Source of the DNA: a virus
Virus record (IMG/VR): IMGVR_UViG_3300050147_000032
Reading direction: 5' to 3' (one strand)
Length of the DNA stretch: 64,000 nucleotides
Shown: one piece after another, positions 1 through 64,000 of the stretch
Layout: every line of letters starts with the position of its first letter
How positions within the stretch are numbered: the first letter of the stretch is position 1
Translations under genes and position numbers: made by a program
The notes under the pieces: model-generated
What the model saw: the letters and a program-made list of their open reading frames with translations, nothing else
Told to the model about the DNA's origin: nothing
Databases searched by the model: none

Positions 1-232
1 GCTGTGTGTCCTTAGGCATCATTTTCCTTATAAAGATCCATCCCAATCTTCTTCACTGATAATATTGACTTCAACACTACCTTCTGCTATTTTAACAATC
101 TTCGTGCCATCCGGAGTCATCGACATAACCATCTTCAGAAGTTCTGGTTTTGCTTCTTGTCTGCTTTTTGCATACACATTCCCAATCCACCAGTGACCGG
201 TATATGGTTTCTCACAAGAACGATATAGCTTT

Positions 233-1342
233 TCATTGCTTCGATTTGCTTTCTTCGTAAGCACGAAGCTTGTTGATATAGAAATTCAATTTGTATCCTG
301 CAATTTCTCTACCAATAAGTCCATCAGGAATTTCGATAGGTTCAAATGCAAGTTCTTCAAAGATGTAATGAAATTGCCGACGTTCGATATCCGAAAGATT
401 ACAATCAATCAAATCCAGAAGATCTTTACGCTGTTCTACATTCTTTGTATGAAAAACTTTGTACTTGATGCAGAAATCAATCACATCAGTGTACGGGAAC
501 TTGAATCTTTCCATCGATTTACGAGCGCACCCAAGCCACTTCACGTTACTAGAAGCATTGCATTTATCAAAATTTCGACCGAGTCTATCAATAGACACAG
601 ACGCAATTATAACATCAACAGAAACATCTCTACCAATTGATTTGATATAATTTAGCGTATTCTTGATTTCAACAACATCCCATTCTCTAATCAAAACGCC
701 AAATACATCACCAATGAAATCGCAACGAAGAAAAGCATCAAAATCAAGAAGAACCTCAAAGAAGCGATATGCATAAGGTTCCTTCATAGCACGATTGATT
801 TCTTTCCAGAAACGATTAGAATCAATTGTATCAAGTTCTCCGGAAAGAACAATTTCTTTGCATAGTTCGACTGTTTCAGGTGCAATCTTGAAATCGTAAC
901 GAGCAGCGAATCGAGCAATACGAAGAACACGCATCGGATCTTCTTTGAAAGCATCGCTCACATGACGAAGGATACCGTTTTCGATATCAGACATCCCACC
1001 GAATGGGTCGATGATTTGATTATCATCACCAAGAGCCATTGCATTGATGGTCAGATCTCGTCGTTGGAGGTCCTGCTCAAGAGTTACGTCTTCTGTCTGA
1101 ACTTCAAATCCATTATATCCAATCCCAGTCTTCTTTTCTCGACGAGCAAGAGCATATTCTCCATTGAGGTCTGGATGCATATAGACAGGAAATGTAACAC
1201 CGACTTGATCATATCCGTTCTCGATCATCCATTCTGGATTTGCTCCAACAATGACATAATCCATATCTTTGGGATCAATGCCCATCGCCATGTCACGAAC
1301 AGCGCCGCCAACGAGATAAAATTCTGGATCAATGTGTTTCAT
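233..1342 (-). CDS. cca: CCA-adding enzyme (tRNA nucleotidyltransferase)
   Basis: Motifs YLVGGAVRD, PKDMDYV, EYALARREKK, DLQRRDLTINAMA, IDPFGG, EDPMRVLRIARFAAR are typical of class II CCA enzymes. Confidence 0.95.
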   Translation of the reverse strand: MKHIDPEFYLVGGAVRDMAMGIDPKDMDYVIVGANPEWMIENGYDQVGVTFPVYMHPDLNGEYALARREKKTGIGYNGFEVQTEDVTLEQDLQRRDLTINAMALGDDNQIIDPFGGMSDIENGILRHVSDAFKEDPMRVLRIARFAARYDFKIAPETVELCKEIVLSGELDTIDSNRFWKEINRAMKEPYAYRFFEVLLDFDAFLRCDFIGDVFGVLIREWDVVEIKNTLNYIKSIGRDVSVDVIIASVSIDRLGRNFDKCNASSNVKWLGCARKSMERFKFPYTDVIDFCIKYKVFHTKNVEQRKDLLDLIDCNLSDIERRQFHYIFEELAFEPIEIPDGLIGREIAGYKLNFYINKLRAYEESKSKQ

Positions 1343-1586
1343 AAAGAACTTTCTATGTCTTCAATAGATAGATTATACCATCACAGAAATAAACAATCAA
1401 CATCACCGCATGAAATGACGATTCATTTTCTTAATGAAAGATGATGCAATAAAAATCAATCCGATGAAAACGCCGAATATGATTCCAATCAAAAAAGATA
1501 ACATAATTTTCCTTACTTTAAGAGTAGTGTATAAATGCAAATCACAAGAACTAAAACAGAAATGGTCACGATAAAAATCAAATCCA

Positions 1587-2210
1587 TCATAGAATTTCCT
1601 CTCGTTTCAATTTTTCAATCAGCTTCCGACGAACAACCTTCTTGAACCCAGGATTGACTTGATTCACAAGAGGCATCATATCATGTCGAATAAGATTTCG
1701 TGTGAATTTCCGATCTTCGTTTGTTGGATCTTCAAACCATTGTACACCGATCTTCTGAAGGAAGTCAATACAATCTTGCTTCGTGTTCAAAAGAAACGGA
1801 CGAATGCAATTGTCACGTTGATATGGAATCAGATGACCTTCTCCGCATCGAATTGTGTAAAACAGAAATCCTTCTGCAACATCATCAAGTGTATGTCCCA
1901 GAAGAACGGTTCCATTCAGAGAACTTAGAAAAGCATAGCGCTTCTCTCGATAGAACTCTTTAGGTGACTTGCAATTTGGCTTCACTTCATGATTACTCAT
2001 CATGGTGAATTTGAAATTGTGTTCGATTATATGATTCATGAAGAAATGATGTTCATCTTTTTGTACATCATCTCCATGACCGAAGTATGCGATTTCTGGA
2101 TCTAGTCCTTGTGACCGAGCATAATGCAGAAGAGCCAAAGAATCAGCTCCTCCTGAACAAGCCACAAAGATTTTCCCAAGAGGAATATCACGTATGAATT
2201 TCAGATTCAT
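1587..2210 (-). CDS. tilS: tRNA(Ile)-lysidine synthetase, N-terminal catalytic domain only
   Basis: PP-loop ACSGGADS, LLGHTLDDVAEGFL, IRPFL, WFEDPTNED..TRNLIRH. Confidence 0.9.
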   Translation of the reverse strand: MNLKFIRDIPLGKIFVACSGGADSLALLHYARSQGLDPEIAYFGHGDDVQKDEHHFFMNHIIEHNFKFTMMSNHEVKPNCKSPKEFYREKRYAFLSSLNGTVLLGHTLDDVAEGFLFYTIRCGEGHLIPYQRDNCIRPFLLNTKQDCIDFLQKIGVQWFEDPTNEDRKFTRNLIRHDMMPLVNQVNPGFKKVVRRKLIEKLKREEIL

Positions 2211-2572
2211 ACGAACTTGCCATTCAACGAAACTCGAATTCCTGGTTCGATGCCAGCTGCCACGACGATACGATCAGTTTCATAACGGATAAGCACATTT
2301 CCGGCTACATGAACTCCATCATTATACATATCAACAGCATCTTTCAAAGAAAGATCAAGCCAGCATCGGAGTGTTTTAACGCCACTAAGCTTATATCCAG
2401 CCGGAATATGAAATTCCAGTATGTTGTTCTGAGTGATTCGACGCAACTTCAACAAACCAGACAGAAAATCAGTCGTACAATCTTCAATCTTCAAGTTAGA
2501 AAGAGCGTCATGCAAAGCACATGCTTCTTGCTTAGTCAAAGTGTTCATAATGTTCTCTCCAGTGTGTTTCAA
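2207..2572 (-). CDS. Hypothetical protein with a ribosomal L7/L12 C-terminal-like motif
   Basis: KLSGVKTLRCWLDLSLKDAVDM resembles the bL12 CTD pattern KI.VIK.VR..TGLGLKEAKDLV; judged by eye only. Confidence 0.35.
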   Translation of the reverse strand: MKHTGENIMNTLTKQEACALHDALSNLKIEDCTTDFLSGLLKLRRITQNNILEFHIPAGYKLSGVKTLRCWLDLSLKDAVDMYNDGVHVAGNVLIRYETDRIVVAAGIEPGIRVSLNGKFV

Positions 2573-2611
2573 TAAATCAATTATACAAAAACTTCTATGA
2601 AAAGTAAAGAC

Positions 2612-3736
2612 TTATTCGGCATTCTTCTGGAGATCGTTGAAGCCAAATTCTTTGTATTTGCGCTTCATGAAATCCTTATAATCATTGCTTCGACCGATGT
2701 AAAGATTCATCACCAAACCAAAAAGCAAGTCATTGATATCTGCCTTCATCTTGATAGCAAAGTCCTTACGAACAAGATGTTTGTTATCTTCGTATGCTTT
2801 TTCTACAGTATAGACAACATGATTGTAAAGAGTCGATACCTTCTCTTGCATATCATCGATTGTTTTCATTGCAAGAGCATCAGTAGCAAACATCGAACGC
2901 AGATCGTCAACACCTTCATCCAAGATACATTCATAAAGTCGACGAGGATTATTAATCGAATCCTTTGCATGATGCAGACTGATATATTTGTCAGTCTTGA
3001 TCTTCACTCGTTGACCATTTTTCATCACAAAGATGAAACCTTCGATATCATCGAGCATCGAAGGGACTTGCTCGATGAATTCCTTATGAGACAAACCGGA
3101 TTGCATGTTAACTAGTGCGTTCATCCATTCAGAAAACCACAAATCGATGTATCCTTTAAGATTCCAGTCAACTTGAATAACGTCAATAGAATTAAGAACA
3201 ATCAGACGTGGTTCCAAGTAGCCTAATACGATGCGATTCCAAGGAGCAACCCATTCCAAATTGACCGTATTACCGTGAACTTCGGCTGATTTAAGTTTCT
3301 TTTTCAAATCAGCATTTTCTGGTTGATCGAGCCACTTCATTGCATCAATAGCTTGCTCAGAGAACAGAGAACCTTTGCTCTTCAATCGAAGTTCACCGTT
3401 ATGCATGTAAGTCGACATCAATGAGCCATCAGACTTAACTTCAATCCAATCAATCTCATTCAGATCAAGATTCATCGTCATTGGATTCTCATTGATGTTG
3501 AAGAACTTTGGCATAGGCAAAGATGCCAAACGCACACAGTCGCCGTCCTTCGTAACTTCAAACATCGTACCACGACACCACAAAGCACCCGGCAACATGA
3601 AATCGGTATAAGTTGCCAGCCGATAGTTGAAGATCCAGTAGATCTTATCATCCAGCAAGAATTCTTGCTTATAGAAAGCTTCGGTTTCTTTCGTCAGCTT
3701 AACGAGTTGGTCAAACAATTCAATCTGCTTATTCAT
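2612..3736 (-). CDS. rnlA: RNA ligase 1 (T4 Rnl1/gp63-like)
   Basis: IFNYRLATY, CRGTMFE, MPKFFNINEN, motif I EVKSDGSL, EGFIF, KIKTDKY. Start moved to the ATG at 3736 behind a GGAG RBS. Confidence 0.92.
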   Translation of the reverse strand: MNKQIELFDQLVKLTKETEAFYKQEFLLDDKIYWIFNYRLATYTDFMLPGALWCRGTMFEVTKDGDCVRLASLPMPKFFNINENPMTMNLDLNEIDWIEVKSDGSLMSTYMHNGELRLKSKGSLFSEQAIDAMKWLDQPENADLKKKLKSAEVHGNTVNLEWVAPWNRIVLGYLEPRLIVLNSIDVIQVDWNLKGYIDLWFSEWMNALVNMQSGLSHKEFIEQVPSMLDDIEGFIFVMKNGQRVKIKTDKYISLHHAKDSINNPRRLYECILDEGVDDLRSMFATDALAMKTIDDMQEKVSTLYNHVVYTVEKAYEDNKHLVRKDFAIKMKADINDLLFGLVMNLYIGRSNDYKDFMKRKYKEFGFNDLQKNAE

Positions 3737-3769
3737 AACAATCTCCGTTATCACAATAAAGTGATTATA
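3734..3769 (-). promoter_or_regulatory. 36-bp promoter/leader/RBS cassette, copy 1
   Basis: On the minus strand TATAATCACTTTATTGTGATAACGGAGATTGTTATG; identical to 4809-4844. Confidence 0.8.
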
Positions 3770-3788
3770 AATGGATTTCTTAAAGAAG

Positions 3789-4085
3789 TCAATCTTCTTC
3801 GAAAATTTCAATCAATTCAGACGCTCGTTTCTTCGAGAATTCTTCTTCAATCCATCGATCTTGCTGTTTGATAAAGCTTGTATACTCATCTGCGAAAACG
3901 AAAATTGGAGTATCATTCGTCATCCAGTTATAATGAGCAAAGATCTTACCATAAAGAAGCAGAGAAGAATTTTCCGACAAAATCACTTCTGAAACGACAT
4001 GATTAGGAATACGAAGTACATCATTGAGTTGATGTAGGATACGTCCCAGAGAACGACCAGAATTTGCATATTGATAGTAGCTCAT
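3789..4085 (-). CDS. Hypothetical protein
   Basis: 98-aa ORF co-oriented with neighbouring genes. Confidence 0.6.
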   Translation of the reverse strand: MSYYQYANSGRSLGRILHQLNDVLRIPNHVVSEVILSENSSLLLYGKIFAHYNWMTNDTPIFVFADEYTSFIKQQDRWIEEEFSKKRASELIEIFEED

Positions 4086-4087
4086 GA

Positions 4088-4357
4088 TTATTCCAGTCCC
4101 AAGACAGCTCGATCTTCTTTGGACAACTTAGAAAGTGCCTTCAGTCGTTTTTGTTGATTCAAAAACATATCAACATCTTCTGGAGTCTCACAAATCAAAA
4201 GAGTCTTTGATGTGAATGAACTATCCAGATATGATGGACACTTGCTAACCCAATGATTAGCAGCATACATCGTTGAGCAGTAGCCAATCGTATAAGATGT
4301 GATGCCAACACCATCAGCTTCTTTGATTTCGCAGTATTCAAGTTTAATTTCTCGCAT
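4088..4357 (-). CDS. Hypothetical protein
   Basis: 89-aa ORF with GGAG RBS, tightly packed with neighbours. Confidence 0.65.
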   Translation of the reverse strand: MREIKLEYCEIKEADGVGITSYTIGYCSTMYAANHWVSKCPSYLDSSFTSKTLLICETPEDVDMFLNQQKRLKALSKLSKEDRAVLGLE

Positions 4358-4367
4358 AAAGATCTCC

Positions 4368-4811
4368 TTAAAATTTCATAAACATACCACAGATCGCATT
4401 CCCGCAATTAGCTGTCCCTGTCTTATTCAGACTCGAATTCCTGATCAAATCAAATATAAAAGACATAGCCGAACTATTATCTTTACACTGCATATCAAAC
4501 AAAGCTTTGTTCTCAGGAGTAACCAAAGATTTCATTTCTTCAAGTGTCAAAGTATTTTTGTTGATAACGGCAATATTTTTGTCGTATTGTTTCTGGCAAG
4601 CAAAACCAAATTCTTCTTCGGTCATTGGTTTGATATTTCTTTCCAATGCAATCGCAAAAGCAGCATTGAAAGCTTTCTTCGAAGAATATGCAAGCTTTGC
4701 ATAGCCAGAATGATATCCAACGAGATATTTTCCTTCTGTTTCTTTTGCAAAAGAAACGTGCTGAGCACCAGTCATTTCTTTTGCTGTCAATACAATAATA
4801 TGCTTGGCCAT
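4368..4811 (-). CDS. Hypothetical protein
   Basis: ORF starting at the ATG of the repeated promoter/RBS cassette. Confidence 0.65.
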   Translation of the reverse strand: MAKHIIVLTAKEMTGAQHVSFAKETEGKYLVGYHSGYAKLAYSSKKAFNAAFAIALERNIKPMTEEEFGFACQKQYDKNIAVINKNTLTLEEMKSLVTPENKALFDMQCKDNSSAMSFIFDLIRNSSLNKTGTANCGNAICGMFMKF

Positions 4812-4844
4812 AACAATCTCCGTTATCACAATAAAGTGATTATA
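4809..4844 (-). promoter_or_regulatory. 36-bp promoter/leader/RBS cassette, copy 2
   Basis: Identical to 3734-3769; contains TATAAT and GGAG. Confidence 0.8.
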
Positions 4845-4893
4845 CAATCAAAGATTCAAACAATCAACTAAAGACATTACATAGAACTAGGAA

Positions 4894-5631
4894 TTAAAGA
4901 AGTTCAGACCATCCATTGTTCGTTACATCTCCAGATTCTGTCGCATCCCAAGAGTGCATCTCAGAAAGCGTATCCATGGAAGAGCCAAGTTTGACTCTTG
5001 TATGAAGAATTGTGTTTCCACCTGTCTTAGCAGGACCAAGAAGTTCTGCTTTAGCAACGAATTCTAAGATGTATGTAACTGTTCTTTTTGTTTCAAAAGG
5101 ACCATCGTAGCTATCTTCCATCGAGACACCTTGAAGAACAAATGGAATGTCTTGATTGATTCCAACTTCAGGAAACATCTCTACGGTGACTGTATATCCA
5201 GGAGTAAAGAAAGGAAGAATCTGCTCAACAATCTGTAAAGCATCACCTTGTGTCTTTGAAACAACATACAATTTGAAAGACAAAGTATAAGGAACTGGTG
5301 AATATGCTGTTGTTATCTCATCAAGTTTTCCAGAAAGATTTCCAGAAAACTGTGTCATCGTCTGTAATTTTCTTGACGCATCATATTGAAACCCATCCAA
5401 CTCAAATCCAATTCTTGGAAGCGTGATTTGAGTCTTACCTGATAGGTTTGGATCTTCTTGTATTCTTGCTATCCATTTTTCCCTGGATCCAGGAGCAACA
5501 GGAACTTTGATAAGCTGAACTACATTTCCGCCCGAATCTTTACGCTCGAATTGAAGATCTGTAAAAAGACGACCGAAGGCGATTAAAATTGTTCGTATTG
5601 ATGAATGATAAAATGGCGATTCTGAAAGCAT
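4894..5631 (-). CDS. gp15: Tail sheath stabilizer / tail completion protein (T4 gp15-like)
   Basis: FYHSSIR...FGRLF, VPVAPGSREKW, TLPRIGFE, YSPVPY, LQIVEQILPFFTP match the T4 gp15 pattern. Confidence 0.88.
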   Translation of the reverse strand: MLSESPFYHSSIRTILIAFGRLFTDLQFERKDSGGNVVQLIKVPVAPGSREKWIARIQEDPNLSGKTQITLPRIGFELDGFQYDASRKLQTMTQFSGNLSGKLDEITTAYSPVPYTLSFKLYVVSKTQGDALQIVEQILPFFTPGYTVTVEMFPEVGINQDIPFVLQGVSMEDSYDGPFETKRTVTYILEFVAKAELLGPAKTGGNTILHTRVKLGSSMDTLSEMHSWDATESGDVTNNGWSELL

Positions 5632-5685
5632 AATAGGAAGTTCTCGTTTAAAGTAACTTCCTATTTAAAATTGAAAAGTGAGCTA

Positions 5686-6030
5686 TCAGAAGATAGGCAA
5701 CTTATATGCTTCTGTCATGAAGTAAAATCCAACAGTAACGATCGCCAATACAACCCACATCTTAGGTTTCACAAAACAAAAAATGATCAGAAGCCCATAT
5801 ACACAAGCAAAAACTTGAGAGAAGTGTTTCCAAATCATGTAATCAGTGAAAGCTGGGATCGAAAACAAAAGCATCAAGAAATAGTAGACAGATTGTCTCG
5901 TCTGAGATTGATCCGTTGAAATCAAACCATAGATTGGATTCTGTGTGAGATTAGCAGCAATGATGTCTGGATTTAGTGGGCTGTCTACTTCCACATAATC
6001 ATTGCCAACTTTCTTATAGACTTTTGCCAT
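5686..6030 (-). CDS. Hypothetical membrane protein
   Basis: Hydrophobic C-terminal half in a 114-aa ORF. Confidence 0.55.
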   Translation of the reverse strand: MAKVYKKVGNDYVEVDSPLNPDIIAANLTQNPIYGLISTDQSQTRQSVYYFLMLLFSIPAFTDYMIWKHFSQVFACVYGLLIIFCFVKPKMWVVLAIVTVGFYFMTEAYKLPIF

Positions 6031-6084
6031 TTCTGTCTCCTTGGACTTCCAATGATTGGAGTTTACAAGAAAGTTTCAAAGAAG

Positions 6085-7797
6085 TCAACTTAAATCTTCT
6101 AACCTCGAGAATCCATCCGATCTCTTATCTACATGATAGCAACGATCAAAATAAACAGGATCTGCTCCTCTGTGTGTGATGATCAGGGTGTTGGTTCCAT
6201 CTTGTTCACGGAGAATTTCAAGGAAACTTTGGATAGAATCATCATCCAAAGAACGATCGCAAGTTTCATCGAAGATCAAAAGATTTGTTGATACAGAATT
6301 CTTTCTTCGTGCAATGTCTCTCCATGTGAAAAGTATCGCGGTATCAATTCTTGCTTTTTCTCCCTCTGAGAAAGAGTCGTATGTAAATGCATCGCGATGT
6401 CTGCTCTTTATGGTTTCGCTGAAATTCTCATCCAATTCGAAGTTAACAAACAAATCAAAAGATTCCAGATAATGATTGATTCGATCATTTATCATGGGAA
6501 TGAACGTTGATATAATCTTAGATTTGATTCCTGTATCTTTAAGAATTGTAGCACAAACATTAATGTAATCCAGGTCTTCCAACAAAATAATCTTCTGAAC
6601 CATATTTGTTCTGAGTTCATCTGAAACTTGATTGCTTTGTTTGATCACCTTATCGGAATCATTCTCTCGGTTCAACTCTCGGTTCACGTTTGTCAGCAGC
6701 GATTCTTTTGCTCTGAGATCTGATTGTAGTTCAAGCAATTTGTTGGTTGCTTTATGCAATGCGTCTGCAAAAGAATCAAATTCTTCTATCTTTTTATTGA
6801 ATTCTTCTATCGTAGAATAAATTTCTTTGGAAAGTTTCATCGTATCTGAAACAATCTGTTTTTCTTTCGAAACAATCGAATGCTTATGATCAGCTGTAAT
6901 TTCTTGATTGCATGTTGAACACATGTCATTCGATTCGAAAAACTTCATCGTAGACTTCGACCTGGAAATTGTATCCAAATATCCTCGAAGTTCATTCTGA
7001 GAATCCAAATGAGATTTTCTAATCTTAGATTCATCTGCTGTTTTCTCGATCAACTGGGAGACAATCTTATTGTATTGATCAATCCGACTATTAATTTCAG
7101 TCTTCTCTTTTTCTAGCGAATCTATCTGATCTTTGAATTCTGTTTTCTTCCTTGATTCGGATTCTTGCATCTCGGATAGAATTTTATTCAGTCTCCCTAA
7201 TTCAGAATTCTTTGCATCAACAAGAGTAGAGATCAAATCAACATCTTTTTTCATCTTCTTCAGAAGTTCTTTTACTTTAAGATCCATTCTAGAGAAGACT
7301 GCGATATCAAGTAGTTCTTCAATCATGTTACGTCTTTCACTCGAACTAAGAGACATGAATTGTGTATATGCTGTTGATCCAATAACACAAACTTGCTTGA
7401 ATGTCTTATAACCAAAACCAAGAATAGATTCTTCTAAGAACTTTTGATAGTCTCTGGATGCTGCTTCTTCTGGTATCATCTCCCCATTCTTGTAAATTTC
7501 AAAGATAGCCGGTTTCATCCCTCTGATGACTTTGAATGTATCTTGATTGGATGTGAATGATATCGTTGTTAACATCCCTTTGCCATTGATAGAATTAATC
7601 AGCTGCGCTAACTTGATGTTTCTGTAAGGCTTACCAAAAAGACAATATGTCAATGCTTCAAGAATCGTTGACTTACCATTTCCAGATTTACCTCGCATCA
7701 TCGAAATTTGATTTTCTGATAGATCAATCTCAAATCCACCAGAACCAAAAGACATGATGTTCTTACCTGTTAAGACTCCAAAATTAAGCATTATCAT
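6085..7797 (-). CDS. gp46: Recombination endonuclease ATPase subunit (Rad50/SbcC-like, T4 gp46)
   Basis: KNIMSFG, Walker A GKSGNGKST, CSTC zinc hook in a coiled coil, signature FSEGEKARID, LLIFDE. Confidence 0.97.
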   Translation of the reverse strand: MIMLNFGVLTGKNIMSFGSGGFEIDLSENQISMMRGKSGNGKSTILEALTYCLFGKPYRNIKLAQLINSINGKGMLTTISFTSNQDTFKVIRGMKPAIFEIYKNGEMIPEEAASRDYQKFLEESILGFGYKTFKQVCVIGSTAYTQFMSLSSSERRNMIEELLDIAVFSRMDLKVKELLKKMKKDVDLISTLVDAKNSELGRLNKILSEMQESESRKKTEFKDQIDSLEKEKTEINSRIDQYNKIVSQLIEKTADESKIRKSHLDSQNELRGYLDTISRSKSTMKFFESNDMCSTCNQEITADHKHSIVSKEKQIVSDTMKLSKEIYSTIEEFNKKIEEFDSFADALHKATNKLLELQSDLRAKESLLTNVNRELNRENDSDKVIKQSNQVSDELRTNMVQKIILLEDLDYINVCATILKDTGIKSKIISTFIPMINDRINHYLESFDLFVNFELDENFSETIKSRHRDAFTYDSFSEGEKARIDTAILFTWRDIARRKNSVSTNLLIFDETCDRSLDDDSIQSFLEILREQDGTNTLIITHRGADPVYFDRCYHVDKRSDGFSRLEDLS

Positions 7798-8800
7798 CTC
7801 CCATCACAGCTTGATAGATACCAGACATGATGTTCTTCAATCTATCTTTATCAAGATTTGTTTCCGTTTCATCAATGAAATCGAAGATAAATTCTTCTGT
7901 AGATTTGATCTTATCCATGTTCACAGATGATGCATATGTTACTTGAGTCTTTTCTTGAAATTTTATATCATGTGGATTAAAAGCAAGGAGTTTTTCTTTC
8001 CAATTCTCGATAGCTTTTTTATCAGATAGATCTTCTATGATTCCTCTGATAAATTTCTTTGATACATCTCTTACTTCAGGAAACCGAATAAATTCATGAA
8101 AAGTATGGCTGTTCGGTTCAAACCGTATTGTATCTTCTCCAATGACATAAAATCCCTTTTCATCGTTAGCATCAATCCACGTTGTTTCATATGGTGTTCC
8201 TGTATAGATTACGTTGTCTTTCTCAGACTTTGTATGAAAATGTCCAGAGAAGATCTTCTTGAATTTTCCATAGCTAACATGGTCATGCTTTGTTTTTGCG
8301 ACAGATCCCTTATGCATGGGAAATCCATTGAATTCAAAGTGACCACATAGATATGAAGCTTTAGATTTCTTGATTGCCTTTTCTACATCTTCTTTATTTG
8401 ATTTTGCTATCCAAGGAACCAGAAGAAAGGTCTTACCATCAATAGCAACTTCTGTAGGTTTATCAATTACGTTGAATGTATCAGACCATTCAGATAAAAC
8501 TAGATTTGGCGTGTTCACTTCTAGTGATTCTCTATAGTGTATGTCATGATTCCCTATGATGACATGAACCAGAAGTTTTCTGTCAACACATTCTTTGACA
8601 AACTTTTCTTTGAACCATGAAAGACACCAAGTATCAACATGCTTACGCACATCAAACATGTCACCGAGTTGAATAAATTCACGAATGTCGTTATCATCTA
8701 CGAACTGAAAGAAATCTTTCAGCCAGAGAGAGAAATATTCATGATATAGCTTGTTGCCGGATCTTGCCCCGACATGCATATCTCCAACTATCGGGATCAT
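7784..8800 (-). CDS. gp47: Recombination endonuclease nuclease subunit (Mre11/SbcD-like, T4 gp47)
   Basis: GDMHVG, QLGDMFD, IGNHD, GHFE, SGHFH, YTGTPYE; adjacent to gp46. Confidence 0.96.
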   Translation of the reverse strand: MIPIVGDMHVGARSGNKLYHEYFSLWLKDFFQFVDDNDIREFIQLGDMFDVRKHVDTWCLSWFKEKFVKECVDRKLLVHVIIGNHDIHYRESLEVNTPNLVLSEWSDTFNVIDKPTEVAIDGKTFLLVPWIAKSNKEDVEKAIKKSKASYLCGHFEFNGFPMHKGSVAKTKHDHVSYGKFKKIFSGHFHTKSEKDNVIYTGTPYETTWIDANDEKGFYVIGEDTIRFEPNSHTFHEFIRFPEVRDVSKKFIRGIIEDLSDKKAIENWKEKLLAFNPHDIKFQEKTQVTYASSVNMDKIKSTEEFIFDFIDETETNLDKDRLKNIMSGIYQAVMGDDNA

Positions 8801-9381
8801 TCTTCTACGTCTTCTAAATCAAACGAATCAAAGATTTCATCCTCTTCGAGGAAATCGGACAATGGACCTCTTTGTTCCTTCAACTTCTTTTCTTTCTTTG
8901 TGTGAGAATTATCTATCCCATTCTTCTTTTCGTATTCGTCAACGTCAAAATATGGAACAGCAAATCCTTCAGATTGAACATCAACATCTTTATCATACTC
9001 CAGAGAGTCGAATGTTGCGGATGAATTATAGAAAGTTTTTGCTTTGATATAGCTTTGCTTTTCTTCTTCCTTGATGACGTTCAAGAACTCTCTCCAGATG
9101 ACTCTCGAGTAATACCCAAAGGGATTGTCTGACTTTGTTGGATCGAAGTAGTGAGCCTTCTTGATGCAAGAATAATTTGCTCTGGACTTCATTTCGTCCA
9201 AGAATGAGTAGCCATTGAAGTTAGGTCTTCGTGCTATTCCATCTGTTATCATCATGAACTTCTTCATCAATGAATTCGATAGAGATGGTTTATCTATTCC
9301 TTCCTCTTTTGCTTTCAAAACAGCTAGTCTGTACTCAAGAATTTCCGCTAACATTTCTTCTTTGTTGATGTAATCTGCCAT
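8797..9381 (-). CDS. gp55: Late-transcription sigma factor (T4 gp55)
   Basis: YINKEEML, IARRPNFNGYSFLDEM, FDPTKSDNPFGYYS; adjacent to gp47. Confidence 0.92.
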   Translation of the reverse strand: MADYINKEEMLAEILEYRLAVLKAKEEGIDKPSLSNSLMKKFMMITDGIARRPNFNGYSFLDEMKSRANYSCIKKAHYFDPTKSDNPFGYYSRVIWREFLNVIKEEEKQSYIKAKTFYNSSATFDSLEYDKDVDVQSEGFAVPYFDVDEYEKKNGIDNSHTKKEKKLKEQRGPLSDFLEEDEIFDSFDLEDVEE

Positions 9382-10044
9382 ACTTCCTCTACATTGTTAT
9401 TATTCTTATAAAACCATTCTACATTCATACATTCATCAAGTCAAGATCTTTTTACAAAATATTTTCATCTATCTTTACAGAAAGAGCTTGACATAGAAGA
9501 CACACTCATATAAACTATAAATCAAGGACTTCCTCCTTTAGTGAATGGACCACGTCTCGGTTGCTGGAAAGAAAAGAGATGATAGACAGATGATCAAAGT
9601 TCTGCAGAAGACATAAAATCTTCGCACCCTGTTCGAGAGTGAATGCAATACACTCTCACACGCACCCGCAGGAACAATCAGCTAATCTCTGATTGATGAA
9701 ACAGGCTCTATTGGTGATATTAGTCACAGTTGGCAATCTGTGTCCGCAAGGAATAAAAATGCGCCTGATAATGTGTTTAAAGCGATTCAAGAAAGTATCC
9801 ATAGAATAATAAGAACATCATGGCTTTCGTTTAATCATAACGATTTTTGCAACAATTCTATTCAGCATTTCTTTCTTCAGAAGGTCTTAAAGAACTTTTT
9901 CTTTTATTCCTTTAACGTTATAGGTGTCTTTATCACCATGACGGGTGCGTGCTATGGGAAATCTACTTATAAGAAAGATTAGCACTTGACAAAGAATGAT
10001 TATCAGTGTTAGAGTAGATGTAAGATTATTTCATAAGGAATGAT

Positions 10045-10341
10045 ATGCATGTTGGTATGTTGATGCCTATTCGTCAGAGTCTCTACAATTCTGTAATGAA
10101 AGAAGAACGACCAGAGACGAAACGTAAGATGAGTAGGCAAGCTAGATCAAGAGCAGCTGTTGATGCTTCTATTGCATCTGGTAAAGTTGTTCTTTCAGAT
10201 GAAGTTATTCTGGCTGTTCGTCGATCAAAAGAGATCGAAGGAAAGAAGAGAGCAGATATCATAGAAGAATTTAAGATTACGAAAGATCAATACAACACCA
10301 TCACACAATATGCAACTCGAAGTCACTTGGTTCCGGTTTAA
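10045..10341 (+). CDS. Hypothetical protein
   Basis: 98-aa ORF after TTGACA-type promoter and AAGGA RBS. Confidence 0.6.
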   Translation: MHVGMLMPIRQSLYNSVMKEERPETKRKMSRQARSRAAVDASIASGKVVLSDEVILAVRRSKEIEGKKRADIIEEFKITKDQYNTITQYATRSHLVPV

Positions 10342-10431
10342 TCTTTACCAGATCAACGTCAGTTGCATTTGTTTGGTTTGGATGTATCAATGTAGTCGAA
10401 TGCAGAAAATAACAATACAGAAAGGTTTATA

Positions 10432-11289
10432 ATGGATTTGAAATTTGGAGAAGTTCTTCGTATTGAGCATGAAGAGAATTTAGTCGGGAAAGATTACATT
10501 GTAGGAGATCTACATGGATCTGTTCATCTTCTGGAAAAGTTCATGAAAGAAGTTAGTTTTGATAAAGAAAAAGATCGTATGTTCTCTGTCGGAGATCTTG
10601 TCGATCGAGGCATCGATTCATTTGGGACACTGAAACTTATTCGAGAAAAGTGGTTTTTTCCTGTTCTAGGGAATCATGAACAAATGTTCTATTCATATGT
10701 GAAAAACAATCCAGATGGATATGGATATTCATTCTTGAACAATGGTGGTGATTGGATTCAACGATATGCTCATACAGATGACATGATGGAAATTCGAGAT
10801 TTGGCTGATGAACTCATAAGCCTTCCTCGTGTAAGAACTATCAAGGGTAAGAACAAAATTCATATTGTTCACGCAGAATTCAATGTCACGACTGGTATTG
10901 GTTTGACCGATGAAAACATCGAGAATGATGAAACGCTTAATCAACTCTGTAGAATTGCTAGATCAGATGGCGAAGATTTCTCTTTTTGGGGACGCAGTCT
11001 ATTCTATGACTTCTATGGGACAGATCCAAAGACGTGTAAAGTTTCCAAAGAAAAGTTCGATCGATACAATTCCGATGATCTTTCTTTGATCGTATCCGGT
11101 CACACTATCATGAACACTCCTGTGAAGATTGGCAAGTGTTTGAACATCGATACAGGAGCATTCAACAAATACAGAAGCTTGACCATTTATTCTGTAAAAT
11201 CAAAAGATCTGTTCAGCATCAATTTCGAAGATGTAACACAACAAATCGAACCTTTCGTTGTAATCCCAACAGAAGGAAATAAATCATGA
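10432..11289 (+). CDS. Ser/Thr protein phosphatase-like metallophosphoesterase
   Basis: GDLHG, GDLVDRG, LGNHE, VHAE, SGHT, IDTGA. Confidence 0.9.
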   Translation: MDLKFGEVLRIEHEENLVGKDYIVGDLHGSVHLLEKFMKEVSFDKEKDRMFSVGDLVDRGIDSFGTLKLIREKWFFPVLGNHEQMFYSYVKNNPDGYGYSFLNNGGDWIQRYAHTDDMMEIRDLADELISLPRVRTIKGKNKIHIVHAEFNVTTGIGLTDENIENDETLNQLCRIARSDGEDFSFWGRSLFYDFYGTDPKTCKVSKEKFDRYNSDDLSLIVSGHTIMNTPVKIGKCLNIDTGAFNKYRSLTIYSVKSKDLFSINFEDVTQQIEPFVVIPTEGNKS

Positions 11290-11478
11290 AATGTGTATGT
11301 GGATATGACGATTCGAAGGTAGAATACAAAGAGGATTGTCACGGATTTACCGTTGCTTCTGATCTTCTGCCATTTCAGATAGTCGAAGTAAAGATGGAGT
11401 ACAGTATTGGATGGAAATATTGGCAAGAAGTTTACCTTTGTCCTAAATGCGGAACATTAAAAATTGATAAGGAATAAC

Positions 11479-12420
11479 ATGAGTTTGATTGAAGATAGCA
11501 CAGAATATTTGTTTGTTGAAAAGTACCGTCCATCTGATATCAAGGATATCATCATGCCAGATCGGCTTCGTGATGAATGTACTTCGTATGTGAAGAATGG
11601 ACAGATTCCACATTTGCTCTTGACTGGTTCGGCCGGGATTGGGAAGACAACAGTTGCTAAAGCATTGGCAAAGATGCTCGATGCTGATCTGCTTTACATC
11701 AATGCATCGAATGAAAATGGCGTTGATACGATTCGAACGAAAGTATCGCAGTTTGCATCGACAGCTTCGATGGAAGGTAATTTGAAGATTGTTATGCTGG
11801 ATGAAGCAGATGGTATTTCGGATGCTGGGCAGAAAGCTCTGCGTGGTTTTATTGAAGAATTTAGCCAGAACACGCGATTTGTATTCACTGCAAACTTTAA
11901 GAATAAGATCATCGATGCTATTCAATCTCGATGTATTGCTATTGATTTCAGCACAACGAATGAAGAAAAGCAAGAGCTTACCATGAAAGCATGGAAGCGT
12001 TGCATGGAAATTCTGAAAGAAGAGAACATCGAATTTGACAAGAAAGCAGTTGCTACTATTGTTGCTCGATTCTTCCCTGATATGCGACGTGTCTTGAATG
12101 CTTTGCAAAAAGCAGGTGCTCGTGGAAATATCACTTCGGAATCTTTGGATGCTGCTATCCCAACGAATGCTCTTTATGAAGCTATGAAGAACAAGAAGTT
12201 CGGTGAAGTTCGAAAATGGGTTGCTCAGAATTCTGGAGATTACCAAGCAGTCTTCCGTGATATCTACGATCGTCTCCTGGATCTATTTGTTGGGCAATCT
12301 ATTCCTCAGATCGTTCTCCTTCTTGATACATATCAAGATCGAGTGACGCGAACAGCAGATGCTGAGATCACATTGATGGCTTGTATGACAGAAATCATGG
12401 CTACGGCTGAATGGAAGTGA
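11479..12420 (+). CDS. gp44: Clamp loader large subunit (T4 gp44)
   Basis: VEKYRP, GSAGIGKTT, INASNE, MLDEADG, QSRC, FPDMRR. Start moved to the ATG at 11479. Confidence 0.96.
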   Translation: MSLIEDSTEYLFVEKYRPSDIKDIIMPDRLRDECTSYVKNGQIPHLLLTGSAGIGKTTVAKALAKMLDADLLYINASNENGVDTIRTKVSQFASTASMEGNLKIVMLDEADGISDAGQKALRGFIEEFSQNTRFVFTANFKNKIIDAIQSRCIAIDFSTTNEEKQELTMKAWKRCMEILKEENIEFDKKAVATIVARFFPDMRRVLNALQKAGARGNITSESLDAAIPTNALYEAMKNKKFGEVRKWVAQNSGDYQAVFRDIYDRLLDLFVGQSIPQIVLLLDTYQDRVTRTADAEITLMACMTEIMATAEWK

Positions 12421-12423
12421 AAT

Positions 12424-12933
12424 ATGTACGATCCAAATGAATCATTTCAAATTTTGTCGATCATGCATTTGGATCGTACATTTGATCCATCTGTGATGAA
12501 TGTGATGCATTTCACAGAAACATTGAATAAATGTGGAAACTGGATTCATTCGTATGAATCAGATAATAAAACAGGTGTATCGTGCGTTCCTTCGATTACG
12601 ATGATGTTCATGTTTGATAACGATGAATCAAAGAGTCTCTACTCTTTTGTTATCACTCAGCCAAAAAGTTATTTTGAAAAGAAAGATGTAACATCTTTGG
12701 ATTTTAAATTCTTGGCTAACAACATTCATGTTCTGCTTTCGATGCTAGCTGAAGATAATGATGACGAAGGTCTCTATGATATCTTCGAATGGTTTGAAAA
12801 TAGTGCTCATGAATTCATGGGAAATGAATCTTATGTGCACTACATCATAAACGATGGTATACTAGAACCAGCATACATTCAAATGCCATATTGGATGACT
12901 AAGGAAGAAGCAGAGGCAAGCAGTGGAAGTTAA
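12424..12933 (+). CDS. Hypothetical protein inserted between the clamp loader genes
   Basis: 169-aa ORF abutting gp44 and overlapping gp62. Confidence 0.65.
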   Translation: MYDPNESFQILSIMHLDRTFDPSVMNVMHFTETLNKCGNWIHSYESDNKTGVSCVPSITMMFMFDNDESKSLYSFVITQPKSYFEKKDVTSLDFKFLANNIHVLLSMLAEDNDDEGLYDIFEWFENSAHEFMGNESYVHYIINDGILEPAYIQMPYWMTKEEAEASSGS

Positions 12934-13324
12934 ATCATTCTTTGACATAGCAAATAACATCAATTCTTCGTTCGAGCTTTTAACACAGCAACAAATCGAA
13001 GAAGTAAGTAATGCTTTCATGTTGAATAGAGCAATGTCAAATAATTTTGATACAGTCTTCTATTCAGATGAAGCAAATGGATTCAAGTACGTTGATCTGT
13101 ATTCGCAATATCTTTTCTACTTCTACTCTGTTAACAAGAAGAAGAGATATGGCAAGTGGGAAAAGAAGCAGGAAAAGACAGATCAGCTGCTGGATGTAAT
13201 GAAGTTCTACAATGTATCTGAAAAGAAAGCATTGGAGTACATTGAAATTCTTTCTGAAGAACAGCTTCAGAAAATTAAAGATTCTTTGTCAACAGGCGGC
13301 AAAGTAGGAAAGGCAAAGAAGTAG
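12923..13324 (+). CDS. gp62: Clamp loader small subunit (T4 gp62)
   Basis: FMLNRAMS, KKRYGKWEK, YNVSEKKALEYIEILS; sits between gp44 and regA. Confidence 0.85.
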   Translation: MEVKSFFDIANNINSSFELLTQQQIEEVSNAFMLNRAMSNNFDTVFYSDEANGFKYVDLYSQYLFYFYSVNKKKRYGKWEKKQEKTDQLLDVMKFYNVSEKKALEYIEILSEEQLQKIKDSLSTGGKVGKAKK

Positions 13325-13364
13325 GGCCTGATTTTTGTTTTGTAAAATAATAAGGAAGTACATC

Positions 13365-13838
13365 ATGACAGATAACACAATCATAGCATCTCCAGAATCG
13401 GTTCTTTATGACTGGAGCTTGGATAAGATGCTAGAAATAGATTTTAAAGGAGACGAAGAAGCCTTTCCTAAGATTCGAGAAACTTTGACTCGTATTGGGA
13501 TTCCTTCTAAGGGATCCAAGACATTGACACAGACATGTAACATTCTTCAGAAAGCTGGGAAGTATTACATCATTCATTTCAAAGAAATCTATTACTTGAA
13601 TAAGAAGCCATCTACGCTTACAATTGGTGATGTTGCTCGTCGAAATCGTATTGCTAATCTCTTGGAAGCATGGGGACTTTGCAAGATTGTGGATCCGTCA
13701 AAATATCAGAACATGGCTCCTATGGCTGATTTGAAGATTGTTCGGTCATCAGAGAAGAAAGATTGGGTGCTGGAATCTAAGCAGCAATTAGGAAACAAGT
13801 CACATCAAACGAAGGTAAATCATGCACCACGAATCTGA
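13365..13838 (+). CDS. regA: Translational repressor RegA
   Basis: FPKIRETLTRIGI, LTQTCNILQKAGKYYIIHFKE, RRNRIANLLEAWGL. Confidence 0.95.
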   Translation: MTDNTIIASPESVLYDWSLDKMLEIDFKGDEEAFPKIRETLTRIGIPSKGSKTLTQTCNILQKAGKYYIIHFKEIYYLNKKPSTLTIGDVARRNRIANLLEAWGLCKIVDPSKYQNMAPMADLKIVRSSEKKDWVLESKQQLGNKSHQTKVNHAPRI

Positions 13839-14605
13839 TATCAAATGGGTGCTTTCTTGCAAACAAGATGAAGTAAGAGAGATCTATATCAATTTGATCA
13901 CATTAAAATTTTGTCGAAGAATTAAGAAAAAGAGCTTTACATCCGATAAAAAATCTGTATAATTTGATTTTGTTAATAACTTTAGGAGATAGACATGCTG
14001 ACATATCGTTACATCGAACCGATCTCAAAGAAAGACTTCAAGGAAGAAGTTGCTCCTATGATCACTATTTCTGCTCGTACTACTTTCATGTTGAAAGAAC
14101 TGCGAGAGCTTTTCAAGCAAGACGAGTCTCCTGAAGTTGGTTGTTCTTTTGACCCGAAGAAGGATTGATTATGCAGAAAATTTCTCAAGAAACTAGATAT
14201 GAAGTATCTTTGACTGAAATCAAAGAAATGTATGCTGGAAGATTGAATGTTGACGAGGCAAAGATTACATTGATTCCCCATTACACATATCCAGATTATG
14301 ATGGTCCAGGTGTTTCTCAAAGAGATTTTGCTGGTTTTACTATTATTGTGAAGGAGGATTAAGCATGGCAACTGTACGTGATCCTAAGAGTGGAATGAAA
14401 AAGTTGACTATTCCTAATAAGGTAGCAATTAATATTTCCGAGACTTATGACGTGAAATGGACTCGAACCGATCGAGGCAATCTTGCTTTTGACATGCTAG
14501 AAGGCATTACAATCAAAGTTGGAATTATCACAGAATATGAACTATGCATCAATAAAGATGATTTAATTGTGATGGATTGAGCTTTACATCTGACAAGAAG
14601 ATTGT

Positions 14606-14632
14606 TATAATTGATTTATTGAAACTTAGGAG
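14606..14632 (+). promoter_or_regulatory. Repeated -10/leader/RBS cassette TATAATTGATTTATTGAAACTTAGGAG
   Basis: TTTACA-17-TATAAT; the same cassette recurs at 16544-16570 and, with one change, at 18048-18074. Confidence 0.8.
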
Positions 14633-14638
14633 TTTGTT

Positions 14639-15250
14639 ATGAACCATTTGACCAAAGATCATCTTCAGAGGATTAAATCTATTATGAGTTCCGAGTTGAC
14701 ATCTTTGTATGACGACAAGATTGATACAAAAACTACACGAAAACATTTCTATGGATTAGCAGACAAAGCTCATTCAGAAGAAACAAAATACTTTTATCTG
14801 ACAGCAAAGAGACTTTCTAATCGTCTGGGTGCTTTGAATCGGAAGATTTCAAAACTTGAAAGGACGATGCAAGCTCTGAATGATGAGTTGCATCAATCGC
14901 CGAGTTCTGGTAACTTTGTCGATTATGTTATTTCTGCATCATTTAAGATCGACAATTCTGAGATTGATGTTGAAGATGGTCTTGATCTCTTTAATCTTCC
15001 TAATTTGACAGGTTCAGTTGAATCTCGAGTAAAACAAATCATTGCTATGTATCTTGGTGTTGATACGAACAATATGAACGAATCAAATCGAATTATTGAA
15101 GATCTATACGCAGATTCTTTGGATGTTGTTGAGATCGTTATGGCGATTGAAGATGAATTTGGTATCGAAGTTAACGATACAGAAGTTAAAGAACAAGTAC
15201 GGACTGTTCAAGATGCGATTAATTTCGTTCATCGTTATTTGAACATGTAA
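14639..15250 (+). CDS. Coiled-coil protein with C-terminal acyl carrier protein domain
   Basis: C-terminus VKQIIAMYLGV...DLYADSLDVVEIVMAIEDEFGIEV...VRTVQDAINFV is ACP-like with the DSL serine intact. Confidence 0.85.
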   Translation: MNHLTKDHLQRIKSIMSSELTSLYDDKIDTKTTRKHFYGLADKAHSEETKYFYLTAKRLSNRLGALNRKISKLERTMQALNDELHQSPSSGNFVDYVISASFKIDNSEIDVEDGLDLFNLPNLTGSVESRVKQIIAMYLGVDTNNMNESNRIIEDLYADSLDVVEIVMAIEDEFGIEVNDTEVKEQVRTVQDAINFVHRYLNM

Positions 15251-15259
15251 GTACGAAAT

Positions 15260-15349
15260 GGAAGCGTGGCCGAGTGGTTTAAGGCTCTGGTCTTGAAAAC
15301 CAGCGTTCTCGAAAGAGGACCGTGAGTTCGAATCTCACCGCTTCCTCCA
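15260..15349 (+). tRNA. tRNA-Ser(UGA)
   Basis: GGAAGCG/CGCTTCC acceptor, loop CTTGAAA, long variable arm, CCA. Confidence 0.95.
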
Positions 15350-15355
15350 GAATGT

Positions 15356-15431
15356 TGGGGATTAGCTCAGTTGGTAGAGCAGTAGATTTTGATTCTACGT
15401 GTCATTGGTTCGAATCCAATATCCCTTGCCA
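15356..15431 (+). tRNA. tRNA-Gln(UUG)
   Basis: GTAGA-TTTTGAT-TCTAC anticodon arm, TTCGAAT T-loop, G73, CCA. Confidence 0.95.
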
Positions 15432-15436
15432 ATAAT

Positions 15437-15543
15437 GCGTCGTTAGCTCAGTTGGTAGAGCATCGGACTTACATCAAGTGCAGAGAAATACTGCACTTTA
15501 GTTAATCCGCAGGTCGCTGGTTCAAGTCCAGCACGACGCACCA
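15437..15543 (+). tRNA. tRNA-Lys(UUU)-like gene with a 31-nt insertion in the anticodon loop
   Basis: 107 nt minus 31 gives a canonical 76 nt. Body closely resembles enterobacterial tRNA-Lys. Removing 15471-15501 gives loop CT-TTT-AA. Confidence 0.8.
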
Positions 15544-15563
15544 ATTCAAAAAGAAAGATTATC

Positions 15564-15974
15564 ATGACAGAACTTGTTATCGTTCGTGGAATTCCTGGCT
15601 CTGGTAAGAGCACATATGCCAAGACTCTGGGCTATCTGAATTACGAAGCAGATCAATATTTTATTGATCCAGAAGGAAATTATCTTTTTGATGCAACTAA
15701 GCTTTATCAAGCTCATCGTTGGTGTCAGGAAAAGACTCGATCTGCTTTGAGCGATGGTCTTTCTGTTGTTGTGAGCAATACTTTCACAACTCGCAAAGAA
15801 ATGAAAGACTATCTTGAAATGGCGTATGAACTGCATATTCCGGTTCGCGTTGTCAAGGTTCTTGGGAATTTTCAGAATGTGCACGGTGTCCCAGAAGAAG
15901 CATTGGAACGTATGCGCAATCGTTGGCAAGACGTCGAAGGCGAATCAGTAGTCGACAATCGGATTATGATTTGA
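15564..15974 (+). CDS. P-loop kinase (polynucleotide-kinase-like, AAA_33 type)
   Basis: VIVRGIPGSGKST, EADQYF, VVVSNTF, NVHGVP. Confidence 0.85.
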   Translation: MTELVIVRGIPGSGKSTYAKTLGYLNYEADQYFIDPEGNYLFDATKLYQAHRWCQEKTRSALSDGLSVVVSNTFTTRKEMKDYLEMAYELHIPVRVVKVLGNFQNVHGVPEEALERMRNRWQDVEGESVVDNRIMI

Positions 15975-15975
15975 T

Positions 15976-16548
15976 ATGGCAAATATTTTCTTAATTTCAG
16001 ATCAACATTTTGGTCACAAGAATATCTTAAATTTCAAGCGTCGAGATGGGATCACGCCACTACGTTTGTTTGATTCGTCCGAAGAAATGGATGAACACAT
16101 GGTAGATTGTCATAATAAGGTCGTGAAGCCAAATGACAAAATCTACATGCTTGGTGATCTTGCGATGAACAAGAAATTTCTTCCTATTCTGGATCGTTTG
16201 AATGGTGAAAAGATTTTGATCAAAGGAAATCATGATCAAGATTCTTTGGCTGTATATGCAAAGTATTTCAAAGATGTTCGAGCATCACATCAACTTGCTG
16301 GTCATATCTTGACTCACATCCCAATTCATTCAAATTCTCTGAGTCGTTGGAAGAAGAATCTACATGGCCATCTACATGCAGATGTCGTTGGTGATCTTGA
16401 TACAGATGGTATTTGGCAACCAGATCATCGGTATGTCTGTCTCTCTGTCGAGCATACCAATTATTTTCCGATTGCACTCGAAGACATTGATACGTTTGCT
16501 AATGAACAGCACGATAAGGCTATACTTTCAACAAAGACTGTTGTATAA
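15976..16548 (+). CDS. Calcineurin-like metallophosphoesterase
   Basis: ISDQHFGH, LGDL, KGNHD, THIP, LHGHLH. Confidence 0.88.
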   Translation: MANIFLISDQHFGHKNILNFKRRDGITPLRLFDSSEEMDEHMVDCHNKVVKPNDKIYMLGDLAMNKKFLPILDRLNGEKILIKGNHDQDSLAVYAKYFKDVRASHQLAGHILTHIPIHSNSLSRWKKNLHGHLHADVVGDLDTDGIWQPDHRYVCLSVEHTNYFPIALEDIDTFANEQHDKAILSTKTVV

Positions 16549-17188
16549 TTGATTTATTGAAACTTAGGAGATTGATATGAAGCGAGTTGATTTTAAGAAG
16601 CCTTTGGTTTGCTCTAATGATGCATATGAAGTAATCGCCGTGTTGAATGTGAATTATTCAAATAGCATGTTTAAGCATTGTTGCCACATCAGGGATACGC
16701 GATCTGGCGAAGAGTTTACTCCATCTGTGAATGTATATGGAGAGATTTCGTCTGGTACTCCTCTTCATGGCGCGTTTGCAATTTGCAATCCAGAACCTGT
16801 TGTTATCAAGAAAATTTATACGCCTGTGTTGGCAAGTGGGTATGCCGCACCTTTCTGCTATGGTTCTTTTGAAGAAGCTATTGCAGTTAATCTGGTGAGT
16901 GAAACGATTGCACTTTTGCTCAGTAAGTATTATGACAATGGGAATGTAACAGTTGAATTGATCACTGATTTGACTGTTGGTCAATAAACATGATACAGAT
17001 CTTCGTCTTCAACGAAGATGCTATAAAATCTATGTTTAGTCGTGAACTTGGATTTCCTATAGAAAATATCAAACTGATTCCTGTTTATGCATACCAAGAA
17101 GATTTAGTTGATTGTCCTCAAGCAGCTTTACGTGGTAGGCATTTCGTTGGATATCATGTAGAAGCAGAATCTTAATTTGATTCTTACA

Positions 17189-17277
17189 GGGCGGGTAGCC
17201 GAATTGGTCTAGGCATCAGACTTAAAATCTGACTGAAGGTAACTTCACTGTGGGTTCGAGTCCCATCCCGCCCACCA
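17189..17277 (+). tRNA. tRNA-Leu(UAA)
   Basis: GGGCGGG/CCCGCCC, TCAGA-CTTAAAA-TCTGA, long variable arm, CCA. Confidence 0.95.
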
Positions 17278-17293
17278 TTCAAAGGAAGAATAA

Positions 17294-17695
17294 ATGAACA
17301 GTTCCACTATAACAATCTCAGAAGCAGAAGTATACAGAAAAAGCATGGCTTGTCTGAAAATATTGCATGCAGAACGAGTAACGCTAAAAAGAGAATTCTT
17401 AGATCAAGGGATTGCTCTTATCGAATCCCTACGGAATAAACCAAATCGTAGTTTCTTTTATTCAAAACTTCCAGATTATACAACTGACGAAAATGTAAAG
17501 AAATGGATGTATAAGAATGACATGCACGAATGTGCATATTATTGGTGGCGCGAAGAGGAATCGTTTCGTAGATTGATAGGTGCTATATCAGATCTTCCTA
17601 GAGATTCGACGAAAACAATGCAGCTATCAACAGAAGACGCTAATTTATTGAATACATGGATGAAAAAGGATCACAATGACACATCTAAAAGTTGA
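17294..17695 (+). CDS. Hypothetical protein
   Basis: 133-aa ORF with RBS. Confidence 0.65.
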   Translation: MNSSTITISEAEVYRKSMACLKILHAERVTLKREFLDQGIALIESLRNKPNRSFFYSKLPDYTTDENVKKWMYKNDMHECAYYWWREEESFRRLIGAISDLPRDSTKTMQLSTEDANLLNTWMKKDHNDTSKS

Positions 17696-18044
17696 ATCGT
17701 CCGATCGATCGCTTACTTTGAAAATTGATATCTTCGATTTGATCCACGAGAATCTAGATCCAGATCAACATGTCGAATTCGTCGAATCTCTGTCTTGTTC
17801 TGATAAAGTAATCGATCATGTCATGGAACAGATCTTTGATGGATATACATATAACGGATTTCGTGGAAATTTGTCCAGTAATCCAACATCAACTTACACT
17901 GCGCTTGATCGAGCGCGTAATCGCATTATCCAGCTTGCTGATAAAGAAGCGCAGGATAAAATCAAAGAGTTGTCAGATGCATATGATAAGTTACAAATTC
18001 GGTACAATGATTTGACCGAAAAGATGTACAAAACGGTTTATTGA
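17676..18044 (+). CDS. Hypothetical protein
   Basis: 122-aa ORF overlapping the upstream gene. Confidence 0.65.
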   Translation: MTHLKVESSDRSLTLKIDIFDLIHENLDPDQHVEFVESLSCSDKVIDHVMEQIFDGYTYNGFRGNLSSNPTSTYTALDRARNRIIQLADKEAQDKIKELSDAYDKLQIRYNDLTEKMYKTVY

Positions 18045-18080
18045 TGTTATACTTGATTTATTGAAACTTAGGAGATCGAT

Positions 18081-18275
18081 ATGAAGAAGCTTTTTATTGT
18101 TTGCGCTGTAACTTTTGCTTTGACTGGTTGCGGTAAGTTTGCTCAGTTGACGGCTCATTACACTGGCCAAGCTTCTGAAACATGTCATGATGGTATTGTG
18201 TATTTGCAGTGGACATCTGGCGCTACTGTAAAGATCGATAGCCATACGATGTTGCCAGAAAAGTGCCCTAAGTAA
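18081..18275 (+). CDS. Small lipoprotein
   Basis: Signal peptide with lipobox LTGC. Confidence 0.7.
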   Translation: MKKLFIVCAVTFALTGCGKFAQLTAHYTGQASETCHDGIVYLQWTSGATVKIDSHTMLPEKCPK

Positions 18276-18282
18276 ATCATAT

Positions 18283-18361
18283 TCCGCAGAATCCGAGCAA
18301 GGTGCATGGACGGGACTGTTAATCCCTGGTTAGACTGGATCGTTGCCAGTGTGCGGAGCCA
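18283..18361 (+). tRNA. tRNA-Asn(GUU) with atypical T-loop
   Basis: GGGA-CTGTTAA-TCCC, G73, CCA; T-loop reads ATCGTTG. Confidence 0.85.
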
Positions 18362-18368
18362 TATTTTA

Positions 18369-18438
18369 CGTTCCTATTCCAATGGCAGGATGCTGGATTC
18401 CAAATCCATGCGGTCAGGGTTCGAGTCCTTGGGAACGT
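18369..18438 (+). tRNA. tRNA-Trp(CCA), CCA end not encoded
   Basis: CGTTCCT/GGGAACG, TGGA-TTCCAAA-TCCA, TTCGAGT T-loop. Confidence 0.88.
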
Positions 18439-18440
18439 GC

Positions 18441-18518
18441 GCAGATATAGCTCAGTTGGTTTAGAGCAACGTGTTGATAACGCGTAGGTCCTTGGTTCAA
18501 ATCCAAGTGTCTGCACCA
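18441..18518 (+). tRNA. tRNA-Ile(GAU)
   Basis: GCAGATA/TGTCTGC, loop TTGATAA, CCA. Confidence 0.95.
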
Positions 18519-18627
18519 AAATATAATTCATCTAGTGACTGATTGAAGCGGTCGTATATTGTTTGGCTGGATGCCTGAGGTTCGATTCCTTAAACAATTA
18601 CTTCAAACTAGATGAATTATATTTTGG
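18516..18627 (+). ncRNA. Long-stem-closed RNA containing a T-arm
   Basis: 21-bp perfect terminal inverted repeat CCAAAATATAATTCATCTAGT/ACTAGATGAATTATATTTTGG; inner TTGAAG/CTTCAA, TTGTTT/AAACAA and AGG-TTCGATT-CCT. Confidence 0.75.
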
Positions 18628-18633
18628 TTCGTT

Positions 18634-18719
18634 GGAGCTGCGGCGCAGTGGGAGAGGCGCGAAAGACTGTAAATCTTTTCCTTCTAGGTGAGTAGATTCG
18701 AATTCTACTAGCTCCACCA
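18634..18719 (+). tRNA. tRNA-Tyr(GUA)
   Basis: AAAGA-CTGTAAA-TCTTT, long variable arm, CCA. Confidence 0.93.
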
Positions 18720-18726
18720 ATTTATA

Positions 18727-18815
18727 GGAAAGTTGGCAGAGTGGATTAATGCAACTGTTTGCTAAACAGTCGTTGCCCTATTGGGCGACCAAAGGTTCGA
18801 ATCCTTTACTTTCCA
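18727..18815 (+). tRNA. tRNA-Ser(GCU)
   Basis: GGAAAGT/ACTTTCC, ACTGT-TTGCTAA-ACAGT, long variable arm; CCA incomplete. Confidence 0.93.
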
Positions 18816-19165
18816 CAGATTTATTACGATGGTGGTCTGCATCCTTGTTATGATTGATTTTTGATTTCTTTAGAAAATGCTTGACCTGACCTTTGATCTT
18901 CGTTATAATTGATACATACCGAAACACAACGTAACCGGAGATTATTATGGAACAATACAAGCATTTGAAGTTTGGCGATAAGTTGGTTCTGAAGTCTGTG
19001 GATGATATCCCAGAAGAAAATGTGATCTTTGTTGAAGATTATGTTGGCACGGGTTGCTTTATCGCAGAAGCAGTAGACGGCGAACGATTTGATGTTCCGT
19101 ACGCTCAAATCAAGGTTGTTGTCTACGAGGAATGAAATCGAAGAATAATGAAGAGTAAGTAGAAT

Positions 19166-19216
19166 TAGGATATCTTTCAGCAACCATTAAACTCTTTTAC
19201 AGTTAATGATATCCTG
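19166..19216 (+). ncRNA. AGGAT/CAGCAA element copy 1, displaying a Lys(UUU)-like anticodon loop
   Basis: AGGATAT/ATATCCT basal stem, CTTTCAGCAAC bulge, upper stem closed by the 7-nt loop CT-TTT-AC. Confidence 0.75.
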
Positions 19217-19237
19217 TTAAAATGTTGGTGATAGTGT

Positions 19238-19311
19238 CAGAGCGTAGGCTAGTTGGTCAAGTCACTCGCTTTGGAAGCGAGAGATCGCAGGTTCGAGTCC
19301 TGCCGCTCTGA
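19238..19311 (+). tRNA. tRNA-Pro(UGG), CCA not encoded
   Basis: CAGAGCG/CGCTCTG, CTCGC-TTTGGAA-GCGAG. Confidence 0.93.
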
Positions 19312-19320
19312 CACTATCGC

Positions 19321-19458
19321 CCATTATCAAAGAGTTCTTTGTCTAAAATGACGGTCGAGTCAGCCGATTAATACATTTCTCACAAATTGATCATGTGACG
19401 AGTGTTAGGAAATGATAGATAGAGGATAGACTCTTTATCGGGAACTCTTTGATAATGG
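19321..19458 (+). ncRNA. 138-nt long-stem-closed RNA
   Basis: 17-bp perfect terminal inverted repeat CCATTATCAAAGAGTTC/GAACTCTTTGATAATGG between tRNA genes. Confidence 0.65.
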
Positions 19459-19464
19459 AATTTA

Positions 19465-19564
19465 TCGTCGAGAATAGAACGCGAAGTGGGCAGCGACTAC
19501 CCGGGAGGGAGGTATAGTAAAGTTCGAATCTTTACCTATTCAGCATAGACGTATGCATCGACGA
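19465..19564 (+). ncRNA. tRNA-like RNA without a canonical anticodon arm
   Basis: TCGTCGA/TCGACGA outer stem, GAATAG/CTATTC acceptor-like stem, D-like arm CGC..GCG, T-arm GTAAAG-TTCGAAT-CTTTAC. Confidence 0.7.
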
Positions 19565-19575
19565 ATTAGTTTTGT

Positions 19576-19652
19576 TGCGGGATAGAGCAGTCTGGTAGCT
19601 CGTCAGCCTCATAAGCTGAAGGTCGTGGGTTCGAATCCCACTCCCGCTACCA
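19576..19652 (+). tRNA. tRNA-Met(CAU), initiator-like
   Basis: 1:72 mismatch, body close to bacterial fMet tRNA, loop CTCATAA, CCA; anticodon stem lacks the three consecutive G-C pairs. Confidence 0.92.
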
Positions 19653-19654
19653 TC

Positions 19655-19730
19655 GGGGGTGTAGCTCAGTTGGTAGAGCAGGTGCTTTGCAAGCATCAGG
19701 TCGCAGGTTCAATTCCTGTCACCTCCACCA
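19655..19730 (+). tRNA. tRNA-Ala(UGC)
   Basis: G3:U70, loop TTTGCAA, CCA. Confidence 0.96.
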
Positions 19731-20010
19731 TTTTATTGTTATGAAGATAAATCCTTAGGATATATCATGAACATCGAATTTGTTTCAATTACGTCAAATA
19801 TGAATTCTAATCAATTGATAAATGATAGGATTCATTCTTTGTATTTGCATTGTCAAGAACACATGCAACGTCAGATTGATGGAGGCATTGCCGGTAAGCC
19901 AATCTCAGAATTGTACTCCGCTAGGCTCGAATTATGTCAGTATTCTAACTGGGTGATTGATGCAGAGGAAGACGACATGGATGAAGATGATCTTGACATC
20001 GATTTTTAGA

Positions 20011-20120
20011 GGGTGTGCTCTGGTGAGGTGTATGCATGGTGAGTAGCCATAGGAGCATTAACTGACATGTAGCCATACTGTTAGGGGGCAATTTGGGTTC
20101 GATTCCCAACATATCCACCA
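20011..20120 (+). ncRNA. 110-nt tRNA-like RNA with Ala identity elements (mini-tmRNA-like)
   Basis: GGGTGTG/CATATCC acceptor with G3:U70, A73, CCA; T-arm TTGGG-TTCGATT-CCCAA; no D stem or canonical anticodon arm. Confidence 0.7.
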
Positions 20121-20137
20121 TTTTAAACGAGGAAATA

Positions 20138-20467
20138 ATGAGCGAAAGAAAAACAGTTACTTCCAATGTTCATTTGTTTGGGACATATGAAAAATTCACA
20201 TTTGATGATCTTTTTGAACGTCTACAAACAGAAATCATAGATCGTCCTGAAATTGATCCTCAAACAATCAAATTTGGGATTGAAGAAGAACGATACGATT
20301 ATACTGATGGATCATATTTCTATTTCGCAATGTATTACGATCGTCCAGAGACAGATCAGGAATATCAAACCAGAATTGATCGAGAAAACAATAGGAAAGT
20401 TGATCAAGAAGAACGAGATCGTCGAGAATTTGAACGACTCCAAAAGAAATTTGGAGAAAAGGCTTGA
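20138..20467 (+). CDS. Hypothetical protein
   Basis: ATG at 20138 after a GAGGA RBS. Confidence 0.7.
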   Translation: MSERKTVTSNVHLFGTYEKFTFDDLFERLQTEIIDRPEIDPQTIKFGIEEERYDYTDGSYFYFAMYYDRPETDQEYQTRIDRENNRKVDQEERDRREFERLQKKFGEKA

Positions 20468-20500
20468 TCTTTCTTTGAAGTTGTTGTATAATTGATTTAT

Positions 20501-20577
20501 CGGTAGTTAGCTCAGTTGGTTAGAGCGGAGAACTCTAAATTCTTTGGTCATCGGTTCGAATCCGATACTACCGGCCA
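20501..20577 (+). tRNA. Amber suppressor tRNA (anticodon CUA)
   Basis: CGGTAGT/ACTACCG, canonical D and T arms, GAGAA-CTCTAAA-TTCTT, G73, CCA. Confidence 0.9.
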
Positions 20578-20584
20578 TGATTGA

Positions 20585-20724
20585 AAATTTTAGCGCAGAT
20601 GTTGGCAATTGGTTAGCCAGCTCTTGGGAGGTGGATGCAAGGTCCATCGAAGTGTCTTCTCGAAAGAGTGCCAAGTGCATAAGACATGATGTCAGTTCGA
20701 TTCTGGCCTTCTACGCTAAAATTT
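20585..20724 (+). ncRNA. Expanded tRNA-like RNA with a multibranched centre
   Basis: AAATTTTAGCG/CGCTAAAATTT outer stem, D-arm TGGC-AATTGGTTA-GCCA, T-arm GTCAG-TTCGATT-CTGGC, several internal hairpins. Confidence 0.7.
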
Positions 20725-21115
20725 CTTATTACGGAGATTGTAATGAAAACAAATCTTGAACTTGATACAAAGAAATTTCTGCTGAGCAGTTTGGGTCGAA
20801 TGATTCAGAGTTATGATTATGCTTATCCTAACAGTAGGCTAGATAAGGATCGAGCACATGTTGCATTATGTGCAATCAAAGCTCAGATTGATGTACTGCA
20901 GAATTTCTTGAATGCAATGAACGAGCAGAAGAATACGTCCTCCTCGGATTGAATCCTTAAGATTTAATGTGGATGCTTTACCAATCGAGTAAGGTAAAGA
21001 CGCAAAGAGTACGCGCTATAAAGAGGCTGTGGTAAGCCGCTAGTAACTCCAATGAAAGAAGTTCAAAAGAAGACTTTCTATGAAATTGCCCGATTTGTTA
21101 CCGTAAGTAACTTAT

Positions 21116-21190
21116 GCTTCCATCGTCTAAAGGTAGGACAGCGGATTTTCGATCCGCTAATTGCGAGTTCAATTCTCCATGGAAGTACCA
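21116..21190 (+). tRNA. tRNA-Glu(UUC)
   Basis: GCGGA-TTTTCGA-TCCGC, CCA; weak T stem. Confidence 0.88.
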
Positions 21191-21216
21191 TTTAACCATC
21201 AACAAAAGGAAAGAAA

Positions 21217-21558
21217 ATGCGATCGTAGATCAACAAAGAAAAGACTTGGGTGTATGTGTTTATTCGGAAGGATCTTCCAATAGAACAAATCATTGTGCAG
21301 ACAGCACATGCAGCCTTGGAGTCTGGAATCCATCTAAAACACGATAAAGAAAACGAACCATCTTCTCTGATTGTTCTTCAAGTGAAGAATCAAAAGGAAC
21401 TAGAAAAAGCTTATGAGAAGCTTAAAGATTCTGGAATCGAACTGATAAAGTTCTTTGAACCAGACTGGGATTATGGATTTACATCGTTTGCTTCTGAACC
21501 TGTAACACAAGAACACAGGAATAAATTCAAGAAGTATCGTCTTTTTAATGGAGGTTGA
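21217..21558 (+). CDS. Peptidyl-tRNA hydrolase (Pth2-like) with in-frame TAG at codon 4
   Basis: VFIRKDL...VQTAHAA...LIVLQVKNQKEL fits the PTH2 fold. AAGGA RBS precedes ATG CGA TCG TAG, in frame with the rest of the ORF. Confidence 0.75.
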
Positions 21559-21560
21559 TC

Positions 21561-22115
21561 ATGTATGCATAGACTTTTGATGATCTGATTGCAAAGATGC
21601 AATCGTGTTACCAATTTGAAAATATCAACATGTTGGATCATGGGAAGATGGTTGCTTCATCGTATGATGAATTGATCGATCAACTTGAATCTGGAACTCA
21701 TGAAATCCAATTGTTGAATGATTTATATGAACTACTGAAGAATAATCTTGTTGATTCTTTAGCAATCAGAAGATATCAAGTCTATCATGACTGTGGAAAA
21801 CCTTTCTGTGAACCTACAGAAGAACGGAAGTATCCAGATCATGCTAGACATTCTTCTGAACAATGGTTGACTCTTTTCCCTGAAGATGTTGACATTGCAG
21901 AGTTGATGAGGCTTGATATGGTCTTTCATGAAGGAGCTGATGAATCTTTTTATCATCATAGACTTGCTCCTACATTGTATTTGACTGCATGGGCGGAGAT
22001 CTATGCGAATTGTCAGATGTTTGGTGGAACGAATTCGACATCTTTCAAGATCAAGAAAAAGAAGTTGATTCAACAAGGTAAGAAATTCATTAAGCACTTG
22101 ACTAAACAAGAGTAA
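21561..22115 (+). CDS. HD-domain phosphohydrolase-like protein with in-frame TAG at codon 4
   Basis: LDHG...YHDCGKP...PDHA...DMVFH. GGAGG RBS precedes ATG TAT GCA TAG, in frame with the 21597 ORF. Confidence 0.7.
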
Positions 22116-22149
22116 CATGTTAAAATTGACACATACCGAAACATAATAG

Positions 22150-22392
22150 GTGAACATTATGAGCAAACAATTTACTGAAGATGACATCAAAGTTTGGAAA
22201 TCTATGATCGGCGAAAAGGTTTGGAAGAATCCAAAAACAACATCTAAATTTCAACCAAAGCCTTTCAAGTCTGGTTTGAAAGTGAATACGGTCAAAGATG
22301 TTGTTCAACATGATCATACTGTAAATCTTGCATTCGTGTTTCATGAAGATGAATCTCAGGTTGAATGTTGGCGTTGTAGCATTGCGCCATAA
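22150..22392 (+). CDS. Hypothetical protein
   Basis: 80-aa ORF. Confidence 0.6.
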   Translation: MNIMSKQFTEDDIKVWKSMIGEKVWKNPKTTSKFQPKPFKSGLKVNTVKDVVQHDHTVNLAFVFHEDESQVECWRCSIAP

Positions 22393-22398
22393 AGAATT

Positions 22399-22544
22399 TA
22401 GGATATTTGCAGCAAACAAAAAAGCTAATAGGACTTTCTGTCTCAATTGACGTGGTGGTTCGATTCCATCACTCCGGACCAATAAATCATATTTCGGAGT
22501 TGGCGAAACTGGTAGACGCGGAAAGAAGCAAAAAAGATATCCTG
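22399..22544 (+). tRNA. Circularly permuted tRNA-Leu(UAG) enclosed in AGGAT/CAGCAA element copy 2
   Basis: The 3' half (TAG GA CTTTC, variable arm, T-arm, ACTCCGG-A-CCA; 22429-22481) precedes the 5' half (TCGGAGT, Leu-type D-arm GCG-AAACTGGTAGA-CGC, GAAAG-AA; 22494-22527). Acceptor and anticodon stems are complementary across the halves. Confidence 0.82.
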
Positions 22545-22556
22545 TAAATATAAGAT

Positions 22557-22632
22557 GCCGATTTAGCTCAGTTGGTAGAGCAACTGCCTTGTAAGCAGTA
22601 GGTCGTCAGTTCGAGTCTGACAGTCGGCACCA
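22557..22632 (+). tRNA. tRNA-Thr(UGU)
   Basis: GCCGATT/AGTCGGC, ACTGC-CTTGTAA-GCAGT, CCA. Confidence 0.96.
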
Positions 22633-22641
22633 TGATTCAAT

Positions 22642-22719
22642 GGCTTTGATAGTTTGGAAAGATTTCCATCATGCAGGCTGATGGAAATTATTGTGGTTCG
22701 ATTCCACACGAAGTCACCA
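22642..22719 (+). ncRNA. D-stem-less tRNA-like RNA with a 10-bp central stem
   Basis: GGCTTTG/CGAAGTC-A-CCA, ATTTCCATCA-TGCAGGC-TGATGGAAAT, TGTGG-TTCGATT-CCACA. Confidence 0.7.
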
Positions 22720-22736
22720 ATAAAATAAAAGGCACT

Positions 22737-23870
22737 ATGAATTTTTTCAATAAGCTTTTCTCTTGTTTTCATAAGCAAGAACCTATAGAGTTCGATACAT
22801 CTGCTAGAATTCTGTTCATTCTGAAGTATCGTGAACCAGATGCTCTTTGGATTCCAGAAGATGAGAGTTATTCTTACTCAACAGGCCAATTGTCTTCTGG
22901 ACTTGCTAATTCTGCAGGATTTGCTAATGATTTCTTGAATCAGAATGGAATCAGTTCGAATCTTGTTCATGCAGTTGATAACAATTGCATCGATCGTCTG
23001 GTTAAAGAAAATAATCCAACTCATGTTATCATTGAAGCATATTGGGTTGTTCCAGAAAAATTTGAAGTTCTGACAAAGTTACATCCTAGTATCAAATGGA
23101 TCATTCGAAGTCATTCACATACACCATTCTTGGCAACTGAAGGTATTGCTTTTGATTGGTCGATGAAGTATATTTCATATCCTGGTGTATTCTTGGCGTG
23201 CAATCATCAAGAAGCATTCAAGGATATGAAGCATTTGGCTAGGGCAACATATCCTAGATGGAAGCAAAAAGATATCGATGCTAAAATTCTATATCTTCCA
23301 AATGTGTATCGACTTGATATCAGGACAAATCAAACAGAAGAGCCAACTACAGTTCTTAAGGTTTCGAGCTTTGGTGCTATTCGTCCATTGAAGAATCAAG
23401 TATCACAAGCAATTGCTGCCATTGCATATGCAGAAAAGCATGGATATTTCCTGGAATTCCACATCAACGGAACTCGCAAAGAAGGCAATGGAGAAGCTGT
23501 ATTGAAGAACATTCGTTCAATTTTCGCACATGCAAAGAATGCAAAGTTGATCGAACACGCTTGGTTGGATCATGAAGAATTCTTGAAACTTGTTGATACG
23601 ATGCACATTGGATTGCAAGTAACTTACACAGAGACGTTCAACATCGTTGCTGCAGATCTTGTTTCTGGTGGAGTTCCTGTTGTTGTATCGGATGCAATTG
23701 AGTGGGTTTCTGATGAACTGAAAGCCGATCCGAATAATGTTCGTGATATCATCAGAAAGATTGAACTTGCATTAAATGCTAGACATAAGCAAGATTTGTG
23801 TTACAATAACGTTGTTAGGTTGATAAAGACCGTCGAAAGCAACGGAAAATACTGGAAACGTTGGCCTTGA
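22737..23870 (+). CDS. Glycosyltransferase (GT-B-like)
   Basis: SSFGAIRPLKNQ, YTETFNIVAADLVSGGVPVVVS. Start moved to the ATG at 22737 because the track start lies inside an RNA gene. Confidence 0.75.
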   Translation: MNFFNKLFSCFHKQEPIEFDTSARILFILKYREPDALWIPEDESYSYSTGQLSSGLANSAGFANDFLNQNGISSNLVHAVDNNCIDRLVKENNPTHVIIEAYWVVPEKFEVLTKLHPSIKWIIRSHSHTPFLATEGIAFDWSMKYISYPGVFLACNHQEAFKDMKHLARATYPRWKQKDIDAKILYLPNVYRLDIRTNQTEEPTTVLKVSSFGAIRPLKNQVSQAIAAIAYAEKHGYFLEFHINGTRKEGNGEAVLKNIRSIFAHAKNAKLIEHAWLDHEEFLKLVDTMHIGLQVTYTETFNIVAADLVSGGVPVVVSDAIEWVSDELKADPNNVRDIIRKIELALNARHKQDLCYNNVVRLIKTVESNGKYWKRWP

Positions 23871-23888
23871 TAATTTGATTGGATCGAT

Positions 23889-24266
23889 ATGACAGTCTTG
23901 AGAAGTTCTAAATTTTTCGTTTCATATCGGAACAAATTGGATAGGTGGTTCAAGGAAAATAAAAATTCTTTGGATCTCAAGCATTGTAATGACCTCTACA
24001 TATCAGAACATGCATGCGAACGCATGTTAGAACGAGGTCTTGAAAAAGATAAGAATTTTGTTCTGGGAATCTCGAAATATTTTATGGAACATGTGTTCTA
24101 TGAAACGACATATAACACCAGAACTTATCAAATTTCTTTACGTGGTTTAAAGTGTATCTTTATGATTTGTCCAGGTGATGTTGGTGGCTCTAGGTTTGCT
24201 ATCTTGAAGACTGTTTTTGAATCTTCAGAAGATTATGATGTTGATGAAATGATCAACCTAAAGTAA
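23889..24266 (+). CDS. Hypothetical protein, possibly DUF4258-like
   Basis: ISEHACERMLERG motif. Confidence 0.4.
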   Translation: MTVLRSSKFFVSYRNKLDRWFKENKNSLDLKHCNDLYISEHACERMLERGLEKDKNFVLGISKYFMEHVFYETTYNTRTYQISLRGLKCIFMICPGDVGGSRFAILKTVFESSEDYDVDEMINLK

Positions 24267-24612
24267 ATAGAGCTTGACCAAGCAGCAGAACATAGTTATA
24301 ATTGATACATACCGAAACAACAAAGGTTAAACATTATGAACAAGACTACTGAAATTCGAAAGCTCGTTGAATCTGTTGGTTATCGTTGTGGTACAGTGTA
24401 TAACGATAAGCGGACAAATGGTCGTCGGATTAAGATCGTTGGTTCTTTTGATTCCAGTCTTTATCTTAAAGATGCCGAACGGATTGTCTATGAACGCTTC
24501 AAGAAAGAAGCGAAGAAATTGAATTTTGACATCACTGATTTTGGTTGGAAAGCAACAAAAAGTGATAATGGTTTTTACTACGATTACTTCTATGTAACGT
24601 ATTGATAAAGTT

Positions 24613-24670
24613 TAGGATGATTTCAGCAAACAATAAAACTTTTATTTGAAAAAGCAAAACAATCATCCTG
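24613..24670 (+). ncRNA. AGGAT/CAGCAA element copy 3
   Basis: AGGATGA/TCATCCT stem and TTTCAGCAA; AT-rich central hairpin with an ambiguous loop (AT-TTG-AA or CT-TTT-AT). Confidence 0.7.
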
Positions 24671-24974
24671 TTAATTTTTACAACAAACATCTGAAAAGAG
24701 AATATTATGATTACTGTTATTGACAAAACAATCCAAGAAGGTCTGAAATTCGAAGATCTGGTGCATAAACGTGCTTACAAGATCATCAGTGGAAAAAATA
24801 AGCTGGATCAAATCCACATCGGTTCTGTTGGAATTTTTCTTGAGCATAAGTTGCATACATTTGGTCATATTGTGTTTTTGAGCTGGACACAATCAGATGG
24901 TTCTGAATATGATATGCGATTTGTTGAAGTTGACATTGACATCATTGTGAAGAATAAGTAAAATTGATTTTAAT

Positions 24975-25060
24975 GCGGGGTTAGCTCAGTTGGTAGAGCA
25001 CTTGCCTTCCAAGCAAGAGGCGAATAGTTTACATCGGTTCGAGCCCGATACTCCGCTCCA
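24975..25060 (+). tRNA. tRNA-Gly(UCC) with a long variable region
   Basis: CTTGC-CTTCCAA-GCAAG, U73, CCA; 15-nt variable region. Confidence 0.9.
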
Positions 25061-25070
25061 ATTACAATTG

Positions 25071-25156
25071 GCATAGGTAGCCAAGTGGTCGAAGGCGATG
25101 GATTGCAAATCCAATGAAGAAATTCCACGTCAGTTCGAATCTGACCCTATGCTCCA
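25071..25156 (+). tRNA. tRNA-Cys(GCA) with a long variable region
   Basis: TGGA-TTGCAAA-TCCA, U73, CCA; 14-nt variable region. Confidence 0.9.
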
Positions 25157-25276
25157 TTGAAAGGTTTGATATGCAAGATTTTATCCACATTTTGAATACG
25201 TTGAATTATCCAGGAGCAATTGCAATCGTTGGTATTGCTGCAGCTGTTGCATATATTTCACGTTCTTAAAAAATGA

Positions 25277-25474
25277 TTTTAGTAGGAAGTTGGCTTAAAG
25301 GCAGCCATCTTTTAAAGAGTGAAGCGAAGTACCTAAGTGCTACAGAGATCAAACAGAAATACTAAGCGCATAGTTTTGTTTGATAGGGAGCGAGGACGCG
25401 ATACGGATAGTGACGAAGCACCCCGTAACTGGTAAGGCAGGCTCCTTCTTTGGCGTAGCAGCACACTACTAAAA
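25277..25474 (+). ncRNA. 23S rRNA L11-binding domain (GTPase-associated centre) mimic with an internal insertion
   Basis: AGTAG-GAAGTTGGCTTAAAGGCAGCCATCTTTTAAAGA...GCGTAGCAGCACA-CTACT aligns with E. coli 23S about 1051-1108 as recalled; closed by TTTTAGTAG/CTACTAAAA. Confidence 0.8.
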
Positions 25475-25478
25475 AGCG

Positions 25479-25664
25479 TATGTTTAGAGTTGATAGGGAC
25501 GGCAATCCCGTTGACAGTTGATACACGCAAAATCAGAATTCGTTGCCGCTGAATATTTGATATTTGCTACTTTGTCATCCAGTGGTTAGGATGGTCCCGC
25601 TGACAGGGAAGAACCTTGGTTCGAATCCAAGCAAAGTCATTAGGTGTTATCAACTCTAAACATA
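25479..25664 (+). ncRNA. Long-stem-closed bipartite RNA containing a degenerate tRNA (25568-25639)
   Basis: 17-bp perfect inverted repeat TATGTTTAGAGTTGATA/TATCAACTCTAAACATA; inner tRNA-like domain with loop GCTGACA. Confidence 0.7.
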
Positions 25665-25724
25665 TGATGCAACTCGGCGAGCAGCCCCTGAAAAGGGCAT
25701 CTGGTTCGATTCCAGAATTATATG
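25662..25724 (+). tRNA. Miniaturised 63-nt tRNA-Phe(GAA)-like gene
   Basis: ATATGAT/ATTATAT, GCCC-CTGAAAA-GGGC, TCTGG-TTCGATT-CCAGA; reduced D-arm, almost no variable loop, no CCA. Confidence 0.6.
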
Positions 25725-25749
25725 TTTCAAATTATGACTTCGTGTCATA

Positions 25750-25804
25750 TAGGATGATTTCAGCAACCTACTCTACAACCGTTAATTGTAAAAAGGTCAT
25801 CCTG
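25750..25804 (+). ncRNA. AGGAT/CAGCAA element copy 4, displaying an Asn(GUU)-like anticodon loop
   Basis: AGGATGA/TCATCCT stem; TACAA-CCGTTAA-TTGTA hairpin. Confidence 0.75.
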
Positions 25805-25889
25805 TTAAGCTAAAAATGCTTTACTTTTCTTTGAACTTTGTTATAATCAGATTTGGAATTTTCCAAATTAACCTTTGAAAGAGAATATT

Positions 25890-26597
25890 ATGATCGATTT
25901 TTCGGCTCTGAGCCTTGCTTCTATTGATTTCGCTGCTGTTGCCAAGATTATTGGCATCGATATCATGCTAGGTGGTGATAATGCTGTTGTCATTGCACTA
26001 GCATGTTCTGCTTTGCCTGTTGCTATGCGAAACAAAGGCATGTTCTTTGGCACTGCTGGTGCTGTAGTTATGCGAGGACTATTTCTTGCTATTGCAGGTC
26101 TTGTTCTTGGTATTCCTTTTGTCAAAGTCATCGCCGGTGCTTGGTTGTTCTGGATTGGCTATAGTCTACTGATTGCAAATGATGGAGATGAACACAACAT
26201 CACTCCAGCAGACAGTTTGCTTGGTGCAATCAAAACGATTATCATTGCAGATATCATGATGAGCGTTGATAATGTGATGGCAGTTGCATCTGCTGCAGAA
26301 TCTACTGGTGCTCATAGCACATTGTATGCAGTTGCTGGTATTTTGTTCAGTGTTCCTATCATTGTTCTTGGTGCTCAAGTTATCATGAAATTGATGGATC
26401 GATTCCCTGTCATTGTCTGGGGCGGAGCTGGTCTGCTGGGCTGGGTTGGTGCTGAGATGATTATTTCTGATCCCAATATGCACAACATCGTAAGTGATGA
26501 TCAACATCTGATTTTCAAGATTCTTGGTTTTGTTGTTGTGATTATTGCAGCTCTTGCTCAGAAAAAGTTCACCACAAAGCACGAAACTGCTGTATAA
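25890..26597 (+). CDS. terC: TerC/YjbE-family membrane protein
   Basis: IDIMLGGDNAVVIALAC, IIIADIMMSVDNVMAVA. Confidence 0.92.
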   Translation: MIDFSALSLASIDFAAVAKIIGIDIMLGGDNAVVIALACSALPVAMRNKGMFFGTAGAVVMRGLFLAIAGLVLGIPFVKVIAGAWLFWIGYSLLIANDGDEHNITPADSLLGAIKTIIIADIMMSVDNVMAVASAAESTGAHSTLYAVAGILFSVPIIVLGAQVIMKLMDRFPVIVWGGAGLLGWVGAEMIISDPNMHNIVSDDQHLIFKILGFVVVIIAALAQKKFTTKHETAV

Positions 26598-26621
26598 TTT
26601 GATTTTAACCGAAAAGGAAAT

Positions 26622-27263
26622 ATGATGACTAATCTTGTTTTGAATCTGACTAAGCCCAATGAAACTCCTGCTAAGTTGCAGTTGAATCTGAAGAAAGGTG
26701 AATCTTTTGTTGTTAAGCTATCCTGGGATGGCTCGACTGACTTGGATCTACATGCTATCTATTGTGTGAATACTGGTGCCGGAGCGAAGGTCAGTGCTCT
26801 CGAAGACATCTTGTCCACATATAATCTGAAGCGAACAATCCAAGGCCAAGAAGTTGGTACTTTGCCGAAGAATCCAGATGGTTCGTTCGAAATTCGTAAT
26901 GGTGCTTTGAAGCATTCTGCTGATGCTCTTGATGGTACTGCCGTTGGTGATGACGAATGGATTCGAATCGATCCATCGAAGCTGGTCGCATCAATTGGTT
27001 CGAATATCGAAATTCCTCTGATCGCCATGATCCACCCGCAATCTGCTGGTTTGAAGTTTGCTAATGTACAGAATGCGAAGGTCACTATCTTGAATGCAGA
27101 TAACGCAGTTTTGATGACAGCAACTCTTTCTTCGATGTTCGGTGAATTTGTTGGTGTTCAAATGGGATCCATTATCATCGAATCTGATGGGAAGTCTACA
27201 TTTGCTCAAGTTGGTGTCGGGTTCAATCTCGATTTCAATGGCGTTATCGCTAACTTTGCATAA
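26622..27263 (+). CDS. TerD-family stress protein
   Basis: LNLKKGE, LSWDGSTDLDLHA, HSAD...GDDEWIRID; adjacent to terC. Confidence 0.75.
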   Translation: MMTNLVLNLTKPNETPAKLQLNLKKGESFVVKLSWDGSTDLDLHAIYCVNTGAGAKVSALEDILSTYNLKRTIQGQEVGTLPKNPDGSFEIRNGALKHSADALDGTAVGDDEWIRIDPSKLVASIGSNIEIPLIAMIHPQSAGLKFANVQNAKVTILNADNAVLMTATLSSMFGEFVGVQMGSIIIESDGKSTFAQVGVGFNLDFNGVIANFA

Positions 27264-27272
27264 GGAATAATC

Positions 27273-28025
27273 ATGGCTCTGACACTTAATCTCCAAAAAT
27301 CCGAACAAACCTTGAAGCTGTGCCTTCAAAAGAAGGGTATTGCTACTCCACCTCCTGTTGACTTTGCTGTTCTTCTGGATGTATCTGGTTCATTTGAAGA
27401 TGAACATGCAAGCGGTATCACAAATGATCTGATTACTCGTCTTGTTCCATGGGGCATGACTTTTGATCCAGATCGAAAGCTTGATGTAATTACATTCAGT
27501 GATGGACAAGGACATGTCGAAAATGTTGGTTCCATCACCGAAGATAACTATCCTGGTTTTGTCAAGAAGTATGTAATCAACAAGGTTCGTGGCTGGTGCG
27601 GTGGTACAGACTACTCGTATGCTATCGAAGAAGCACTTCGTGTATTTGGTTGGCTATCGAGTGATTCTATCACAGAAAAGGCATCTGGATTCTTTGGTTC
27701 TCTGTTCGGTAAGAAGACTCCAGCAAAGGTAGAAGCACAACGACTTGCTGTTGCTTTCATTATCACAGATGGTCAGAACTATGACCAAACTCGTACTGAA
27801 CAAATCTTCCATGATTCAGAACTGCGTGGTGACAAAGTCTACTTCATGTTCATTGGTGTATCGAACAATCCAACAGAATTCCGTTTTGTTGATCAAATGG
27901 CCGATATGTTTTCGAATGTTGGTATTGTGAAGGTTCCGAACATTCGTAAATTTGTCGAGCAAACTGATGAACAATTGAATGAACAGTTTATCACCGATGA
28001 ATTTGTGAATTGGTTGAAGAATTGA
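27273..28025 (+). CDS. Ter-associated vWA domain protein
   Basis: MIDAS motif LLDVSGSF, GGTDY, FIITDG, FMFIGV. Confidence 0.85.
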   Translation: MALTLNLQKSEQTLKLCLQKKGIATPPPVDFAVLLDVSGSFEDEHASGITNDLITRLVPWGMTFDPDRKLDVITFSDGQGHVENVGSITEDNYPGFVKKYVINKVRGWCGGTDYSYAIEEALRVFGWLSSDSITEKASGFFGSLFGKKTPAKVEAQRLAVAFIITDGQNYDQTRTEQIFHDSELRGDKVYFMFIGVSNNPTEFRFVDQMADMFSNVGIVKVPNIRKFVEQTDEQLNEQFITDEFVNWLKN

Positions 28026-28092
28026 ACTTGACAGAATGATTGATACTTGTTATAATTGATACATGACAAAGATTAATAATTGATTGGTATAA

Positions 28093-28167
28093 CCCGATGG
28101 AGCACTACGGAAGTGCACCCTGCTCATAACGGGGAGGAAATTGGCTCGACACCAATCATCGGGACCA
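28093..28167 (+). tRNA. tRNA with CAU anticodon (elongator Met, or Ile2 after lysidylation)
   Basis: CCCGATG/CATCGGG-A-CCA, CCCTG-CTCATAA-CGGGG; atypical T-loop CTCGACA. Confidence 0.85.
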
Positions 28168-28174
28168 TAAAATT

Positions 28175-28230
28175 TAGGATGATTTCAGCAACCTACTCTT
28201 ACATTGATAAAGTAAAAAAAGGTCATCCTG
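28175..28230 (+). ncRNA. AGGAT/CAGCAA element copy 5, displaying an Ile(GAU)-like anticodon loop
   Basis: AGGATGATTTCAGCAACCTACTC identical to copy 4; TTAC-A-TTGATAA-A-GTAA hairpin; GGTCATCCTG. Confidence 0.75.
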
Positions 28231-28339
28231 CTAAAAGTTGATAGAAGAGTCGAATAAAATCAACGCCTTTCACATTGCTCTTTACGAACTCTTTTATCAA
28301 ATTATTTCTTCTGATTTCTTTCAAACAAAGGACTTTATT

Positions 28340-29743
28340 ATGACTCTCTATGCTGCTATTTCTACTGATCATTCTGGCTCGATGGACAACCGAACCAAGG
28401 CTGCGATGAATGACTTTAATCAAATTTTGAATTCGTTCAAGCAATCCGCGATCGATGATCATCAAGATATTCGTTTGACACACTTGCAGTGCTCGATTGA
28501 ACGAAATGGTAATAACCGTCTTGCCCAGAATGGTAAATCTGTACAATGTGTGCAAGAGTTGACATCCTACTCGTCTCCAGGTTGCTATACCCGACTGTAT
28601 GATTCTGTTGATACTATCATCAATAATCTCCATCAACTTTCTTTGGGAGATCAAAATCCAAAGTTCATTGTAATGGCCATCACAGACGGCGCAGACAATG
28701 CATCTAGTGTTTCGGCAATCAAGCTTGGTCAACGAATCAAGGAACTCCAGGCTACGGATCGTTGGACATTTGTTTTCCGTGTTCCTGTTGGTCATCGACA
28801 CAGTATCGCATCAAAGCTGAACATTCCAGTTGATAACATTCAAGAATGGGAACTGAGTTCTGCTGGTATGGAAAAGAGCTCGACGCAAACCCAAACCGCT
28901 CTGCGTGGTTATACGAAGAGTGTTGCTGCTGGTGCAACGTCTACAGACAAGTTCTATGCAAACTTGGACAACGTGAGTCAGAGTACAGTGAAAGCTGCTC
29001 TTCGTGATATTTCGCAAGAAGTTATGATTCTTCCTGTTTCTGGTGCAGAAGGTATGCAAATTCGTACATTTGTTCAAAATCGTACTGGCAAGACATACAA
29101 GAAGGGAGCAGCTTTCTACCAATTGACTAAGACGGAATCAGCTGTTCAAGATTACAAGAAGATCATCATTCGAGATAAGTCATCGAATGCAATTTATGAA
29201 GGAGCGGCTGCTCGTGATTTGCTTGGTGTTCCACATAATGGTAATATCCGTCTTGCTCCAGGTAAGCATGGTAACTACGATATCTTTATCCAATCAACAT
29301 CCGTAAATCGAAGCCTGGATAAGAACACTCAGGTGATCTATTGGGAAAATTTTAATGTGACGTATGTTGCTCCTATCCCTAACGTTCAGGCTTCACCGGC
29401 ACAATCCCCTGCTCCTGTGAATACATGGCCATTTGCTAATCTCCGTACCAAGAACGTCCAGCCTATTGCTCCGAAGACGCCTACGAAGAAGACAACTAAG
29501 CGTGTGCGCAATCGTAACACTGTTCAGGATCAACTTCGTAAGATTTTGGTTGCCAATTCTCGTAATCATGTTACGGTCAAGAATACAACCAACACCAAGA
29601 ATCTTGCAGATCACCTTGGATTCGATAAGATTGATCTGGTGAATCTTCATGGTACATTTGAATCGACATTCGGTAAGGCTGTGTCGCTGGCGAGTTGGCT
29701 GAAGGCATCGACTGTCGGTGATTTGATGAATTTCTTGAAGTAA
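28340..29743 (+). CDS. vWA domain protein with a C-terminal ACP-like domain
   Basis: STDHSGSM, TRLYDSV, MAITDGADNAS; C-terminus LADHLGFDKIDLVNL...TVGDLMNFL. Confidence 0.8.
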   Translation: MTLYAAISTDHSGSMDNRTKAAMNDFNQILNSFKQSAIDDHQDIRLTHLQCSIERNGNNRLAQNGKSVQCVQELTSYSSPGCYTRLYDSVDTIINNLHQLSLGDQNPKFIVMAITDGADNASSVSAIKLGQRIKELQATDRWTFVFRVPVGHRHSIASKLNIPVDNIQEWELSSAGMEKSSTQTQTALRGYTKSVAAGATSTDKFYANLDNVSQSTVKAALRDISQEVMILPVSGAEGMQIRTFVQNRTGKTYKKGAAFYQLTKTESAVQDYKKIIIRDKSSNAIYEGAAARDLLGVPHNGNIRLAPGKHGNYDIFIQSTSVNRSLDKNTQVIYWENFNVTYVAPIPNVQASPAQSPAPVNTWPFANLRTKNVQPIAPKTPTKKTTKRVRNRNTVQDQLRKILVANSRNHVTVKNTTNTKNLADHLGFDKIDLVNLHGTFESTFGKAVSLASWLKASTVGDLMNFLK

Positions 29744-29826
29744 GAAAACGATGGCTTAGAAAGTGCTTGACATAATCTAAGCCATCGTGTTAGAATAGTG
29801 AACAATAATAAAAACAGGGAGCAGAA

Positions 29827-30507
29827 TTGAGTACACAGTTACAACTACAAAAGATCAGGGAAGTTTTAGTTCTACAAGATAATTTCAACAAGATAGTGAA
29901 TCCGAACTGGCAGACAGCAGGATATCCATTTTATCGAGCTGTTTGGCTTGAACTTGGCGAGTTTGTAGACGGCATTGGAACGTGGAAGTGGTGGAAGAAA
30001 GCTGAGAGAGGTAATCGAGAACAATGTGTCTTGGAACTTGTTGATGTTTTTCACTTTGTTCTATCTGATGCGATTATACACCGAAGAAATGAAGATGTCA
30101 TCCAAGGATGTTACATTAAAGCATTGAAGGCAAAGAACACCAATGCAAAAGACAAAGATGAATATGTATTTGAAGAAGTTGAAACATTCATTGAATTCAT
30201 GTTATCGTCTGTCCGTCAAGGTTCTGGAATTCCGCTAAATTCTTTCTTTGATGTTCTGGTTTCATTTGATGTTACATTGGATGAACTACTTGAAAAGTAT
30301 GTTGGTAAGAACGTTCTGAATAAATTCCGTCAAGACTTTGGTTATAAGTCTGGTGGATATATCAAGAAATGGGATGCCGATAACAACGAAGACAATTTTT
30401 ATCTTGTGAAGTTCCGAGATGAACTAGGTGATTCGTTGACATTTGACCTTTTATACGACAAGCTTCGGGAGAAGTATCAAGAAGTCGTACTAAGCAAGAA
30501 AGGTTGA
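29827..30507 (+). CDS. Dimeric dUTPase/dCTPase
   Basis: ELGEFVD..GTWKWWK, LELVDVFHFVLS, YVGKNVLNKFRQDFGY. Confidence 0.9.
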   Translation: MSTQLQLQKIREVLVLQDNFNKIVNPNWQTAGYPFYRAVWLELGEFVDGIGTWKWWKKAERGNREQCVLELVDVFHFVLSDAIIHRRNEDVIQGCYIKALKAKNTNAKDKDEYVFEEVETFIEFMLSSVRQGSGIPLNSFFDVLVSFDVTLDELLEKYVGKNVLNKFRQDFGYKSGGYIKKWDADNNEDNFYLVKFRDELGDSLTFDLLYDKLREKYQEVVLSKKG

Positions 30508-30509
30508 AC

Positions 30510-30851
30510 ATGACAAGAATCCATACAGATCACAATGGCGTTTATGCTAATGCAATTTCTTCTCTAGCAGATGGAACAAATGTTGAAGGACATCAATATC
30601 ACATTGTAGCCGGAAAAGAAAGAGTTGATTTGAACTTCCAATTTGGAGGTGTTGCAAACAACGGAGTAAACGGAATTACGAACGAAGCACTGCTTGCTAT
30701 CTTGATTCATCGAATGCACTTCTTGAATCGACAATTCTGGTCCAGAGAAAACGAGCGAGTCATAACAAGTCTAGAAGATGCATTAGCTTTCCTGGAAGTT
30801 CGAACAGCCAGACGAATTTCTCGTGGCACTGAAGGTAAAGACGTTCTATGA
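30510..30851 (+). CDS. Tad1/Acb2-like immune signal sponge protein
   Basis: FQFGGVANNGVNGITNEALLAILIHRM...RENERVITSLEDALAFLEVRTARRISRGTEG matches the recalled Tad1-type pattern. Confidence 0.75.
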   Translation: MTRIHTDHNGVYANAISSLADGTNVEGHQYHIVAGKERVDLNFQFGGVANNGVNGITNEALLAILIHRMHFLNRQFWSRENERVITSLEDALAFLEVRTARRISRGTEGKDVL

Positions 30852-31315
30852 CAGCAACAGAATTGTACTTCCAAGATCAGATAGAAAACGAAAAGATTTT
30901 CTATTGGTTGCTAAAATTTGAAGAATACGAAAAAGAAGTAAAACAACTATCTATGAAGATTTTATCGATCACGAAAGAAGACATCGATTCTTATGTTCCG
31001 GAAAATCTCGTATTTGTATACAGAGGATCGTTGGATCCATTTCCTAGATTCTATCTGAAGACAGATGTTGATGCAGGGTATTTCCGAGTTCCAAAATGAA
31101 CATTGACATAAAAGTTATTTCAATTGGCCCACTTCTGTGGCATCCTGTATCGATAGATCTTTGGCGAGAAATTACGATTCAGTTTTATGACTGTTCCGTT
31201 ATGATGATGAATTACAAAGATTCTCCCTTGAAAAGATCTGTAATCGAGCAAGAAATAGGACATCAAATAATGTCTCAATTATTAAATGTAAACCAAGAAA
31301 AGGAAAATAATAAAA

Positions 31316-31969
31316 ATGAAGATCTCAGCACGCACAAAGCAAATTCTTAAGAACTTTGCATCAATTAATCAAAACGTACTTCTTTCGAAGGGTAACAAGA
31401 TTCGTACAATTTCGCCATCGCGTACAGTTTACGCCGAAGCAGAAGTTGAAGAAGAATTTCCATCGGAGTTTGGTATCTATGATCTGAACGAATTCCTGGG
31501 CGTCATTAGTTTATTCACAGACCCAGATGTTCTGTTTGATGATAATGTTCTAACAGTTGTTCAAGGAAAGAATTCTGTTCGATATCTCCCAGCAGATGCA
31601 TCTGTACTGATCGCACCAAAGAAAGCTCTTTCTCTGAAGGAAGAAACAACGAAGTTCGATCTGGAACTCGAAGCTCTGGGCTCTGCTCTGAAGGCAGCAG
31701 CAGTTTTGAAGAGTCCAATCGTTACTTTCCAAGGTAATGGAACATCGATTTCTTTGATTGCACATGATAAGACAAATGTGAACTCGAATAGCTTCTCTGT
31801 TGAAGTTGCAGACAATACGACAGAATTCGAATTCCATGTGAAGACAGAATTCCTCAGCAAGCTGCTTGCTGAAAAGTTCGAAGTGAAGATTCTTGAGAAC
31901 AAGATGCTTGTATTCCAAGGCGATGCAAAGCTCTACATCATTGCAGCAGAGTCTGACTCGACTATCTAA
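31316..31969 (+). CDS. gp45: Sliding clamp (T4 gp45)
   Basis: ILKNFASINQ, AEAEVEEEFPSEFGIYDLNEFL. Confidence 0.93.
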   Translation: MKISARTKQILKNFASINQNVLLSKGNKIRTISPSRTVYAEAEVEEEFPSEFGIYDLNEFLGVISLFTDPDVLFDDNVLTVVQGKNSVRYLPADASVLIAPKKALSLKEETTKFDLELEALGSALKAAAVLKSPIVTFQGNGTSISLIAHDKTNVNSNSFSVEVADNTTEFEFHVKTEFLSKLLAEKFEVKILENKMLVFQGDAKLYIIAAESDSTI

Positions 31970-31983
31970 AAATAATCGAAGAT

Positions 31984-32021
31984 AGACCCGTTAGATTTTA
32001 GGCGATCTAACGGGTCTTTTT
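31984..32021 (+). terminator. Rho-independent terminator
   Basis: AGACCCGTTAGAT/ATCTAACGGGTCT hairpin followed by a T-run. Confidence 0.85.
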
Positions 32022-32085
32022 GCTTTGGACATACAACGACACTAAAGATAGAAAATAATCGACGAGAGACGGTTTAAACAAGGAT

Positions 32086-34683
32086 ATGACAGTAAAAAAC
32101 AACTATTCGATCTATACATCTGTATCCAGAGAAGGAAACAACATCCTTTTCATGGGATACAACAATGAAGGAGCACCAGTAAAGGAAAAGATTCGATTTG
32201 CACCAGAACTTTTCATCGAACGTGCAGGAGGTGAATTTCATACACTGAAAAAGACATCATGCGTTCGTAAAGAATTTGATACGATGAATGATTGTTATGA
32301 TTTTGTAAAAACTCATAAAGATGTCTATAACTTGTACGGATGTTCAGACTTTGTTCGTCAATTCACAGGACGACATTTTCGTGGAGAACTGAAGCCACGC
32401 AATGATTTGATTCAAGTCTGGTTCTTTGACATCGAGACAAAGATTGGCGGAGGAGCTACTGGAGAAATTGACGAAGAAGGAAATGACATTCTTTCTAAAG
32501 GAGGTTTCCCGGATCCAAAATCTGCAGCAGAATCAATTTCTTTGATTACGATGTATAATCGTTCAAAGAAACAGATCACCACATGGGGACTATATGCAAT
32601 TGATGCCCCTGATGTAAATTCTAAACAAACAGAAGAACAGATCCAAGAAGACATCGATTGGATTCGCAGCAAGAATGTCGATTATCGCATGTTCTCTGAT
32701 GAAACATCCATGCTCAAAGATTTTTTGATGTTCGTGAAGACAAACCGTTTAGATATTCTTTCTGGATGGAATTCGGAATTCTTTGACGTCCCATATCTCT
32801 ACAATAGATTGGTGAATCTTCTTGGAGAAGCACTAGCTGCACATCTTTCACCCTGGAAGATTGTCAATGAACATAAAAAGTTCGTAAATGATAAAGAGAA
32901 GTTGACATATGAGATTGTTGGTGTTGGTCATGTTGATTTGCTTGATCTGTATAAGAAGTTCAATCCAGGATCTAAAGAATCTTTCGCACTTGGATTCATT
33001 GCAGATGTTGAACTTGGAGTTACAAAGGTAGAACTGCCAGGGGAAGATTTCAAGGATTCTTATGAGAATTATTGGTCTACATTTGTAAAGTACAACATTG
33101 TAGACGTGCTTCTTTTGGATGATCTTGACAAGAAGAAACAGATTGTTGATCTTTGTATGTCTATTGCATACATGGCAAAGTGTAATTACGAAGATGTCGT
33201 CTCAGCCATGCGTACATGGGAATCTCTGATTTATAATCATTTCTTGGATTTAGATATTGTTGAAGACTGGACTAAGCCTCATTCTAAGAAGTTGCCGTTG
33301 GAAGGAGCATATGTTCATGTTCCTAAGCCAGGAGCATATCGATGGGTTGTTTCTGTAGATGCAACATCAATGTATCCTTCTATCATGATGCAGAATAATC
33401 TTTCCCCAGAAACAATCCAATACAAGATCGACTATACCGTTCAAGATGTATTGGATGGTAAGATTCCAGAATTGAAATCGAATGAAATTCTTTCATGCAA
33501 TGGTCTTGTTACGCGATCTGACATCAGCGGATTTATTCCTATCTTGACGAAGCAAGTTTTCGATGGACGTAAAGAAGCGAAAAACAAGATGTTGGATCTA
33601 AAGAAAATTGTTAAGTCTATTGAAAATGCTCTAGAAAAATCTAGCACAGAATCTGATATTTCTGCATTGAACATGAAGCAAAATGTGCTGAAGGTGTTAG
33701 GTAACAGTCTGTATGGCGTTTGCAGTTTGCAGCACTTCCGTTATTACAATCATTACATTGCAGAAGCAATTACGTTATCTGGACAAGCGTATCTGAAGCT
33801 GACGATGAAGATCATAAACGATGTTTTGAATAAGCTATGTGGAACTGTTGGTAAGGAATATGCTTTCTACGGTGATACAGATTCGATCTTTTTTACTGCT
33901 GATGCGATGGTCAAGAAGATGTGGTCGAACAAGACAGATGATGAAATTGTCGCTGCTCTGGAAAAGTTTGTTATGAAAGTTCTGCAACCAGAAATCAATG
34001 ATAAGCTGTCTGTTTTGACTAAGAAAATGGGAGCTCCGGAAAATTACATGTTCTTCAAGTTGGAAGGTATTTCCAAGAATGCAATCTGGTTAGCTAAGAA
34101 AAGATACATTGCTGCACTTCGTTATAATGAAGGTGTCTGGTATAATCCACCAGAAATGAAGATCATGGGAATGGAAATTGTCCGATCATCTACACCGAAG
34201 TTCATCAAAGAGCAACTTCGTAAAGCTGTTCAGATTTGCATTGATGGCGAAGAATCTGATCTTCAGAAGTTCGTATCTGTTTGTAAGTCTGATTTCATTA
34301 AGAAAGATGTAGAAGATATCAGTTTTCCTCGTGGATGTAATGGACTGGGAGTTTATTCTGATGAAAAGACAATCTATAAATCTGGAACACCAATCCACGT
34401 TCGAGCTGCTCTGATGCACAATCATATTATTCACGAAAAGAATCTATCAACAAAGATTCAAGCAATTGGCGACGGAGATAAGATTAAATTTGTTCATTTG
34501 AAGATGCCGAATCCAATTCACGAGAACATCATTGGATATACATCTAAGCTTCCTGTTGAATTTGGTCTTCACAAATACGTAGACAAGAACATGATGTTTG
34601 AAAAGGGATTTGTCGGACCTCTTGAAGGTGTACTGAAGGCGATTGGATGGACCTCAGAAGAGCAGAATACGTTGGACTTTTGA
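32086..34683 (+). CDS. gp43: Family B DNA polymerase (T4 gp43)
   Basis: Exonuclease FDIET, GWNSEFFD, YNIVD; polymerase DATSMYPS, KVLGNSLYG, YGDTDS, KKRY. Confidence 0.98.
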   Translation: MTVKNNYSIYTSVSREGNNILFMGYNNEGAPVKEKIRFAPELFIERAGGEFHTLKKTSCVRKEFDTMNDCYDFVKTHKDVYNLYGCSDFVRQFTGRHFRGELKPRNDLIQVWFFDIETKIGGGATGEIDEEGNDILSKGGFPDPKSAAESISLITMYNRSKKQITTWGLYAIDAPDVNSKQTEEQIQEDIDWIRSKNVDYRMFSDETSMLKDFLMFVKTNRLDILSGWNSEFFDVPYLYNRLVNLLGEALAAHLSPWKIVNEHKKFVNDKEKLTYEIVGVGHVDLLDLYKKFNPGSKESFALGFIADVELGVTKVELPGEDFKDSYENYWSTFVKYNIVDVLLLDDLDKKKQIVDLCMSIAYMAKCNYEDVVSAMRTWESLIYNHFLDLDIVEDWTKPHSKKLPLEGAYVHVPKPGAYRWVVSVDATSMYPSIMMQNNLSPETIQYKIDYTVQDVLDGKIPELKSNEILSCNGLVTRSDISGFIPILTKQVFDGRKEAKNKMLDLKKIVKSIENALEKSSTESDISALNMKQNVLKVLGNSLYGVCSLQHFRYYNHYIAEAITLSGQAYLKLTMKIINDVLNKLCGTVGKEYAFYGDTDSIFFTADAMVKKMWSNKTDDEIVAALEKFVMKVLQPEINDKLSVLTKKMGAPENYMFFKLEGISKNAIWLAKKRYIAALRYNEGVWYNPPEMKIMGMEIVRSSTPKFIKEQLRKAVQICIDGEESDLQKFVSVCKSDFIKKDVEDISFPRGCNGLGVYSDEKTIYKSGTPIHVRAALMHNHIIHEKNLSTKIQAIGDGDKIKFVHLKMPNPIHENIIGYTSKLPVEFGLHKYVDKNMMFEKGFVGPLEGVLKAIGWTSEEQNTLDF

Positions 34684-34744
34684 TATGACTTGACACCACG
34701 ATCTCTTTGTCGTACAATTGAACCATTGTAATAAGGAGATCGTT

Positions 34745-35149
34745 ATGAAAATGAATCCAACTATCAAGCAACTTTGGTGCGAACATCTTCGATCTGATTG
34801 GTACGATCAGAATTTCCAACGAGATTCTGGTGGATACATTCCGCTTCGTACAGAAGATAACAAGTGGAATGCCTTTGGTGTTCTTTGCAACATTCATGCT
34901 CAAACTTTCCCAGATGTTGCAGTAGATGAAACACGAATTGATGAATATCTTGAATACGAATATATCATTCCAAACGATGTTGCTGCATGGGCTGGCCTCA
35001 AGTCTCATGGTGTTGATGCTAAATACAAATCTGTTCTACCTATCAAAGAAACTGAAATTTTTGGTTTCTTCTACAATTCGATCGAGTCTCTTTTCTTGAA
35101 TGGCATTCCATTCTTCATGATTGCAGACATCATCGATATCAATTTTTAA
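34745..35149 (+). CDS. Hypothetical protein
   Basis: ATG after an AAGGAG RBS. Confidence 0.65.
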   Translation: MKMNPTIKQLWCEHLRSDWYDQNFQRDSGGYIPLRTEDNKWNAFGVLCNIHAQTFPDVAVDETRIDEYLEYEYIIPNDVAAWAGLKSHGVDAKYKSVLPIKETEIFGFFYNSIESLFLNGIPFFMIADIIDINF

Positions 35150-35159
35150 AAGGAAATAA

Positions 35160-36020
35160 ATGATAAAGATCTCTGAGATTTTTGGAGGAACTGGAGGATC
35201 ATCTCCTACTCTGCAAGGAGAAGGCAAGTATGCTGGGGTTCCTTCTATCTTCATTCGAACATTTGGATGCAATCATCGCTGTCCAGGATTCGGTCTTCCT
35301 GCTGGGACGACTGAGAATGAAGAAGTGAAGGAATACATCAAGAACATTCCAATTTACAAGAACATTCTTGAAATGCCAATTGCAAAGACTGGATGTGACA
35401 CCTATATGGCAGTCTATCCAGAATTTAAGAACTTTGCTCCGAAGATGTCAATTGATGAAATCGTTGCAGATGTTGTTGGTCGAGTAAATCCGAATGCATA
35501 CGAACGTCCTCATATCGTCATTACTGGCGGTGAACCTTTGCTTCCAGGTTGGCAGAAAGAATTCCATGATCTCATCATTCGTTTGATGGTGTCGGAGGTT
35601 GGATTTACAGATTTTACATTCGAGACAAATGCAACTCAAGTTCTTAATCATGATATGTATGAATTTGTCAAAGAATTTACTTCTATCGGGACTAATATCC
35701 TTTTCTCGATGTCACCGAAGCTATCTTGTTCCGGAGAAAATCCAGAAGCAGCAATCAAGCCAGATGTGATCAATTCTTACTTTGAAATTGCTAGAAATTC
35801 TTATCTGAAGTTTGTTGTCGGGAATCAAGCTGATGTTGATGAAGTTTTTGACGTTCTAAAGAAAATCAACAATCGAGCAATTCCAGTTTATCTGATGCCA
35901 GTAGGTGGTGCTTCTGTTGAATTGACAGAAAAAGATGTATATGATCTTGCTAGATTGAATGGTTTCCGTTTCAGTCCTCGTTTGCAAGTTTCCATTGCTG
36001 GAAACGGAGCAGGTGTATGA
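35160..36020 (+). CDS. queE: 7-carboxy-7-deazaguanine synthase (radical SAM)
   Basis: LQGEG, IFIRTFGCNHRC...CDT, ITGGEPLL, FETNAT, SPKL, KFVV, FSPRLQ. Confidence 0.92.
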   Translation: MIKISEIFGGTGGSSPTLQGEGKYAGVPSIFIRTFGCNHRCPGFGLPAGTTENEEVKEYIKNIPIYKNILEMPIAKTGCDTYMAVYPEFKNFAPKMSIDEIVADVVGRVNPNAYERPHIVITGGEPLLPGWQKEFHDLIIRLMVSEVGFTDFTFETNATQVLNHDMYEFVKEFTSIGTNILFSMSPKLSCSGENPEAAIKPDVINSYFEIARNSYLKFVVGNQADVDEVFDVLKKINNRAIPVYLMPVGGASVELTEKDVYDLARLNGFRFSPRLQVSIAGNGAGV

Positions 36021-36532
36021 TTCCAGTTGCATATAAGTACACATCAACAAAAGAATGGGTGGATGCTTTCCCATGTGCATATCGACAATGGCGAGCAGAT
36101 GACAAACCAGATGGGCGTCCAGGATGTAACCGAATCCACGGCTACGCATTTTCGATCAAAGTCTACTTCGGTACAGACAATCTAGATGCACGAAACTGGT
36201 GCGTTGATTACGGATCGCTCAGAGATCTAAAGACAACGCTAGAAGATCAATTTGATCATACACTCATTGTTGCTCAAGATGACCCGCATCTTGCTTGGTA
36301 CGAAGAAGCAAATCGTCTAGGAATTGCAAAGGTCGTTGTTCTTCCAAAGCTAGGATGTGAATGTCTTGCTGATATGATCTACAAATATATTAACAGCGTT
36401 TTTATTCCTGATCAATGGGGAACAGGCGAAGCAGAACGGATCTGGTGCTATCGTGTTGAAGTCAGAGAGACTCAATCAAATATGGCTTTCCGAGAAGGTC
36501 ATCGAGAATGGAAAGAGGACTTGATTGAATGA
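36017..36532 (+). CDS. queD: 6-carboxytetrahydropterin synthase
   Basis: CNRIHGY, VDYGSL, QFDHTL, GCECLA, VEVRET. Confidence 0.9.
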   Translation: MIPVAYKYTSTKEWVDAFPCAYRQWRADDKPDGRPGCNRIHGYAFSIKVYFGTDNLDARNWCVDYGSLRDLKTTLEDQFDHTLIVAQDDPHLAWYEEANRLGIAKVVVLPKLGCECLADMIYKYINSVFIPDQWGTGEAERIWCYRVEVRETQSNMAFREGHREWKEDLIE

Positions 36533-36577
36533 ATTGATCATGGTATAATGCAAACAGAATAATAAGAAAAGGAAGAC

Positions 36578-37270
36578 ATGAGTAAAAATTTGAGTCAAGC
36601 TCTTCGCGAGAAGATGCATTTAGATGGTAAGCGTTTCTGGGCTGGCGATAACATCTCAGAATACATTGATGAAAAAACCAAGAACAAGTTAATTGATGAA
36701 GCCGAGAAGGCTTTTGAAAAGGTTCTGGATTCGTTGCTGATCGATCGAGAAAATGATCCAAACAGCAAGGGAACTGCTCGTCGTTTGGCGAAGATGTACT
36801 TCAACGAGATCATGAGTGGTCGCTACGACAAAGCACCAGATGCTACTGCATTTCCAAATGATTCTTCTGATCGTTATGATGGAATGCTTGTTGTTCGTAG
36901 CGAACTCAAGAGCATGTGTTCCCATCACCATCAACCAGTGACTGGCGTTGCTTATATTGGCATCATCGCAGCACAAAAGTTGATTGGTCTTTCGAAATAT
37001 ACACGCATTGCCCAATGGTGTGCTCGTCGAGGAACCCTGCAAGAAGAACTTGCAAATGATATTCTTCGAGAAATTAGCAAAGCAACTGAAGCAAAAGATG
37101 TCGGTGTTTACATTCAGGCAGTTCATGGGTGTTGCGAAAACCGCGGTATTATGGCTCATAGCTCTCTAACTCAAACTACTGTTCTAACTGGTTCGTTCAA
37201 GACAGATCCAGATACGAAGAAGGAATTCTTCGATAACATCAAGCTACAACAGGAGTTTGCTCCACGATGA
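36578..37270 (+). CDS. folE: GTP cyclohydrolase I
   Basis: GTARRLAKMY, SMCSHHHQP, GLSKYTR, LQEEL, HGCCENRG. Confidence 0.96.
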   Translation: MSKNLSQALREKMHLDGKRFWAGDNISEYIDEKTKNKLIDEAEKAFEKVLDSLLIDRENDPNSKGTARRLAKMYFNEIMSGRYDKAPDATAFPNDSSDRYDGMLVVRSELKSMCSHHHQPVTGVAYIGIIAAQKLIGLSKYTRIAQWCARRGTLQEELANDILREISKATEAKDVGVYIQAVHGCCENRGIMAHSSLTQTTVLTGSFKTDPDTKKEFFDNIKLQQEFAPR

Positions 37271-37785
37271 AAAGAACATATGATGTGGGTGTTTCATCCG
37301 AAGTAAATATTTTCATAGGTAACGAAGTTGAATCTTCAAAAGCATATGAACTAAAAACATTGTTTATTGTACCAGAAAACATTGTTGATATCATAGAAGT
37401 TATCAAGAAATATGAAGATCAAGTAGAGCATATCTATTTGAATGCAAATCATACAATCATTGAATCAGATGTTCTTGCCGGAAAGTATTACGATGTTTTG
37501 AACTATATCGAACAATCTGATAAAATCAAGCATGTAACTCTGGAAATTTTCTTCTATGAGCCAACGCATCTGGAACTTTTACATGCTTATCCAAAACTTC
37601 TATTGAATATCTCTATTCAGATTCCTCGTGTTGACAAAATTTCTAGTAGAATCGCAATCAAGATTGATGATGTCGATTTTGATGCAACAAATGCAGGAGT
37701 ATGGACATCAAGAGTAGATGATCTTCTGAATAAAAAGATGAGATTCACTCCATGGATTTCTTATACGAAGGATGAAATTCAATGA
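37267..37785 (+). CDS. Hypothetical protein in the deazaguanine cluster
   Basis: Translationally coupled between folE and the TGT-like gene. Confidence 0.7.
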   Translation: MKRTYDVGVSSEVNIFIGNEVESSKAYELKTLFIVPENIVDIIEVIKKYEDQVEHIYLNANHTIIESDVLAGKYYDVLNYIEQSDKIKHVTLEIFFYEPTHLELLHAYPKLLLNISIQIPRVDKISSRIAIKIDDVDFDATNAGVWTSRVDDLLNKKMRFTPWISYTKDEIQ

Positions 37786-39059
37786 ATAAAACAAACGGAA
37801 ATTATTTTGAATACGTTCTATCTGGGCCTTCATATACTCGTATCACGTATCAAGAATGCGTAGAAGATCCAGCATTGAATGAATGGATTCATCGAACACT
37901 GAACAAGATGAATACGGAAACAAATCACAAGTTTTCCTTTCTATACAATGCTTGGACCGAAAAAGAGTTTGGATCTACTCTTGCAGATTACAAGAAATCG
38001 ACAAATTCACTTTATACAGACTCTGGCGGTCTTCAAATTGTTACACGAGGAATGACAGCAACTCCAGAAATCAAGAAGGAAGTTTATGTTGATCAAGCTA
38101 AGTTTTCTGACCTAGCGATGTCTTTTGATGAAATTCCTGTTTCTATTGCTGGTGAAAAATCAACTAGACTAGATACTTCAAATCGTTGGTTTGACAAGAC
38201 AAAGTTTGAAGAGTGCGCCAGACAAACAGGAAGAAACATCGATCAACAAATCGAACATTTCTTAGAAAGCAAGTCCGATACAAAACCTGTAGCAATTGTG
38301 CAGGGTAATTGTTACGACACTTATATGAAATGGTGCGAATACATGATTTCAGAGATTGCTCCAAGCAGACGAGATTACATCGGCGGCATTGCTATGGGAG
38401 CAGCTTCTTTCGGACATGGATTCCTAGAAGACATCCAACGAGCGTACTACTTCACGCAACTGCCATTCAAAACAACAGAAAGTCATTGTCACTTTCTTGC
38501 TGTTGGATCTATTGAACGAATTCTTCCTGCTGTGATCTTTGCTCAAACAGGAGTCTATTCCGATACAAGAATTTCTTATGATTCGACATCACATGCTTCT
38601 GCAATGTTGTATGGTCGAATGTTCTTGCCATCTTCAAAGGGAAATTATGTAAATTTCACTCGTGTATACGACAAGACAGTGTATACTATGATGTATGATG
38701 CAATCGACAAAGAATTTGATCTGGGATTTTCTGTCGATGATTTCCACTACTTCTTGAATAATCCATCAGGCAAAGTCAAAGAAGCAAGAGGAGATCGAAT
38801 CAATCAAATCAAGACATTCGTAGCTGGATCTATGATGTCCGTTATATGCTTCATGAGAGAATTGGATCGGTTAGTTCTTGCAGATCACGATCAAGTAATC
38901 AAGAAAATGGGTAAATCTGGAAAGGCAAACGTATTTTCTTCTTTGTATGAAATCAAGACATTTGATGATTTCAAGCATTGGGATAAGCACTTCTCCAGAT
39001 ATATCCCAAGCGAACGTATTCCATCTTCTTTAGTTCATCCTAACATATTAGATCTATGA
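37782..39059 (+). CDS. TGT-fold transglycosylase (DpdA-like, DNA 7-deazaguanine insertion)
   Basis: TDSGGLQ, MSFDEIP, AIVQG, GGIAMG, HFLAVG, SYDSTSH; downstream of queE-queD-folE. Confidence 0.75.
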   Translation: MNKTNGNYFEYVLSGPSYTRITYQECVEDPALNEWIHRTLNKMNTETNHKFSFLYNAWTEKEFGSTLADYKKSTNSLYTDSGGLQIVTRGMTATPEIKKEVYVDQAKFSDLAMSFDEIPVSIAGEKSTRLDTSNRWFDKTKFEECARQTGRNIDQQIEHFLESKSDTKPVAIVQGNCYDTYMKWCEYMISEIAPSRRDYIGGIAMGAASFGHGFLEDIQRAYYFTQLPFKTTESHCHFLAVGSIERILPAVIFAQTGVYSDTRISYDSTSHASAMLYGRMFLPSSKGNYVNFTRVYDKTVYTMMYDAIDKEFDLGFSVDDFHYFLNNPSGKVKEARGDRINQIKTFVAGSMMSVICFMRELDRLVLADHDQVIKKMGKSGKANVFSSLYEIKTFDDFKHWDKHFSRYIPSERIPSSLVHPNILDL

Positions 39060-39439
39060 AAACAAAAAGCCAAATTAATAACAGAACACAATCATATATT
39101 CGAGTTCGAACAGAATTTGAAGGATTTCATTGCTATCCAGAAGCATCAAAGATTGATCCACGTATCAAGTTCCTTGAAGATGTGCATCGACATATTTTCA
39201 AAGTTGAAGTGAAGATTTCTGTAACACATGATGACAGGGAACTTGAATTCTTTTTGGTAAAATGGGATCTCAATGAATTCATCAAAGGTGGGGATATGAA
39301 TAGGAAGTCGTGTGAAATGATGGCAACCGATATCTTGTATCATCTTCTGTTCAAGTATGGTGATGATCGCTACTATGAAATTACAGTTTCTGAAGATGGC
39401 GAATCCGATGGTATTGTTGAATACATTCCAACTCTATGA
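39056..39439 (+). CDS. Small tunnelling-fold (QueD-like) protein
   Basis: EGFHCYP, HRHIFKV, SCEMMA, VSEDGE. Confidence 0.55.
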   Translation: MKTKSQINNRTQSYIRVRTEFEGFHCYPEASKIDPRIKFLEDVHRHIFKVEVKISVTHDDRELEFFLVKWDLNEFIKGGDMNRKSCEMMATDILYHLLFKYGDDRYYEITVSEDGESDGIVEYIPTL

Positions 39440-40503
39440 AAAAACTTTACATTGTAGACCTCGAATATATCGAGAGTCGATACACTGCTCAATGGAAGAC
39501 AGAACTTCCGAAATATCTTCGAGATAAGTTGAAGACATATGAGGTTGTCGTCATCGATGGAAATGATGTTCCTCAAATGACGACGCCAGGAGCATTCTTG
39601 AATTTTGGCGGAACAACAGTATACAAAGCTCAACAAATTGAAAAGATTGGGCGTATGTTTTGTTCTGATCAAATTCAAGAAGGCGATGAATTCTTGTTTA
39701 CGGACTTCTGGCATCCTGGAATTATCTTCGTGAAGTACATGAGTACTCTTCTGAACAAAAAAGTCATTACACATGGTTTAATTCATGCTGGGAGCTATGA
39801 TCCGCATGACTTCTTAGGCAGAGTAGAGCCAAATAAATGGCTCAGACAAACAGAGATGGCTATGTTTGAATCTTTTGATCATGTTTACTTTGCTACATTT
39901 TTTCATTACACTTTGTTCTGTGAGACATATGGTGAAGACATTTTTAGAATGAAATCTAAAGTTCGTTTTACAGGCTGGCCATTCGATTTCATGAAAGATA
40001 AGATCGAAAAAGACATCTATCATATTTCCGAAAAAAAGAACATTGTTGTTTTCCCTCATAGACTTGCACCAGAAAAACAACACTGGACATTTCTTAGATT
40101 GAAAGAAGCACTTCCAGAATTTGAATTTGTTACATGTCAAGATAGGAATCTGACAAAGAAAGAATATCACGAACTGCTTGGATCAGCTAAAGTTGTTTGG
40201 TCTGCAGCATTACAAGAAACTCTTGGTATCTCTACTTGTATCGAAGGCCCATTGGCTGGCTGTATTCCTATTTGTCCGAATTCTCTGTCATATGCTGAGA
40301 TTTTCAGAGGCAGACCGTTTGTTTACAATGCAGCATTTGTATCTTCTGAGCAATCATTTGAAGACAACATACCTTTCTTCAAAACATTGATACAATCATG
40401 CATGTACGACTATCCATTGTGGAAGAAATCTATTGATCTATATGTGGAAGAAAGACTTCATCTGTATTCTTCTTTTGATTCTTTTGTTGATTACCTAGAA
40501 TAA
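39436..40503 (+). CDS. Glycosyltransferase (GT-B)
   Basis: VVFPHRLAPEKQ, SAALQETLGIS..EG, PICPNSLSYAE. Confidence 0.8.
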   Translation: MKKLYIVDLEYIESRYTAQWKTELPKYLRDKLKTYEVVVIDGNDVPQMTTPGAFLNFGGTTVYKAQQIEKIGRMFCSDQIQEGDEFLFTDFWHPGIIFVKYMSTLLNKKVITHGLIHAGSYDPHDFLGRVEPNKWLRQTEMAMFESFDHVYFATFFHYTLFCETYGEDIFRMKSKVRFTGWPFDFMKDKIEKDIYHISEKKNIVVFPHRLAPEKQHWTFLRLKEALPEFEFVTCQDRNLTKKEYHELLGSAKVVWSAALQETLGISTCIEGPLAGCIPICPNSLSYAEIFRGRPFVYNAAFVSSEQSFEDNIPFFKTLIQSCMYDYPLWKKSIDLYVEERLHLYSSFDSFVDYLE

Positions 40504-41284
40504 CCATACATAGAAGTAGGTCATTTCTTGACTAGATGGTTCAACGATCCTACAATAAGAACTGTTGAAACTTACTAAGGATTTTGAAAATGAACAATCT
40601 TATGATCTTCTTTGTGATCCAGAATTTCTTGCTGGGTTTTGTCTGGACACGAAGCAACTGGTTCAATGTGTTCATCAAGTTCACTCTGTTTGCTACGGCG
40701 TCTGCCGGTGCTTTTCATGTTCTGCAATCTCTTGGTTATGTTGTGAAAGGCTAAAATGAAAGTTCCTGTCTATACAATTCGGATTGTCCATAAAAGTGGG
40801 TATGTTCACGAATTCGATGCTTACTATTTCAAGAAGACACCCGATGGGTTTTCTTGGGAAAGTGTTTCTTCAGGTAATCATCCAACGCATCTTGATGTTG
40901 ATTCTATCGAAGCAATCTATCAAGTAGGTACGCGCATGGAAGAAAAGAATGAGGAAGAAGATGCAGAATGAAATCGATGTTGGTAGAATTTACTTCAATG
41001 AAAGTGGTCATCTTGTTCAGATCAAATCATATGATAAAATCTATGATTTTTACGACGGAGAAATGATCAAGTCTAAAGAAATTTTCTGGTTTCATCCAAC
41101 AGGCGTTGCATGTGGGAATATCACTAATTCAGAATTTGATTTGGTACGAGAACATTCTTCTTTTCATGATCTTGTTGCTCAATGCATCCAGTTTGATTCT
41201 CTCTGGAAGCTGAACTAATTCTTCTTGACACCATCTATGAATGATGGTAAAATTTAATCACTGAAACTTTATAAGGATAATTTT

Positions 41285-41902
41285 ATGACTATTTCTAATG
41301 AACTGATCAAGGCTGTTGCTCGGAACATCAACGAACAACCTGATCAAAATCCAAACGATCGAGTGAAGTACATTCATATTCGGAAGGATGTTCTCTTGAA
41401 TGATTTTGATGTTTCTTTGGATGGTAAGACTTTCAATGGTCGTGATCATATGAAAGCAAAGTTCTTTCCGATGCTTCGTGATTCGGATGGGAATGTAAAA
41501 CTCAACACTGTCACATTCAACTTTGATGCTTTTACATTTGCATACAAGCAAAATGATAATGGTGATTTGGACGTTGCTATTGTCTTCAAGTCTCCTAAAG
41601 ATGAATACCGAAAGCGAATTGGTGCAGAACTTGCAAATACAGTCTTGCAAAGGTATCTGAACAGCAACAAGAAAGCATACGAAGTGCACTACACCGATGT
41701 ATGTGGATATCATGCCTTTGTCTACACCATCGAGACTGCTGATATTGTCCGGAATAACTTCATTCTTCCGGAGTCGTATACACGAAAGTTGAGTGTATCT
41801 GATCTGAAGAACTCGCTTGTCCTTGGTATCCTGAAGGACAATGCACATCAGCTTTTGAAAGGTATCAACATTGATAGTAAAGTCGAAACTTTTACCTTTT
41901 GA
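41285..41902 (+). CDS. Hypothetical protein
   Basis: 205-aa ORF with RBS. Confidence 0.7.
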   Translation: MTISNELIKAVARNINEQPDQNPNDRVKYIHIRKDVLLNDFDVSLDGKTFNGRDHMKAKFFPMLRDSDGNVKLNTVTFNFDAFTFAYKQNDNGDLDVAIVFKSPKDEYRKRIGAELANTVLQRYLNSNKKAYEVHYTDVCGYHAFVYTIETADIVRNNFILPESYTRKLSVSDLKNSLVLGILKDNAHQLLKGINIDSKVETFTF

Positions 41903-42132
41903 TCATGAAAAATAAAGGTCAAAAATTCTTGAAGTCTCTTCAAACAGGCAAGAAGATTTCACGTAAACAAGCAACTGCTCGTTGGAAAATGGGCAATCCA
42001 TCTGCCTGGATCAAGATCTATCAAGAAAATGGAATCAAGATCAGCCGCCAATATAAGTCAAAGGTGACAAATGGTGTAAATACTCGAACAGTTTCGTACA
42101 CATTAATTCAAGATCCTGCTTGACGAAACACA

Positions 42133-42165
42133 AATAAGAGGCTATCATTGGCCTCTTATTCTTTT
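42133..42165 (+). terminator. Rho-independent terminator
   Basis: AATAAGAGGC/GCCTCTTATT hairpin followed by CTTTT. Confidence 0.7.
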
Positions 42166-42189
42166 ACAATCTAAACGAAAGGAAAAGAG

Positions 42190-42612
42190 ATGCGATTTTT
42201 TCGATATCTAATTCTTTGTGTTTTTGTTCTTTTTTCTGTAAGTTCGAATGCGCAAAACCTAACAACCCAAGACAAAGAATGTCTTACGAAGGCTCTGTAT
42301 CACGAAGCCCGTGGCGAACCTCATAAAGGAATCGTTGCTGTTGCATCTGTTATTCTTAATAGAATCGAAGCAGATGGATATCCAGATAGCGTATGTGGTG
42401 TGATTGAACAGAAGGGTCAATTCACATATGACAAACGTAAGAAGATGACAGAAGAATCTTCTGTTGCTAAGATCAAATACGTCGTTGCTTCGATCGAAGA
42501 TAATTTGATCCCGAAGTATCCATTCTTGTATTTTCATCGTGTAGATGTTCCGGGACCCTGTTCAAATAAGAAGAATCGGGTTGTCATTGGTAATCATTTT
42601 TTCTGTAGGTGA
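42190..42612 (+). CDS. SleB-like cell wall hydrolase (Hydrolase_2)
   Basis: Signal peptide, CLTKALYHEARGE, VASVILNR, YPDSVCGVI.QKGQF, IGNHFF. Confidence 0.92.
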   Translation: MRFFRYLILCVFVLFSVSSNAQNLTTQDKECLTKALYHEARGEPHKGIVAVASVILNRIEADGYPDSVCGVIEQKGQFTYDKRKKMTEESSVAKIKYVVASIEDNLIPKYPFLYFHRVDVPGPCSNKKNRVVIGNHFFCR

Positions 42613-42615
42613 TAG

Positions 42616-43218
42616 ATGAAACTTCCTATTCTCGTTGATTTGGATGGTGTTCTCTTTGATTTTGTTGATGGATTTTATTCCATCGCAATGGAGAAATATC
42701 CAAATCTTTATGCGATTCTTCCTGACATTGTAACAACATTTTACATCGAAGAATCAATCGATCAAACTTTGCTGACCAGAGAACTTCGTCGTCAAGCATA
42801 TGCAATTGTCGATGATAAAGATCTATTTCGTCGATTGTCATTGATTGAAAATGCTGTAGCTGGGATCAACTATCTGAAAGAATTATCTGGAAGAGAAGTA
42901 AAGTTTGTCTCTGCACCACACTGTTCTAACTTCAATTCTTATAGTCAGAAAGCCGAAAGCATTCATGATAAGTTCGGGAGACAATGGGTTGATAATTTAA
43001 TCTTGACACGAGATAAATCTTTGGTTTCAGGAATTGTTCTTATTGATGATAAGCCATTGCCAATGGGATCATATAAAGAAAATTGGGAACACATCGTATT
43101 CGATCGATCATATAACATGACTCAATCGGAAGTTAAAGGCAAATATCGTATGTTCGGATGGAGCAATTCAGAAGTAGAACGTCTAGTGGAATATATCAAT
43201 CAGAAAGGTGATAAATGA
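42616..43218 (+). CDS. 5'(3')-deoxyribonucleotidase (HAD)
   Basis: LVDLDGVLFDF, LTRDKSLV, LIDDKP. Confidence 0.88.
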   Translation: MKLPILVDLDGVLFDFVDGFYSIAMEKYPNLYAILPDIVTTFYIEESIDQTLLTRELRRQAYAIVDDKDLFRRLSLIENAVAGINYLKELSGREVKFVSAPHCSNFNSYSQKAESIHDKFGRQWVDNLILTRDKSLVSGIVLIDDKPLPMGSYKENWEHIVFDRSYNMTQSEVKGKYRMFGWSNSEVERLVEYINQKGDK

Positions 43219-43715
43219 AATTGCTTATCGTCGGACATGGACGACATGGAAAAGATACCGTATCAGCGTACTTGAAAGAAAAGTATACTCTTGATTTTTT
43301 ATCAAGTTCAGAATTTTGTGCAGAGAATGTAATCTTTCCGGTACTATCCGAAAAGTACAGCTATAAAACTGTTCAAGAATGTTTCGATGATCGTCATAAT
43401 CATCGAACAGAATGGTATAATTTGATTCATGCTTACAATGAAATCGATCATGCAAGACTTGGACGTGAGATTTTTTCCAAATACGATATCTACTGTGGAC
43501 TTCGGAACGCCAAAGAAATGATTGCAATGAAAGATCAACATGTTTATGATCATGCAATCTGGGTTGATCGATCGGAACATCTCCCTTCAGAAGATATTTC
43601 GTCTATGACGATTTCTAAAGATATGTGTGATATCGTCATTGATAACAATGGAACATTGGATGAATTGTATGAAAAAATCGATGACATGATGAAGATCTTC
43701 TTGACTTCTGACTAG
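43215..43715 (+). CDS. Deoxynucleoside monophosphate kinase-like P-loop protein
   Basis: IVGHGRHGKDTV, GLRNAKE, DIVIDNNGTL. Confidence 0.75.
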   Translation: MKLLIVGHGRHGKDTVSAYLKEKYTLDFLSSSEFCAENVIFPVLSEKYSYKTVQECFDDRHNHRTEWYNLIHAYNEIDHARLGREIFSKYDIYCGLRNAKEMIAMKDQHVYDHAIWVDRSEHLPSEDISSMTISKDMCDIVIDNNGTLDELYEKIDDMMKIFLTSD

Positions 43716-44133
43716 GAAGATGATACAATAGAAACACATTGAACATGGAGATTGTTATGGCAAAGAATTTTGAAACTCTTGAAGTTGGCAAGTCTTACAA
43801 AAATGGTGCTGGCCTGATCGTTAAAATTATTAAATTCGAAATTGAATACAACGGCGATGAATGGCCTTATTGTGGCGATGATTTATCATTCTATAGAAAA
43901 GATGGTTTTTATGACAATGAAAACCCATCATCAAGAGATCTTGTCGAACTGATTGAAGATAATCTAGTCTCGAACGAAACATTGTTCTTGATTGAGCAAA
44001 ACAATACACTTGTCTTGGTGAAAGATCTTCCGATTGGAAAGTCTATTAAGGTTTTTCAAGTAAATGCAACTCCTCGAGATCTTGATACTGCTTTCAATGT
44101 TTATCAAGCTATAAACTTCACTTGGATCACGCG

Positions 44134-45408
44134 ATGATCAAAATCGAATCAACAAATCCAAAGTTTTCTTGGATTCTCAGGAAAAATCCTGAGACACAAC
44201 GAACAAAGAATGAGCCATTCTCAAAAGCATTGCGTAAAGGAATGTCGTATGGATGGTTCACAACGGATCAACAATTCAATCTTTTGTTCATCGATTCGAA
44301 GACAGAGACATCCTTCAATACGATTGGCGACTTCGAATATCTCGATCGGACACGCTACTGTTCGCCATATCTTCCGATTGCATTGATTGCTAATCTTTTG
44401 GCATCTGCACAAAAAGAAGATGTTCCGGAAGATACAGCTGACTTTCAAACGACTATCGAGTTCATTTCAGAATTTTCTGATCCAAAACTTGCACATCGAG
44501 TCATCAAAACAGTAACAGATGCAAAGATTGAGCTTGTGCAGATGCAACACCATCTATACAATGTGAAAATCAGTGCAACCGGAGTTCGAAAAGCTCTGAA
44601 TTGGACTATTGCTTTCTTGATCACACAAGCTGTCTTGGATCCGATGATTTACATTCCCATGGATGATGAATCTGTGAAGAAGTACATCAATGCACTGAAT
44701 ATCGTTGACGCGCCGTATTACATGCGTTACATCACAGCAAACAAATGCATTAAATCTCCTGTTGTTTTTGACACGGTGAAGAATTCTCTGGAAAACGAAA
44801 AGTTCCAGATGAACTTTGGAGATTCACAGAATCATCGTTGGCTTGCTATTGAGAAGCATTTGAATGGTGGCGCTGCTCTTTTTGATATTGGTTGCGGTGA
44901 GTTGTATTATACTCGTCGTCTATACAATCGATATGAGAAGTTCTTTGCTTTTGATGCAGATGAAAAGATCCAAGATCGAAATAAACATCTAGTAAATCTA
45001 CGTTGTCAAGATAAGATTGATCTACTGGGGAAATTTGATTCGACGTATGCAGATGGAAGTATCACAGATAAAGATGATGTTCTATTGACAGAAGTGTTGG
45101 AACACATGCCCAAGGAAACTGCTGTGGAACTACTGGATCAGGTTCTACGTGGTGATTTCCGTCGAGTTGTTGTCACTGTACCTAATGTTGATTTTAATCG
45201 ATTTTACGGCCTCTACGGCGATGATAAACGACATCCAGATCATCATTACGAACCGACTCAAACAGAATTCGAAACTTGGATGAAAAATGCAGCATCAAAA
45301 GTTGGATGTGGTGTTGAATTCTTCAATGTTGGAGATGGAGTAATTGTAAATGGACAATCGATCTATGCTTCACTTGGAGCAACTTTTAAAAAGGAAAAGA
45401 ATGAGTAA
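44134..45408 (+). CDS. hen1: Hen1 RNA 2'-O-methyltransferase (bacterial type: N-terminal ligase-activating domain plus C-terminal MTase)
   Basis: FDIGCGE, LTEVLEH, TVPNVDFN, RHPDHHYE.T..EF..W, F..VG are Hen1 MTase motifs. Confidence 0.85.
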   Translation: MIKIESTNPKFSWILRKNPETQRTKNEPFSKALRKGMSYGWFTTDQQFNLLFIDSKTETSFNTIGDFEYLDRTRYCSPYLPIALIANLLASAQKEDVPEDTADFQTTIEFISEFSDPKLAHRVIKTVTDAKIELVQMQHHLYNVKISATGVRKALNWTIAFLITQAVLDPMIYIPMDDESVKKYINALNIVDAPYYMRYITANKCIKSPVVFDTVKNSLENEKFQMNFGDSQNHRWLAIEKHLNGGAALFDIGCGELYYTRRLYNRYEKFFAFDADEKIQDRNKHLVNLRCQDKIDLLGKFDSTYADGSITDKDDVLLTEVLEHMPKETAVELLDQVLRGDFRRVVVTVPNVDFNRFYGLYGDDKRHPDHHYEPTQTEFETWMKNAASKVGCGVEFFNVGDGVIVNGQSIYASLGATFKKEKNE

Positions 45409-46411
45409 TTTCACTTTGGCTAACAATGTGATGCTCGAGATCCAAGATATCTCAGAGTTGCGTTTTGTTAATTTCATCAATGATCTAGCAAAGAAGAATC
45501 TTTCGACGCTAATGCGAAAGTTTAACTTCATGAAGAATACTGATTTTTCATTCCATCGTTTTGCAACACTTCATGGATTCGTTGTGATTGAAGGCGAGGA
45601 TCGTTATTCTTCTGATACGAACTATGTGATGATCAATGAGAATGAGAACGTTGCTATCAAAGTGGAAACAAAGTCTGCATTTCTTCCATTCAAGTTCTAT
45701 GGAGAAAGCTCGAAGGTGAATCATTACATTTCTTTCTTCAAGGAACATTTCACAGAAACAGGACCGATGATTCGCTGGGTATATGATGAACATGGAAGTT
45801 ATACAAACGTTCCTCTTGTTTCTCGTGGTCTTGTGAAATCTGCATATCCATTCATCGAAGGAAATGTATCAGATTACATTGATGACTATATCAATTCGGA
45901 TGCCTCGATCATTGTTTTTATTGGGCCACCTGGAACAGGAAAGACATCTTTGATCAAAGAAATCATTTCTAGATCAACTCGTCCTGCTCATGTTTCATAT
46001 GACATGAAGGTCATGAATGGCGAATCTCTTTTTACAGAATTTATGACATCTGATTCGATGTTCTTGGTTATGGAAGATGCAGACGCTTTCCTTGCTTCGC
46101 GCAAAGAAGGTAACACTATGATGCATCGATTTTTGAATGTTGGTGACGGTTTGATTTCAACGAAAGGTAAGAAGATCATCTTTTCGACGAATCTTCCGAA
46201 CATCGAAGAAATTGATCCTGCTTTGCTTCGTCCTGGGCGTTGTTTTGATGTAATGAGTTCCAGAGAACTGACTCGTTCAGAAGCAGAAGCAGTACGTGAA
46301 GAATTGAAGATTCCTTTTGAACTCGAAGATAAAGAATCGTTCTCTCTTGCAGAAATCACGAACAAGATGCGCACACATAAACAAAAAACAAGAACAGTAG
46401 GATTTTATTGA
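45401..46411 (+). CDS. AAA+ ATPase
   Basis: GPPGTGKT, LVMEDAD, FLNVGDG, FSTN, IDPALLRPGRCFD. Confidence 0.9.
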   Translation: MSNFTLANNVMLEIQDISELRFVNFINDLAKKNLSTLMRKFNFMKNTDFSFHRFATLHGFVVIEGEDRYSSDTNYVMINENENVAIKVETKSAFLPFKFYGESSKVNHYISFFKEHFTETGPMIRWVYDEHGSYTNVPLVSRGLVKSAYPFIEGNVSDYIDDYINSDASIIVFIGPPGTGKTSLIKEIISRSTRPAHVSYDMKVMNGESLFTEFMTSDSMFLVMEDADAFLASRKEGNTMMHRFLNVGDGLISTKGKKIIFSTNLPNIEEIDPALLRPGRCFDVMSSRELTRSEAEAVREELKIPFELEDKESFSLAEITNKMRTHKQKTRTVGFY

Positions 46412-46755
46412 TGGAAAAGATTTTACAACTAGATGTTCCAACTAAAAATGGAACCACATATACAACTGAATGTATCTCAGCAATGTTGAAAACCATTAAA
46501 CCTGAAATATTCGGTCAAATTGGAATGGCTACATTCGTAGATTTAGAGAAAGTGTCGCATGTTTGCACAAATTTCAAAATTGAAGACGGATGGCTACAAT
46601 GTGATATCAAAGTTCTAGATACGCCATGCGGTAAGATTTTGAAAGATATGAATGGTGGCAATTTTGCTGCTTCTGGAATAGGAAATATTGATACAGATAA
46701 AATTGTCTCAAACTACGAGTTGACAGGCGTGCATTATGTCATGAATAGATCATGA
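46408..46755 (+). CDS. Short prohead-protease-like (gp21-like) protein
   Basis: DVPTKNG..Y, VDLEKVSH, IKVLDTPCGKIL resemble T4 gp21 segments. Confidence 0.5.
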   Translation: MMEKILQLDVPTKNGTTYTTECISAMLKTIKPEIFGQIGMATFVDLEKVSHVCTNFKIEDGWLQCDIKVLDTPCGKILKDMNGGNFAASGIGNIDTDKIVSNYELTGVHYVMNRS

Positions 46756-47174
46756 CTCATTGGGATAAACGATATCTTGATCTAGCAAAGCATATCTCGA
46801 CATGGAGCAAAGATCCAAGCACGAAAGTCGGAGCTGTGATAACAAAGAACAACAAAGAGATTGCTCTGGGGTTCAATGGAATTCCATCTGGTCTTGATGA
46901 TGGGAAATATCTAGGATCCAGAGATATCAAAATCGCTTGCGTTCTTCACGCAGAGATCAATGCAATCTTCAGTACATCTCAAGATCTGGAAGGAGCAACG
47001 ATGTATACTTCATCTGCGCCTTGTTCAAATTGTGCTGCTGCTATTGTTCAGAAAAAGTTTGCTCGTGTTGTCATGCCACCTGTTGATTTTGAACTTGCAA
47101 AGAGATGGAACTATCATCTGTCAAAGCAGATGTTTGATGAAGTTGGAATTGAAGTAGTTGAGATCGAGGATTGA
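46752..47174 (+). CDS. dCMP deaminase
   Basis: WSKDPSTKVGAV, LGFNG, HAEINAI, PCSNCAAAIVQ. Confidence 0.93.
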   Translation: MTHWDKRYLDLAKHISTWSKDPSTKVGAVITKNNKEIALGFNGIPSGLDDGKYLGSRDIKIACVLHAEINAIFSTSQDLEGATMYTSSAPCSNCAAAIVQKKFARVVMPPVDFELAKRWNYHLSKQMFDEVGIEVVEIED

Positions 47175-48890
47175 ATGTCAAATTATCGTAAAATTGTTCG
47201 TCAGCAAATTTCACACCAGACATCATCTGGAATAAATGTAGCTTTCTATCCAAAGACAAATATTATCGAGATTGATGGCTTCTACGATTCATGTGTTCAT
47301 ATCGAAGGTAACGTCTTTCGGCTAAGAGAATTCTTTGATTTGATGAACATAACTATGGAAGACTGTGAAGAAGCATTCGGTAAGAAATCTTCAAAAGTTC
47401 TATGAAATCTGCTTGACTCGTTGGTTGGATCATCATACAATAGAGACATGTTGAAACAAACGAAAGAACATTATGATTCACGATCTGACTACTAAAACTA
47501 TCCAGATGACTCAACAAGAAGCAATTGATATGATTACTCTTCTTTCTTTGGCTCTGACGGATTCTAATTCATTGGATCGTGGAGTCTTTGCTAAAAACGT
47601 TGTTGCAGAATCCACTGACAAGCAATTTGCATCGAAGATTATTTTTGTTGTTAATAAGGAATAATCATGGAAAATCCATTCTTTATCAAAAGAAATTCAG
47701 ATGATATGATCACTGTCTTCCTTGGAAATCCAGATGAAATTGGTGCAGAAGCAGAACATATCATGACTATTAACAATTTCTGGTTGAAGATGTTCCAAGA
47801 AAAGTTACAAGATCATATCAAGGAGACTAATCATGTGTGATTGTTACAAAATCGGCGGACCTTGGATTGCCGAAGATCCAGAATGTCCAATTCATGGTCA
47901 GCGAGCTCAAAAAAATGAAAAAGAACAAGCAGAACGAGATACACAGTATCAAGAGAAGATCGAATCATTGGAAGCGAGAGTTCTTGATCTGGAAGAGAAG
48001 TTGACTTTCATTGTTCTTTTGCAATCTATGATATCTGTATCAGATAATCCTTGATTTCTTTTGATCAATCTGGTAAAATTTTAAATCCTAACATTTTGGA
48101 GATTATTATGGACGATAACGTTGTTCACTTGTTGATGAAAAAATATGAGAGAAAAGAAGAAGAAGCTCGTGCACAGGCTAATGCGTATGCAGTTTCTTAC
48201 ACAAAGACACTTGATGCAAAACATCGTGTTTGTTATGAAATTTATGAAAGCAAAGCCGAGTTGTGGAAGGAAGCCGGTCGTCTTCTCAGAACTGCTCGTT
48301 TTAGTTCAACTGTTGATTAATTGGAGATTATCATGAGTTCTGTAAAAATTGGTGATTTCATTCGTGTGAGTTCTGATGTTATTGATTCATATTCACATCT
48401 GGCAGGAGAAGAATTTGAAGTTGTGAAGGTTGTTCCTTCTGCTATTATTGTTGTTAAATATTCTATTCGGTATGTTCTTTTGGATGGTGAATATGAATTG
48501 ATCGATAAAAATATTGTAGAAGAAAAGATCGAACAGAAGGTTAGCCAAATCAGTCAATCTTCTTTGGATATTTCAATCAACGCACTTAAATTGTCATTAC
48601 GTCTTCTCGAAGAAGAATTCCGGAAAAACAAGCGATTGATTCGTGATATCAAGAAATCTGAATGGTGGGATGCTGTTTGTCAAGAAGCAAAGAACGCAAT
48701 CAACAAAGATCATGCTCGTTTCTTTTCTAAGAATCGTGAAGATCGCAAGAAGATTGCGATTGCTCTGAAAGAAATCAAGAATGCTAAGACTTTCAAGTGA
48801 AATCTGCTTGACTCTCTGAAGAATCAATCATATAATTGAGACATGTTGTGATAGACAACAAAACTTTTAACCTGATTGGAGATTATTATG

Positions 48891-49856
48891 GCCCACGAAT
48901 TGACACAACGAAAGAACGGTTTCATCGAATTTGCTGCTCTTGGCGAACGTAAGAATGTCTGGCACAAGCTTGGTCAATACCTTGAAGAAGGTGCTTCCAT
49001 TGAAACTTGGAAGGAACAAGCTGGTATGGAATGGATGGTGAATTCTTCTCCTTTGATGTACAGCGGTAAGGCAGACATCATTGTTGATGATTCGAAGCAA
49101 ATCTTGCATCGTTCAGATACCGAAGAACTCCTGGGCATTGTTTCGAAGGATTACAAGATTGTTCATCCTGGCGAAGTTCTGGAATTCTTCCGTGACCTGA
49201 CGGAACAGAATCAAATGAAGCTGTCTGCAGCTGGCACGTTGTTCGGTGGCAAGCGTTTCTGGGCTACTGCAGAAATGGGCAAGTCTGCTCATATTGTTGA
49301 TGGTGATCGAATCGATGGTTTCCTTCTGTTGACTAGCTCGGCAGATGGTTCTGCTTCGACTACAGCAAAGTTCGTTTCTACTCGTGTGGTTTGCAATAAT
49401 ACGCTGCAGATTGCAATGAACGAAAAGGCCCGTAACGCTATCAAGATCACACACGCAAGCACATTTGATCCCAAGGAAGTCAAGATTGATTTGGGTCTTC
49501 TGGATGTTGCATGGGATAGCTTTATCGGCAACCTGAAGACGCTGGCTTCGAAGAAGGTTTCTGATGATCTGGCTCAACAATTCTTTGCCAAGCTGATCAC
49601 ACCTGATAACTCTGCTATTGATATGGAACTGTTGAAGACTCAACGTCATGTTGATGCTCTGATGCATTTTTACCGTTCAGGTGCGGGTGCTGAGTTCAGC
49701 TATGGTACGCAGTATGGTCTGCTCAACGCAGCTACTGAACTGTGGACTCATGGTACGGGCAAGACCGATGCATCCAAGCAGTTCGAAAGTTCCGAATTCA
49801 AGGATGGTTCGAAGATGAAGACTTTGGCTATGAACCGTCTGCTGGCTTTGGTATAA
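48891..49856 (+). CDS. DUF932-family protein
   Basis: WHKLG, RSDT.ELLGIVSKDYKIVHP, AGTLFGGKRFW, SADGS, RVVCNNTL, KITH. Confidence 0.85.
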   Translation, partial: AHELTQRKNGFIEFAALGERKNVWHKLGQYLEEGASIETWKEQAGMEWMVNSSPLMYSGKADIIVDDSKQILHRSDTEELLGIVSKDYKIVHPGEVLEFFRDLTEQNQMKLSAAGTLFGGKRFWATAEMGKSAHIVDGDRIDGFLLLTSSADGSASTTAKFVSTRVVCNNTLQIAMNEKARNAIKITHASTFDPKEVKIDLGLLDVAWDSFIGNLKTLASKKVSDDLAQQFFAKLITPDNSAIDMELLKTQRHVDALMHFYRSGAGAEFSYGTQYGLLNAATELWTHGTGKTDASKQFESSEFKDGSKMKTLAMNRLLALV

Positions 49857-51265
49857 GAATAGAGGGGACTTCTTTCAAAGTTCCCCAATTTCGTATTGAT
49901 TCTTTTGGAAAACTTCTGTATAATCAATTTATTGGTTAACGAAGAGGAGATTGAGATGACATACGTTAAAGCTGAAGAAGGCAATACATTCACAAAGAAT
50001 GATCGACAATTTGTCTTCTTGATGATTGCCAATGATACACTGAAAATCTTTTCTGTTGGTTCTTACAATCGTTACAGCGACGTAGAATATCGTCTGTTCC
50101 AGATGGTCGACATCGATGCTCTCTTCAACACAAAATGAAAGAATTGAAAATGATCAAAATCACAAACTATCCAGGCAAATTTACTCGAGAATTTTTGCTG
50201 AAATCACAAAAAGATCTTGGTGAGATTTTCCTTTATGAAGGAACATCTGGCACTATGGGATTTTATCATATATACAGCATCCATCATTCCAAAATCGGTG
50301 CATTCGACAAATACGTGAAAGAAAATATGAAGATCCCACATCCACATGCTGATCTGATGATCGCTTTTGCCAAAGATTCTTCTTTGGAATTTGAAAATTC
50401 TATCGATGGCCGTCGTTGGACACTTTGTAAGAATCCTTCTTGGCTTCCAGGTACGAAATATCGTATCAAGAAGAATTATGTGAAACATTATCAGGTTGTT
50501 TTGTTCAATACATCAACTCAACATGCATTCATTTCAGATGATCGATTTATTTCTTTGGAAGTTGCTCGAAAATTTTACGAAGATCATATTAAGGTTCTAT
50601 ATCTTATTGAAGAATCCGGTTTCGATGTTGAGGTGTAATCATGAAACTCTATTGCATTGTATGTGAAATTGAAGTACTCAATCAAACAGCAGGATGTCCT
50701 GAATGTGGTCGTCTTTCGACAACATCAGTTAAGCCAATAGATGTGACGCGTCAAGAATCTAATTTGTATGCAATTCGAGCGTCGAAGGATTATGTTCCAG
50801 AATTTCCACCAAGTCGACTGATTGATGATTCTGTTGAAGGATGTGTTAGCGCATATAACGCTATAAGGAGATGGTGATATGTCACTGGATGATTCGATCA
50901 AAGATGCATTCAAATACGCTTTTGAAGAGGGATACTTCTCAAAATCAACATACAACGATGTAGATGTTGGTTCGTGTGAAGAGTCTTGGGAATCATCTGA
51001 AGCAAAAGAAAAATCCGATAGAATGAAAGTCTTCGGATGGGCGATAGTTGATAAGGATGGATCGGAATACAAAATTCGTCCAAAAATCCATAACTTCTTT
51101 GGTGCTGTAATGGAAAGAGAGTCTTATACTTCAGAAGACATCAAGAAAGCTAATCAAGAATTTCCTGGATGTGCTCCTCATAAAATTATCACACTCTACA
51201 CAGATAGTTGACTTTACATCTTCTGTAGATCATTGTATAATCAATAAATTGAACATGGATACAAA

Positions 51266-53632
51266 ATGAAACAACATACAATCGTTCTACTCGTTGGTCC
51301 TTCTTGTTGCGGAAAGACAACGTTTGCCAAGAAGATCCAAGCAGCAATCGTCGAAGAAAATCTGAAATGTGTGATCATTTCATCAGATGACATTCGACGT
51401 GATCTGCTTTGCGACAATGAGATTCATAAGCTCGATGCATCGATGTCTTCTGTATCAGCCGAAGCCCATCATATCCTGAAGACAAAGGTTGATTTTCACT
51501 CGAAGTTTCCTATCAATACGGATGTCATCATCGTTGATACGACTGGATTGTCTGCTCATTTCCGTGAAGAAATGATCGAGATTGCAAAGAAGAATCATTA
51601 CAACATTGATATGTTCGTGTTTGATTATCCTCGTTCTGATCTCGAAGGATTTGTTGCTTTGAATCACGGCGACATGTATGTTACTGGTCATCAAATGAAA
51701 CGCCTCCGCGAAGAGGTTATGCCCAATCTAAATCGCAAGGCATATGGAATGGTTCAAATTTTCAAGAAGCCAGAAGATGCTGTTGCTTGGATTCCTACTA
51801 TCGAGAATCGTGATGTTGTCATTCAAGCAAATGAAGATGATAAGATCGTCGTCATCGGAGATGTGCATGAATGTGTCGATGAGCTAGTTGCTCTGTTTGA
51901 TAAAATTCCAACTAACGTCAATCATATCGCTCTTCTAGGGGATATCGTTGATAAAGCTGAAGACACAGAACGTCTGATCAACTTGATTTTTGATATGACA
52001 AAGAGTCAGAAGAATTACGATTTCTTCTTGATTCGAGGAAATCATGAACGATATGTTTACAAGCGACTGAAGGGGATTCTTGCTCCCAACGAAAAGCTTG
52101 ACAATGAATTCTTCCAATCATTCAAAGTGCTTTCTGTAGATGAAAATCTTCGAGAAAAGTTCTTCTTCCTGTATGAAAATGTGATGGTGGATCATCTGAA
52201 GTTTATTCGTGGACGAGAAAAAGCTATTATTCTGACTCATGCTCCTTGCTCCAATGTTCATCTGGGAAAGCATGACAGCAAGTCATCTGGTAAACAGATC
52301 AACTTCTACTTCACTTCTCGTGATCAAGAAAAGATGCTCGATGAACTGAAATTCATCGAAGATGAAGCAGATAGCAATCATCCTTGGCATCTGTTTGGTC
52401 ATGTTGCTCATGATGGTCGTCAACCTAAGATGATCAAGAACAAGATCTTCATGGATACTGGCTGTGTTCATGGCGGGAAACTGTCTGCCGCAGTATTCAA
52501 TGGTCGTCATGTTGATTTCATCACAGTTGATTCCAAACGTGAAGTTCATGGTTTGATTTCTCTGGAAAAGAAAGAAACGAAACTGGAGAAGATTGTTCGT
52601 TCTGATATCAATCTTTCCGAAGAAGATCAACGATCGGTAGATAAAATTGCAAAGAGCGGAGCGAAGTTCATTTCCGGGACAATGGCTCCTGCTCCTTCAA
52701 AAGATATGGATATCGAGTCTCTGGAAGCTGCTGTTTCATATTTCAAGGAACGAGTGACAGATGTTGTAATTCAACCGAAATATATGGGATCTCGTTGTCA
52801 ATTTTATCTCTACAAGGATCGAGCAAAGAACTTTGCAACTTCCAGGAATGGATTCAAAATCAAGATTGATAAACTTCAAGAATACATGGATGTGTATCAA
52901 ACATGGATCGAGAAGTCTATCAAATTTGAAGATGAGTTGATTTTGGATGGAGAACTTCTTCCTTGGTCAGCACTCGGTAAAGGTCTGATTGATGGTGCTT
53001 TTGGTCAATATCAAAGCGCTATCAGTTGGACTCTAGATAACCTGAGTCTCGATGAAACTTTTGCTGGATTTGATATTTGCAAGAAACTGAACATCACAGA
53101 GCAACAAAACAATCTTGTTCAGTTTCAGGAACAGCTTGCTCTATATGGCCAAGATCGTCATCTGGAATATAAAGCATTCGACATCCTTTCTATTGATGGG
53201 AAGATTGTTGCTGGTAAGCAAAATGATACGAGCTTCTTTGTGTTGAATTCAGATAAGACTTTGAAGATTAATCTGAACGAACCAGATGCACTTTTCCGTA
53301 TTCAGAATTTCTTTGATGTGCTTGTTTTTGATAAGGGATTTGAAGGTATTGTGATCAAGCCTGTTTCTTATGATTCGAGCAAGAATTGTGTTCCTTACAT
53401 GAAAGTCCGCAACAAAGAATATCTGCGTCTTGTGTATGGTTTCAACTATGCATCGCGCTTGTCCGAACTATGCAAGCAAAAGAATACTCGTGGAAAGATG
53501 AACTTGTCGATTGATGAATTTGAACTTGGTCAGGCTATTCTTGCTGAGAAGGATGATGTAAAGCGTAAGCATCTGATTTCTGCGATGTTCGGTAAGATCG
53601 CTAAAGAACGCACTTTGGATCCACGTCTGTGA
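51266..53632 (+). CDS. pnkp: Polynucleotide kinase-phosphatase Pnkp (kinase, phosphoesterase and ligase domains)
   Basis: GPSCCGKT, SSDDIR; GDVHE, GDIVD, RGNHE, FGH, DTGCVHGGKLSA; ISGTMAP, KYMGSR, DGELLPWS, EGIVIKP, KVRNKEYLRLVYG; ends DPRL. Confidence 0.9.
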   Translation: MKQHTIVLLVGPSCCGKTTFAKKIQAAIVEENLKCVIISSDDIRRDLLCDNEIHKLDASMSSVSAEAHHILKTKVDFHSKFPINTDVIIVDTTGLSAHFREEMIEIAKKNHYNIDMFVFDYPRSDLEGFVALNHGDMYVTGHQMKRLREEVMPNLNRKAYGMVQIFKKPEDAVAWIPTIENRDVVIQANEDDKIVVIGDVHECVDELVALFDKIPTNVNHIALLGDIVDKAEDTERLINLIFDMTKSQKNYDFFLIRGNHERYVYKRLKGILAPNEKLDNEFFQSFKVLSVDENLREKFFFLYENVMVDHLKFIRGREKAIILTHAPCSNVHLGKHDSKSSGKQINFYFTSRDQEKMLDELKFIEDEADSNHPWHLFGHVAHDGRQPKMIKNKIFMDTGCVHGGKLSAAVFNGRHVDFITVDSKREVHGLISLEKKETKLEKIVRSDINLSEEDQRSVDKIAKSGAKFISGTMAPAPSKDMDIESLEAAVSYFKERVTDVVIQPKYMGSRCQFYLYKDRAKNFATSRNGFKIKIDKLQEYMDVYQTWIEKSIKFEDELILDGELLPWSALGKGLIDGAFGQYQSAISWTLDNLSLDETFAGFDICKKLNITEQQNNLVQFQEQLALYGQDRHLEYKAFDILSIDGKIVAGKQNDTSFFVLNSDKTLKINLNEPDALFRIQNFFDVLVFDKGFEGIVIKPVSYDSSKNCVPYMKVRNKEYLRLVYGFNYASRLSELCKQKNTRGKMNLSIDEFELGQAILAEKDDVKRKHLISAMFGKIAKERTLDPRL

Positions 53633-53956
53633 AGGAACTTTTATGATTTATTTTTATGGAATTTTATACATCATCTTTGCTATTAGTTGTTCTATAGCAA
53701 CGTATGGAATGCTTTATGCTTATTGGACTAGCTTTGCGCAATATGATTATGATCTAACATACATCAAGGCTGTTTGTGTATGGATGGCTTTTGTAATTTT
53801 GGTCGCACCAATTTTGATTATTCTTCCTATAGTAGAAACAGAATTCGTAAAATACGGTTTTAAATACAAATGAATACACAGATACCAATTCTGTGAAACA
53901 ATTGAACCTAGAAGGTTCTCGTAAGTCCTAGAAGTACAATAATAAGAAGGAACTAC

Positions 53957-55453
53957 ATGGAATGTAATCACTGTGGAAGCACGAACATTAGATCAGCTGG
54001 TGTTCTTATCAGAGGCAAGGACCTCGTTCGTTATCGTCAATATGTTTGTTCGGACTGCGGTCGCCGAGATGAGTATGCAGAAGGCGTGAAGAATGTAGGG
54101 CATTCGGTTCAGGGTAAGAAATCGCGATATGTCGTGACTTCCGCTTTGAATAACAAGTCGATTGATAAGAATTTCTTGAAAGTTCTGGAATCATACTGCA
54201 AAGCTATCAATGCTACTCTTCTTGTCATTCCTGTTCGTTACATCAACGAGATGCAAGGCGAAGAGGTTTGGTATCCAGAAGAAATCCATGATTATTTGAT
54301 CGAAGATAATTTGACAATCCCAGATGCAAAATGTAAGATTTTAGGTGGACTTCGGATTTCTGCAACTGCTGAAAATCCTCTTTCTGGAATTGATCCAATG
54401 TCCAAAGGAGATTCTCTTATCATTGGACATCCTCAGGTTCAGATGAGAACACTTCCGGTTATCTCTGGAAATGCTCCTATTCTCTGGACAACAGGAACAG
54501 TTTCTGAAAGTGCTTATTCGGATACAAAGTTAGGATATAAAGCAACATTTAATCACTCGCAATCTGCTCTTTTCGTTGATTTTTCTGATGGAACGCTTCA
54601 TATCCGAAATCTAAACTATGATGGAAAAGGTTTCAATGATCTGGGCTGGCGATATGAATCCGCCATCCTAGCTAAACAAGAAAATATTCATGCTCTAGTA
54701 ACAGGAGATGAACATGCAATGTTTGCAGACAATGGAGTAAAGAATGCAACGTATCTTGATTGGCATTCGATCGTAAAAATTCTGAAGCCATCGTATATCG
54801 TTCGACATGATGTCTTAGATTCATACTCTATCAGTCATCATGATAAAGGGAACTTCATCAATCGTTTTAGAAAGCATGTAACTGGATTTGATAGCTTGAC
54901 AGATGAGCTAGAGATCACAAGAAAGCATATCGAAGAAACAACTCCGTTCGGAGCTATCAATGTAATCGTATCAAGCAACCATAACGATCATCTCATCAAA
55001 TGGTTGAACGAATGCGATCCAAAGCAAGATCCAGAAAATGCAATTCTTTATCATGAACTGATGTATCATGTTCTTTGCTTAATTCGAGATGGAGCAGGAA
55101 CAGTTGATCCATTCCAAATCTGGATGAAGTTGAATTCTAGCTTGAATGATGTGATTTATACACATCGAGAATCAATCAAGATATTTGATATCGAAATCGG
55201 ATTGCATGGCGATAAAGGATCAAATGGAAGTCGAGGTACTAGATCATCGTTTGCTAAGCTTCCAGAAAAATGTATCGTTGGCCATAGCCATTCTCCTGGG
55301 TGGGAAAAGGGATGTGTTCAAGTAGGAACTTCTGGAATTCTTGATGTTGGCTATGCCAAAGGTTCTCCGTCATCGTGGCGTCATTGTCATTGTATCATTC
55401 ACAAGAATGGAAAGCGACAGATCGTTTTTGTAACAGATGGTAAGTGGAGATAA
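53957..55453 (+). CDS. T5 A1-like metallophosphoesterase with an N-terminal Zn ribbon
   Basis: CNHC/CSDC; YVVTSALNN, ATAENPLSG, GHPQ, TTG, GDEH, SNHND, HGDKG, GHSHSP. Confidence 0.65.
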   Translation: MECNHCGSTNIRSAGVLIRGKDLVRYRQYVCSDCGRRDEYAEGVKNVGHSVQGKKSRYVVTSALNNKSIDKNFLKVLESYCKAINATLLVIPVRYINEMQGEEVWYPEEIHDYLIEDNLTIPDAKCKILGGLRISATAENPLSGIDPMSKGDSLIIGHPQVQMRTLPVISGNAPILWTTGTVSESAYSDTKLGYKATFNHSQSALFVDFSDGTLHIRNLNYDGKGFNDLGWRYESAILAKQENIHALVTGDEHAMFADNGVKNATYLDWHSIVKILKPSYIVRHDVLDSYSISHHDKGNFINRFRKHVTGFDSLTDELEITRKHIEETTPFGAINVIVSSNHNDHLIKWLNECDPKQDPENAILYHELMYHVLCLIRDGAGTVDPFQIWMKLNSSLNDVIYTHRESIKIFDIEIGLHGDKGSNGSRGTRSSFAKLPEKCIVGHSHSPGWEKGCVQVGTSGILDVGYAKGSPSSWRHCHCIIHKNGKRQIVFVTDGKWR

Positions 55454-55466
55454 CCAACTAATCTAC

Positions 55467-55495
55467 AAGGGCTTCGAAAGAAGCCTTTACTTTTT
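55467..55495 (+). terminator. Rho-independent terminator
   Basis: GGCTTC-GAAA-GAAGCC hairpin followed by TTTACTTTTT. Confidence 0.8.
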
Positions 55496-56380
55496 GTTGA
55501 ATTGATGTCATAATAGAGATGTTGTGAAAATGATTGTAAACAAACCTTACTTTTGGAGATTATTATGAAGAATCAACGTGGTTATGCTACCGAATTGATT
55601 GTCGTTACCATTTGGCTTGCTTTTGTTGGTGGTTGGATTGCAAACATCTATAAGCTTGCTAGTTCGAATTTTGAATTTGTTCATATGACACTGTTTCAAC
55701 TTCTTCGAATCATTGGTATCTGTGTTGCTCCTCTTGGTGCTGTTCTTGGTTTCATGTAAGGATTTATATCATGCTTCCAATCTTTTCCGTTATCACATGT
55801 TTGAGTTCTGGAATTCTTTTTGATACAAAATATCACAATACAGCAATTGCTTTTGCTGTAATAACAGGAGTTACTTTGTTCTGGATGGCTCTTTGTTATT
55901 TGAACAATGAAAAATTTGACGGTACTCCTAAAAATCGATAATTGAAGGAAATATCATGCAATATTGGAAAGTATATCTAGCAAAAGCTTTTGAAGAAGCA
56001 AACATCAATAAAAACGACAGTCTTCCTATTGTTCGAGAGTCCTACCGAGCAATGACAAAATCTGGAGATGTTCTTAATACAGATGTGAAAACTGAAGCAG
56101 ATAAGTTTGCAGGCAGAGCAGGGTTTGTTGCTACCATCAAAAATGAAGAAGACAAAAAGGCACTTCAAGAATATTGGGATGTTCGTACACATGCTGAAGT
56201 TAAAGCGCAAATTGCTTGGTATGAAGATCTTCGGGAAGAAAACAAACATTATAACGAAGGTATTTTCAATCTGATCTATAGTCGAGCATATGACAGAGGC
56301 CATAGTTCTGGTTATGATGCTGTTGCTATTGAATTTGACGATATCGCAAATTTTGCCTATGACATCCTGGCTGCAGCAAA

Positions 56381-56755
56381 ATGAAAATTCTTATTTTATT
56401 TGCATTGTTCGTTACAAAGCATTTTATTGTTGATTTTGTTCTTCAGAAGCCATATCAATGGATGAACAAAGGAAATTATGGACATCCAGGTGGAATTCTT
56501 CATGCTGTCCTTCATGGCATCGGAACATGGGCTATCTTGAATTCTTCGCACATTCCGGTTGATCTTATCATAGAGTTGTGCTGTATGGATATCATTGTCC
56601 ATTATCACATCGACTGGGCAAAGATGAACATCAACAAGAAAATGGGATGGGCATCGAACACGCACGAAGAATTTTGGATTTTGACTGGATTTGATCAATT
56701 CTTGCATTACATGACATACATCTTGATTTTGTATTTTGTCATTGACAAGATTTGA
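56381..56755 (+). CDS. DUF3307-like membrane protein
   Basis: KHFIVDFVLQ, HAVLHG, HYHIDWAK, GFDQFLH. Confidence 0.8.
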   Translation: MKILILFALFVTKHFIVDFVLQKPYQWMNKGNYGHPGGILHAVLHGIGTWAILNSSHIPVDLIIELCCMDIIVHYHIDWAKMNINKKMGWASNTHEEFWILTGFDQFLHYMTYILILYFVIDKI

Positions 56756-56792
56756 CATTGTTTGTATAATCTGTTCATAGAGGAGATTAACT

Positions 56793-57110
56793 ATGACGTA
56801 TAAACTTTTTATCGATGACGAAAGATTTCCAGTTGATGATTCTTGGGTAATTGTTCGAACTTCTGAAGAAGCGATCCAACACGTCAAAGAAAACGGAATG
56901 CCAATCTACATCTCGTTCGATCACGATTTAGGTGGAGATGATACATCAGTGAAATTCATTTGGTGGATGATTGATTTATTTCTAGATGGCAACATTGAGA
57001 TATCAAAAGATTTCGATTTCTATGTTCATTCTCAAAATCCAATTGGTGCTGAAAATATTCGGAAGCTTATGCAAGGCTTTTTAATGCATTATTGTAAGGA
57101 AATATCATGA
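56793..57110 (+). CDS. Cyclic-phosphate-processing receiver domain protein
   Basis: KLFIDDERFP, VRTSEEAI, ISFDHDLG, HSQNPIG. Confidence 0.75.
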   Translation: MTYKLFIDDERFPVDDSWVIVRTSEEAIQHVKENGMPIYISFDHDLGGDDTSVKFIWWMIDLFLDGNIEISKDFDFYVHSQNPIGAENIRKLMQGFLMHYCKEIS

Positions 57111-57306
57111 AATGTCCACATTGTGAATATAAGAACGGCTGGTCTCCAGAAAAATTAGATGTTGTTCGAGGAGAACACGGCGAATTCTATGAAGTGAGCA
57201 ACGATATAAAGATGGAACGAGAAGATAAAGGATCGTATCATCGAAGAACAGAAACTCGCAGTTTAATTGGATGTCCATCATGTAATAAGATTTTCATGGG
57301 CGAGTC

Positions 57307-57549
57307 ATGCTAAATTGTCCATTTTGTGGTAAAATTCCATACATGGAAGGCGATGATACTCTTTATCCGACATCTCGTTGGAGAGAAGATCGCGGATTTC
57401 GCCATTACATTCTTCCAGATGATCAAAGAGAAGAACACGGAAGGCATTGGACTATGCATTGTCCGACTGTTTATGGTGGATGTGGTGCTGAAGTCGGAGG
57501 CGATTCCAAAGAAGAAGCAATTGCTGCTTGGAATCGAAGATCAATCTAA
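57307..57549 (+). CDS. Lar-family (restriction alleviation) Zn-finger protein
   Basis: CPFCG...C....CGAE...EEAIAAWNRR. Confidence 0.7.
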   Translation: MLNCPFCGKIPYMEGDDTLYPTSRWREDRGFRHYILPDDQREEHGRHWTMHCPTVYGGCGAEVGGDSKEEAIAAWNRRSI

Positions 57550-58033
57550 AGAAAGAATTTCGTGGTTTATATCTTACTGTTTCTGTATGCTTTTCCAGCA
57601 ATTGTCAATGCAATCTTTATCTATTTTGAGATCAGAAAGACTGGATTGAAATTATCCGATGCATGGGTTCCTCTAGCTGTAATTCCGATCCCATTCTTGA
57701 ATATTATCTGTATGTTCGTTATGCTGAATGAATATGCTGAAAACAACGATCGCATGATCATCAAACCATGGAGCAAGAAATGACATTCTATCTTTTTTAT
57801 CTTTTTTATCTTTTCCCTGCACTTGTTATTGCAATTTTGCACATCAATCTTTTCTATCAAAGTAAATCAATGTCGGTCGAGTGTGGTAAGTTCAGTACGT
57901 TCAAAGTAACGCCATTGATAGCAGCAATTGCATCGCTTACTCCGATTGTCAACATTGCTACGACAGTTGCTATCTTGACAATTGCGATTAAACAATGGTA
58001 CAATAAGAAATAAACCAAACGAAGGAATACAAA

Positions 58034-58564
58034 ATGATTCAACTCAAGACTCAACAAGAACTTATCGATTTCTTGACAAACTTCAAGTCCACAAAGACTG
58101 CAACTATTGTTTCGAAGACTTCTTTGAAGATGAACAAGAAGGATATCGCAACAAAGACGATCAAGAATCCTTATGAAAATATCTCGAAGGTTGCTCTGTT
58201 CGAAGCAGAAGTCAACTTCAATTACGAAGACAAGGTAAACGATGCTCTGCTTATGGAAGGCAAGCCACAAGAATTCGAAGCACAAGCTTCTAAGTGGGGA
58301 GAATATGTTTCGAAGTCTCTGACAAAGAAGGATGATACATATTACATCAAGCTCATTCCTCAGAAGTCTCTAACCAAGACGACATACGAAAACGAAGCTG
58401 GTGCAAGCATTGACTATGAAGAACTGAAGCCGTACACGCCTCAACCAAGTGGTACTGCTAGCGCAAATCAAAATCTGGAGAAGGCTGTTCCTTTCCGCAC
58501 TTTCAAGCTGGAATCGATCATTCACTTCAAGATTCCAGATGTTGTTGAATACACTCAGGAGTAA
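58034..58564 (+). CDS. Hypothetical protein
   Basis: 176-aa ORF with AAGGA RBS. Confidence 0.7.
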   Translation: MIQLKTQQELIDFLTNFKSTKTATIVSKTSLKMNKKDIATKTIKNPYENISKVALFEAEVNFNYEDKVNDALLMEGKPQEFEAQASKWGEYVSKSLTKKDDTYYIKLIPQKSLTKTTYENEAGASIDYEELKPYTPQPSGTASANQNLEKAVPFRTFKLESIIHFKIPDVVEYTQE

Positions 58565-58927
58565 GAAAATGTCAAACGACAAGAAAGAAACATTCGAAGA
58601 AACTGCTGGTATTCAAAATGAACTGATGACTTTTTGCGCAACAGGACAAGATACAGAATCAAAGCTTCTCTTTCGTGCTGCTGTTGAACTGATTACTCTT
58701 CGTTTGGCTTTGGAACAGACACAAGAATATGCATTGAATACGATTCCTTCTTTGACTATTGATTCCGATCGTTGGAAGAAAGTTGAATCAATCATTTCTG
58801 CGGAAACTATGTCTGGTGGAACTCAGCGATTTGTGTTCAATATGTTGCATCCAATTCCTGATACAGATATTATGCGAGGTTCTGTTTCGGAACATTTTCG
58901 TAATGCTGTTGATTCTTATCAGATTCG

Positions 58928-59701
58928 ATGATATCAAGTCCATTACCATCTTTTGATGATATGTATAAGAATGTATCATCAAAACTAACATATCCAGCAA
59001 CTAAGATATCAATTCCATCTTTGCCAATTCTTCCATCTCCGATGATTCCAGGATTTAAGATTCCAAATTTTGAAATCGTACATTTTGTGTCCGAGTTACA
59101 AAGTCTACAAATACTGACAACATCATTGGCTATGATCTTTCCACTGGCTTCGTTTCTGAATCAAAACATCAATTCGATTATCCCAAAAATATCAGGATCT
59201 TCGATTGGTTTAGTAGAACTATTGAACGGAAATCCAGCAAGTTTAAAATCTTTGGCCATACAAAATAGTTCGATTCCATATGTTCCTAATCAACTATACC
59301 AGAGCTTGAAAATTCCAGAGATCGATATTCTGCAAAAAATGTCAATTGCTGTCAAAGGATATCTTATCTTGATTCCTTCTTTGATTTTTAGTCTGATCAG
59401 TCAAGTCACATCAAATCTACATATTTCAAACATACAAAGTCCACCTACAATCCCAGATCAAACTACGATCATGAATGCTGTAAAGAACAAAAGTCAACTT
59501 TCAGGATTCCCAGGTATGCCAACATTTCCAACAAATTTATTTCCTTCTTTTGCTATGCCAGAGATAGAACTCATAGAAATGTATGGTATCGTTATGAACT
59601 ATCTGACAACATATTGTTTAGGGCTTCTGATGACATTTTGCACTGGTGCGCTCAGTCATTACATTGGATTTTCTTTTCCAATTCTTCCAATAAAAATCTA
59701 A
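58928..59701 (+). CDS. Pro/Ser/Ile-rich hypothetical protein
   Basis: 257-aa ORF with low-complexity P-x-x-P repeats. Confidence 0.6.
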   Translation: MISSPLPSFDDMYKNVSSKLTYPATKISIPSLPILPSPMIPGFKIPNFEIVHFVSELQSLQILTTSLAMIFPLASFLNQNINSIIPKISGSSIGLVELLNGNPASLKSLAIQNSSIPYVPNQLYQSLKIPEIDILQKMSIAVKGYLILIPSLIFSLISQVTSNLHISNIQSPPTIPDQTTIMNAVKNKSQLSGFPGMPTFPTNLFPSFAMPEIELIEMYGIVMNYLTTYCLGLLMTFCTGALSHYIGFSFPILPIKI

Positions 59702-59703
59702 AA

Positions 59704-61002
59704 ATGAATCAAATTAAACGCATTGGAATTCTTGTTCTAGGCAGACATATTTCTAGTCTAGGTGGGATTGGATTCTATATCGATTCTTTCATTGCTGCAT
59801 CAAAAGGTCGTTACATATGCGATATCATAGTCGATCGACCAATCAAGAAGACAGACATCCCATTTCAAAATATCAAAGCCTGCGATATCATATGCTCGAA
59901 TGAATCTGTTTCGTACGGGAAATCTTCGGAATTCTTCATGTTCTATGGTGAGAAATCATTCTTTGAGCTAGGTATCAACATTATTGCTTCGATCAAAGAA
60001 GCATATAAGACTAGAATTTATGATTGTCTCTTTGTAAACAGCCATGAGATCGGAACTTACATGGCGCATGTCGGTTTCAATGATTTTGTTCCGACTGTTG
60101 CATATACACATCATAACATATTTTATCGAGGATATCCAGAAAGCATCGATGAATGTGGAGCAATCAATCTTGGTCTTCTAGAATTGCCTCATATCACCCA
60201 AGCGCCAGGAAAAAGATTTGACTTTATCAAGGAACTGTATCATGTTCCGATGGTAACATCTGAATACGATCTATTCGTAAAGACATATCCTAAGCCAGAA
60301 CCGAACACTGTATTCTACAATGGAACATTTCGAGACATCAAGCGTCCCAAAGATTTCTTAGAGCTTTGCATCAAGTTCAAGAAGAAAGGGTTGATCATTA
60401 CAAACAGCAAAGGCAAGGATTTCTTCGAAAAAGAATTCGCAAAAGCTGGTCTAGAATGTGAAATTAGAACTAGCATTTTTGGTCAAGAGAAGGTAGACTT
60501 TATATCAAGAGGCGAAGTGATGTTTCATCCTGCAAAGAACGAAATGATGAGTCTAGCTGTTCTTGAAGCATTGTTCTTTATGCCGGTCTTCGTGTATCAA
60601 GAGAATTGGGTTGATATGTGTCCACCCGGAATACTTACTGTTTTGGATAACATGGATCACTTTGAGTTCAGAAAACCAGAAGTGATGGATCGACGAGCAT
60701 GGGTTACATCATATTTTGATCCAGAATGGAATATGAAATTGTTCGACGATGTGCTGCTTGATTTAGATCGATTGACACCAAAAACAACATCTTCAACTTT
60801 GCAAGATGTTCAGACAGAAATTGAAAATTTTGGTGGAGTTTCTGTTGAAAATTATTGGGGAAAAATCAAGAACAGATCAAGCATTACGCTGGCTGATCTT
60901 GTTACGTTCTATAAAATTTCAAAGAATGTGAAAGTTACACATACCGAACACGAATCATTCTTTGGAGATCAAGTCAAAACAGGATTGGATTCTTTATTTT
61001 GA
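59704..61002 (+). CDS. Glycosyltransferase (GT-B), possibly DNA-modifying
   Basis: YNGTFRDIKRP, FHPAKNEMMSLAVLEAL. Confidence 0.7.
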   Translation: MNQIKRIGILVLGRHISSLGGIGFYIDSFIAASKGRYICDIIVDRPIKKTDIPFQNIKACDIICSNESVSYGKSSEFFMFYGEKSFFELGINIIASIKEAYKTRIYDCLFVNSHEIGTYMAHVGFNDFVPTVAYTHHNIFYRGYPESIDECGAINLGLLELPHITQAPGKRFDFIKELYHVPMVTSEYDLFVKTYPKPEPNTVFYNGTFRDIKRPKDFLELCIKFKKKGLIITNSKGKDFFEKEFAKAGLECEIRTSIFGQEKVDFISRGEVMFHPAKNEMMSLAVLEALFFMPVFVYQENWVDMCPPGILTVLDNMDHFEFRKPEVMDRRAWVTSYFDPEWNMKLFDDVLLDLDRLTPKTTSSTLQDVQTEIENFGGVSVENYWGKIKNRSSITLADLVTFYKISKNVKVTHTEHESFFGDQVKTGLDSLF

Positions 61003-61148
61003 TGGATATCTGCTAGAGTCATTCAAATAAATCATACAAAGACAAAGGGTCTTTCATTAGATTTCTTTGTCTTTTCTTTCATCTAATGTATAATCACTTT
61101 ATTGGTTAGGTTGTTAAACATTTTAATTTTGATATTGAAGGATACGAT

Positions 61149-62174
61149 ATGCGCCAACAAACTCTTTCCCAGATGATTACTTTGATCGCAGCTCTGCGTG
61201 ATATGTTCAAGAAGGATGTTGTTACTACCATCGAAGTACAGAGCTTCCGTGGCAATCGCCCAGATGTATATATCCCTAACGCGTTCTGGCATATTTGCCG
61301 CGCAGAACGTGGCACAGCAGATATGAAGAAGTTTGACTCGTTCTTGAAGGCAAATGGACAAGCGATCGAATCGTCTGTTACTGATGTTCAGATCGCAGTC
61401 GAAGAAATCATCAAGATTGAAGAAACAGATGAAGAAATCGAAGCTCGTATCAATCTGCGATTTGATGTGATGGACATGATGGCACGTGCTGCAGTCCAAG
61501 GCGATTGCCGTTCGATGATTGTGTCTGGTTCTGCTGGCATTGGTAAGTCGTTTACTGTGTTGTCTTCTGCATCCGAGTTGCCTGAAGAACGTTGCTCGAT
61601 CCTGAAGGGTAAAATTACTCCAACAGGCTTGTTCCGTACTCTTTGGAAGCATCGTTTTAATAACCATCTGATTGTAATGGACGATGCTGATAGCGTTTTT
61701 GACAACGAGACATCTTTGAACTTCTTGAAGGCTGCTTGTGATTCTTCTGACGAACGGTTCATTACTTGGGCTTCGAATGCTCAGCAAATTGACGAAGACG
61801 GTGATGAAATTCCAACTACATTTGAATTCCGTGGTGCTTTGGTGTTCATCACCAATAAGGATTTCAAGGCAGAAATTGCTCGCGAAACTCGTTTGTCTGT
61901 TCACTTTGAAGCAATGATTAGCCGTTCGCATTACATCGATTTGGCTATCAAGACTGAACGCGAATACATGGTGCGTATTCGTTCTGTTGTCTACAAGTCT
62001 GGTATGCTTGATGAATATGGTGATCGTATGCGCGATGAAATTGTCCAGTTCATCGACATGAACAAGACTTCTATGTCCGAACTGAGCCTGCGTATTGTGA
62101 AGAAGATTGCAGACCTGACCCGTATCTCTCCTGACAACTGGCGTCAGATTGCTTCTGTAACTTGCATGAAGTAA
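61149..62174 (+). CDS. AAA+ ATPase
   Basis: VSGSAGIGKS, VMDDADSVF, FEFRGALVFITN, SRSH. Confidence 0.85.
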   Translation: MRQQTLSQMITLIAALRDMFKKDVVTTIEVQSFRGNRPDVYIPNAFWHICRAERGTADMKKFDSFLKANGQAIESSVTDVQIAVEEIIKIEETDEEIEARINLRFDVMDMMARAAVQGDCRSMIVSGSAGIGKSFTVLSSASELPEERCSILKGKITPTGLFRTLWKHRFNNHLIVMDDADSVFDNETSLNFLKAACDSSDERFITWASNAQQIDEDGDEIPTTFEFRGALVFITNKDFKAEIARETRLSVHFEAMISRSHYIDLAIKTEREYMVRIRSVVYKSGMLDEYGDRMRDEIVQFIDMNKTSMSELSLRIVKKIADLTRISPDNWRQIASVTCMK

Positions 62175-62642
62175 AGGAGACTTGACGGATATGATTCCGT
62201 CAAGTATAATCAAATTTTTTATAATGAACTGTCAATTATGCAAAAAATTTACAGAGTTGAATGTGAAGAAGGCAAAGGTCCGTTTGTAAGATATAACGAA
62301 GCTTTAAGCGATCATCCAAACTGGAATGAGTTGTATTACAACAATCAAACAACTCATCCAACTCCAAAAAACGACGAACTACTCAAGGCAATTTGGGGAG
62401 AATGTCGAAGAGATAGTTTGAATTCTTGGATCTTCGGATTTGAATCAATGGCAAGTCTAGATCGTTGGTTTGATGTTGATGCACATGTCCATGCTTTGAG
62501 TGTGTCTGGCTTCAGTATTTCTGTCTACGAAGTTGAACATAGATGGTATCATATCGGAGAAAGACAAGTGATTTTTGTCAAAAATTACAGCAGAAAAATT
62601 CAGCAAATCAGTCTTTTGACTTTACTTTCAGAATAAGTTCTC

Positions 62643-62681
62643 GTATAATCCATTTATTGAAACACACTGGAGAACATTATG
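62643..62681 (+). promoter_or_regulatory. Repeated promoter/leader/RBS cassette
   Basis: GTATAATCCATTTATTGAAACACAYTGGAGAACATTATG; near-identical copy at 63009-63047. Confidence 0.8.
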
Positions 62682-63395
62682 GGCTATCGTACTGTTGTTA
62701 TCTTGAGCAATGATCAAATGCATGAATGGGAAAATGATCCAATGCTTGGCACAAAGATTGCTAATGCTTCTGGCAAATTCCTCACATTTCACGATTGTAA
62801 GAATTTCCAATATGGTTCTATCGTAGAAACAGTTCATGCTGATCGTCAAAGTCTTGTTGTTCTGGATTCTTTGTCTTCGGATAAGATTACTTTTGATAAT
62901 TGGTCTCGTTTTGATACCAAGGAAAGCGTTCGCCTGAAGTTGCTCCAACGTGCGGCAGAAGAACTTGGATATAAACTCGTAAAGAATTGACATTTCATCG
63001 AAGTTCTTGTATAATCCATTTATTGAAACACATTGGAGAACATTATGAGCAAGTTTAAAGTTGGAGATCGTGTTCGTGTTGTTAACATCTCTTCTAGCGC
63101 AAGTGCCGCTTTGCAGTCTATGAGAGGGACTGAAGGAGTCATCGAAGCCATTCGATCAGCAGGAGTTTGCACGATCAAAGGTCGAGTCTTCTATGAAGAA
63201 GAACTTCAGTTGATCACAGATGTAAAGACTGAATATTGCATTGCTCTGCATACATCTAATGGTGATGTTCGAACATGTTATCCATTCTCGATGGAAAAAG
63301 AAGTTTTCGACTTGATGAAATTTTATCGAGAATCAGGTAAGAATTTTACTGTAACAATCGAGTGACACTCGATAACAATTGAAAAAGGAAATATC

Positions 63396-64000
63396 ATGAA
63401 TCAGAATGTTGAAAAGTATTTGAAATATGGTCTGGGTGCTGCAGCAATTGGCGTAGGTGGCTTTGCTGCGTTATTCCTTATCAAGAGCATTATTGCGCTG
63501 GCGATTGTTGGTTTTGGTGGGCTTGCCATTGTGAACTTTCTTCCTGTGTTTGCTCAGTGGGCAGCACAAATGAAGATCAAGGCCATCAAGTTCAATTCTT
63601 CTCGAAATCCGGTTGAAGATCTTCAGCTGCTGTATGCAAAGAAGACACAAGAACTCACAAAGTCTGCAGAAGCAATTGCTCAGTTTTCCACTGAAGTGAA
63701 AGATTATCGAGACAAGTTGAATGAATTCAAGCAGCGACGTCCGCAAAAGGCAGTTGAATTCCAAGATACATATGACAAGATGAATCATGTTCTATCTGTT
63801 CGAACTGCAAAGTTGAAGCAAGCAAAGGAAAAGCTTGGTGAGTTCAACCAGATCATTGTCGAGGCGCAAGATATCTGGGATATGACTCAAGCTGCAATGA
63901 AGGCCAATCGAGCAATGAAGAAGTTCGATAACATTGATCCGATGGATGAGATTCGACAGAAGACTGCTCTGGATTCCGTAACATCTTCTTTGAATGAAGT
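63396..64000 (+). CDS. Membrane-anchored coiled-coil protein (possibly PspA-like), truncated by the window end
   Basis: AAGGA RBS, ATG at 63396, two hydrophobic segments then a long heptad-rich region open to 64000. Confidence 0.6.
   Translation, partial: MNQNVEKYLKYGLGAAAIGVGGFAALFLIKSIIALAIVGFGGLAIVNFLPVFAQWAAQMKIKAIKFNSSRNPVEDLQLLYAKKTQELTKSAEAIAQFSTEVKDYRDKLNEFKQRRPQKAVEFQDTYDKMNHVLSVRTAKLKQAKEKLGEFNQIIVEAQDIWDMTQAAMKANRAMKKFDNIDPMDEIRQKTALDSVTSSLNE

What the first reader, a model, noticed from the sequence alone, without database searches (positions are those of the whole stretch)
20501..22115. Amber-gated operon: suppressor tRNA(CUA) plus two adjacent genes each with TAG at codon 4
Seen in sequence: a canonical tRNA with anticodon CTA (20501-20577). 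About 640 nt downstream, AAGGA-RBS ATG CGA TCG TAG (TAG 21226-21228) runs in frame into the Pth2-like ORF. The next gene, GGAGG-RBS ATG TAT GCA TAG (TAG 21570-21572), runs in frame into the HD-domain ORF. Two consecutive genes with the same stop at the same codon position is unlikely by chance. The genome is not globally recoded: long ORFs are intact in code 11 and TAG ends gp62 and the kinase at 43715. Established: very short minigenes such as lambda bar cause peptidyl-tRNA drop-off that Pth must resolve. Inference: a translational switch in which these proteins are made only when the phage suppressor tRNA is intact and charged, or when termination is impaired.
Basis: partly seen in the sequence, partly recalled or inferred. 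Interest (0 to 1): 0.87.

Follow-up and report, generated by a model that had tools for sequence, protein, structure and literature searches.

The report
Suppressor-tRNA-gated phage tRNA-repair genes
A large phage carries a tRNA that reads the stop codon UAG, followed by two tRNA-end-processing genes that each have UAG as their fourth codon; this lock-and-key pairing recurs in dozens of phages, so the genes are probably translated only when that tRNA works.

Summary
A canonical tRNA(CUA) lies at 20501-20577. Two adjacent genes start SD-ATG-2 codons-TAG and continue in frame: a Pth2-fold hydrolase and an HD-superfamily protein. They are the only such cases in the 97-kb record, which otherwise uses the standard code. 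Four metagenome runs hold the stretch without a single difference.

The early stop is conserved. Of 67 distinct Pth2-like and 59 HD-like phage genes, 50 and 25 carry an in-frame stop, at codon 2-4 in 67 of those 75. Stop type follows the phage's suppressor tRNA: TAG with CUA, TGA with UCA. Many relatives have no start codon after the TAG until past the catalytic motif, so read-through is needed. GenBank truncates or misses the gene in cultured phages (CBB, Serratia BF, Arash).

Best reading: a suppressor-tRNA-dependent translational gate on two enzymes that probably act on tRNA acceptor ends. Its purpose is unknown and nothing here is experimental.

I found no paper describing it; the XacN1 paper says the targets of its CUA tRNAs could not be found. 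This scan has already noted the Pth2 module in at least 32 other genomes. New here: the HD-like gene is a second, widespread client with the same stop-anticodon match.

The parts
20464..20492 (+). Promoter-like site (TTGATC-17 nt-TATAAT, 10 of 12) directly upstream of the suppressor tRNA. It may drive the tRNA and the two gated genes.
   Evidence: Consensus match only; the number of such matches in the region is not above that in shuffles.
20501..20577 (+). Amber-suppressor tRNA, anticodon CUA (20535-20537), discriminator G73, encoded CCA. This is the 'key'.
   Evidence: ARAGORN. Rfam tRNA 69.3 bits. Closest of the window's 16 other tRNAs is the phage's own tRNA-Gln(UUG) at 15356-15431, score 32 against 18 for the next.
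21206..21210 (+). Shine-Dalgarno AAGGA, 6 nt before ATG 21217.
   Evidence: No SD precedes GTG 21250.
21217..21558 (+). Pth2-like (peptidyl-/aminoacyl-tRNA hydrolase fold) gene, 113 codons, with in-frame TAG at codon 4 (21226-21228).
   Evidence: Pfam PF01981, 29.1 bits against a cut-off of 23. AlphaFold model pLDDT 87, TM 0.80 to archaeal Pth2 3erj. The early stop is conserved in 50 of 67 distinct homologues.
21550..21554 (+). Shine-Dalgarno GGAGG (GGAGGT), 6 nt before ATG 21561.
   Evidence: No SD precedes ATG 21597.
21561..22115 (+). HD-superfamily gene, 184 codons, with in-frame TAG at codon 4 (21570-21572). Its fold is closest to tRNA-acceptor-binding helical/HD modules.
   Evidence: Conserved H27, H76-D77, H94, D119, H123. 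Model pLDDT 94.6 with helix 6-14 upstream of Met13. Z 13.4 to 3wfo_A residues 250-448, and Z 9-11 to the GlyRS beta HD domain. The early stop is present in 25 of 59 distinct homologues.

Best explanation
The tRNA(CUA) and the two genes form a lock-and-key translational gate. Ribosomes start at the SD-led ATGs (21217 and 21561) and meet UAG at codon 4. With only the host's machinery, RF1 ends translation after a tripeptide. When the phage's tRNA(CUA) is made, processed and charged by a host synthetase, it decodes the UAG and the full-length proteins are produced. Its body suggests charging with Gln.

Both proteins are predicted to act on or bind tRNA acceptor ends, so this would be a small tRNA-maintenance regulon whose output tracks the activity of the phage's own suppressor tRNA.

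What is shown here is the anatomy, its conservation, the stop-anticodon match, the lack of alternative starts in relatives, and the two folds. What is inferred is that the tRNA is expressed, charged and decodes these UAGs.

The purpose is my guess. It could be a delay or AND-gate that ties these enzymes to functioning phage tRNAs. It could also be a feedback loop in which the enzymes limit the suppressor. The early position would keep the aborted product to 1-3 residues and place the inserted residue where its identity hardly matters.
For: (1) The anatomy is exact and unique in the record.

(2) Conservation. Relatives at 53-83% protein identity keep ATG + 2-6 codons + TAG in both genes while the flanking codons change. 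Of 67 distinct Pth2-like genes, 48 have an early TAG and 2 an early TGA. Of 59 HD-like genes, 23 have TAG and 2 TGA. The stop is at codon 2-4 in 67 of those 75.

(3) Stop-anticodon match. Among the distinct early-TAG genes, 38 of 48 Pth2-like and 14 of 23 HD-like have a tRNA-CUA within the roughly 12-kb locus, often 30-650 nt upstream. Whole-record scans found a CUA tRNA elsewhere in four more genomes. Every early-TGA case has a tRNA-UCA in its genome: L027, L045, L035 (two copies) and L039. No early-TAG locus has a UCA tRNA. L027 (TGA/UCA) is sister to L028 (TAG/CUA) in the Pth2 tree, support 96/89.

(4) Read-through is obligatory in relatives. In L007-L010, L012, L014, L015, L018-L026 and L041 no ATG, GTG or TTG follows the TAG for about 30 codons or more, which is past the invariant VQxxHA motif.

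(5) The segment between the TAG and the downstream start is coding. It shows synonymous third-position changes with a conserved K-T-W. Strand 1 of the Pth2 model starts at residue 10. Helix 6-14 of the HD model has pLDDT 97. HD homologues without a stop start MYAT.../MIYPNTFEEL... from the same SD-led ATG.

(6) The base after the stop is A in 54, G in 19, C in 2 and T in 0 of 75 cases. From memory (Bossi 1983; Miller and Albertini 1983), a 3' purine favours nonsense suppression.

(7) The tRNA is canonical at 69.3 bits.
Against: - Nothing is experimental. I have no data on tRNA expression or charging, or on peptides spanning the UAG.
- In this window both genes do have in-frame downstream starts (GTG 21250, ATG 21597). 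Met13 of the HD family is nearly invariant. Some reinitiation product therefore cannot be excluded here.
- TAG ends 9 of 149 rough ORFs in this record, so an efficient suppressor would have a read-through cost.
- One complete relative (L008's genome, 357,873 bp) keeps the TAG but has no CUA tRNA matching my two loop-to-T-arm patterns. Three more genomes (those of L029, L084 and L090) also lack one, but they are 4-58% complete.
- L043 has a CUA tRNA and a normal Pth2 start, although its HD gene carries the TAG.
- The 'Q' at the TAG column in database homologues is an artefact of code-15 gene calling. It says nothing about the inserted residue.
- A gate could be built more cheaply, so the purpose is unexplained.
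Confidence: 0.75

Rival explanations
1. The tripeptide ORFs (MRS*, MYA*) are tiny upstream ORFs. The real proteins start at GTG 21250 and ATG 21597 by reinitiation or coupling after termination at the UAG. On this reading the suppressor tRNA plays no part.
For: Both downstream starts are in frame and close, 21 and 24 nt after the TAG. Gene callers pick downstream starts (P0003 and P0123). Met13 of the HD family is nearly invariant.
Against: No SD precedes either downstream start. Many Pth2 relatives have no start codon for about 30 codons or more after the TAG. The skipped residues are conserved (K-T-W; TF[DE][DE]L) and lie inside predicted secondary structure. The rival does not explain why the stop is always TAG or TGA and never TAA, or why it matches the anticodon of the phage's suppressor tRNA.
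Confidence: 0.12
2. The phage reads TAG as a sense codon throughout (genetic code 15). These two TAGs are simply the ones visible in an incomplete record.
For: A phage-encoded tRNA(CUA) is the hallmark of code-15 phages (bioRxiv 10.1101/2021.08.26.457843). TAG is the rarest stop here, 9 of 149. The record is only 44% complete by CheckV.
Against: Only two in-frame TAGs occur in 97 kb, both at codon 4. TAG closes ordinary ORFs. Reading TAG as sense lengthens ORFs less than reading TGA or TAA as sense. Cultured carriers such as CBB, GAP32 and Arash are annotated under code 11, and there the gene is truncated or missed.
Confidence: 0.05
3. The UAG works as a sensor of termination capacity, on the logic of prfB. 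Read-through, and so enzyme output, rises when RF1 activity falls or ribosomes stall at stops. The suppressor tRNA only sets the gain.
For: The products belong to translation and tRNA recycling. A close relative has a truncated RF1-type gene (PxT motif PPT, GGQ) with its own in-frame TGA directly upstream of the gated Pth2 gene. tmRNA genes lie near the module in L038, L041, L042 and L046.
Against: No RF-like gene is in this record. Neither product is known to recognise stop codons. The reading rests on analogy alone. It is a refinement of the best explanation, not a replacement for it.
Confidence: 0.06
4. The TAGs are recent nonsense mutations (dying genes) or assembly errors.
For: Two small accessory genes in a tRNA island could be dispensable.
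Against: Four runs show zero differences. The same early stop occurs in 75 distinct genes from many lineages, with purifying-type variation around it.
Confidence: 0.02

Closest known systems
Stop-codon recoding in phages with phage-encoded suppressor tRNAs (TAG to Gln, 'code 15'; crAss-like, Lak and Agate phages; Borges et al., bioRxiv 10.1101/2021.08.26.457843; Peters et al. 2022, PMC9523058)
   Same: A phage-encoded tRNA(CUA) decodes in-frame UAG in a host that uses the standard code. The proposed role is to make translation of certain genes depend on the phage's own tRNA.
   Different: In those phages tens to hundreds of TAGs are scattered through late, structural and lysis genes, and TAG is largely given up as a stop. 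Here the genome keeps the standard code. Only one to three small genes carry the stop, always within the first few codons, and the clients are tRNA-processing enzymes rather than late genes.
prfB (release factor 2) autoregulation through an early in-frame UGA
   Same: An early in-frame stop in a translation-related gene makes output depend on competition at that stop.
   Different: prfB needs a +1 frameshift, and its own product recognises the stop. Here the frame is unchanged, decoding is by a dedicated tRNA, and the products are not release factors.
Laboratory and natural amber suppressors (supE-type tRNA-Gln CUA; T4 psu mutants)
   Same: A class I tRNA with anticodon CUA and a Gln-like body (G73, G2:C71, G3:C70, G10).
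   Different: Classical suppressors are mutant alleles that rescue accidental nonsense mutations. This tRNA is a conserved wild-type gene paired with conserved, positioned stops.
Orphan suppressor tRNAs of standard-code jumbo phages (XacN1, PMC5852040; Atu_ph07, PMC6102473)
   Same: The same kind of phage, with a tRNA island, a CUA or UCA tRNA and a peptidyl-tRNA hydrolase gene.
   Different: Those papers looked for targets by reading through stops at gene ends. The XacN1 paper reports that no target could be identified. The early stops upstream of annotated starts were not considered.
Lambda bar minigenes
   Same: SD + AUG + 1-3 codons + stop. Pth is the enzyme that relieves minigene toxicity.
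   Different: Bar minigenes stand alone and act by sequestering a specific tRNA as peptidyl-tRNA. Here the frame continues into a conserved protein, the leader peptide is not conserved, and the stop matches a suppressor tRNA's anticodon.

Membership tests
Pth2 peptidyl-tRNA hydrolase family (PF01981) | Match to the family profile above the curated cut-off | tested here: met
   PF01981 E 1.3e-6, 29.1 bits against a cut-off of 23, residues 12-76.
Pth2 peptidyl-tRNA hydrolase family (PF01981) | Pth2 alpha/beta fold | tested here: met
   Model pLDDT 87. Foldseek gives TM 0.64-0.80 to 3erj, 2zv3, 1wn2, 1q7s and 1xty, with E down to 9e-6.
Pth2 peptidyl-tRNA hydrolase family (PF01981) | Orthology with archaeal Pth2 (NCBIfam equivalog cut-off) | tested here: not met
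   TIGR00283 scores 22.5 bits against a cut-off of 82; NF003314 scores 21.7 against 126. It is a divergent phage subfamily, so I call it 'Pth2-like'.
Pth2 peptidyl-tRNA hydrolase family (PF01981) | Hydrolysis of peptidyl- or aminoacyl-tRNA | not testable with these tools
   The VQxxHA and D-x-G-x-T-like motifs are conserved, but activity and substrate are unknown.
HD-domain metal-dependent phosphohydrolase superfamily | Profile match to the Pfam HD domain | tested here: not met
   No HD family among the Pfam hits at E up to 1. No NCBIfam hit. Only phrog_14850, of unknown function.
HD-domain metal-dependent phosphohydrolase superfamily | Conserved H...HD...H...D metal-binding residues | tested here: met
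   H27, H76, D77, H94, D119 and H123 are invariant in 44 sequences.
HD-domain metal-dependent phosphohydrolase superfamily | All-helical HD fold | tested here: met
   VIA-align gives Z 13.4 (160 residues, 3.4 A) to 3wfo_A 250-448, and Z 8-11 to the GlyRS beta HD domain, PPX/GppA, PhnZ, PgpH, OxsA and HD-GYP proteins. Foldseek is weak, E 0.016. For helical proteins, Z near 13 is borderline.
Code-15 (TAG to Gln) recoded phages | Phage-encoded tRNA(CUA) | tested here: met
Code-15 (TAG to Gln) recoded phages | Many in-frame TAGs across genes; TAG largely abandoned as a terminator | tested here: not met
   Two in-frame TAGs in 97 kb, and TAG ends 9 of 149 rough ORFs.
Functional amber suppressor tRNA (supE type) | Canonical cloverleaf with anticodon CUA | tested here: met
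   ARAGORN and Rfam, 69.3 bits; anticodon loop CUCUAAA.
Functional amber suppressor tRNA (supE type) | Glutamine identity | tested here: inconclusive
   It is closest to the phage's tRNA-Gln(UUG) and has G73, G2:C71, G3:C70 and G10, but a C1:G72 pair. Suppressors of other lineages have A73 or G73. The 'Q' in database homologues is a calling artefact.
Functional amber suppressor tRNA (supE type) | Expressed, aminoacylated and decoding UAG in vivo | not testable with these tools
   No RNA run holds the stretch.
prfB-type autoregulatory recoding site | Programmed +1 frameshift at the in-frame stop | tested here: not met
   The frame is unchanged across the TAG in both genes.
Lambda bar-type minigene | Stand-alone 2-3-codon ORF whose effect depends on the last sense codon's tRNA | tested here: not met
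   The frame runs on into a conserved protein. The leader codons vary freely among relatives.

The most novel reading that the evidence does not exclude
The suppressor tRNA and its two clients form a closed, self-referential circuit. The Pth2-like and HD-like enzymes would act on the acceptor end of the suppressor tRNA itself, or on tRNAs damaged at the 3' end by host toxins. Read-through of UAG would then both require and be limited by their activity. That would be a natural, self-tuning orthogonal decoding device, and a minimal precursor of full TAG recoding in phages.
Probability: 0.15. Interest if true: 0.9.

Novelty: new variant of a known kind. Interest (0 to 1): 0.74.

Why it matters
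- **Clients for orphan suppressor tRNAs.** It gives concrete targets for the suppressor tRNAs of standard-code phages. The XacN1 authors stated this as an open point: they could not find targets.
- **A natural orthogonal switch.** It is a gene-specific translational switch made of one tRNA and one codon, of interest to synthetic biology. It is also a possible first step on the path to whole-genome TAG recoding.
- **Annotation.** The gene is truncated or missing in GenBank records of cultured phages, and the tRNA is labelled Pyl or Phe. Gene callers that switch to code 15 on short contigs put a false Q into protein databases.
- **A shared regulon.** This window shows that an HD-superfamily protein with a tRNA-binding-type fold shares the same lock. 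That points to a small regulon acting on tRNA acceptor ends.

Tried and rejected
- **Gln at the TAG column.** I first took the Q at the TAG column of the database homologues as evidence that Gln is inserted. The DNA shows that those proteins were called with TAG=Q, so I withdrew the argument.
- **More gated genes in this record.** ATG-TAG at genome 29,653, and candidates on the minus strand at 17.7 kb and 76 kb, have no SD and no coherent continuation.
- **RF-like gene in this record.** None found.
- **Relatives in cellular genomes.** A pattern scan of 185,579 species genomes found none encoding a relative. The scan relies on one peptide pattern, so this is weak evidence of absence.
- **Near-identical phage records.** Only tRNA-Thr fragments matched.
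- **Third and fourth client families.** L030:5631 and L048:5314 have no Pfam hit and no similarity to the HD family.
- **RNA evidence.** No RNA run holds the stretch.
- **Promoter and terminator scan.** The counts are no better than in shuffles.
- **Whole-genome regulon count in phage Arash.** I fetched only the first 50 kb and did not pursue it.
Full report
**1. The observation**

The window holds 17 tRNA genes. One of them, at 20501-20577, has anticodon CTA at 20535-20537. It scores 69.3 bits against the Rfam tRNA model, where the gathering score is 29.

Two adjacent genes follow, starting 640 nt downstream:
- AAGGA (21206-21210) is followed after 6 nt by ATG CGA TCG TAG (TAG at 21226-21228). 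The frame stays open through GTG 21250 to TGA 21556-21558.
- GGAGG (21550-21554) is followed after 6 nt by ATG TAT GCA TAG (TAG at 21570-21572). The frame stays open through ATG 21597 to TAA 22113-22115.

The window is bases 19264-83263 of a 96,962-bp IMG/VR virus record with 38% G+C, which CheckV rates 44% complete.

I scanned the whole record for SD + ATG + at most 15 codons + stop + at least 70 open codons. Only these two TAG cases came up. Three TAA/TGA hits fall in non-genic frames. A second scan for any other TAG-interrupted gene gave nothing convincing.

In my rough ORF set TAG closes 9 of 149 ORFs, and code 11 gives about 90% coding density. Reading TAG as sense lengthens ORFs less than reading TGA or TAA as sense. 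The genome is therefore not globally recoded.

Twenty-four leaf-litter metagenome runs hold the stretch. Contigs from the four I laid cover 20450-22150 with no difference at depth 27-319. These runs may include the source sample.

**2. What the two genes encode**

Gene A, read through the TAG, matches Pfam PTH2 above its cut-off (29.1 bits against 23). Its AlphaFold model (pLDDT 87) superposes on archaeal and human Pth2 structures with TM 0.64-0.80. It falls far below the NCBIfam equivalog cut-offs, so I call it Pth2-like.

Gene B has no Pfam or NCBIfam hit. It does have invariant H27, H76-D77, H94, D119 and H123, and its model is confident (pLDDT 94.6). An exhaustive structural search gives these best matches:
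- 3wfo_A, residues 250-448, which the entry titles a tRNA processing enzyme: Z 13.4, 160 residues, 3.4 A. The Swiss-Prot search names the same kind of hit as the C-terminal part of CC-adding and A-adding tRNA nucleotidyltransferases.
- The HD domain of the bacterial GlyRS beta subunit: Z 9-11.
- Many HD phosphohydrolases: Z 7-10.

Foldseek alone is weak (E 0.016). I read gene B as an HD-superfamily protein of a tRNA-acceptor-binding type. Its substrate is unknown.

**3. The early stop is conserved**

Logan contigs with HD proteins 53-70% identical to the window's carry the same feature:
- Pth2-like gene: ATG ACT ATG TAG, or ATG CAA TCG TAG.
- HD-like gene: ATG TAT GCA TAG, or ATG ACA CAT CAA TAC GCA TAG.

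In one of these contigs (L005) the two genes are not adjacent, and a tRNA-CUA sits directly upstream of the Pth2-like gene.

Two scans of IMG/VR gave 43 Pth2-like and 57 HD-like loci. After removing duplicates:

| Family | Distinct genes | Early TAG | Early TGA | No early stop |
|---|---|---|---|---|
| Pth2-like | 67 | 48 | 2 | 17 |
| HD-like | 59 | 23 | 2 | 34 |

The stop is at codon 2-4 in 67 of the 75 cases. An unbiased scan of all fetched loci for the same pattern found 33 TAG, 9 TGA and 1 TAA hits. All the TAG hits, and five of the nine TGA hits, fall in these two families or in two further small families of unknown function next to a suppressor tRNA (L030:5631 with TAG, L048:5314 with TGA).

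An alignment of eight diverged Pth2 starts shows ATG and TAG invariant. The codons between them vary freely. The codons after the TAG vary mostly at third positions (GAA/GAG, AAG/AAA, ACT/ACC, TAT/TAC, CGG/AGA/CGT), as expected of translated sequence.

The carriers include cultured phages: Pectobacterium CBB, Cronobacter GAP32, Serratia BF, Yersinia fHe-Yen9-04, Acinetobacter ME3, Ralstonia RsoM2USA and Salmonella Arash.

**4. The stop matches the phage's suppressor tRNA**

- Among the distinct early-TAG genes, 38 of 48 Pth2-like and 14 of 23 HD-like have a tRNA-CUA within the roughly 12-kb locus, often 30-650 nt upstream.
- For four more early-TAG genomes a whole-record scan found the CUA tRNA elsewhere (L037, L075, L085, L089).
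- The two Pth2 genes with an early TGA (L027, L045) each have a tRNA-UCA directly upstream.
- The two HD genes with an early TGA (L035, L039) come from genomes with two and one tRNA-UCA respectively.
- No early-TAG locus has a UCA tRNA.
- Pth2 loci without any early stop mostly lack a suppressor tRNA. Where one is present, as in L043, the HD gene carries the stop.
- In the Pth2 tree, L027 (TGA/UCA) is sister to L028 (TAG/CUA) with support 96/89, so stop type and anticodon have switched together at least once between close lineages.

Exceptions:
- The complete 357,873-bp genome of L008 keeps the TAG, but no CUA tRNA matched my two loop-to-T-arm patterns. A tRNA-Arg(CCG)-like gene sits at the syntenic place.
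- Three further genomes (those of L029, L084 and L090), 4-58% complete, also lack a detected suppressor.

**5. Read-through against reinitiation**

In this window a ribosome could in principle restart at GTG 21250 or ATG 21597. Four observations argue against this as the main route.

- Neither start has an SD. Both upstream ATGs do.
- In many Pth2 relatives (the CBB-like group, the Arash-like group, L018-L020, L041) no ATG, GTG or TTG follows the TAG for about 30 codons or more. That is beyond the invariant VQxxHA motif.
- The residues that would be skipped are conserved and structured. The K-T-W motif and the start of strand 1 (residues 10-17) lie there in the Pth2 model. Helix 6-14 of the HD model has pLDDT 97.
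- HD homologues without a stop start MYATNFDDL... or MIYPNTFEEL... from an SD-led ATG at the same place.

Reinitiation also leaves the stop-anticodon match unexplained. The nearly invariant Met13 of the HD family means a minor reinitiation product cannot be ruled out for gene B.

**6. Which residue is inserted**

Of the window's other tRNAs, the phage's own tRNA-Gln(UUG) at 15356-15431 is by far the most similar to the suppressor (score 32 against 18 for the next). The two share the D arm, most of the T arm, G73, G2:C71, G3:C70 and G10. Gln is therefore the likeliest residue, as in supE-type suppression (recalled knowledge).

I first took the Q at the TAG column of the database homologues as support. 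The DNA shows that those proteins were called with TAG=Q, so that argument is withdrawn.

The 54 distinct suppressors I collected are diverse. Most have the loop CUCUAAA, and their discriminator is A or G, so the inserted residue may differ between lineages.

**7. Context**

The base after the stop is A in 54, G in 19, C in 2 and T in 0 of 75 cases. From memory (Bossi 1983; Miller and Albertini 1983), a 3' purine, above all A, favours nonsense suppression. Amino-acid preference at that position and shared ancestry may also contribute to the bias.

A promoter-like site (TTGATC-17-TATAAT) lies at 20464-20492, and no terminator-like site lies on the + strand before the two genes. The scan is no better than shuffles, so this is weak evidence.

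**8. How it most likely works**

The tRNA(CUA) is the key and the codon-4 UAGs are the locks. Without the tRNA, RF1 releases a tripeptide. With it, the full proteins are made.

- *Shown:* the anatomy, its conservation, the stop-anticodon match, the lack of alternative starts in relatives, and the two folds.
- *Inferred:* that the tRNA is expressed and charged and that it decodes these UAGs.

The early position has simple advantages: the aborted product is tiny, the identity of the inserted residue hardly matters, and nothing functional leaks.

I cannot tell why these enzymes are gated. Three possibilities remain open:
- a delay or AND-gate that ties them to functioning phage tRNAs;
- a feedback loop in which they act on the suppressor's own acceptor end;
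- a prfB-like sensor of RF1 capacity.

A relative, L001, has a truncated RF1-type gene directly upstream of the gated Pth2 gene. It has the PxT motif as PPT and a GGQ motif, lacks domain 1, and carries an in-frame TGA at codon 36. Four loci have tmRNA genes nearby. Both facts point to a module concerned with translation termination and rescue. This record has no RF-like gene.

**9. What is known**

Phage stop-codon recoding with suppressor tRNAs is well described (PMC9523058). It concerns many TAGs in late genes of phages that largely give up TAG as a stop. I found no paper that describes gene-specific early stops paired with a suppressor tRNA. No paper in the library holds Pth2, phage and suppressor tRNA together. 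The library lacks most subscription journals.

The XacN1 paper reports two CUA tRNAs and a peptidyl-tRNA hydrolase, and states that no targets could be identified by reading through terminal ambers. The Atu_ph07 paper reports a UCA tRNA and Pth genes but names no specific target.

GenBank records reflect the gap:
- CBB_406 starts 90 nt into the domain, and the tRNA is labelled tRNA-Pyl.
- The Serratia BF and Erwinia pEa_SNUABM records have no feature under the match.
- Arash splits the gene and labels the CUA tRNA as tRNA-Phe.

This scan's own notes show the Pth2 + suppressor module flagged in at least 32 other genomes. One first-reader note describes an HD + Pth2 pair. I reached the same reading before consulting those notes, and they are not independent evidence. 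One note was later re-priced at 85/100 for what was seen and 20/100 for the bold 'self-contained switch' reading. I keep the same separation here.

**10. Verdict**

The module is a new variant of phage stop-codon recoding: minimal, gene-specific and position-fixed.

What this window adds to the scan's earlier notes:
- a second, widespread client family, the HD-like gene, with the same TAG/CUA and TGA/UCA match;
- structural evidence that both clients belong to tRNA acceptor-end biology;
- cultured phages in which the claim can be tested directly.

Confidence that the UAGs are decoded by the phage tRNA is about 0.75. Confidence in any particular purpose is low.

Noticed in passing
L001:2903-3574 (Logan contig, close relative of the window): A truncated RF1-type release-factor gene sits directly upstream of the TAG-gated Pth2-like gene. 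It best matches prfA positions 107-332, has the PxT motif as PPT and a GGQ motif, and lacks domain 1. It has an in-frame TGA at codon 36, in the same frame. No counterpart exists in this window's record.
   Followed up: partly
window 19900-20120: Weak Rfam match to the 3' part of tmRNA (12.8 bits, E 0.023), just upstream of the suppressor tRNA. Complete tmRNA genes lie near the module in L038, L041, L042 and L046.
   Followed up: no
L008 (IMG/VR record of 357,873 bp, 100% complete), tRNA at L008:9902-9977: This CBB/GAP32-like phage keeps ATG GCT CAC TAG in its Pth2-like gene. No CUA tRNA matched my two loop-to-T-arm patterns anywhere in the record. At the place where its relatives have the CUA tRNA there is a tRNA-Arg(CCG)-like gene.
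   Followed up: partly
L030-L032:5631-5996 and L048:5314-5919: Two further small protein families have an early cognate stop: 'MK*IDNIENACYLGGGC' with TAG, and 'MT*QHNYDL' with TGA about 50 nt after a tRNA-UCA. Neither has a Pfam hit or any similarity to the HD-like family.
   Followed up: partly
L106 (KU574722, CBB) 4501-4824; L107 (OQ632216, Arash) 2989-3321 and 4307-4381: GenBank annotation misses the module. CBB_406 is truncated and the tRNA is labelled tRNA-Pyl. The Arash Pth2 gene is split into two CDS, and its CUA tRNA is labelled tRNA-Phe. Serratia BF and several Erwinia phage records have no CDS at all under the match.
   Followed up: yes
Proteins P0124, P0131 and P0134 (loci L154-L157): These public-database proteins carry Q where the DNA has TAG, because the gene caller switched to code 15 on short contigs. 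This silently hides the in-frame stop in protein-level searches.
   Followed up: yes
L025:11135-11213 (= L067:10828): An ochre-type tRNA (anticodon UUA) lies in the same tRNA island as the CUA tRNA. I found no gene with an early TAA.
   Followed up: partly
I did not inspect the letters.
   Followed up: no

Follow-up and report, generated by a model that had tools for sequence, protein, structure and literature searches.

Circularly permuted tRNA genes are known from Cyanidioschyzon merolae, other algae and Thermofilum pendens (reviewed in PMC3400036 and PMC4238349). In genes of this algal and archaeal type, leader and trailer pair beside the break on the anticodon side, a BHB is cut by the splicing endonuclease, a circular intermediate is formed, and RNase P together with 3' processing later opens the acceptor; the products are proven decoding tRNAs.

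A permuted order is also found in YrlA RNAs (RF02553), in which a T-arm, a closed acceptor and a D-arm are placed atop a stem made by the 5' and 3' ends of the RNA (PMC4201824). YrlA-type RNAs of this order were reported in 2014 in 22 phages (PMC4201824), a correction to the sequence-only reading of the present locus, which knew of no phage example. YrlA of M. smegmatis has a 7-bp acceptor, is cleaved by RNase P and gains CCA, and the tRNA-like module is regarded as a mimic (PMC4201824). Phages may also encode the protein partner. Ro60 of Thermus phage phiLo binds the adjacent Y-like RNAs Yrl1 and Yrl2 and host PNPase; a CGAA bulge is the defining feature of these RNAs, for which no tRNA-like module was described (PMC12135203). 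Bas63 gp130, a Ro60-like protein whose gene adjoins tRNA genes, counters the Ppl defence, and its RNA partners have only been conjectured (bioRxiv 10.1101/2024.10.10.617714). Still further afield are the eukaryotic Class I RNAs (RF01414), with a promoter element of their own and an RRM protein as partner, which have been described as exclusive to Dictyostelia (PMC7919456).

Anatomy of the element at 22399-22544

The window, i.e., the whole stretch of DNA that was analysed, comprises 64,000 nt of a phage record (G000:C1; 97 kb, about 44% of the genome). At 22399-22544 the gene order is truly that of a circularly permuted tRNA: a 3' tRNA part with A73-CCA (22429-22481) precedes a 12-nt linker and a Leu-type 5' part (22494-22527), and the outer flanks pair with each other. 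The sequence-only reading had described the two halves, their linker, the Leu-type body and the pairing of acceptor and anticodon stems across the halves, all of which is borne out by direct reading. As in the algal and archaeal genes, the intervening sequence is short and the halves can be rejoined to a cloverleaf.

All parts of the element are on the plus strand. The 5' strand of the closing helix (T followed by AGGATAT, 22399-22406) pairs with its 3' strand (ATATCCT and a terminal G, 22537-22544); the AGGATAT:ATATCCT pairing (22400-22406 with 22537-22543) is closed by a U-G pair between T22399 and G22544, and the helix is present in both MFE and centroid folds. The same helix sequence is repeated in sister elements at window positions 19166-19216 and at G000:C1 16698-16819. 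It is followed by a one-sided, 9-nt bulge, TTGCAGCAA (22407-22415), with the family motif NNNCAGCAA, whose CAGCAA is shared without change by 36 short handles of other phages. The A-rich 5' joining strand (22416-22433), which pairs weakly or not at all in the MFE fold, contains the TAG-GA formerly read as belonging to the anticodon loop. CTTTC (22434-22438) is the 3' strand of an anticodon-stem-like helix and pairs across the halves with GAAAG (22521-22525). Further downstream are a long, class II, Leu-type variable arm (22439-22452), as placed by the ARAGORN cloverleaf of the rejoined sequence, and the T-arm GGTGG-TTCGATT-CCATC (22454-22470), which shows compensatory changes in the 16-module consensus fold described below. 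The acceptor 3' strand ACTCCGG (22471-22477) with A73 (22478) and an encoded CCA (22479-22481), read directly and called by ARAGORN, completes the 3' part. The linker (22482-22493) closes the acceptor helix, the 5' strand of which (TCGGAGT, 22494-22500) forms seven of seven pairs with 22471-22477, U1-G72 being a wobble. U8, G9 (TG) and the Leu-type D-arm GCG-AAACTGGTAGA-CGC (22501-22519) were recovered by ARAGORN, the structural scan and the consensus fold, G26 and GAAAG (22520-22525) by ARAGORN and the MFE fold. The AA that ends the 5' part opens the 3' joining strand AAGCAAAAAAG (22526-22536), an A-rich tract typical of the handle family.

Joined in the order 5'+3', the halves give an 87-nt class II tRNA-Leu(tag) according to ARAGORN. 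Every join yields the loop AAUAGGA that had been predicted, together with the A33 that had been noted as a caveat; the exact point of joining, earlier placed near 33/34, is ambiguous (31/32, 32/33 or 33/34), because AA stands on both sides. A brute-force approach to fixing the join is uninformative, since ARAGORN accepts many registers. No second Leu(UAG) gene was found in the window by ARAGORN and Rfam, as the earlier reading had stated.

At least 24 independent DNA metagenome runs have contigs with the locus in unchanged form, so it is not an assembly artefact. In four RNA runs examined, coverage was seen only on the neighbouring tRNA-Thr and came from other organisms. Taken whole, the element has a fold z-score of only −1.5. 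A search of IMG/VR for near-identical relatives suited to orthologous covariation returned none, and the loci of flanking proteins led to distant relatives only.

The handle family and its inserts

The 'leader' and 'trailer' of the element form a conserved handle that is shared with about 200 elements. Its parts are a closing helix of 7-8 bp, a bulge reading NNNCAGCAA, a 3' strand rich in A and a G at the end. A scan of 83 sources (2.3 Mb of viral DNA) produced 212 matches versus 31 in controls. The closing helices across sources represent 67 distinct, covarying sequences, and among 158 non-redundant handles two positions located 2-3 nt before the 3' helix strand are A in about 63% of cases. 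The whole phage record gave nine matches versus one in the control, and a complete 313-kb relative (G001) gave 12-16 versus 1-2. The nine copies judged genuine in the latter are all situated in, or within a few kb of, tRNA clusters, on the tRNA strand. There, handles often start 0-1 nt past the CCA of the upstream tRNA and are packed like tRNA units.

The phage record has seven handle copies, five in the window and two just upstream of it on the minus strand. Apart from the long element, the window holds four short plus-strand sisters: at 19166-19216 (hairpin insert with loop CTTTTAC; 24.7 bits, E 1e-3), 24613-24670 (short insert; 44.2 bits, E 1e-8), 25750-25804 (hairpin with loop CCGTTAA; 30.6 bits) and 28175-28230 (short insert, 7 nt past tRNA-Met; 33.4 bits). 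The scores are those of R1, a covariance model made from short handles of other phages only, which, over 80 kb, recovered these four copies (E 1e-8 to 1e-3) and no other sequence; with 61 positions, the model is too short to span a 120-nt insert. Both minus-strand copies (G000:C1 16698-16819 and ~17726-17845) enclose permuted tRNA bodies.

No Rfam family or known ribozyme matched the handle at permissive thresholds, which leaves a self-cleaving ribozyme without support. Retron-like, integron attC-like, terminator and DNA-level inverted repeat identities were rejected too: there is no U-tract, and the elements are strictly co-oriented with tRNAs and with the Ro-like gene discussed below. The bulge is also strand-specific, and the G-U pairs of the helix work only as RNA of the present strand.

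What the handles surround is a short hairpin in 110 cases, a permuted tRNA-like module by the strict test in 16 and a tRNA of ordinary order in five; reversed-sequence controls contained no strict permuted module and no ordinary-order tRNA. The permuted arrangement is beyond chance: when the phage record and the complete relative were scanned for a T-arm, a closed 7-bp acceptor and a D-arm, each yielded three elements whose T-loops and D-arms are canonical. The consensus fold of the 16 modules, the window element among them, has the same T-arm, closed 7-bp acceptor and D-arm. Compensatory changes, which the sequence-only reading had proposed to look for in related phages, occur in 13 of the 16 pairs of this consensus, and all seven acceptor pairs covary. 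N73-CCA is encoded in five of the 16 modules (p≈3.5e-6). A recent scrambling event, named earlier as an outcome that would speak against a functional locus, can be dismissed, because permuted modules with covarying stems and enriched CCA are conserved across unrelated phages.

Outside the window element, about half of the permuted modules keep a canonical anticodon-type loop intact. Virtual joining of such modules restores perfect 5-bp stems (CCT|CC...GGAGG versus CGT|CC...GGACG in G001), as would be expected of a real split tRNA. Their break points range from 26/27 to 38/39, and neither a common cut-site motif nor a fixed distance from break to handle was found across the permuted modules. 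Many short inserts are hairpins of 4-6 bp with anticodon-like 7-nt loops (CTTGTAA, CTGTTAA, CTGATAA, CTTTTAC). In a cultured phage, Ralstonia phage RSP15 (LC121084.1, handles within 82658-93983), at least six such handles surround a Ro-like gene, one of them with a Leu-type permuted module and CCA, the acceptor of which is bulged.

The layout of these modules is that of YrlA. In both, the RNA's own 5' and 3' ends pair, a conserved motif sits on the 5' strand, and T-arm, loop-closed acceptor helix and D-arm follow, with a variable arm in addition. The Rfam YrlA model aligned over its full length to related handle-embedded modules (32-50 bits, E down to 2e-8), all below the gathering threshold of 69 bits; the matches are confined to the tRNA-like module, and the Ro motif of the model aligns to unrelated sequence. 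RF02553 had no match within window positions 22380-22560, not even at E≤10. Where YrlA has GNCGAA(N)G near the 5' end, the handles have NNNCAGCAA in a one-sided bulge, and because the Ro-binding motif differs, the handle RNAs are a distinct variant of the YrlA architecture. Further differences from YrlA are copy number (seven to at least 12 handles per genome versus two to four YrlA), inserts that are mostly hairpins and in some cases whole ordinary tRNAs, and a real anticodon loop in half of the permuted modules, which canonical YrlA is without. The window element in particular differs from YrlA in its Leu-type class II body and its encoded CCA.

The linked Ro60-like protein

A gene for a protein of about 500 aa with DUF2828 and DUF7788 domains (Pfam) and a weak VWA_2 match is located outside the window, on the minus strand at G000:C1 14875-16344. 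The two sister elements with permuted tRNA bodies are directly upstream of it on the same strand, at distances of 354 nt (16698-16819) and ~1.4 kb (~17726-17845), an arrangement shared with YrlA genes, which adjoin a Ro60-type gene of the same orientation and are sometimes placed amid tRNA genes. With adjacency defined as for YrlA (within ~4 kb of the Ro60 ortholog, same strand), these two sisters qualify and the window element does not, because it is 25 kb from the gene, on the opposite strand.

Handle and protein are tightly linked on the same strand. The DUF2828 family was detected in 23 of 48 handle-rich sources, always on the strand of the handle, and the distance from handle to gene is 0-470 nt in 21 of these 23 and 1.3-1.7 kb in the remaining two. 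By tblastn, the protein was found at 21 of 44 loci with at least two handles, four of 28 with one and none of 107 without (Fisher p 8e-14).

The predicted fold of the protein matches Ro60/TROVE over the full length. The AF2 model (pLDDT 78, pTM 0.70) had Ro60/TROVE structures as its top 13 Foldseek matches in the PDB, all full length (E 6e-9 to 6e-7). Among Swiss-Prot models, Ro60 of five species ranked first, followed by other TROVE proteins (top six all Ro60/TROVE), and phiLo Ro60 was also among the top structural matches. The model has the helical-repeat ring and the vWA domain with MIDAS motif, and D292, S294 and S296 are invariant in the family. In a sequence-profile search against the PDB, Ro60 came up at no better than E≈0.1-0.3. 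The Pfam TROVE model (PF05731) had no match in G000 or G001 and did match in the handle-poor G020 and G003; its absence seemed contrary to a Y RNA reading until the Ro60 fold of the DUF2828 protein emerged. The partner thus also sets the handle RNAs apart from YrlA, whose partner is Ro60/Rsr itself: here it is a DUF2828/DUF7788 protein missed by the TROVE HMM.

Homologs of this protein are present in 711 isolated-phage records, from Felix O1/Bas63-type coliphages, Listeria phage A511, and phages of Campylobacter, Staphylococcus and Enterococcus to mycobacteriophages and jumbo phages. Those of Bas63-type coliphages are 39% identical to the DUF2828 protein. Mycobacteriophage members (E 1e-70) are annotated as 'Ro-like RNA binding protein', and mycobacteriophages are a group with reported YrlA RNAs (PMC4201824). 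As in phiLo and Bas63, a phage-encoded protein of Ro60 fold and small RNAs encoded alongside it occur together in G000; a permuted tRNA body or a CAGCAA handle is described in neither the phiLo paper (PMC12135203) nor the Bas63 paper (bioRxiv 10.1101/2024.10.10.617714).

Readings of the element and kindred RNAs

We consider it likely that the element is the gene for a YrlA-type, Y-RNA-like non-coding RNA, and not for a decoding tRNA assembled from rejoined halves. This reading builds on how the locus is laid out, on the many copies of the handle, on the linkage of handle and protein gene in the genomes and on the Ro60 fold of the protein. Counting against it are the distance of 25 kb and the opposite strand that separate the window element from the Ro-like gene, the lack of an RF02553 match to that element and the sub-threshold scores of its relatives, the failure of the Pfam TROVE model to detect the protein, the intact anticodon-type loops of about half of the other permuted modules, and the modest fold z-score. 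The RNA would be a single transcript of ~146 nt, the 5' and 3' ends of which form the closing helix with the one-sided bulge UUGCAGCAA and an A-rich opposite strand. The remainder would fold as a tRNA-Leu-like body with D-arm, long variable arm and T-arm, a 12-nt loop closing the acceptor helix and the anticodon-stem-like helix continuing into the handle instead of into an anticodon loop. The handle is the candidate binding site of the phage Ro60-like protein (DUF2828 + DUF7788/vWA), and the tRNA-like module may mimic tRNA-Leu toward tRNA-recognising factors. The acceptor end is probably opened: as A73-CCA is encoded, the cut by RNase P probably falls at 22493/22494, and trimming would take the 3' side back to CCA, in analogy to M. 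smegmatis YrlA (PMC4201824). Two base-paired pieces of ~83 and ~52 nt are the predicted products. Bacterial Ro-Y RNA particles tether exoribonucleases, and by analogy with such particles and with Bas63 gp130, the phage particle might act in RNA surveillance or counter-defence.

The sequence-only reading had instead favoured two cuts and a ligation that would mature the transcript into a decoding tRNA-Leu(UAG). In such a true circularly permuted gene, the leader-trailer helix would align the anticodon-side ends, the joining strands would be removed, Rnl1 with Pnkp (or Rnl2 for breaks within the stem) would seal, RNase P, trimming and CCA would open the acceptor, and the Ro-like protein could chaperone the rejoining. 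ARAGORN does call the rejoined sequence as tRNA-Leu(tag), A73, CCA, the class II variable arm and the Leu-type D-arm are all in place, and no other Leu(UAG) gene was found in the record. Related modules with canonical anticodon loops have split stems that pair perfectly, with one compensatory change, and CCA is enriched. The ligases are at hand as well. An Rnl1-family RNA ligase, as had been noted, is encoded on the minus strand (2984-3577, the matched part of a 399-aa frame; PF09511, 54.7 bits; G000:C1 22247-22840) and a Pnkp-type ligase domain on the plus strand (52667-53572, in a 794-aa frame; PF16542, 84 bits; G000:C1 71930-72835). Rnl1- and Rnl2-type ligases are found in both genomes bearing permuted modules, and in a cultured relative the Ro-like gene adjoins an RNA ligase gene. 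Their proposed role as joiners has, however, no specific tie to the handles, because both ligase types are also present in a handle-free relative (G003). The joined loop AAUAGGA has A33 instead of the near-universal U33, and its 'anticodon' is part of the A-rich strand that is a general feature of handles. Breaks scattered between 26/27 and 38/39, lacking a shared cut motif or a constant handle distance, likewise speak against a dedicated tRNA-rejoining pathway. No 3-4-3 BHB is present at the junction, where a helix of 7-8 bp is combined with a one-sided bulge of 9 nt and with long strands rich in A; tRNA splicing endonuclease (PF01974) was not found in the 97-kb record (~44% of the genome), and RtcB is absent from five genomes (G000, G001, G017, G020 and G003). 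Bacterial hosts are not known to have a tRNA splicing endonuclease either. Paired flanks, which in the algal and archaeal genes serve the break, are here a protein-linked handle common to non-tRNA inserts, most handles holding hairpins only, five holding ordinary tRNAs that need no rejoining, and the RSP15 counterpart having a bulged acceptor. Together with the Ro60-like protein linkage and the YrlA layout, these points make a decoding tRNA-Leu from this locus quite unlikely. The idea that permuted genes fill a missing isoacceptor was dropped: ARAGORN had found no tRNA-Asn among 49 tRNAs of G001, where two permuted modules are of Asn(GUU) type, and Rfam then detected a contiguous, unusual tRNA(GUU) at G001:209357-209442 (38 bits). 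The handle might, more broadly, be a natural device for split or permuted tRNAs, in which the Ro60-like protein holds the helix and the anticodon arm is resealed by Rnl1/Rnl2 and Pnkp. Functional tRNAs would then arise from modules that encode CCA and keep their anticodon loop intact. The Leu-type one might be among them, whether it decodes or serves as a two-piece RNA chargeable by LeuRS via A73, CCA and the class II body. We regard this, too, as rather improbable; if true, a system of tRNA permutation that is assisted by a protein and independent of an endonuclease would be known for the first time outside archaea and algae.

Readings in which the tRNA surface or the helix alone matters have also been weighed. 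As anticodon-arm or tRNA decoys, acting alone or together with the Ro-like protein, the handle RNAs might bait host nucleases that target tRNAs or enzymes that modify them, the displayed tRNA surface being the relevant part rather than Ro-dependent RNA decay. The many short hairpins with 7-nt anticodon-like loops, the intact anticodon loops in about half of the permuted modules, the numerous unconventional tRNAs and RNA repair genes of the phage and the anti-defence role of the Bas63 homolog (bioRxiv 10.1101/2024.10.10.617714) would suit this function. The anticodon loop is, though, exactly what the window element misses or has opened, a likeness between loops counts for little when the hairpins are short and AT-rich, and the target nuclease is hypothetical; we judge a decoy unlikely as the main explanation, while it overlaps with the Y-RNA-like one and does not exclude it. 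Least probable, to a degree that we would call very doubtful, is a generic leader-trailer clamp for processing or stability of the tRNA operon, unrelated to the Ro-like protein, in which helix and bulge would be an RNase signal or an exonuclease block and the permuted tRNA a by-product or rearrangement remnant. The G001 handles that abut an upstream CCA (0-1 nt) like tRNA units and the ordinary tRNAs inside five handles agree with it. Against a clamp are the strong same-strand linkage to the Ro-like gene (p 8e-14), a helix too short for RNase III with no U-tract after it, and the conservation of permuted modules across unrelated phages with covarying stems and enriched CCA.

Under the Y-RNA-like reading, RNAs with the handle, recognisable by its closing helix and CAGCAA bulge, are searchable candidate partners for the large, uncharacterised DUF2828 family, one member of which is a demonstrated counter-defence factor with RNA partners only guessed at. 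Phage tRNA arrays hide many such RNAs, seven in the present record alone, of which three are near-perfect rearranged tRNAs missed or potentially mis-called by gene finders. Apparent permuted tRNA genes in phages should hence not be taken as evidence of tRNA splicing. Anticodon loops and CCA (the latter in a third of the modules) raise the question of bait, which is testable in cultured phages such as RSP15.

The handles also resemble the dictyostelid Class I RNAs. They have a similar layout, in which a short terminal stem carries a conserved motif beside its 5' strand, and both have a variable middle, an A-rich 3' side, a CUG(U) end (the Class I consensus ends in CUG, as the handle does) and a median size of ~60 nt. 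The Class I consensus motif CUUACAGCAA occupies the position of the handle bulge, where the phage has UUUCAGCAA, UAACAGCAA or UUACAGCAA. Two short window copies scored 24.3 and 22.9 bits with RF01414, against a threshold of 41.5, the copy at 24615-24670 aligning, sub-threshold, over the whole model; the long element at 22399-22544 gave no RF01414 match. Inserts resembling tRNAs, present in phage handles, are described in no Class I RNAs (PMC7919456). The dictyostelid RNAs might conceivably be eukaryotic members of the same Ro-like/handle RNA family, and the shared motif suggests that a protein partner is worth seeking in dictyostelids.

The permuted element and its recurring handle

The element at 22399-22544 contains a tRNA-like body in permuted order. 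Direct reading places a 3' tRNA part at 22429-22481 (T-arm 22454-22470, acceptor strand 22471-22477, A73, CCA 22479-22481), followed by a 12-nt linker and a Leu-type 5' part (22494-22527), with seven acceptor pairs and a GAAAG/CTTTC helix formed across the halves. This agrees in every detail with the sequence-only reading, which had also held that joining the halves gives a tRNA-Leu: ARAGORN indeed calls the joined 5'+3' sequence an 87-nt class II tRNA-Leu(tag), and neither ARAGORN nor Rfam detected the element in genomic order. The outer flanks are paired as well (AGGATAT 22400-22406 with ATATCCT 22537-22543, closed by T22399 and G22544). At least 24 DNA metagenome runs from leaf litter yield contigs in which the locus is unchanged. 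The window belongs to G000, a 97-kb IMG/VR record covering about 44% of the genome of a jumbo phage, itself a distant relative of the Serratia BF/Erwinia group.

These flanks are common to five copies in the window (19166-19216, 22399-22544, 24613-24670, 25750-25804 and 28175-28230), hereafter the handle. All five possess a closing helix of 7-8 bp (AGGATGA/TCATCCT or AGGATAT/ATATCCT), the bulge TT(T/G)CAGCAA immediately 3' of the 5' strand of the helix, and a variable middle that is A-rich on its 3' side and followed by a terminal G. Scanning the whole of G000 revealed two further handles on the minus strand just upstream of the window (contig C1, 16698-16819 and ~17726-17845), both enclosing two tRNA parts, the 3' part first and the 5' part second, separated by a 6-nt linker. 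A complete 313-kb relative (G001) carries at least 12 copies with different helices, e.g., AAGACCC/GGGTCTT, AAGACTC/GAGTCTT and TAGACGC/GCGTCTA, against 1-2 matches in reversed-sequence controls. The copies judged genuine all lie in, or a few kb from, its three tRNA clusters and on the tRNA strand, often starting 0-1 nt 3' of the preceding CCA; three of them contain permuted tRNA bodies.

Scanning the viral collection for words and then filtering by structure (83 sources, 2.27 Mb) yielded 212 distinct handles versus 31 in controls. By insert, 110 were short, 81 long of other kinds, 16 strict permuted tRNA-like modules and five ordinary-order tRNAs; the controls contained neither of the latter two kinds. 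The 161 full-motif handles have 67 distinct helix sequences. A covariance model trained on 36 short handles from other phages, and unable to span long inserts, detected all four of the window's short copies (44, 33, 31 and 25 bits) as well as three handles of a cultured phage, with no further matches at E<=1 in 80 kb. The handles around complete ordinary tRNAs (Asn, Gly, Gln, His-like and Phe by ARAGORN) occur at L217 1316-1430, L225 2029-2146 (minus), L240 4671-4786, L252 1967-2084 (minus) and L273 2355-2456 (minus), which suggests that the handle can also provide an ordinary pre-tRNA with its paired leader and trailer.

The consensus fold of the 16 permuted modules (RNAalifold) comprises a T-arm, a closed 7-bp acceptor and a D-arm, with compensatory changes in 13 of 16 pairs; as the set was partly chosen for pairing, this covariation demonstrates many different tRNA-like bodies and is not an unbiased test. 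N73-CCA is encoded in five of the 16, the window element included, versus 0.25 expected (p≈3.5e-6). The point at which the body exits into the handle varies, being located at 26/27, at 28/29 or 29/30, or, for the window element among others, in the loop or next to it. Exits at 28/29 or 29/30 break the anticodon stem and leave a canonical loop intact, and two G001 joins, CCT|CC...GGAGG and CGT|CC...GGACG, differ by a compensatory pair. No shared cut-site motif or fixed break-to-handle distance was found among the modules. In the three permuted G001 copies (203513-203628, 204074-204188 and 262077-262192) the single-stranded joining segments total 15 nt each (8+7, 9+6 and 5+10), despite different break points.

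A Ro-like protein encoded beside the handles

ORF clustering over 48 handle-rich sources identified one family of ~500-aa proteins in 23 of them, always on the strand of the handle and 0-470 nt from it (1.3-1.7 kb in two sources). In G000 one permuted sister element lies 354 nt upstream of the gene (C1 14875-16344, minus), and in G001 (520-1512, minus) the gene adjoins two handles. By tblastn, the protein was found at 21 of 44 loci with at least two handles, 4 of 28 with one and 0 of 107 with none (Fisher p 8e-14).

The family matches Pfam DUF2828 and DUF7788, with a weak VWA_2 match and an invariant DxSxS motif. The Pfam TROVE model did not detect it, and its profile matched Ro60/TROVE chains best, but weakly, among PDB sequences. 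An AlphaFold model (pLDDT 78, pTM 0.70) gave Ro60/TROVE as its top 13 PDB structure matches, over full length and with E 6e-9 to 6e-7, including Xenopus and human Ro60, Deinococcus Rsr and Thermus phage phiLo Ro60; the matches ranked below these were to isolated vWA domains only. Swiss-Prot models likewise matched Ro60/TROVE.

The family is present in 711 isolated-phage records, among them mycobacteriophage genes named 'Ro-like RNA binding protein', phages of the Felix O1/Bas63 type and Erwinia jumbo phages that are relatives of the window phage. In Erwinia phage pEa_SNUABM_50 (MT939488.1 98964-106631), a jumbo relative in culture, the gene is annotated only as hypothetical. A putative RNA ligase gene lies one small ORF upstream of it and a CCA-adding enzyme (tRNA nucleotidyltransferase) gene eight genes downstream, and the ±5 kb around it revealed no CAGCAA handle. 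In Ralstonia phage RSP15 the gene lies within a tRNA array and is surrounded by at least six handles, one of which holds a Leu-type permuted module that includes CCA.

Probable affinity to Y RNAs and alternative readings

In the definition of Chen et al. 2014 (PMC4201824), a YrlA Y RNA has GNCGAA(N)G close to its 5' end, pairs its two ends into a stem, includes a tRNA-like module with T-arm, closed acceptor, D-arm and V arm, and is encoded no more than 4 kb from Rsr and in the same orientation. Their study reports YrlA-type RNAs in 22 phages and shows that YrlA of M. smegmatis is cleaved by RNase P and acquires CCA. Ro60 of Thermus phage phiLo binds two neighbouring Y-like RNAs with a CGAA bulge, as well as host PNPase (PMC12135203). 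The Ro60-like gp130 of Bas63 counters Ppl defence and its gene adjoins tRNA genes, among which its authors conjectured Y RNAs (bioRxiv 10.1101/2024.10.10.617714).

The best-supported reading, which we consider likely, is that the element is a Y-RNA-like ncRNA with a handle predicted to bind the Ro-like protein and a tRNA-Leu-like body that would act as a mimic, probably opened by RNase P. The tRNA and anticodon surfaces that it displays may also serve as decoys, a role that would fit this reading. The sequence-only reading had instead proposed two cuts and a ligation leading to a decoding tRNA-Leu. It drew on real features, namely the permuted gene order, CCA and Leu identity, and ligases are encoded by the phage as it stated, but these are not limited to handle-bearing phages; the joined loop would have A33, no BHB was found, nor any splicing endonuclease or RtcB in the 97-kb record, and the flanks belong to a general protein-linked handle. 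We therefore regard cutting and ligation as improbable.

The Y-RNA-like element may, by analogy, work like YrlA (RF02553), yet it is not a member of that family, because the motif differs, the Ro-like partner is divergent, the copy number is high and many modules retain an anticodon loop. The Rfam YrlA model aligned over its full length with handle-embedded modules at five loci, with scores of 32-50 bits and E as low as 2e-8 that fall short of the gathering score (69), matching the tRNA-like module alone, and gave no match on the window element. In both layout and motif the handle itself corresponds to Dictyostelium Class I RNAs, for which the RF01414 consensus is stem-CUUACAGCAA-variable-A-rich-stem-CUG; over the full model, window 24615-24670 (copy 24613-24670) scored 24.3 bits and copy 19166-19216 22.9 bits, with a threshold of 41.5. 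Class I RNAs are described as unique to Dictyostelia (family definition, PMC7919456). Our literature search found no description of permuted tRNA genes in phages, of the CAGCAA handle or of DUF2828 function.

Unusual tRNAs and neighbouring genes

Just 5' of tRNA-Trp, at ~18290-18367 (G000:C1 ~37553-37630), lies an unconventional tRNA-like gene missed by ARAGORN and Rfam. Its anticodon arm is of Asn type (CGGGA-CTGTTAA-TCCCT), it ends in G73-CCA, and an odd D region is combined with a T-arm-like ACTGG-ATCGTTG-CCAGT. Two genes from the permuted element, 22642-22719 is called tRNA-Leu(cag) by ARAGORN, with a UGCAGGC loop (G33), a non-Leu body and an 8-nt variable region; it had no Rfam match at the gathering score and no ARAGORN call with introns allowed. 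Thus, two adjacent Leu-anticodon-like RNAs lack U33. A Lys-like tRNA (15437-15540, Rfam 62 bits) has a 31-nt anticodon-loop insert with an 8-bp hairpin; the insert lacks the handle and is far below the size of a group I intron. At L005/L034 ~4540-4720, a tRNA(CAT) not called by ARAGORN carries an ~85-nt anticodon-loop insert with a T-arm-like hairpin and a GAAA-capped 7-bp helix. Extended variable arms of ~15 nt, unusual for class I tRNAs, occur in tRNA-Gly and tRNA-Cys (24975-25060 and 25071-25156) and likewise in tRNA-Arg, Ile and Lys of a relative (L019 4301-4387, 7607-7693 and 8495-8581). The idea that permuted genes supply an Asn tRNA missing from G001, an argument for the cut-and-ligate reading, was rejected, since a contiguous tRNA(GUU) is present there (209357-209442, i.e., L108 11357-11442; Rfam 38 bits, missed by ARAGORN). 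Its variable arm is long and its acceptor has a single mismatch.

The window also encodes an amber-suppressor-type tRNA(CUA) (20501-20577; counterpart in G001 at 223627-223700) and a 110-nt element (20011-20120) aligning over the full Rfam tmRNA model at a sub-threshold 29 bits. The tmRNA of G001 (L098 11526-11929, 96 bits) has a handle copy immediately downstream. Other handle-rich contigs carry a ROOL RNA (L225 5852-6477, 323 bits) and a sub-threshold twister-P1 ribozyme match (L217 2327-2377, 41 bits), both usual company of phage tRNA arrays. Within the tRNA/handle region of the window, 25875-28022 encodes a tellurite-resistance-type trio of TerC, TerD and vWA-TerF-like genes.

Follow-up and report, generated by a model that had tools for sequence, protein, structure and literature searches.

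The window analysed here is a 64,000-nt stretch of viral DNA (IMG/VR virus record IMGVR_UViG_3300050147_000032) and contains 17 tRNA genes, all of them on the plus strand. Two of these, tRNA-Gly(UCC) and tRNA-Cys(GCA), were identified by the tRNA gene and Rfam scan at positions 24975–25156 (plus strand), directly upstream of the element that is the subject of this study. The tRNA-Cys, which ends at 25156, is the tRNA gene nearest to the element. Ahead of the tRNA-Gly, we found a promoter-like site, TTGACA-17-TAAAAT (24936–24964, plus strand), which agrees with the consensus at 11 of 12 positions. As a consensus match only, this site is a candidate start of a tRNA/non-coding RNA transcription unit that would hold the element. 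Further downstream lie a 32-codon hydrophobic ORF (25171–25269), the element itself, a stem-capped tRNA-like RNA (25479–25664), and the next promoter-like site (25820–25847). A Pnkp-type RNA repair enzyme with kinase, phosphatase, and ligase domains is encoded at 51266–53632 of the same window. No gene for L11 or L12 was present on the contig. Among the sequencing runs listed for this DNA, there was no RNA run. A 30-aa ORF that overlaps the element (25273–25365) is not credible, since relatives of the element differ by many indels in this part.

The initial annotation had placed a phage RNA resembling the L11-binding GTPase-associated centre (GAC) of 23S rRNA at 25277–25474, and the closing helix and both GAC halves were confirmed there letter by letter. 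The 9-nt terminal repeat is formed by TTTTAGTAG (25277–25285), which pairs with CTACTAAAA (25466–25474). The covariance model of the family (R1, described below) bounded the RNA at 25278–25474 on the plus strand, which corresponds to a length of about 197 nt (122.9 bits, E 1.7e-32, model positions 1–175). Within these bounds, the closing helix comprises 8 pairs between 25278–25285 (plus strand), equivalent to the top of H42 (E. coli ~1048–1055), and 25466–25473; its 3' strand, supported by covariation, extends over 25466–25474 (plus strand).

Two conserved pieces are enclosed by this helix. The 5' piece, GGAAGTTGGCTTAAAGGCAGCCATCTTTTAAAGAGTG (25285–25321), includes a copy of H43 (25287–25311, plus strand; E. 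coli 1057–1081) with the A1067 loop, as assigned by the LSU alignment and by covariation. The letters of the window in this loop are A at 1067, A at 1068, and G at 1070. The H43 copy is followed by the junction UUAAA (1082–1086) and then G1087, A1088, G1089, and U1090 (25312–25320, plus strand), for which both covariation and conservation were observed. The 3' piece, GGCGTAGCAGCACAC (25452–25466), contains the copy of H44 (25453–25465, plus strand; E. coli 1091–1103) with the A1095 loop GUAGCA, as assigned by alignment and covariation. Between the two pieces, an extra arm (25321–25448, plus strand) and a UUUG linker (25449–25452, plus strand), the latter defined by an alignment of 103 members, separate rRNA position 1090 from 1091.

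For comparison with rRNA, we used the bacterial 23S consensus GGANGTTGGCTTAGAAGCAGCCATCNTTTAAAGAGTG (37 nt, positions 1055–1091), which was taken from the Rfam LSU model. The consensus of H43 and the junction was matched at 35 of 37 positions; this match with 2 mismatches was the only one in the window, and there was none in 100 dinucleotide shuffles. The Infernal alignment to the LSU model that had been suggested together with the first description gave a match of 25283–25335 to positions 1094–1147 of LSU_rRNA_bacteria, with 16.7 bits and an E-value of 0.0075. This is under the gathering score of 50 because the insert splits the domain. An E-value scan of 25150–25900 revealed no other rRNA domain or Rfam family, and in the Rfam 15 gathering scan of the whole window no family was found apart from tRNAs, the element itself giving only the sub-threshold LSU rRNA match. 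The earlier statement that no other rRNA domain is located nearby was thus borne out for the complete window. When the element was folded as a single sequence, the z-score was only −1.33, and thermodynamics alone would not have flagged it. As this fold is unremarkable, the case for the element rests on the comparison with its relatives.

Distribution of the RNA family

The 211-nt region was compared with 50,697 phage records by sensitive blastn. The matches consisted of two pieces, the 5' GAC half and the 3' half, with a variable middle between them, and were located in unannotated gaps of unrelated phages. Two-piece matches were found in the Pseudomonas phages Astolliot, pf16, Milchi, and UNO-G1W1, and also in Aeromonas phage 4_4572, Xanthomonas phage XaC1, Vibrio phage 2.275.O, Acinetobacter phage ME3, Cronobacter phage GAP32, and Ralstonia phage RSP15. 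With a second query, single short matches restricted to the 5' H43 stretch were obtained in Pectobacterium phage CBB, Serratia phage BF, Yersinia phages fHe-Yen9-03 and fHe-Yen9-04, several Erwinia jumbo phages, and Xanthomonas phages XbC2 and XacN1. Several "phage" records of 2–7 kb and the record of Paenibacillus phage Pd_22F (L010) hold genuine contiguous 23S sequence and were set aside.

The exact 3' motif CTTTGGCGTANNAGCRCAC was present in at least 119 viral contigs of IMG/VR. From 35 short members, the window sequence included, we built the covariance model R1. It gave a single match in the window as well as in the 96,962-bp contig and matched nearly all scanned viral loci at E < 1e-10, over the full length except for a few matches cut by the end of the locus. 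Members outside the training set of R1 scored 58–126 bits. Five complete phage genomes contained exactly one copy each, among them members with long inserts that were outside the training set, and two different copies were present on each of the contigs L084, L106, L121, and L139. Taken over IMG/VR contigs and cultured phages, the family has more than 150 members. The Cronobacter phage GAP32 has a relative, PA5oct, in which R1 found no match; for PA5oct, four non-coding RNAs were defined by RNA-seq (PMC7318152).

A search of 596 Gb of prokaryote genomes for the 3' motif returned 93 matches, compared to about 139 expected by chance. Only about 20–24 of the 93 were genuine elements, mostly on MAG contigs. 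Since genuine elements are so few in prokaryote genomes, the family is essentially viral. E-value scans with Rfam over the element region and 10 relatives gave only weak LSU matches on the GAC part and tRNAs, and no description of such an RNA was found in the searchable full-text literature. As judged by model matches and database scans, the element is a member of a large phage-specific RNA family that is absent from Rfam 15. The search of Rfam and of phage genomes proposed in the initial annotation therefore ended with no Rfam family and with relatives in many unrelated phages, and this conservation also removes the objection, raised at the same time, that the element might be a decaying fragment not conserved in relatives.

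The setting of the element within a tRNA array is common in the family. For 51 of 78 distinct elements, tRNA genes were present within 3 kb, and all 307 of these tRNAs were on the same strand as the element and none on the opposite strand. A tRNA was located within 100 nt of the element in 31 of the 78 cases, often a few bases off the closing helix. The tRNA-array setting, the common strand, and the close spacing suggest co-transcription with the tRNAs and release by tRNA-processing enzymes. We also looked for a linked protein by comparing all ORFs within 3 kb of the 78 elements with each other, and no protein family occurred in more than 3 loci.

Covariation and conserved positions

The covariation alignment comprised 35 sequences and was based on the rRNA-derived structure together with the basal helix of the insert. 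In this alignment, 93.6% of the cells were paired and 15 of the 22 base pairs showed compensatory changes. The covariation score was 0.569, compared to 0.143 in shuffles (0 of 500 reached 0.569) and to at most 0.163 in slid controls. Compensatory changes affected 7 of the 8 pairs of the closing helix across the 35 relatives, with G1055:C1104 being invariant. In the H43 copy, the pairs 1057:1081 and 1058:1080 covaried, and the junction pair 1082:1086 occurred as U-A, C-G, or A-U. In further members, the upper H43 pair 1064:1074 switched from C-G to A-U. All 4 pairs of P_ins, the basal helix of the extra arm, covaried as well.

The base triple 1072·(1092-1099) was inspected in 97 elements. It was C·(C-G) in 91 of them, as in the window, and U·(U-A) in the other 6, with no mixed combination; a single exception, L136, was encountered later. 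Switching between C·(C-G) and U·(U-A) is the covariation known for this base triple in rRNA. It indicates that the tertiary fold has been kept and not the helices alone. The three pairs 1057:1081, 1058:1080, and 1082:1086 and the exchange of C1072·(C1092-G1099) for U·(U-A) thus covary in the family in the same way as in the 23S GAC.

Individual positions were compared in 103 members. Invariant were U1060, A1085, A1088, G1093, U1094, and A1098, all of them positions of the 23S GAC, and also G1059, G1063, G1071, G1089, U1090, G1091, and C1100. A1095 was A in 100 of 103 members. The H44 copy keeps the pairs G1091:C1100, C1092:G1099, and G1087:C1102. Position 1067 varied, with A in 82 members, G in 16, C in 3, and U in 2. 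The letters of the UUUG linker were found in 103, 103, 102, and 102 of the 103 members, respectively, a conservation that, like that of the other letters of the 3' motif, is in part fixed by ascertainment, as many members had been found through this motif, which includes UUUG. The 26 members found through the insert motif showed the same picture of conservation, and UUUG was mostly kept there too.

According to these alignments, both the secondary and the tertiary structure of the 23S GAC are retained in the family, and there is selection on structure. The initial annotation had called the element a mimic of the L11-binding centre and had suspected selection on structure; the first point is now backed by the 35/37 consensus match, Infernal, and covariation, and the second by compensatory changes in H42, H43, 1082:1086, and 1072·(1092-1099). 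Since the compensatory changes act at the RNA level, we rejected a phage attachment site or a DNA-level homing target as explanations for the element.

The extra arm

In every member of the family, an extra arm and, directly after it, UUUG are inserted precisely between 1090 and 1091. The arm and the linker interrupt the 5' strand of H44 (1087–1092), which results in a four-way junction instead of a three-way junction. The size of the arm ranges from a plain 6-bp hairpin (about 25 nt, in members of 94 nt) up to about 400 nt, and in some members the 3' strand of H43 is followed by a second inserted hairpin. In the window, the arm starts with the basal helix P_ins (25321–25324 with 25445–25448). 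The insert described in the initial annotation is present, and its size is to be corrected from about 135 nt to 128 nt plus the UUUG linker. That annotation had recognised neither the family, nor the insert as a defining fourth arm at a fixed position, nor the link to tRNA arrays.

The arm of the window represents a subclass with the module GCACCCCG-GNRA/UAAC-CGGUAAGGC at its end; in the window it reads GCACCCCG-UAAC-UGGUAAGGC (25418–25438, plus strand), as seen by motif scan and RNAalifold. An exact scan for the module retrieved 36 viral loci, and in 32 of these it was inside an element of the GAC-mimic family. The module was nearly invariant in 16 members of the subclass. RNAalifold predicted an irregular hairpin for it, capped by a GNRA-like tetraloop and interrupted by an ACC/UAAG internal loop. 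Two more covarying pairs, 25412–25413 with 25443–25444, stack on the basal helix. A second class of arms, CAGGGGAAGGAC...GACCCTTAGAG, was found in the elements of GAP32, ME3, and RSP15. Two helices had been proposed earlier within the insert. The hairpin ATCAAACAGAA/TTTTGTTTGAT is part of the minimum free energy (MFE) fold, and the closest relative, L065, has a hairpin of different sequence at the same place. GGAGC/GCTCC (25387–25391 with 25441–25445) appeared in the single-sequence MFE fold as well; it is not supported by comparison, since it competes with the covarying pairs 25412–25413/25443–25444.

Models of group I and group II introns and of ribozymes gave no match in the window or in 10 relatives. 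We also searched for the sarcin-ricin loop (SRL) AGUACGAGAGGACC. It did not occur within 2 substitutions in any of 112 inserts, no copy was found in about 2 Mb of fetched loci, and R1 did not match at any of the 12 viral loci in which the SRL motif occurs exactly. The stretch of the window most similar to the SRL, AGTGACGAAGCACC, is 3 edits away from it, and the middle letters of this region vary freely in relatives. The variable arm, which is reduced to a plain hairpin in the minimal members, probably serves for structure or stabilisation.

Proposed function and alternative explanations

The element shares its helices and junction letters with the 23S GAC (H42–H44, E. coli 1051–1108) and differs from it in several respects. 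The RNA of the family is free-standing, has about 94–500 nt, and is encoded by phages in tRNA arrays. Its closing helix is not rRNA sequence, A1067 is not fixed, and the obligatory arm with UUUG at 1090/1091 gives a four-way junction, unlike the three-way junction of rRNA. Non-ribosomal RNAs that copy the site of a ribosomal protein are also known from ribosomal protein leaders, and the rplJ (L10) leader (L10_leader RF00557, E. coli rplJ leader) imitates the same H42–H44 region. These leaders are cis-acting elements in the 5' UTR of the ribosomal protein's own operon and copy binding determinants, not letters, whereas the element has neither a downstream ribosomal protein gene or conserved ORF nor a match to a leader model. 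By these comparisons, the element resembles both the rRNA domain and the ribosomal protein leaders and is a member of neither.

With the T4 species 1 and 2 RNAs (rnaC, rnaD), GOLLD, and ROOL, the element shares the setting in tRNA clusters and the presumed co-transcription and processing, whereas there is no relation in sequence or structure. The Rfam models of GOLLD and ROOL did not match the element in scans of the window, the element region, and 10 relatives. To our knowledge, none of the T4 species 1 and 2 RNAs, GOLLD, and ROOL imitates an rRNA domain. The proposed logic, an RNA that imitates the ligand of a host protein, is the same as for 6S RNA (open promoter), adenovirus VA RNA (PKR), and viral tRNA-like structures; target and fold differ from these, and for the element a decoy action is proposed from its likeness to rRNA. 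As far as can be told, such a widespread and free-standing copy of a functional centre of the ribosome, encoded by viruses, represents a new kind of RNA.

The element is best explained, from the comparative data, as a gene whose product is a stable non-coding RNA with a length of about 197 nt. With slightly better than even confidence, we take this RNA to be a free-standing decoy of the uL11-binding/GTPase-associated site. It would be transcribed together with the neighbouring tRNAs, cut out of the shared transcript by tRNA-processing enzymes, and then present a free copy of the uL11-binding site in the infected cell. As decoy or sponge, it would bind uL11 off the ribosomes and perhaps also factors that recognise the uL11–RNA surface. 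Given that no protein family recurs in its neighbourhood, it would work with host components and not with a linked phage protein. In isolation, the 58-nt RNA of E. coli 23S rRNA (1051–1108) adopts its fold on its own and shows tight binding of L11 and thiostrepton. Cells can grow without L11 but need it for the activation of RelA. A plausible outcome would be ribosomes that are short of uL11 and unable to activate RelA; alternatively, a host factor that docks on the uL11/GTPase-associated site might be titrated. For the wider proposal, that large phages of many bacterial phyla use a copy of the GAC in trans to capture uL11 or docking factors, by which translation control would be reprogrammed or attacks disarmed, we see an even chance.

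Some features do not fit easily with a decoy. A1067 is nearly universal in bacterial rRNA and central to the contacts with thiostrepton, the uL11 N-domain, and EF-G; its variation in the family implies that not every ribosomal contact is preserved. The fourth arm exits at the 1088–1090 turn, which packs into the rRNA core, and might alter or block the binding of uL11. Moreover, sponging an abundant ribosomal protein requires a very abundant RNA, and the conserved UUUG and the obligatory arm are left unexplained by a pure decoy model.

If the wider proposal is true, the family would be the first case of a virus that mimics an rRNA domain, and phage tRNA arrays would carry a new class of counter-measure. 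Should the RNA bind uL11 or factors using this site, the factor-binding centre of the ribosome would be manipulated by an RNA look-alike, an undescribed mode of take-over, and some of the content of phage tRNA clusters that is not tRNA and has had no explanation would gain a function. A suppression of the stringent response by phages at the level of uL11 also becomes testable. The family further offers more than 150 natural variants of the 58-nt L11/thiostrepton domain, a classic model RNA, in which a fourth arm is tolerated. Whatever the mechanism, it represents a widespread, strongly conserved, and unannotated RNA gene in cultured phages that is open to direct study.

An unlikely alternative to the decoy of uL11 is that the RNA acts as bait or competitive inhibitor for attackers of the real GAC and thereby spares the ribosomes that the phage needs. 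Such attackers could be thiopeptide-type compounds or a toxin (host abortive-infection or contact-dependent) with H43/H44 as the site of cleavage or ADP-ribosylation. The element shares its location with phage tRNA arrays, whose presumed role is to substitute for, or compete with, the tRNAs that host anticodon nucleases attack, and the Pnkp-type enzyme in the same window suggests that this phage invests in countering RNA damage. Enzymes aimed at the GAC do exist: Tre23, an Rhs toxin of Photorhabdus, modifies helix 44 of this centre in 23S rRNA by ADP-ribosylation. An arms race would also agree with the hypervariability of the arm and with the scattered distribution. However, we know of no anti-phage system that targets the GAC, and the bait would have to out-compete tens of thousands of ribosomes. 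The conservation across phages of very different host phyla favours a universal partner over a sporadic defence toxin.

It is quite unlikely that the RNA, with or without uL11, imitates the factor-binding site in order to bind EF-G, IF2, RF3, or RelA directly and to modulate translation or the stringent response in this way. Both factor-facing loops (1067 and 1095) are kept in most members, A1095 in 100 of 103, and EF-G binds the thiostrepton and sarcin-ricin domains when these are offered as isolated oligonucleotides. Against a direct capture of factors speak the weak affinity of factors for isolated domains, the variation of A1067, and the absence of an SRL copy from the 112 inserts and the roughly 2 Mb of loci.

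We consider it very unlikely that the RNA forms a ribonucleoprotein with uL11 in which the arm carries the activity as guide, RNA or protein sponge, or scaffold and the GAC copy serves only as a handle that provides stability or localisation. Distinct conserved subclasses of the arm, such as GCACCCCG-GNRA-CGGUAAGGC in 32 elements and the CAGGGGAAGGAC...GACCCTTAGAG class, and the two different copies on L084, L106, L121, and L139 would agree with an active arm. In the minimal members of 94 nt, however, the arm is a plain 6-bp hairpin, and what all members have in common is the GAC copy, the basal helix, and the UUUG linker.

That the element is decaying host 23S rDNA captured by the phage, an assembly chimera, or a pair of rRNA exons around a mobile intron is extremely improbable and at odds with the comparative data. 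In its favour, the letters of H43 hardly differ from those of real rRNA, and some "phage" records, such as Pd_22F (L010) and those of 2–7 kb, do contain real 23S. However, the element has no flanking rRNA sequence, its closing helix is unrelated in sequence to rRNA and nevertheless covaries, the same split architecture recurs at the same position in more than 150 unrelated phage contigs, the inserts, some of only about 25 nt, lack intron or ribozyme model matches (window and 10 relatives), and the stretch is present in full in 24 leaf-litter metagenome runs. The real 23S fragment in L010 runs on into 23S sequence, whereas the match of the element is confined to model positions 1094–1147.

Copies of the element and additional insertions in related loci

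Some viral contigs among the compared loci carried two GAC-mimic elements, i.e., copies of the GTPase-associated centre of 23S rRNA with an extra inserted arm, and the inserts of the two elements differed. In locus L084 the pair was arranged in tandem (3846-4335, coordinates of the respective locus here and below) with about 14 nt between the elements. The other pairs were found in L106 (1120-1233 and 2175-2362), L121 (5077-5784) and L139 (2702-2893 and 4762-5054). A subset of the family (L130, L016, L085, L067, L104, L054, L082 and L121) had one more hairpin insertion, 20-70 nt in length, which follows the 3' strand of H43 at about position 1078 (E. coli 23S rRNA numbering) and precedes the UUUAAAG junction.

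Genuine rRNA was also encountered in phage records. The Paenibacillus phage Pd_22F (L010, MZ092003.1) contains more than 500 nt of contiguous, unannotated genuine 23S rRNA sequence around position 83,976; this stretch was either acquired from a host or introduced by contamination of the assembly. The same holds for several 'phage' records of 2-7 kb in that they, too, consisted of rRNA.

tRNA-like RNA and tRNA genes in the window

The 3' side of the element is adjoined by a stem-capped tRNA-like RNA (25479-25664, + strand), in which a 17-bp terminal stem encloses two parts, a domain folded as a hairpin and a cloverleaf resembling a tRNA. The cloverleaf (25568-25639) scored 36.3 bits for the Rfam tRNA model, was not called by ARAGORN and has an odd anticodon loop, GCUGACA. 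Another T-arm-like hairpin, CTGGTTCGATTCCAG, is present at about 25700-25716.

On the 5' side, the genes for tRNA-Gly(UCC) and tRNA-Cys(GCA) (24975-25156, + strand, 86 nt each) have long extra arms, which are unusual for tRNAs of these identities. The closely similar tRNA-Gly genes of jumbo phages (~355 kb) of Yersinia, Erwinia and Serratia share about 91% identity with this tRNA-Gly. A tRNA with the anticodon CUA (20501-20577, + strand), labelled 'tRNA-Pyl' by ARAGORN, is possibly a phage-borne amber suppressor. A 104-nt tRNA (15437-15540, + strand) was detected by Rfam with 62.2 bits and is missing from the ARAGORN list; an intron or a long insertion may be present in this gene.

Protein genes near and beyond the RNA cluster

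Between tRNA-Cys and the element, a 32-codon ORF (25171-25269, + strand) encodes the hydrophobic peptide MQDFIHILNTLNYPGAIAIVGIAAAVAYISRS and is preceded by a Shine-Dalgarno-like AAAGG. Just 3' of the RNA cluster, three genes (25890-28025, + strand) encode proteins with TerC, TerD and vWA-TerF-like domains, as is typical of tellurite-resistance-type loci. Further downstream, a 788-aa protein (51266-53632, + strand) combines P-loop kinase, metallophosphatase and PNKP-type ligase domains and is, by its domains, a Pnkp-like RNA repair enzyme. The presence of this enzyme points to a phage defence against host toxins that cleave RNA.
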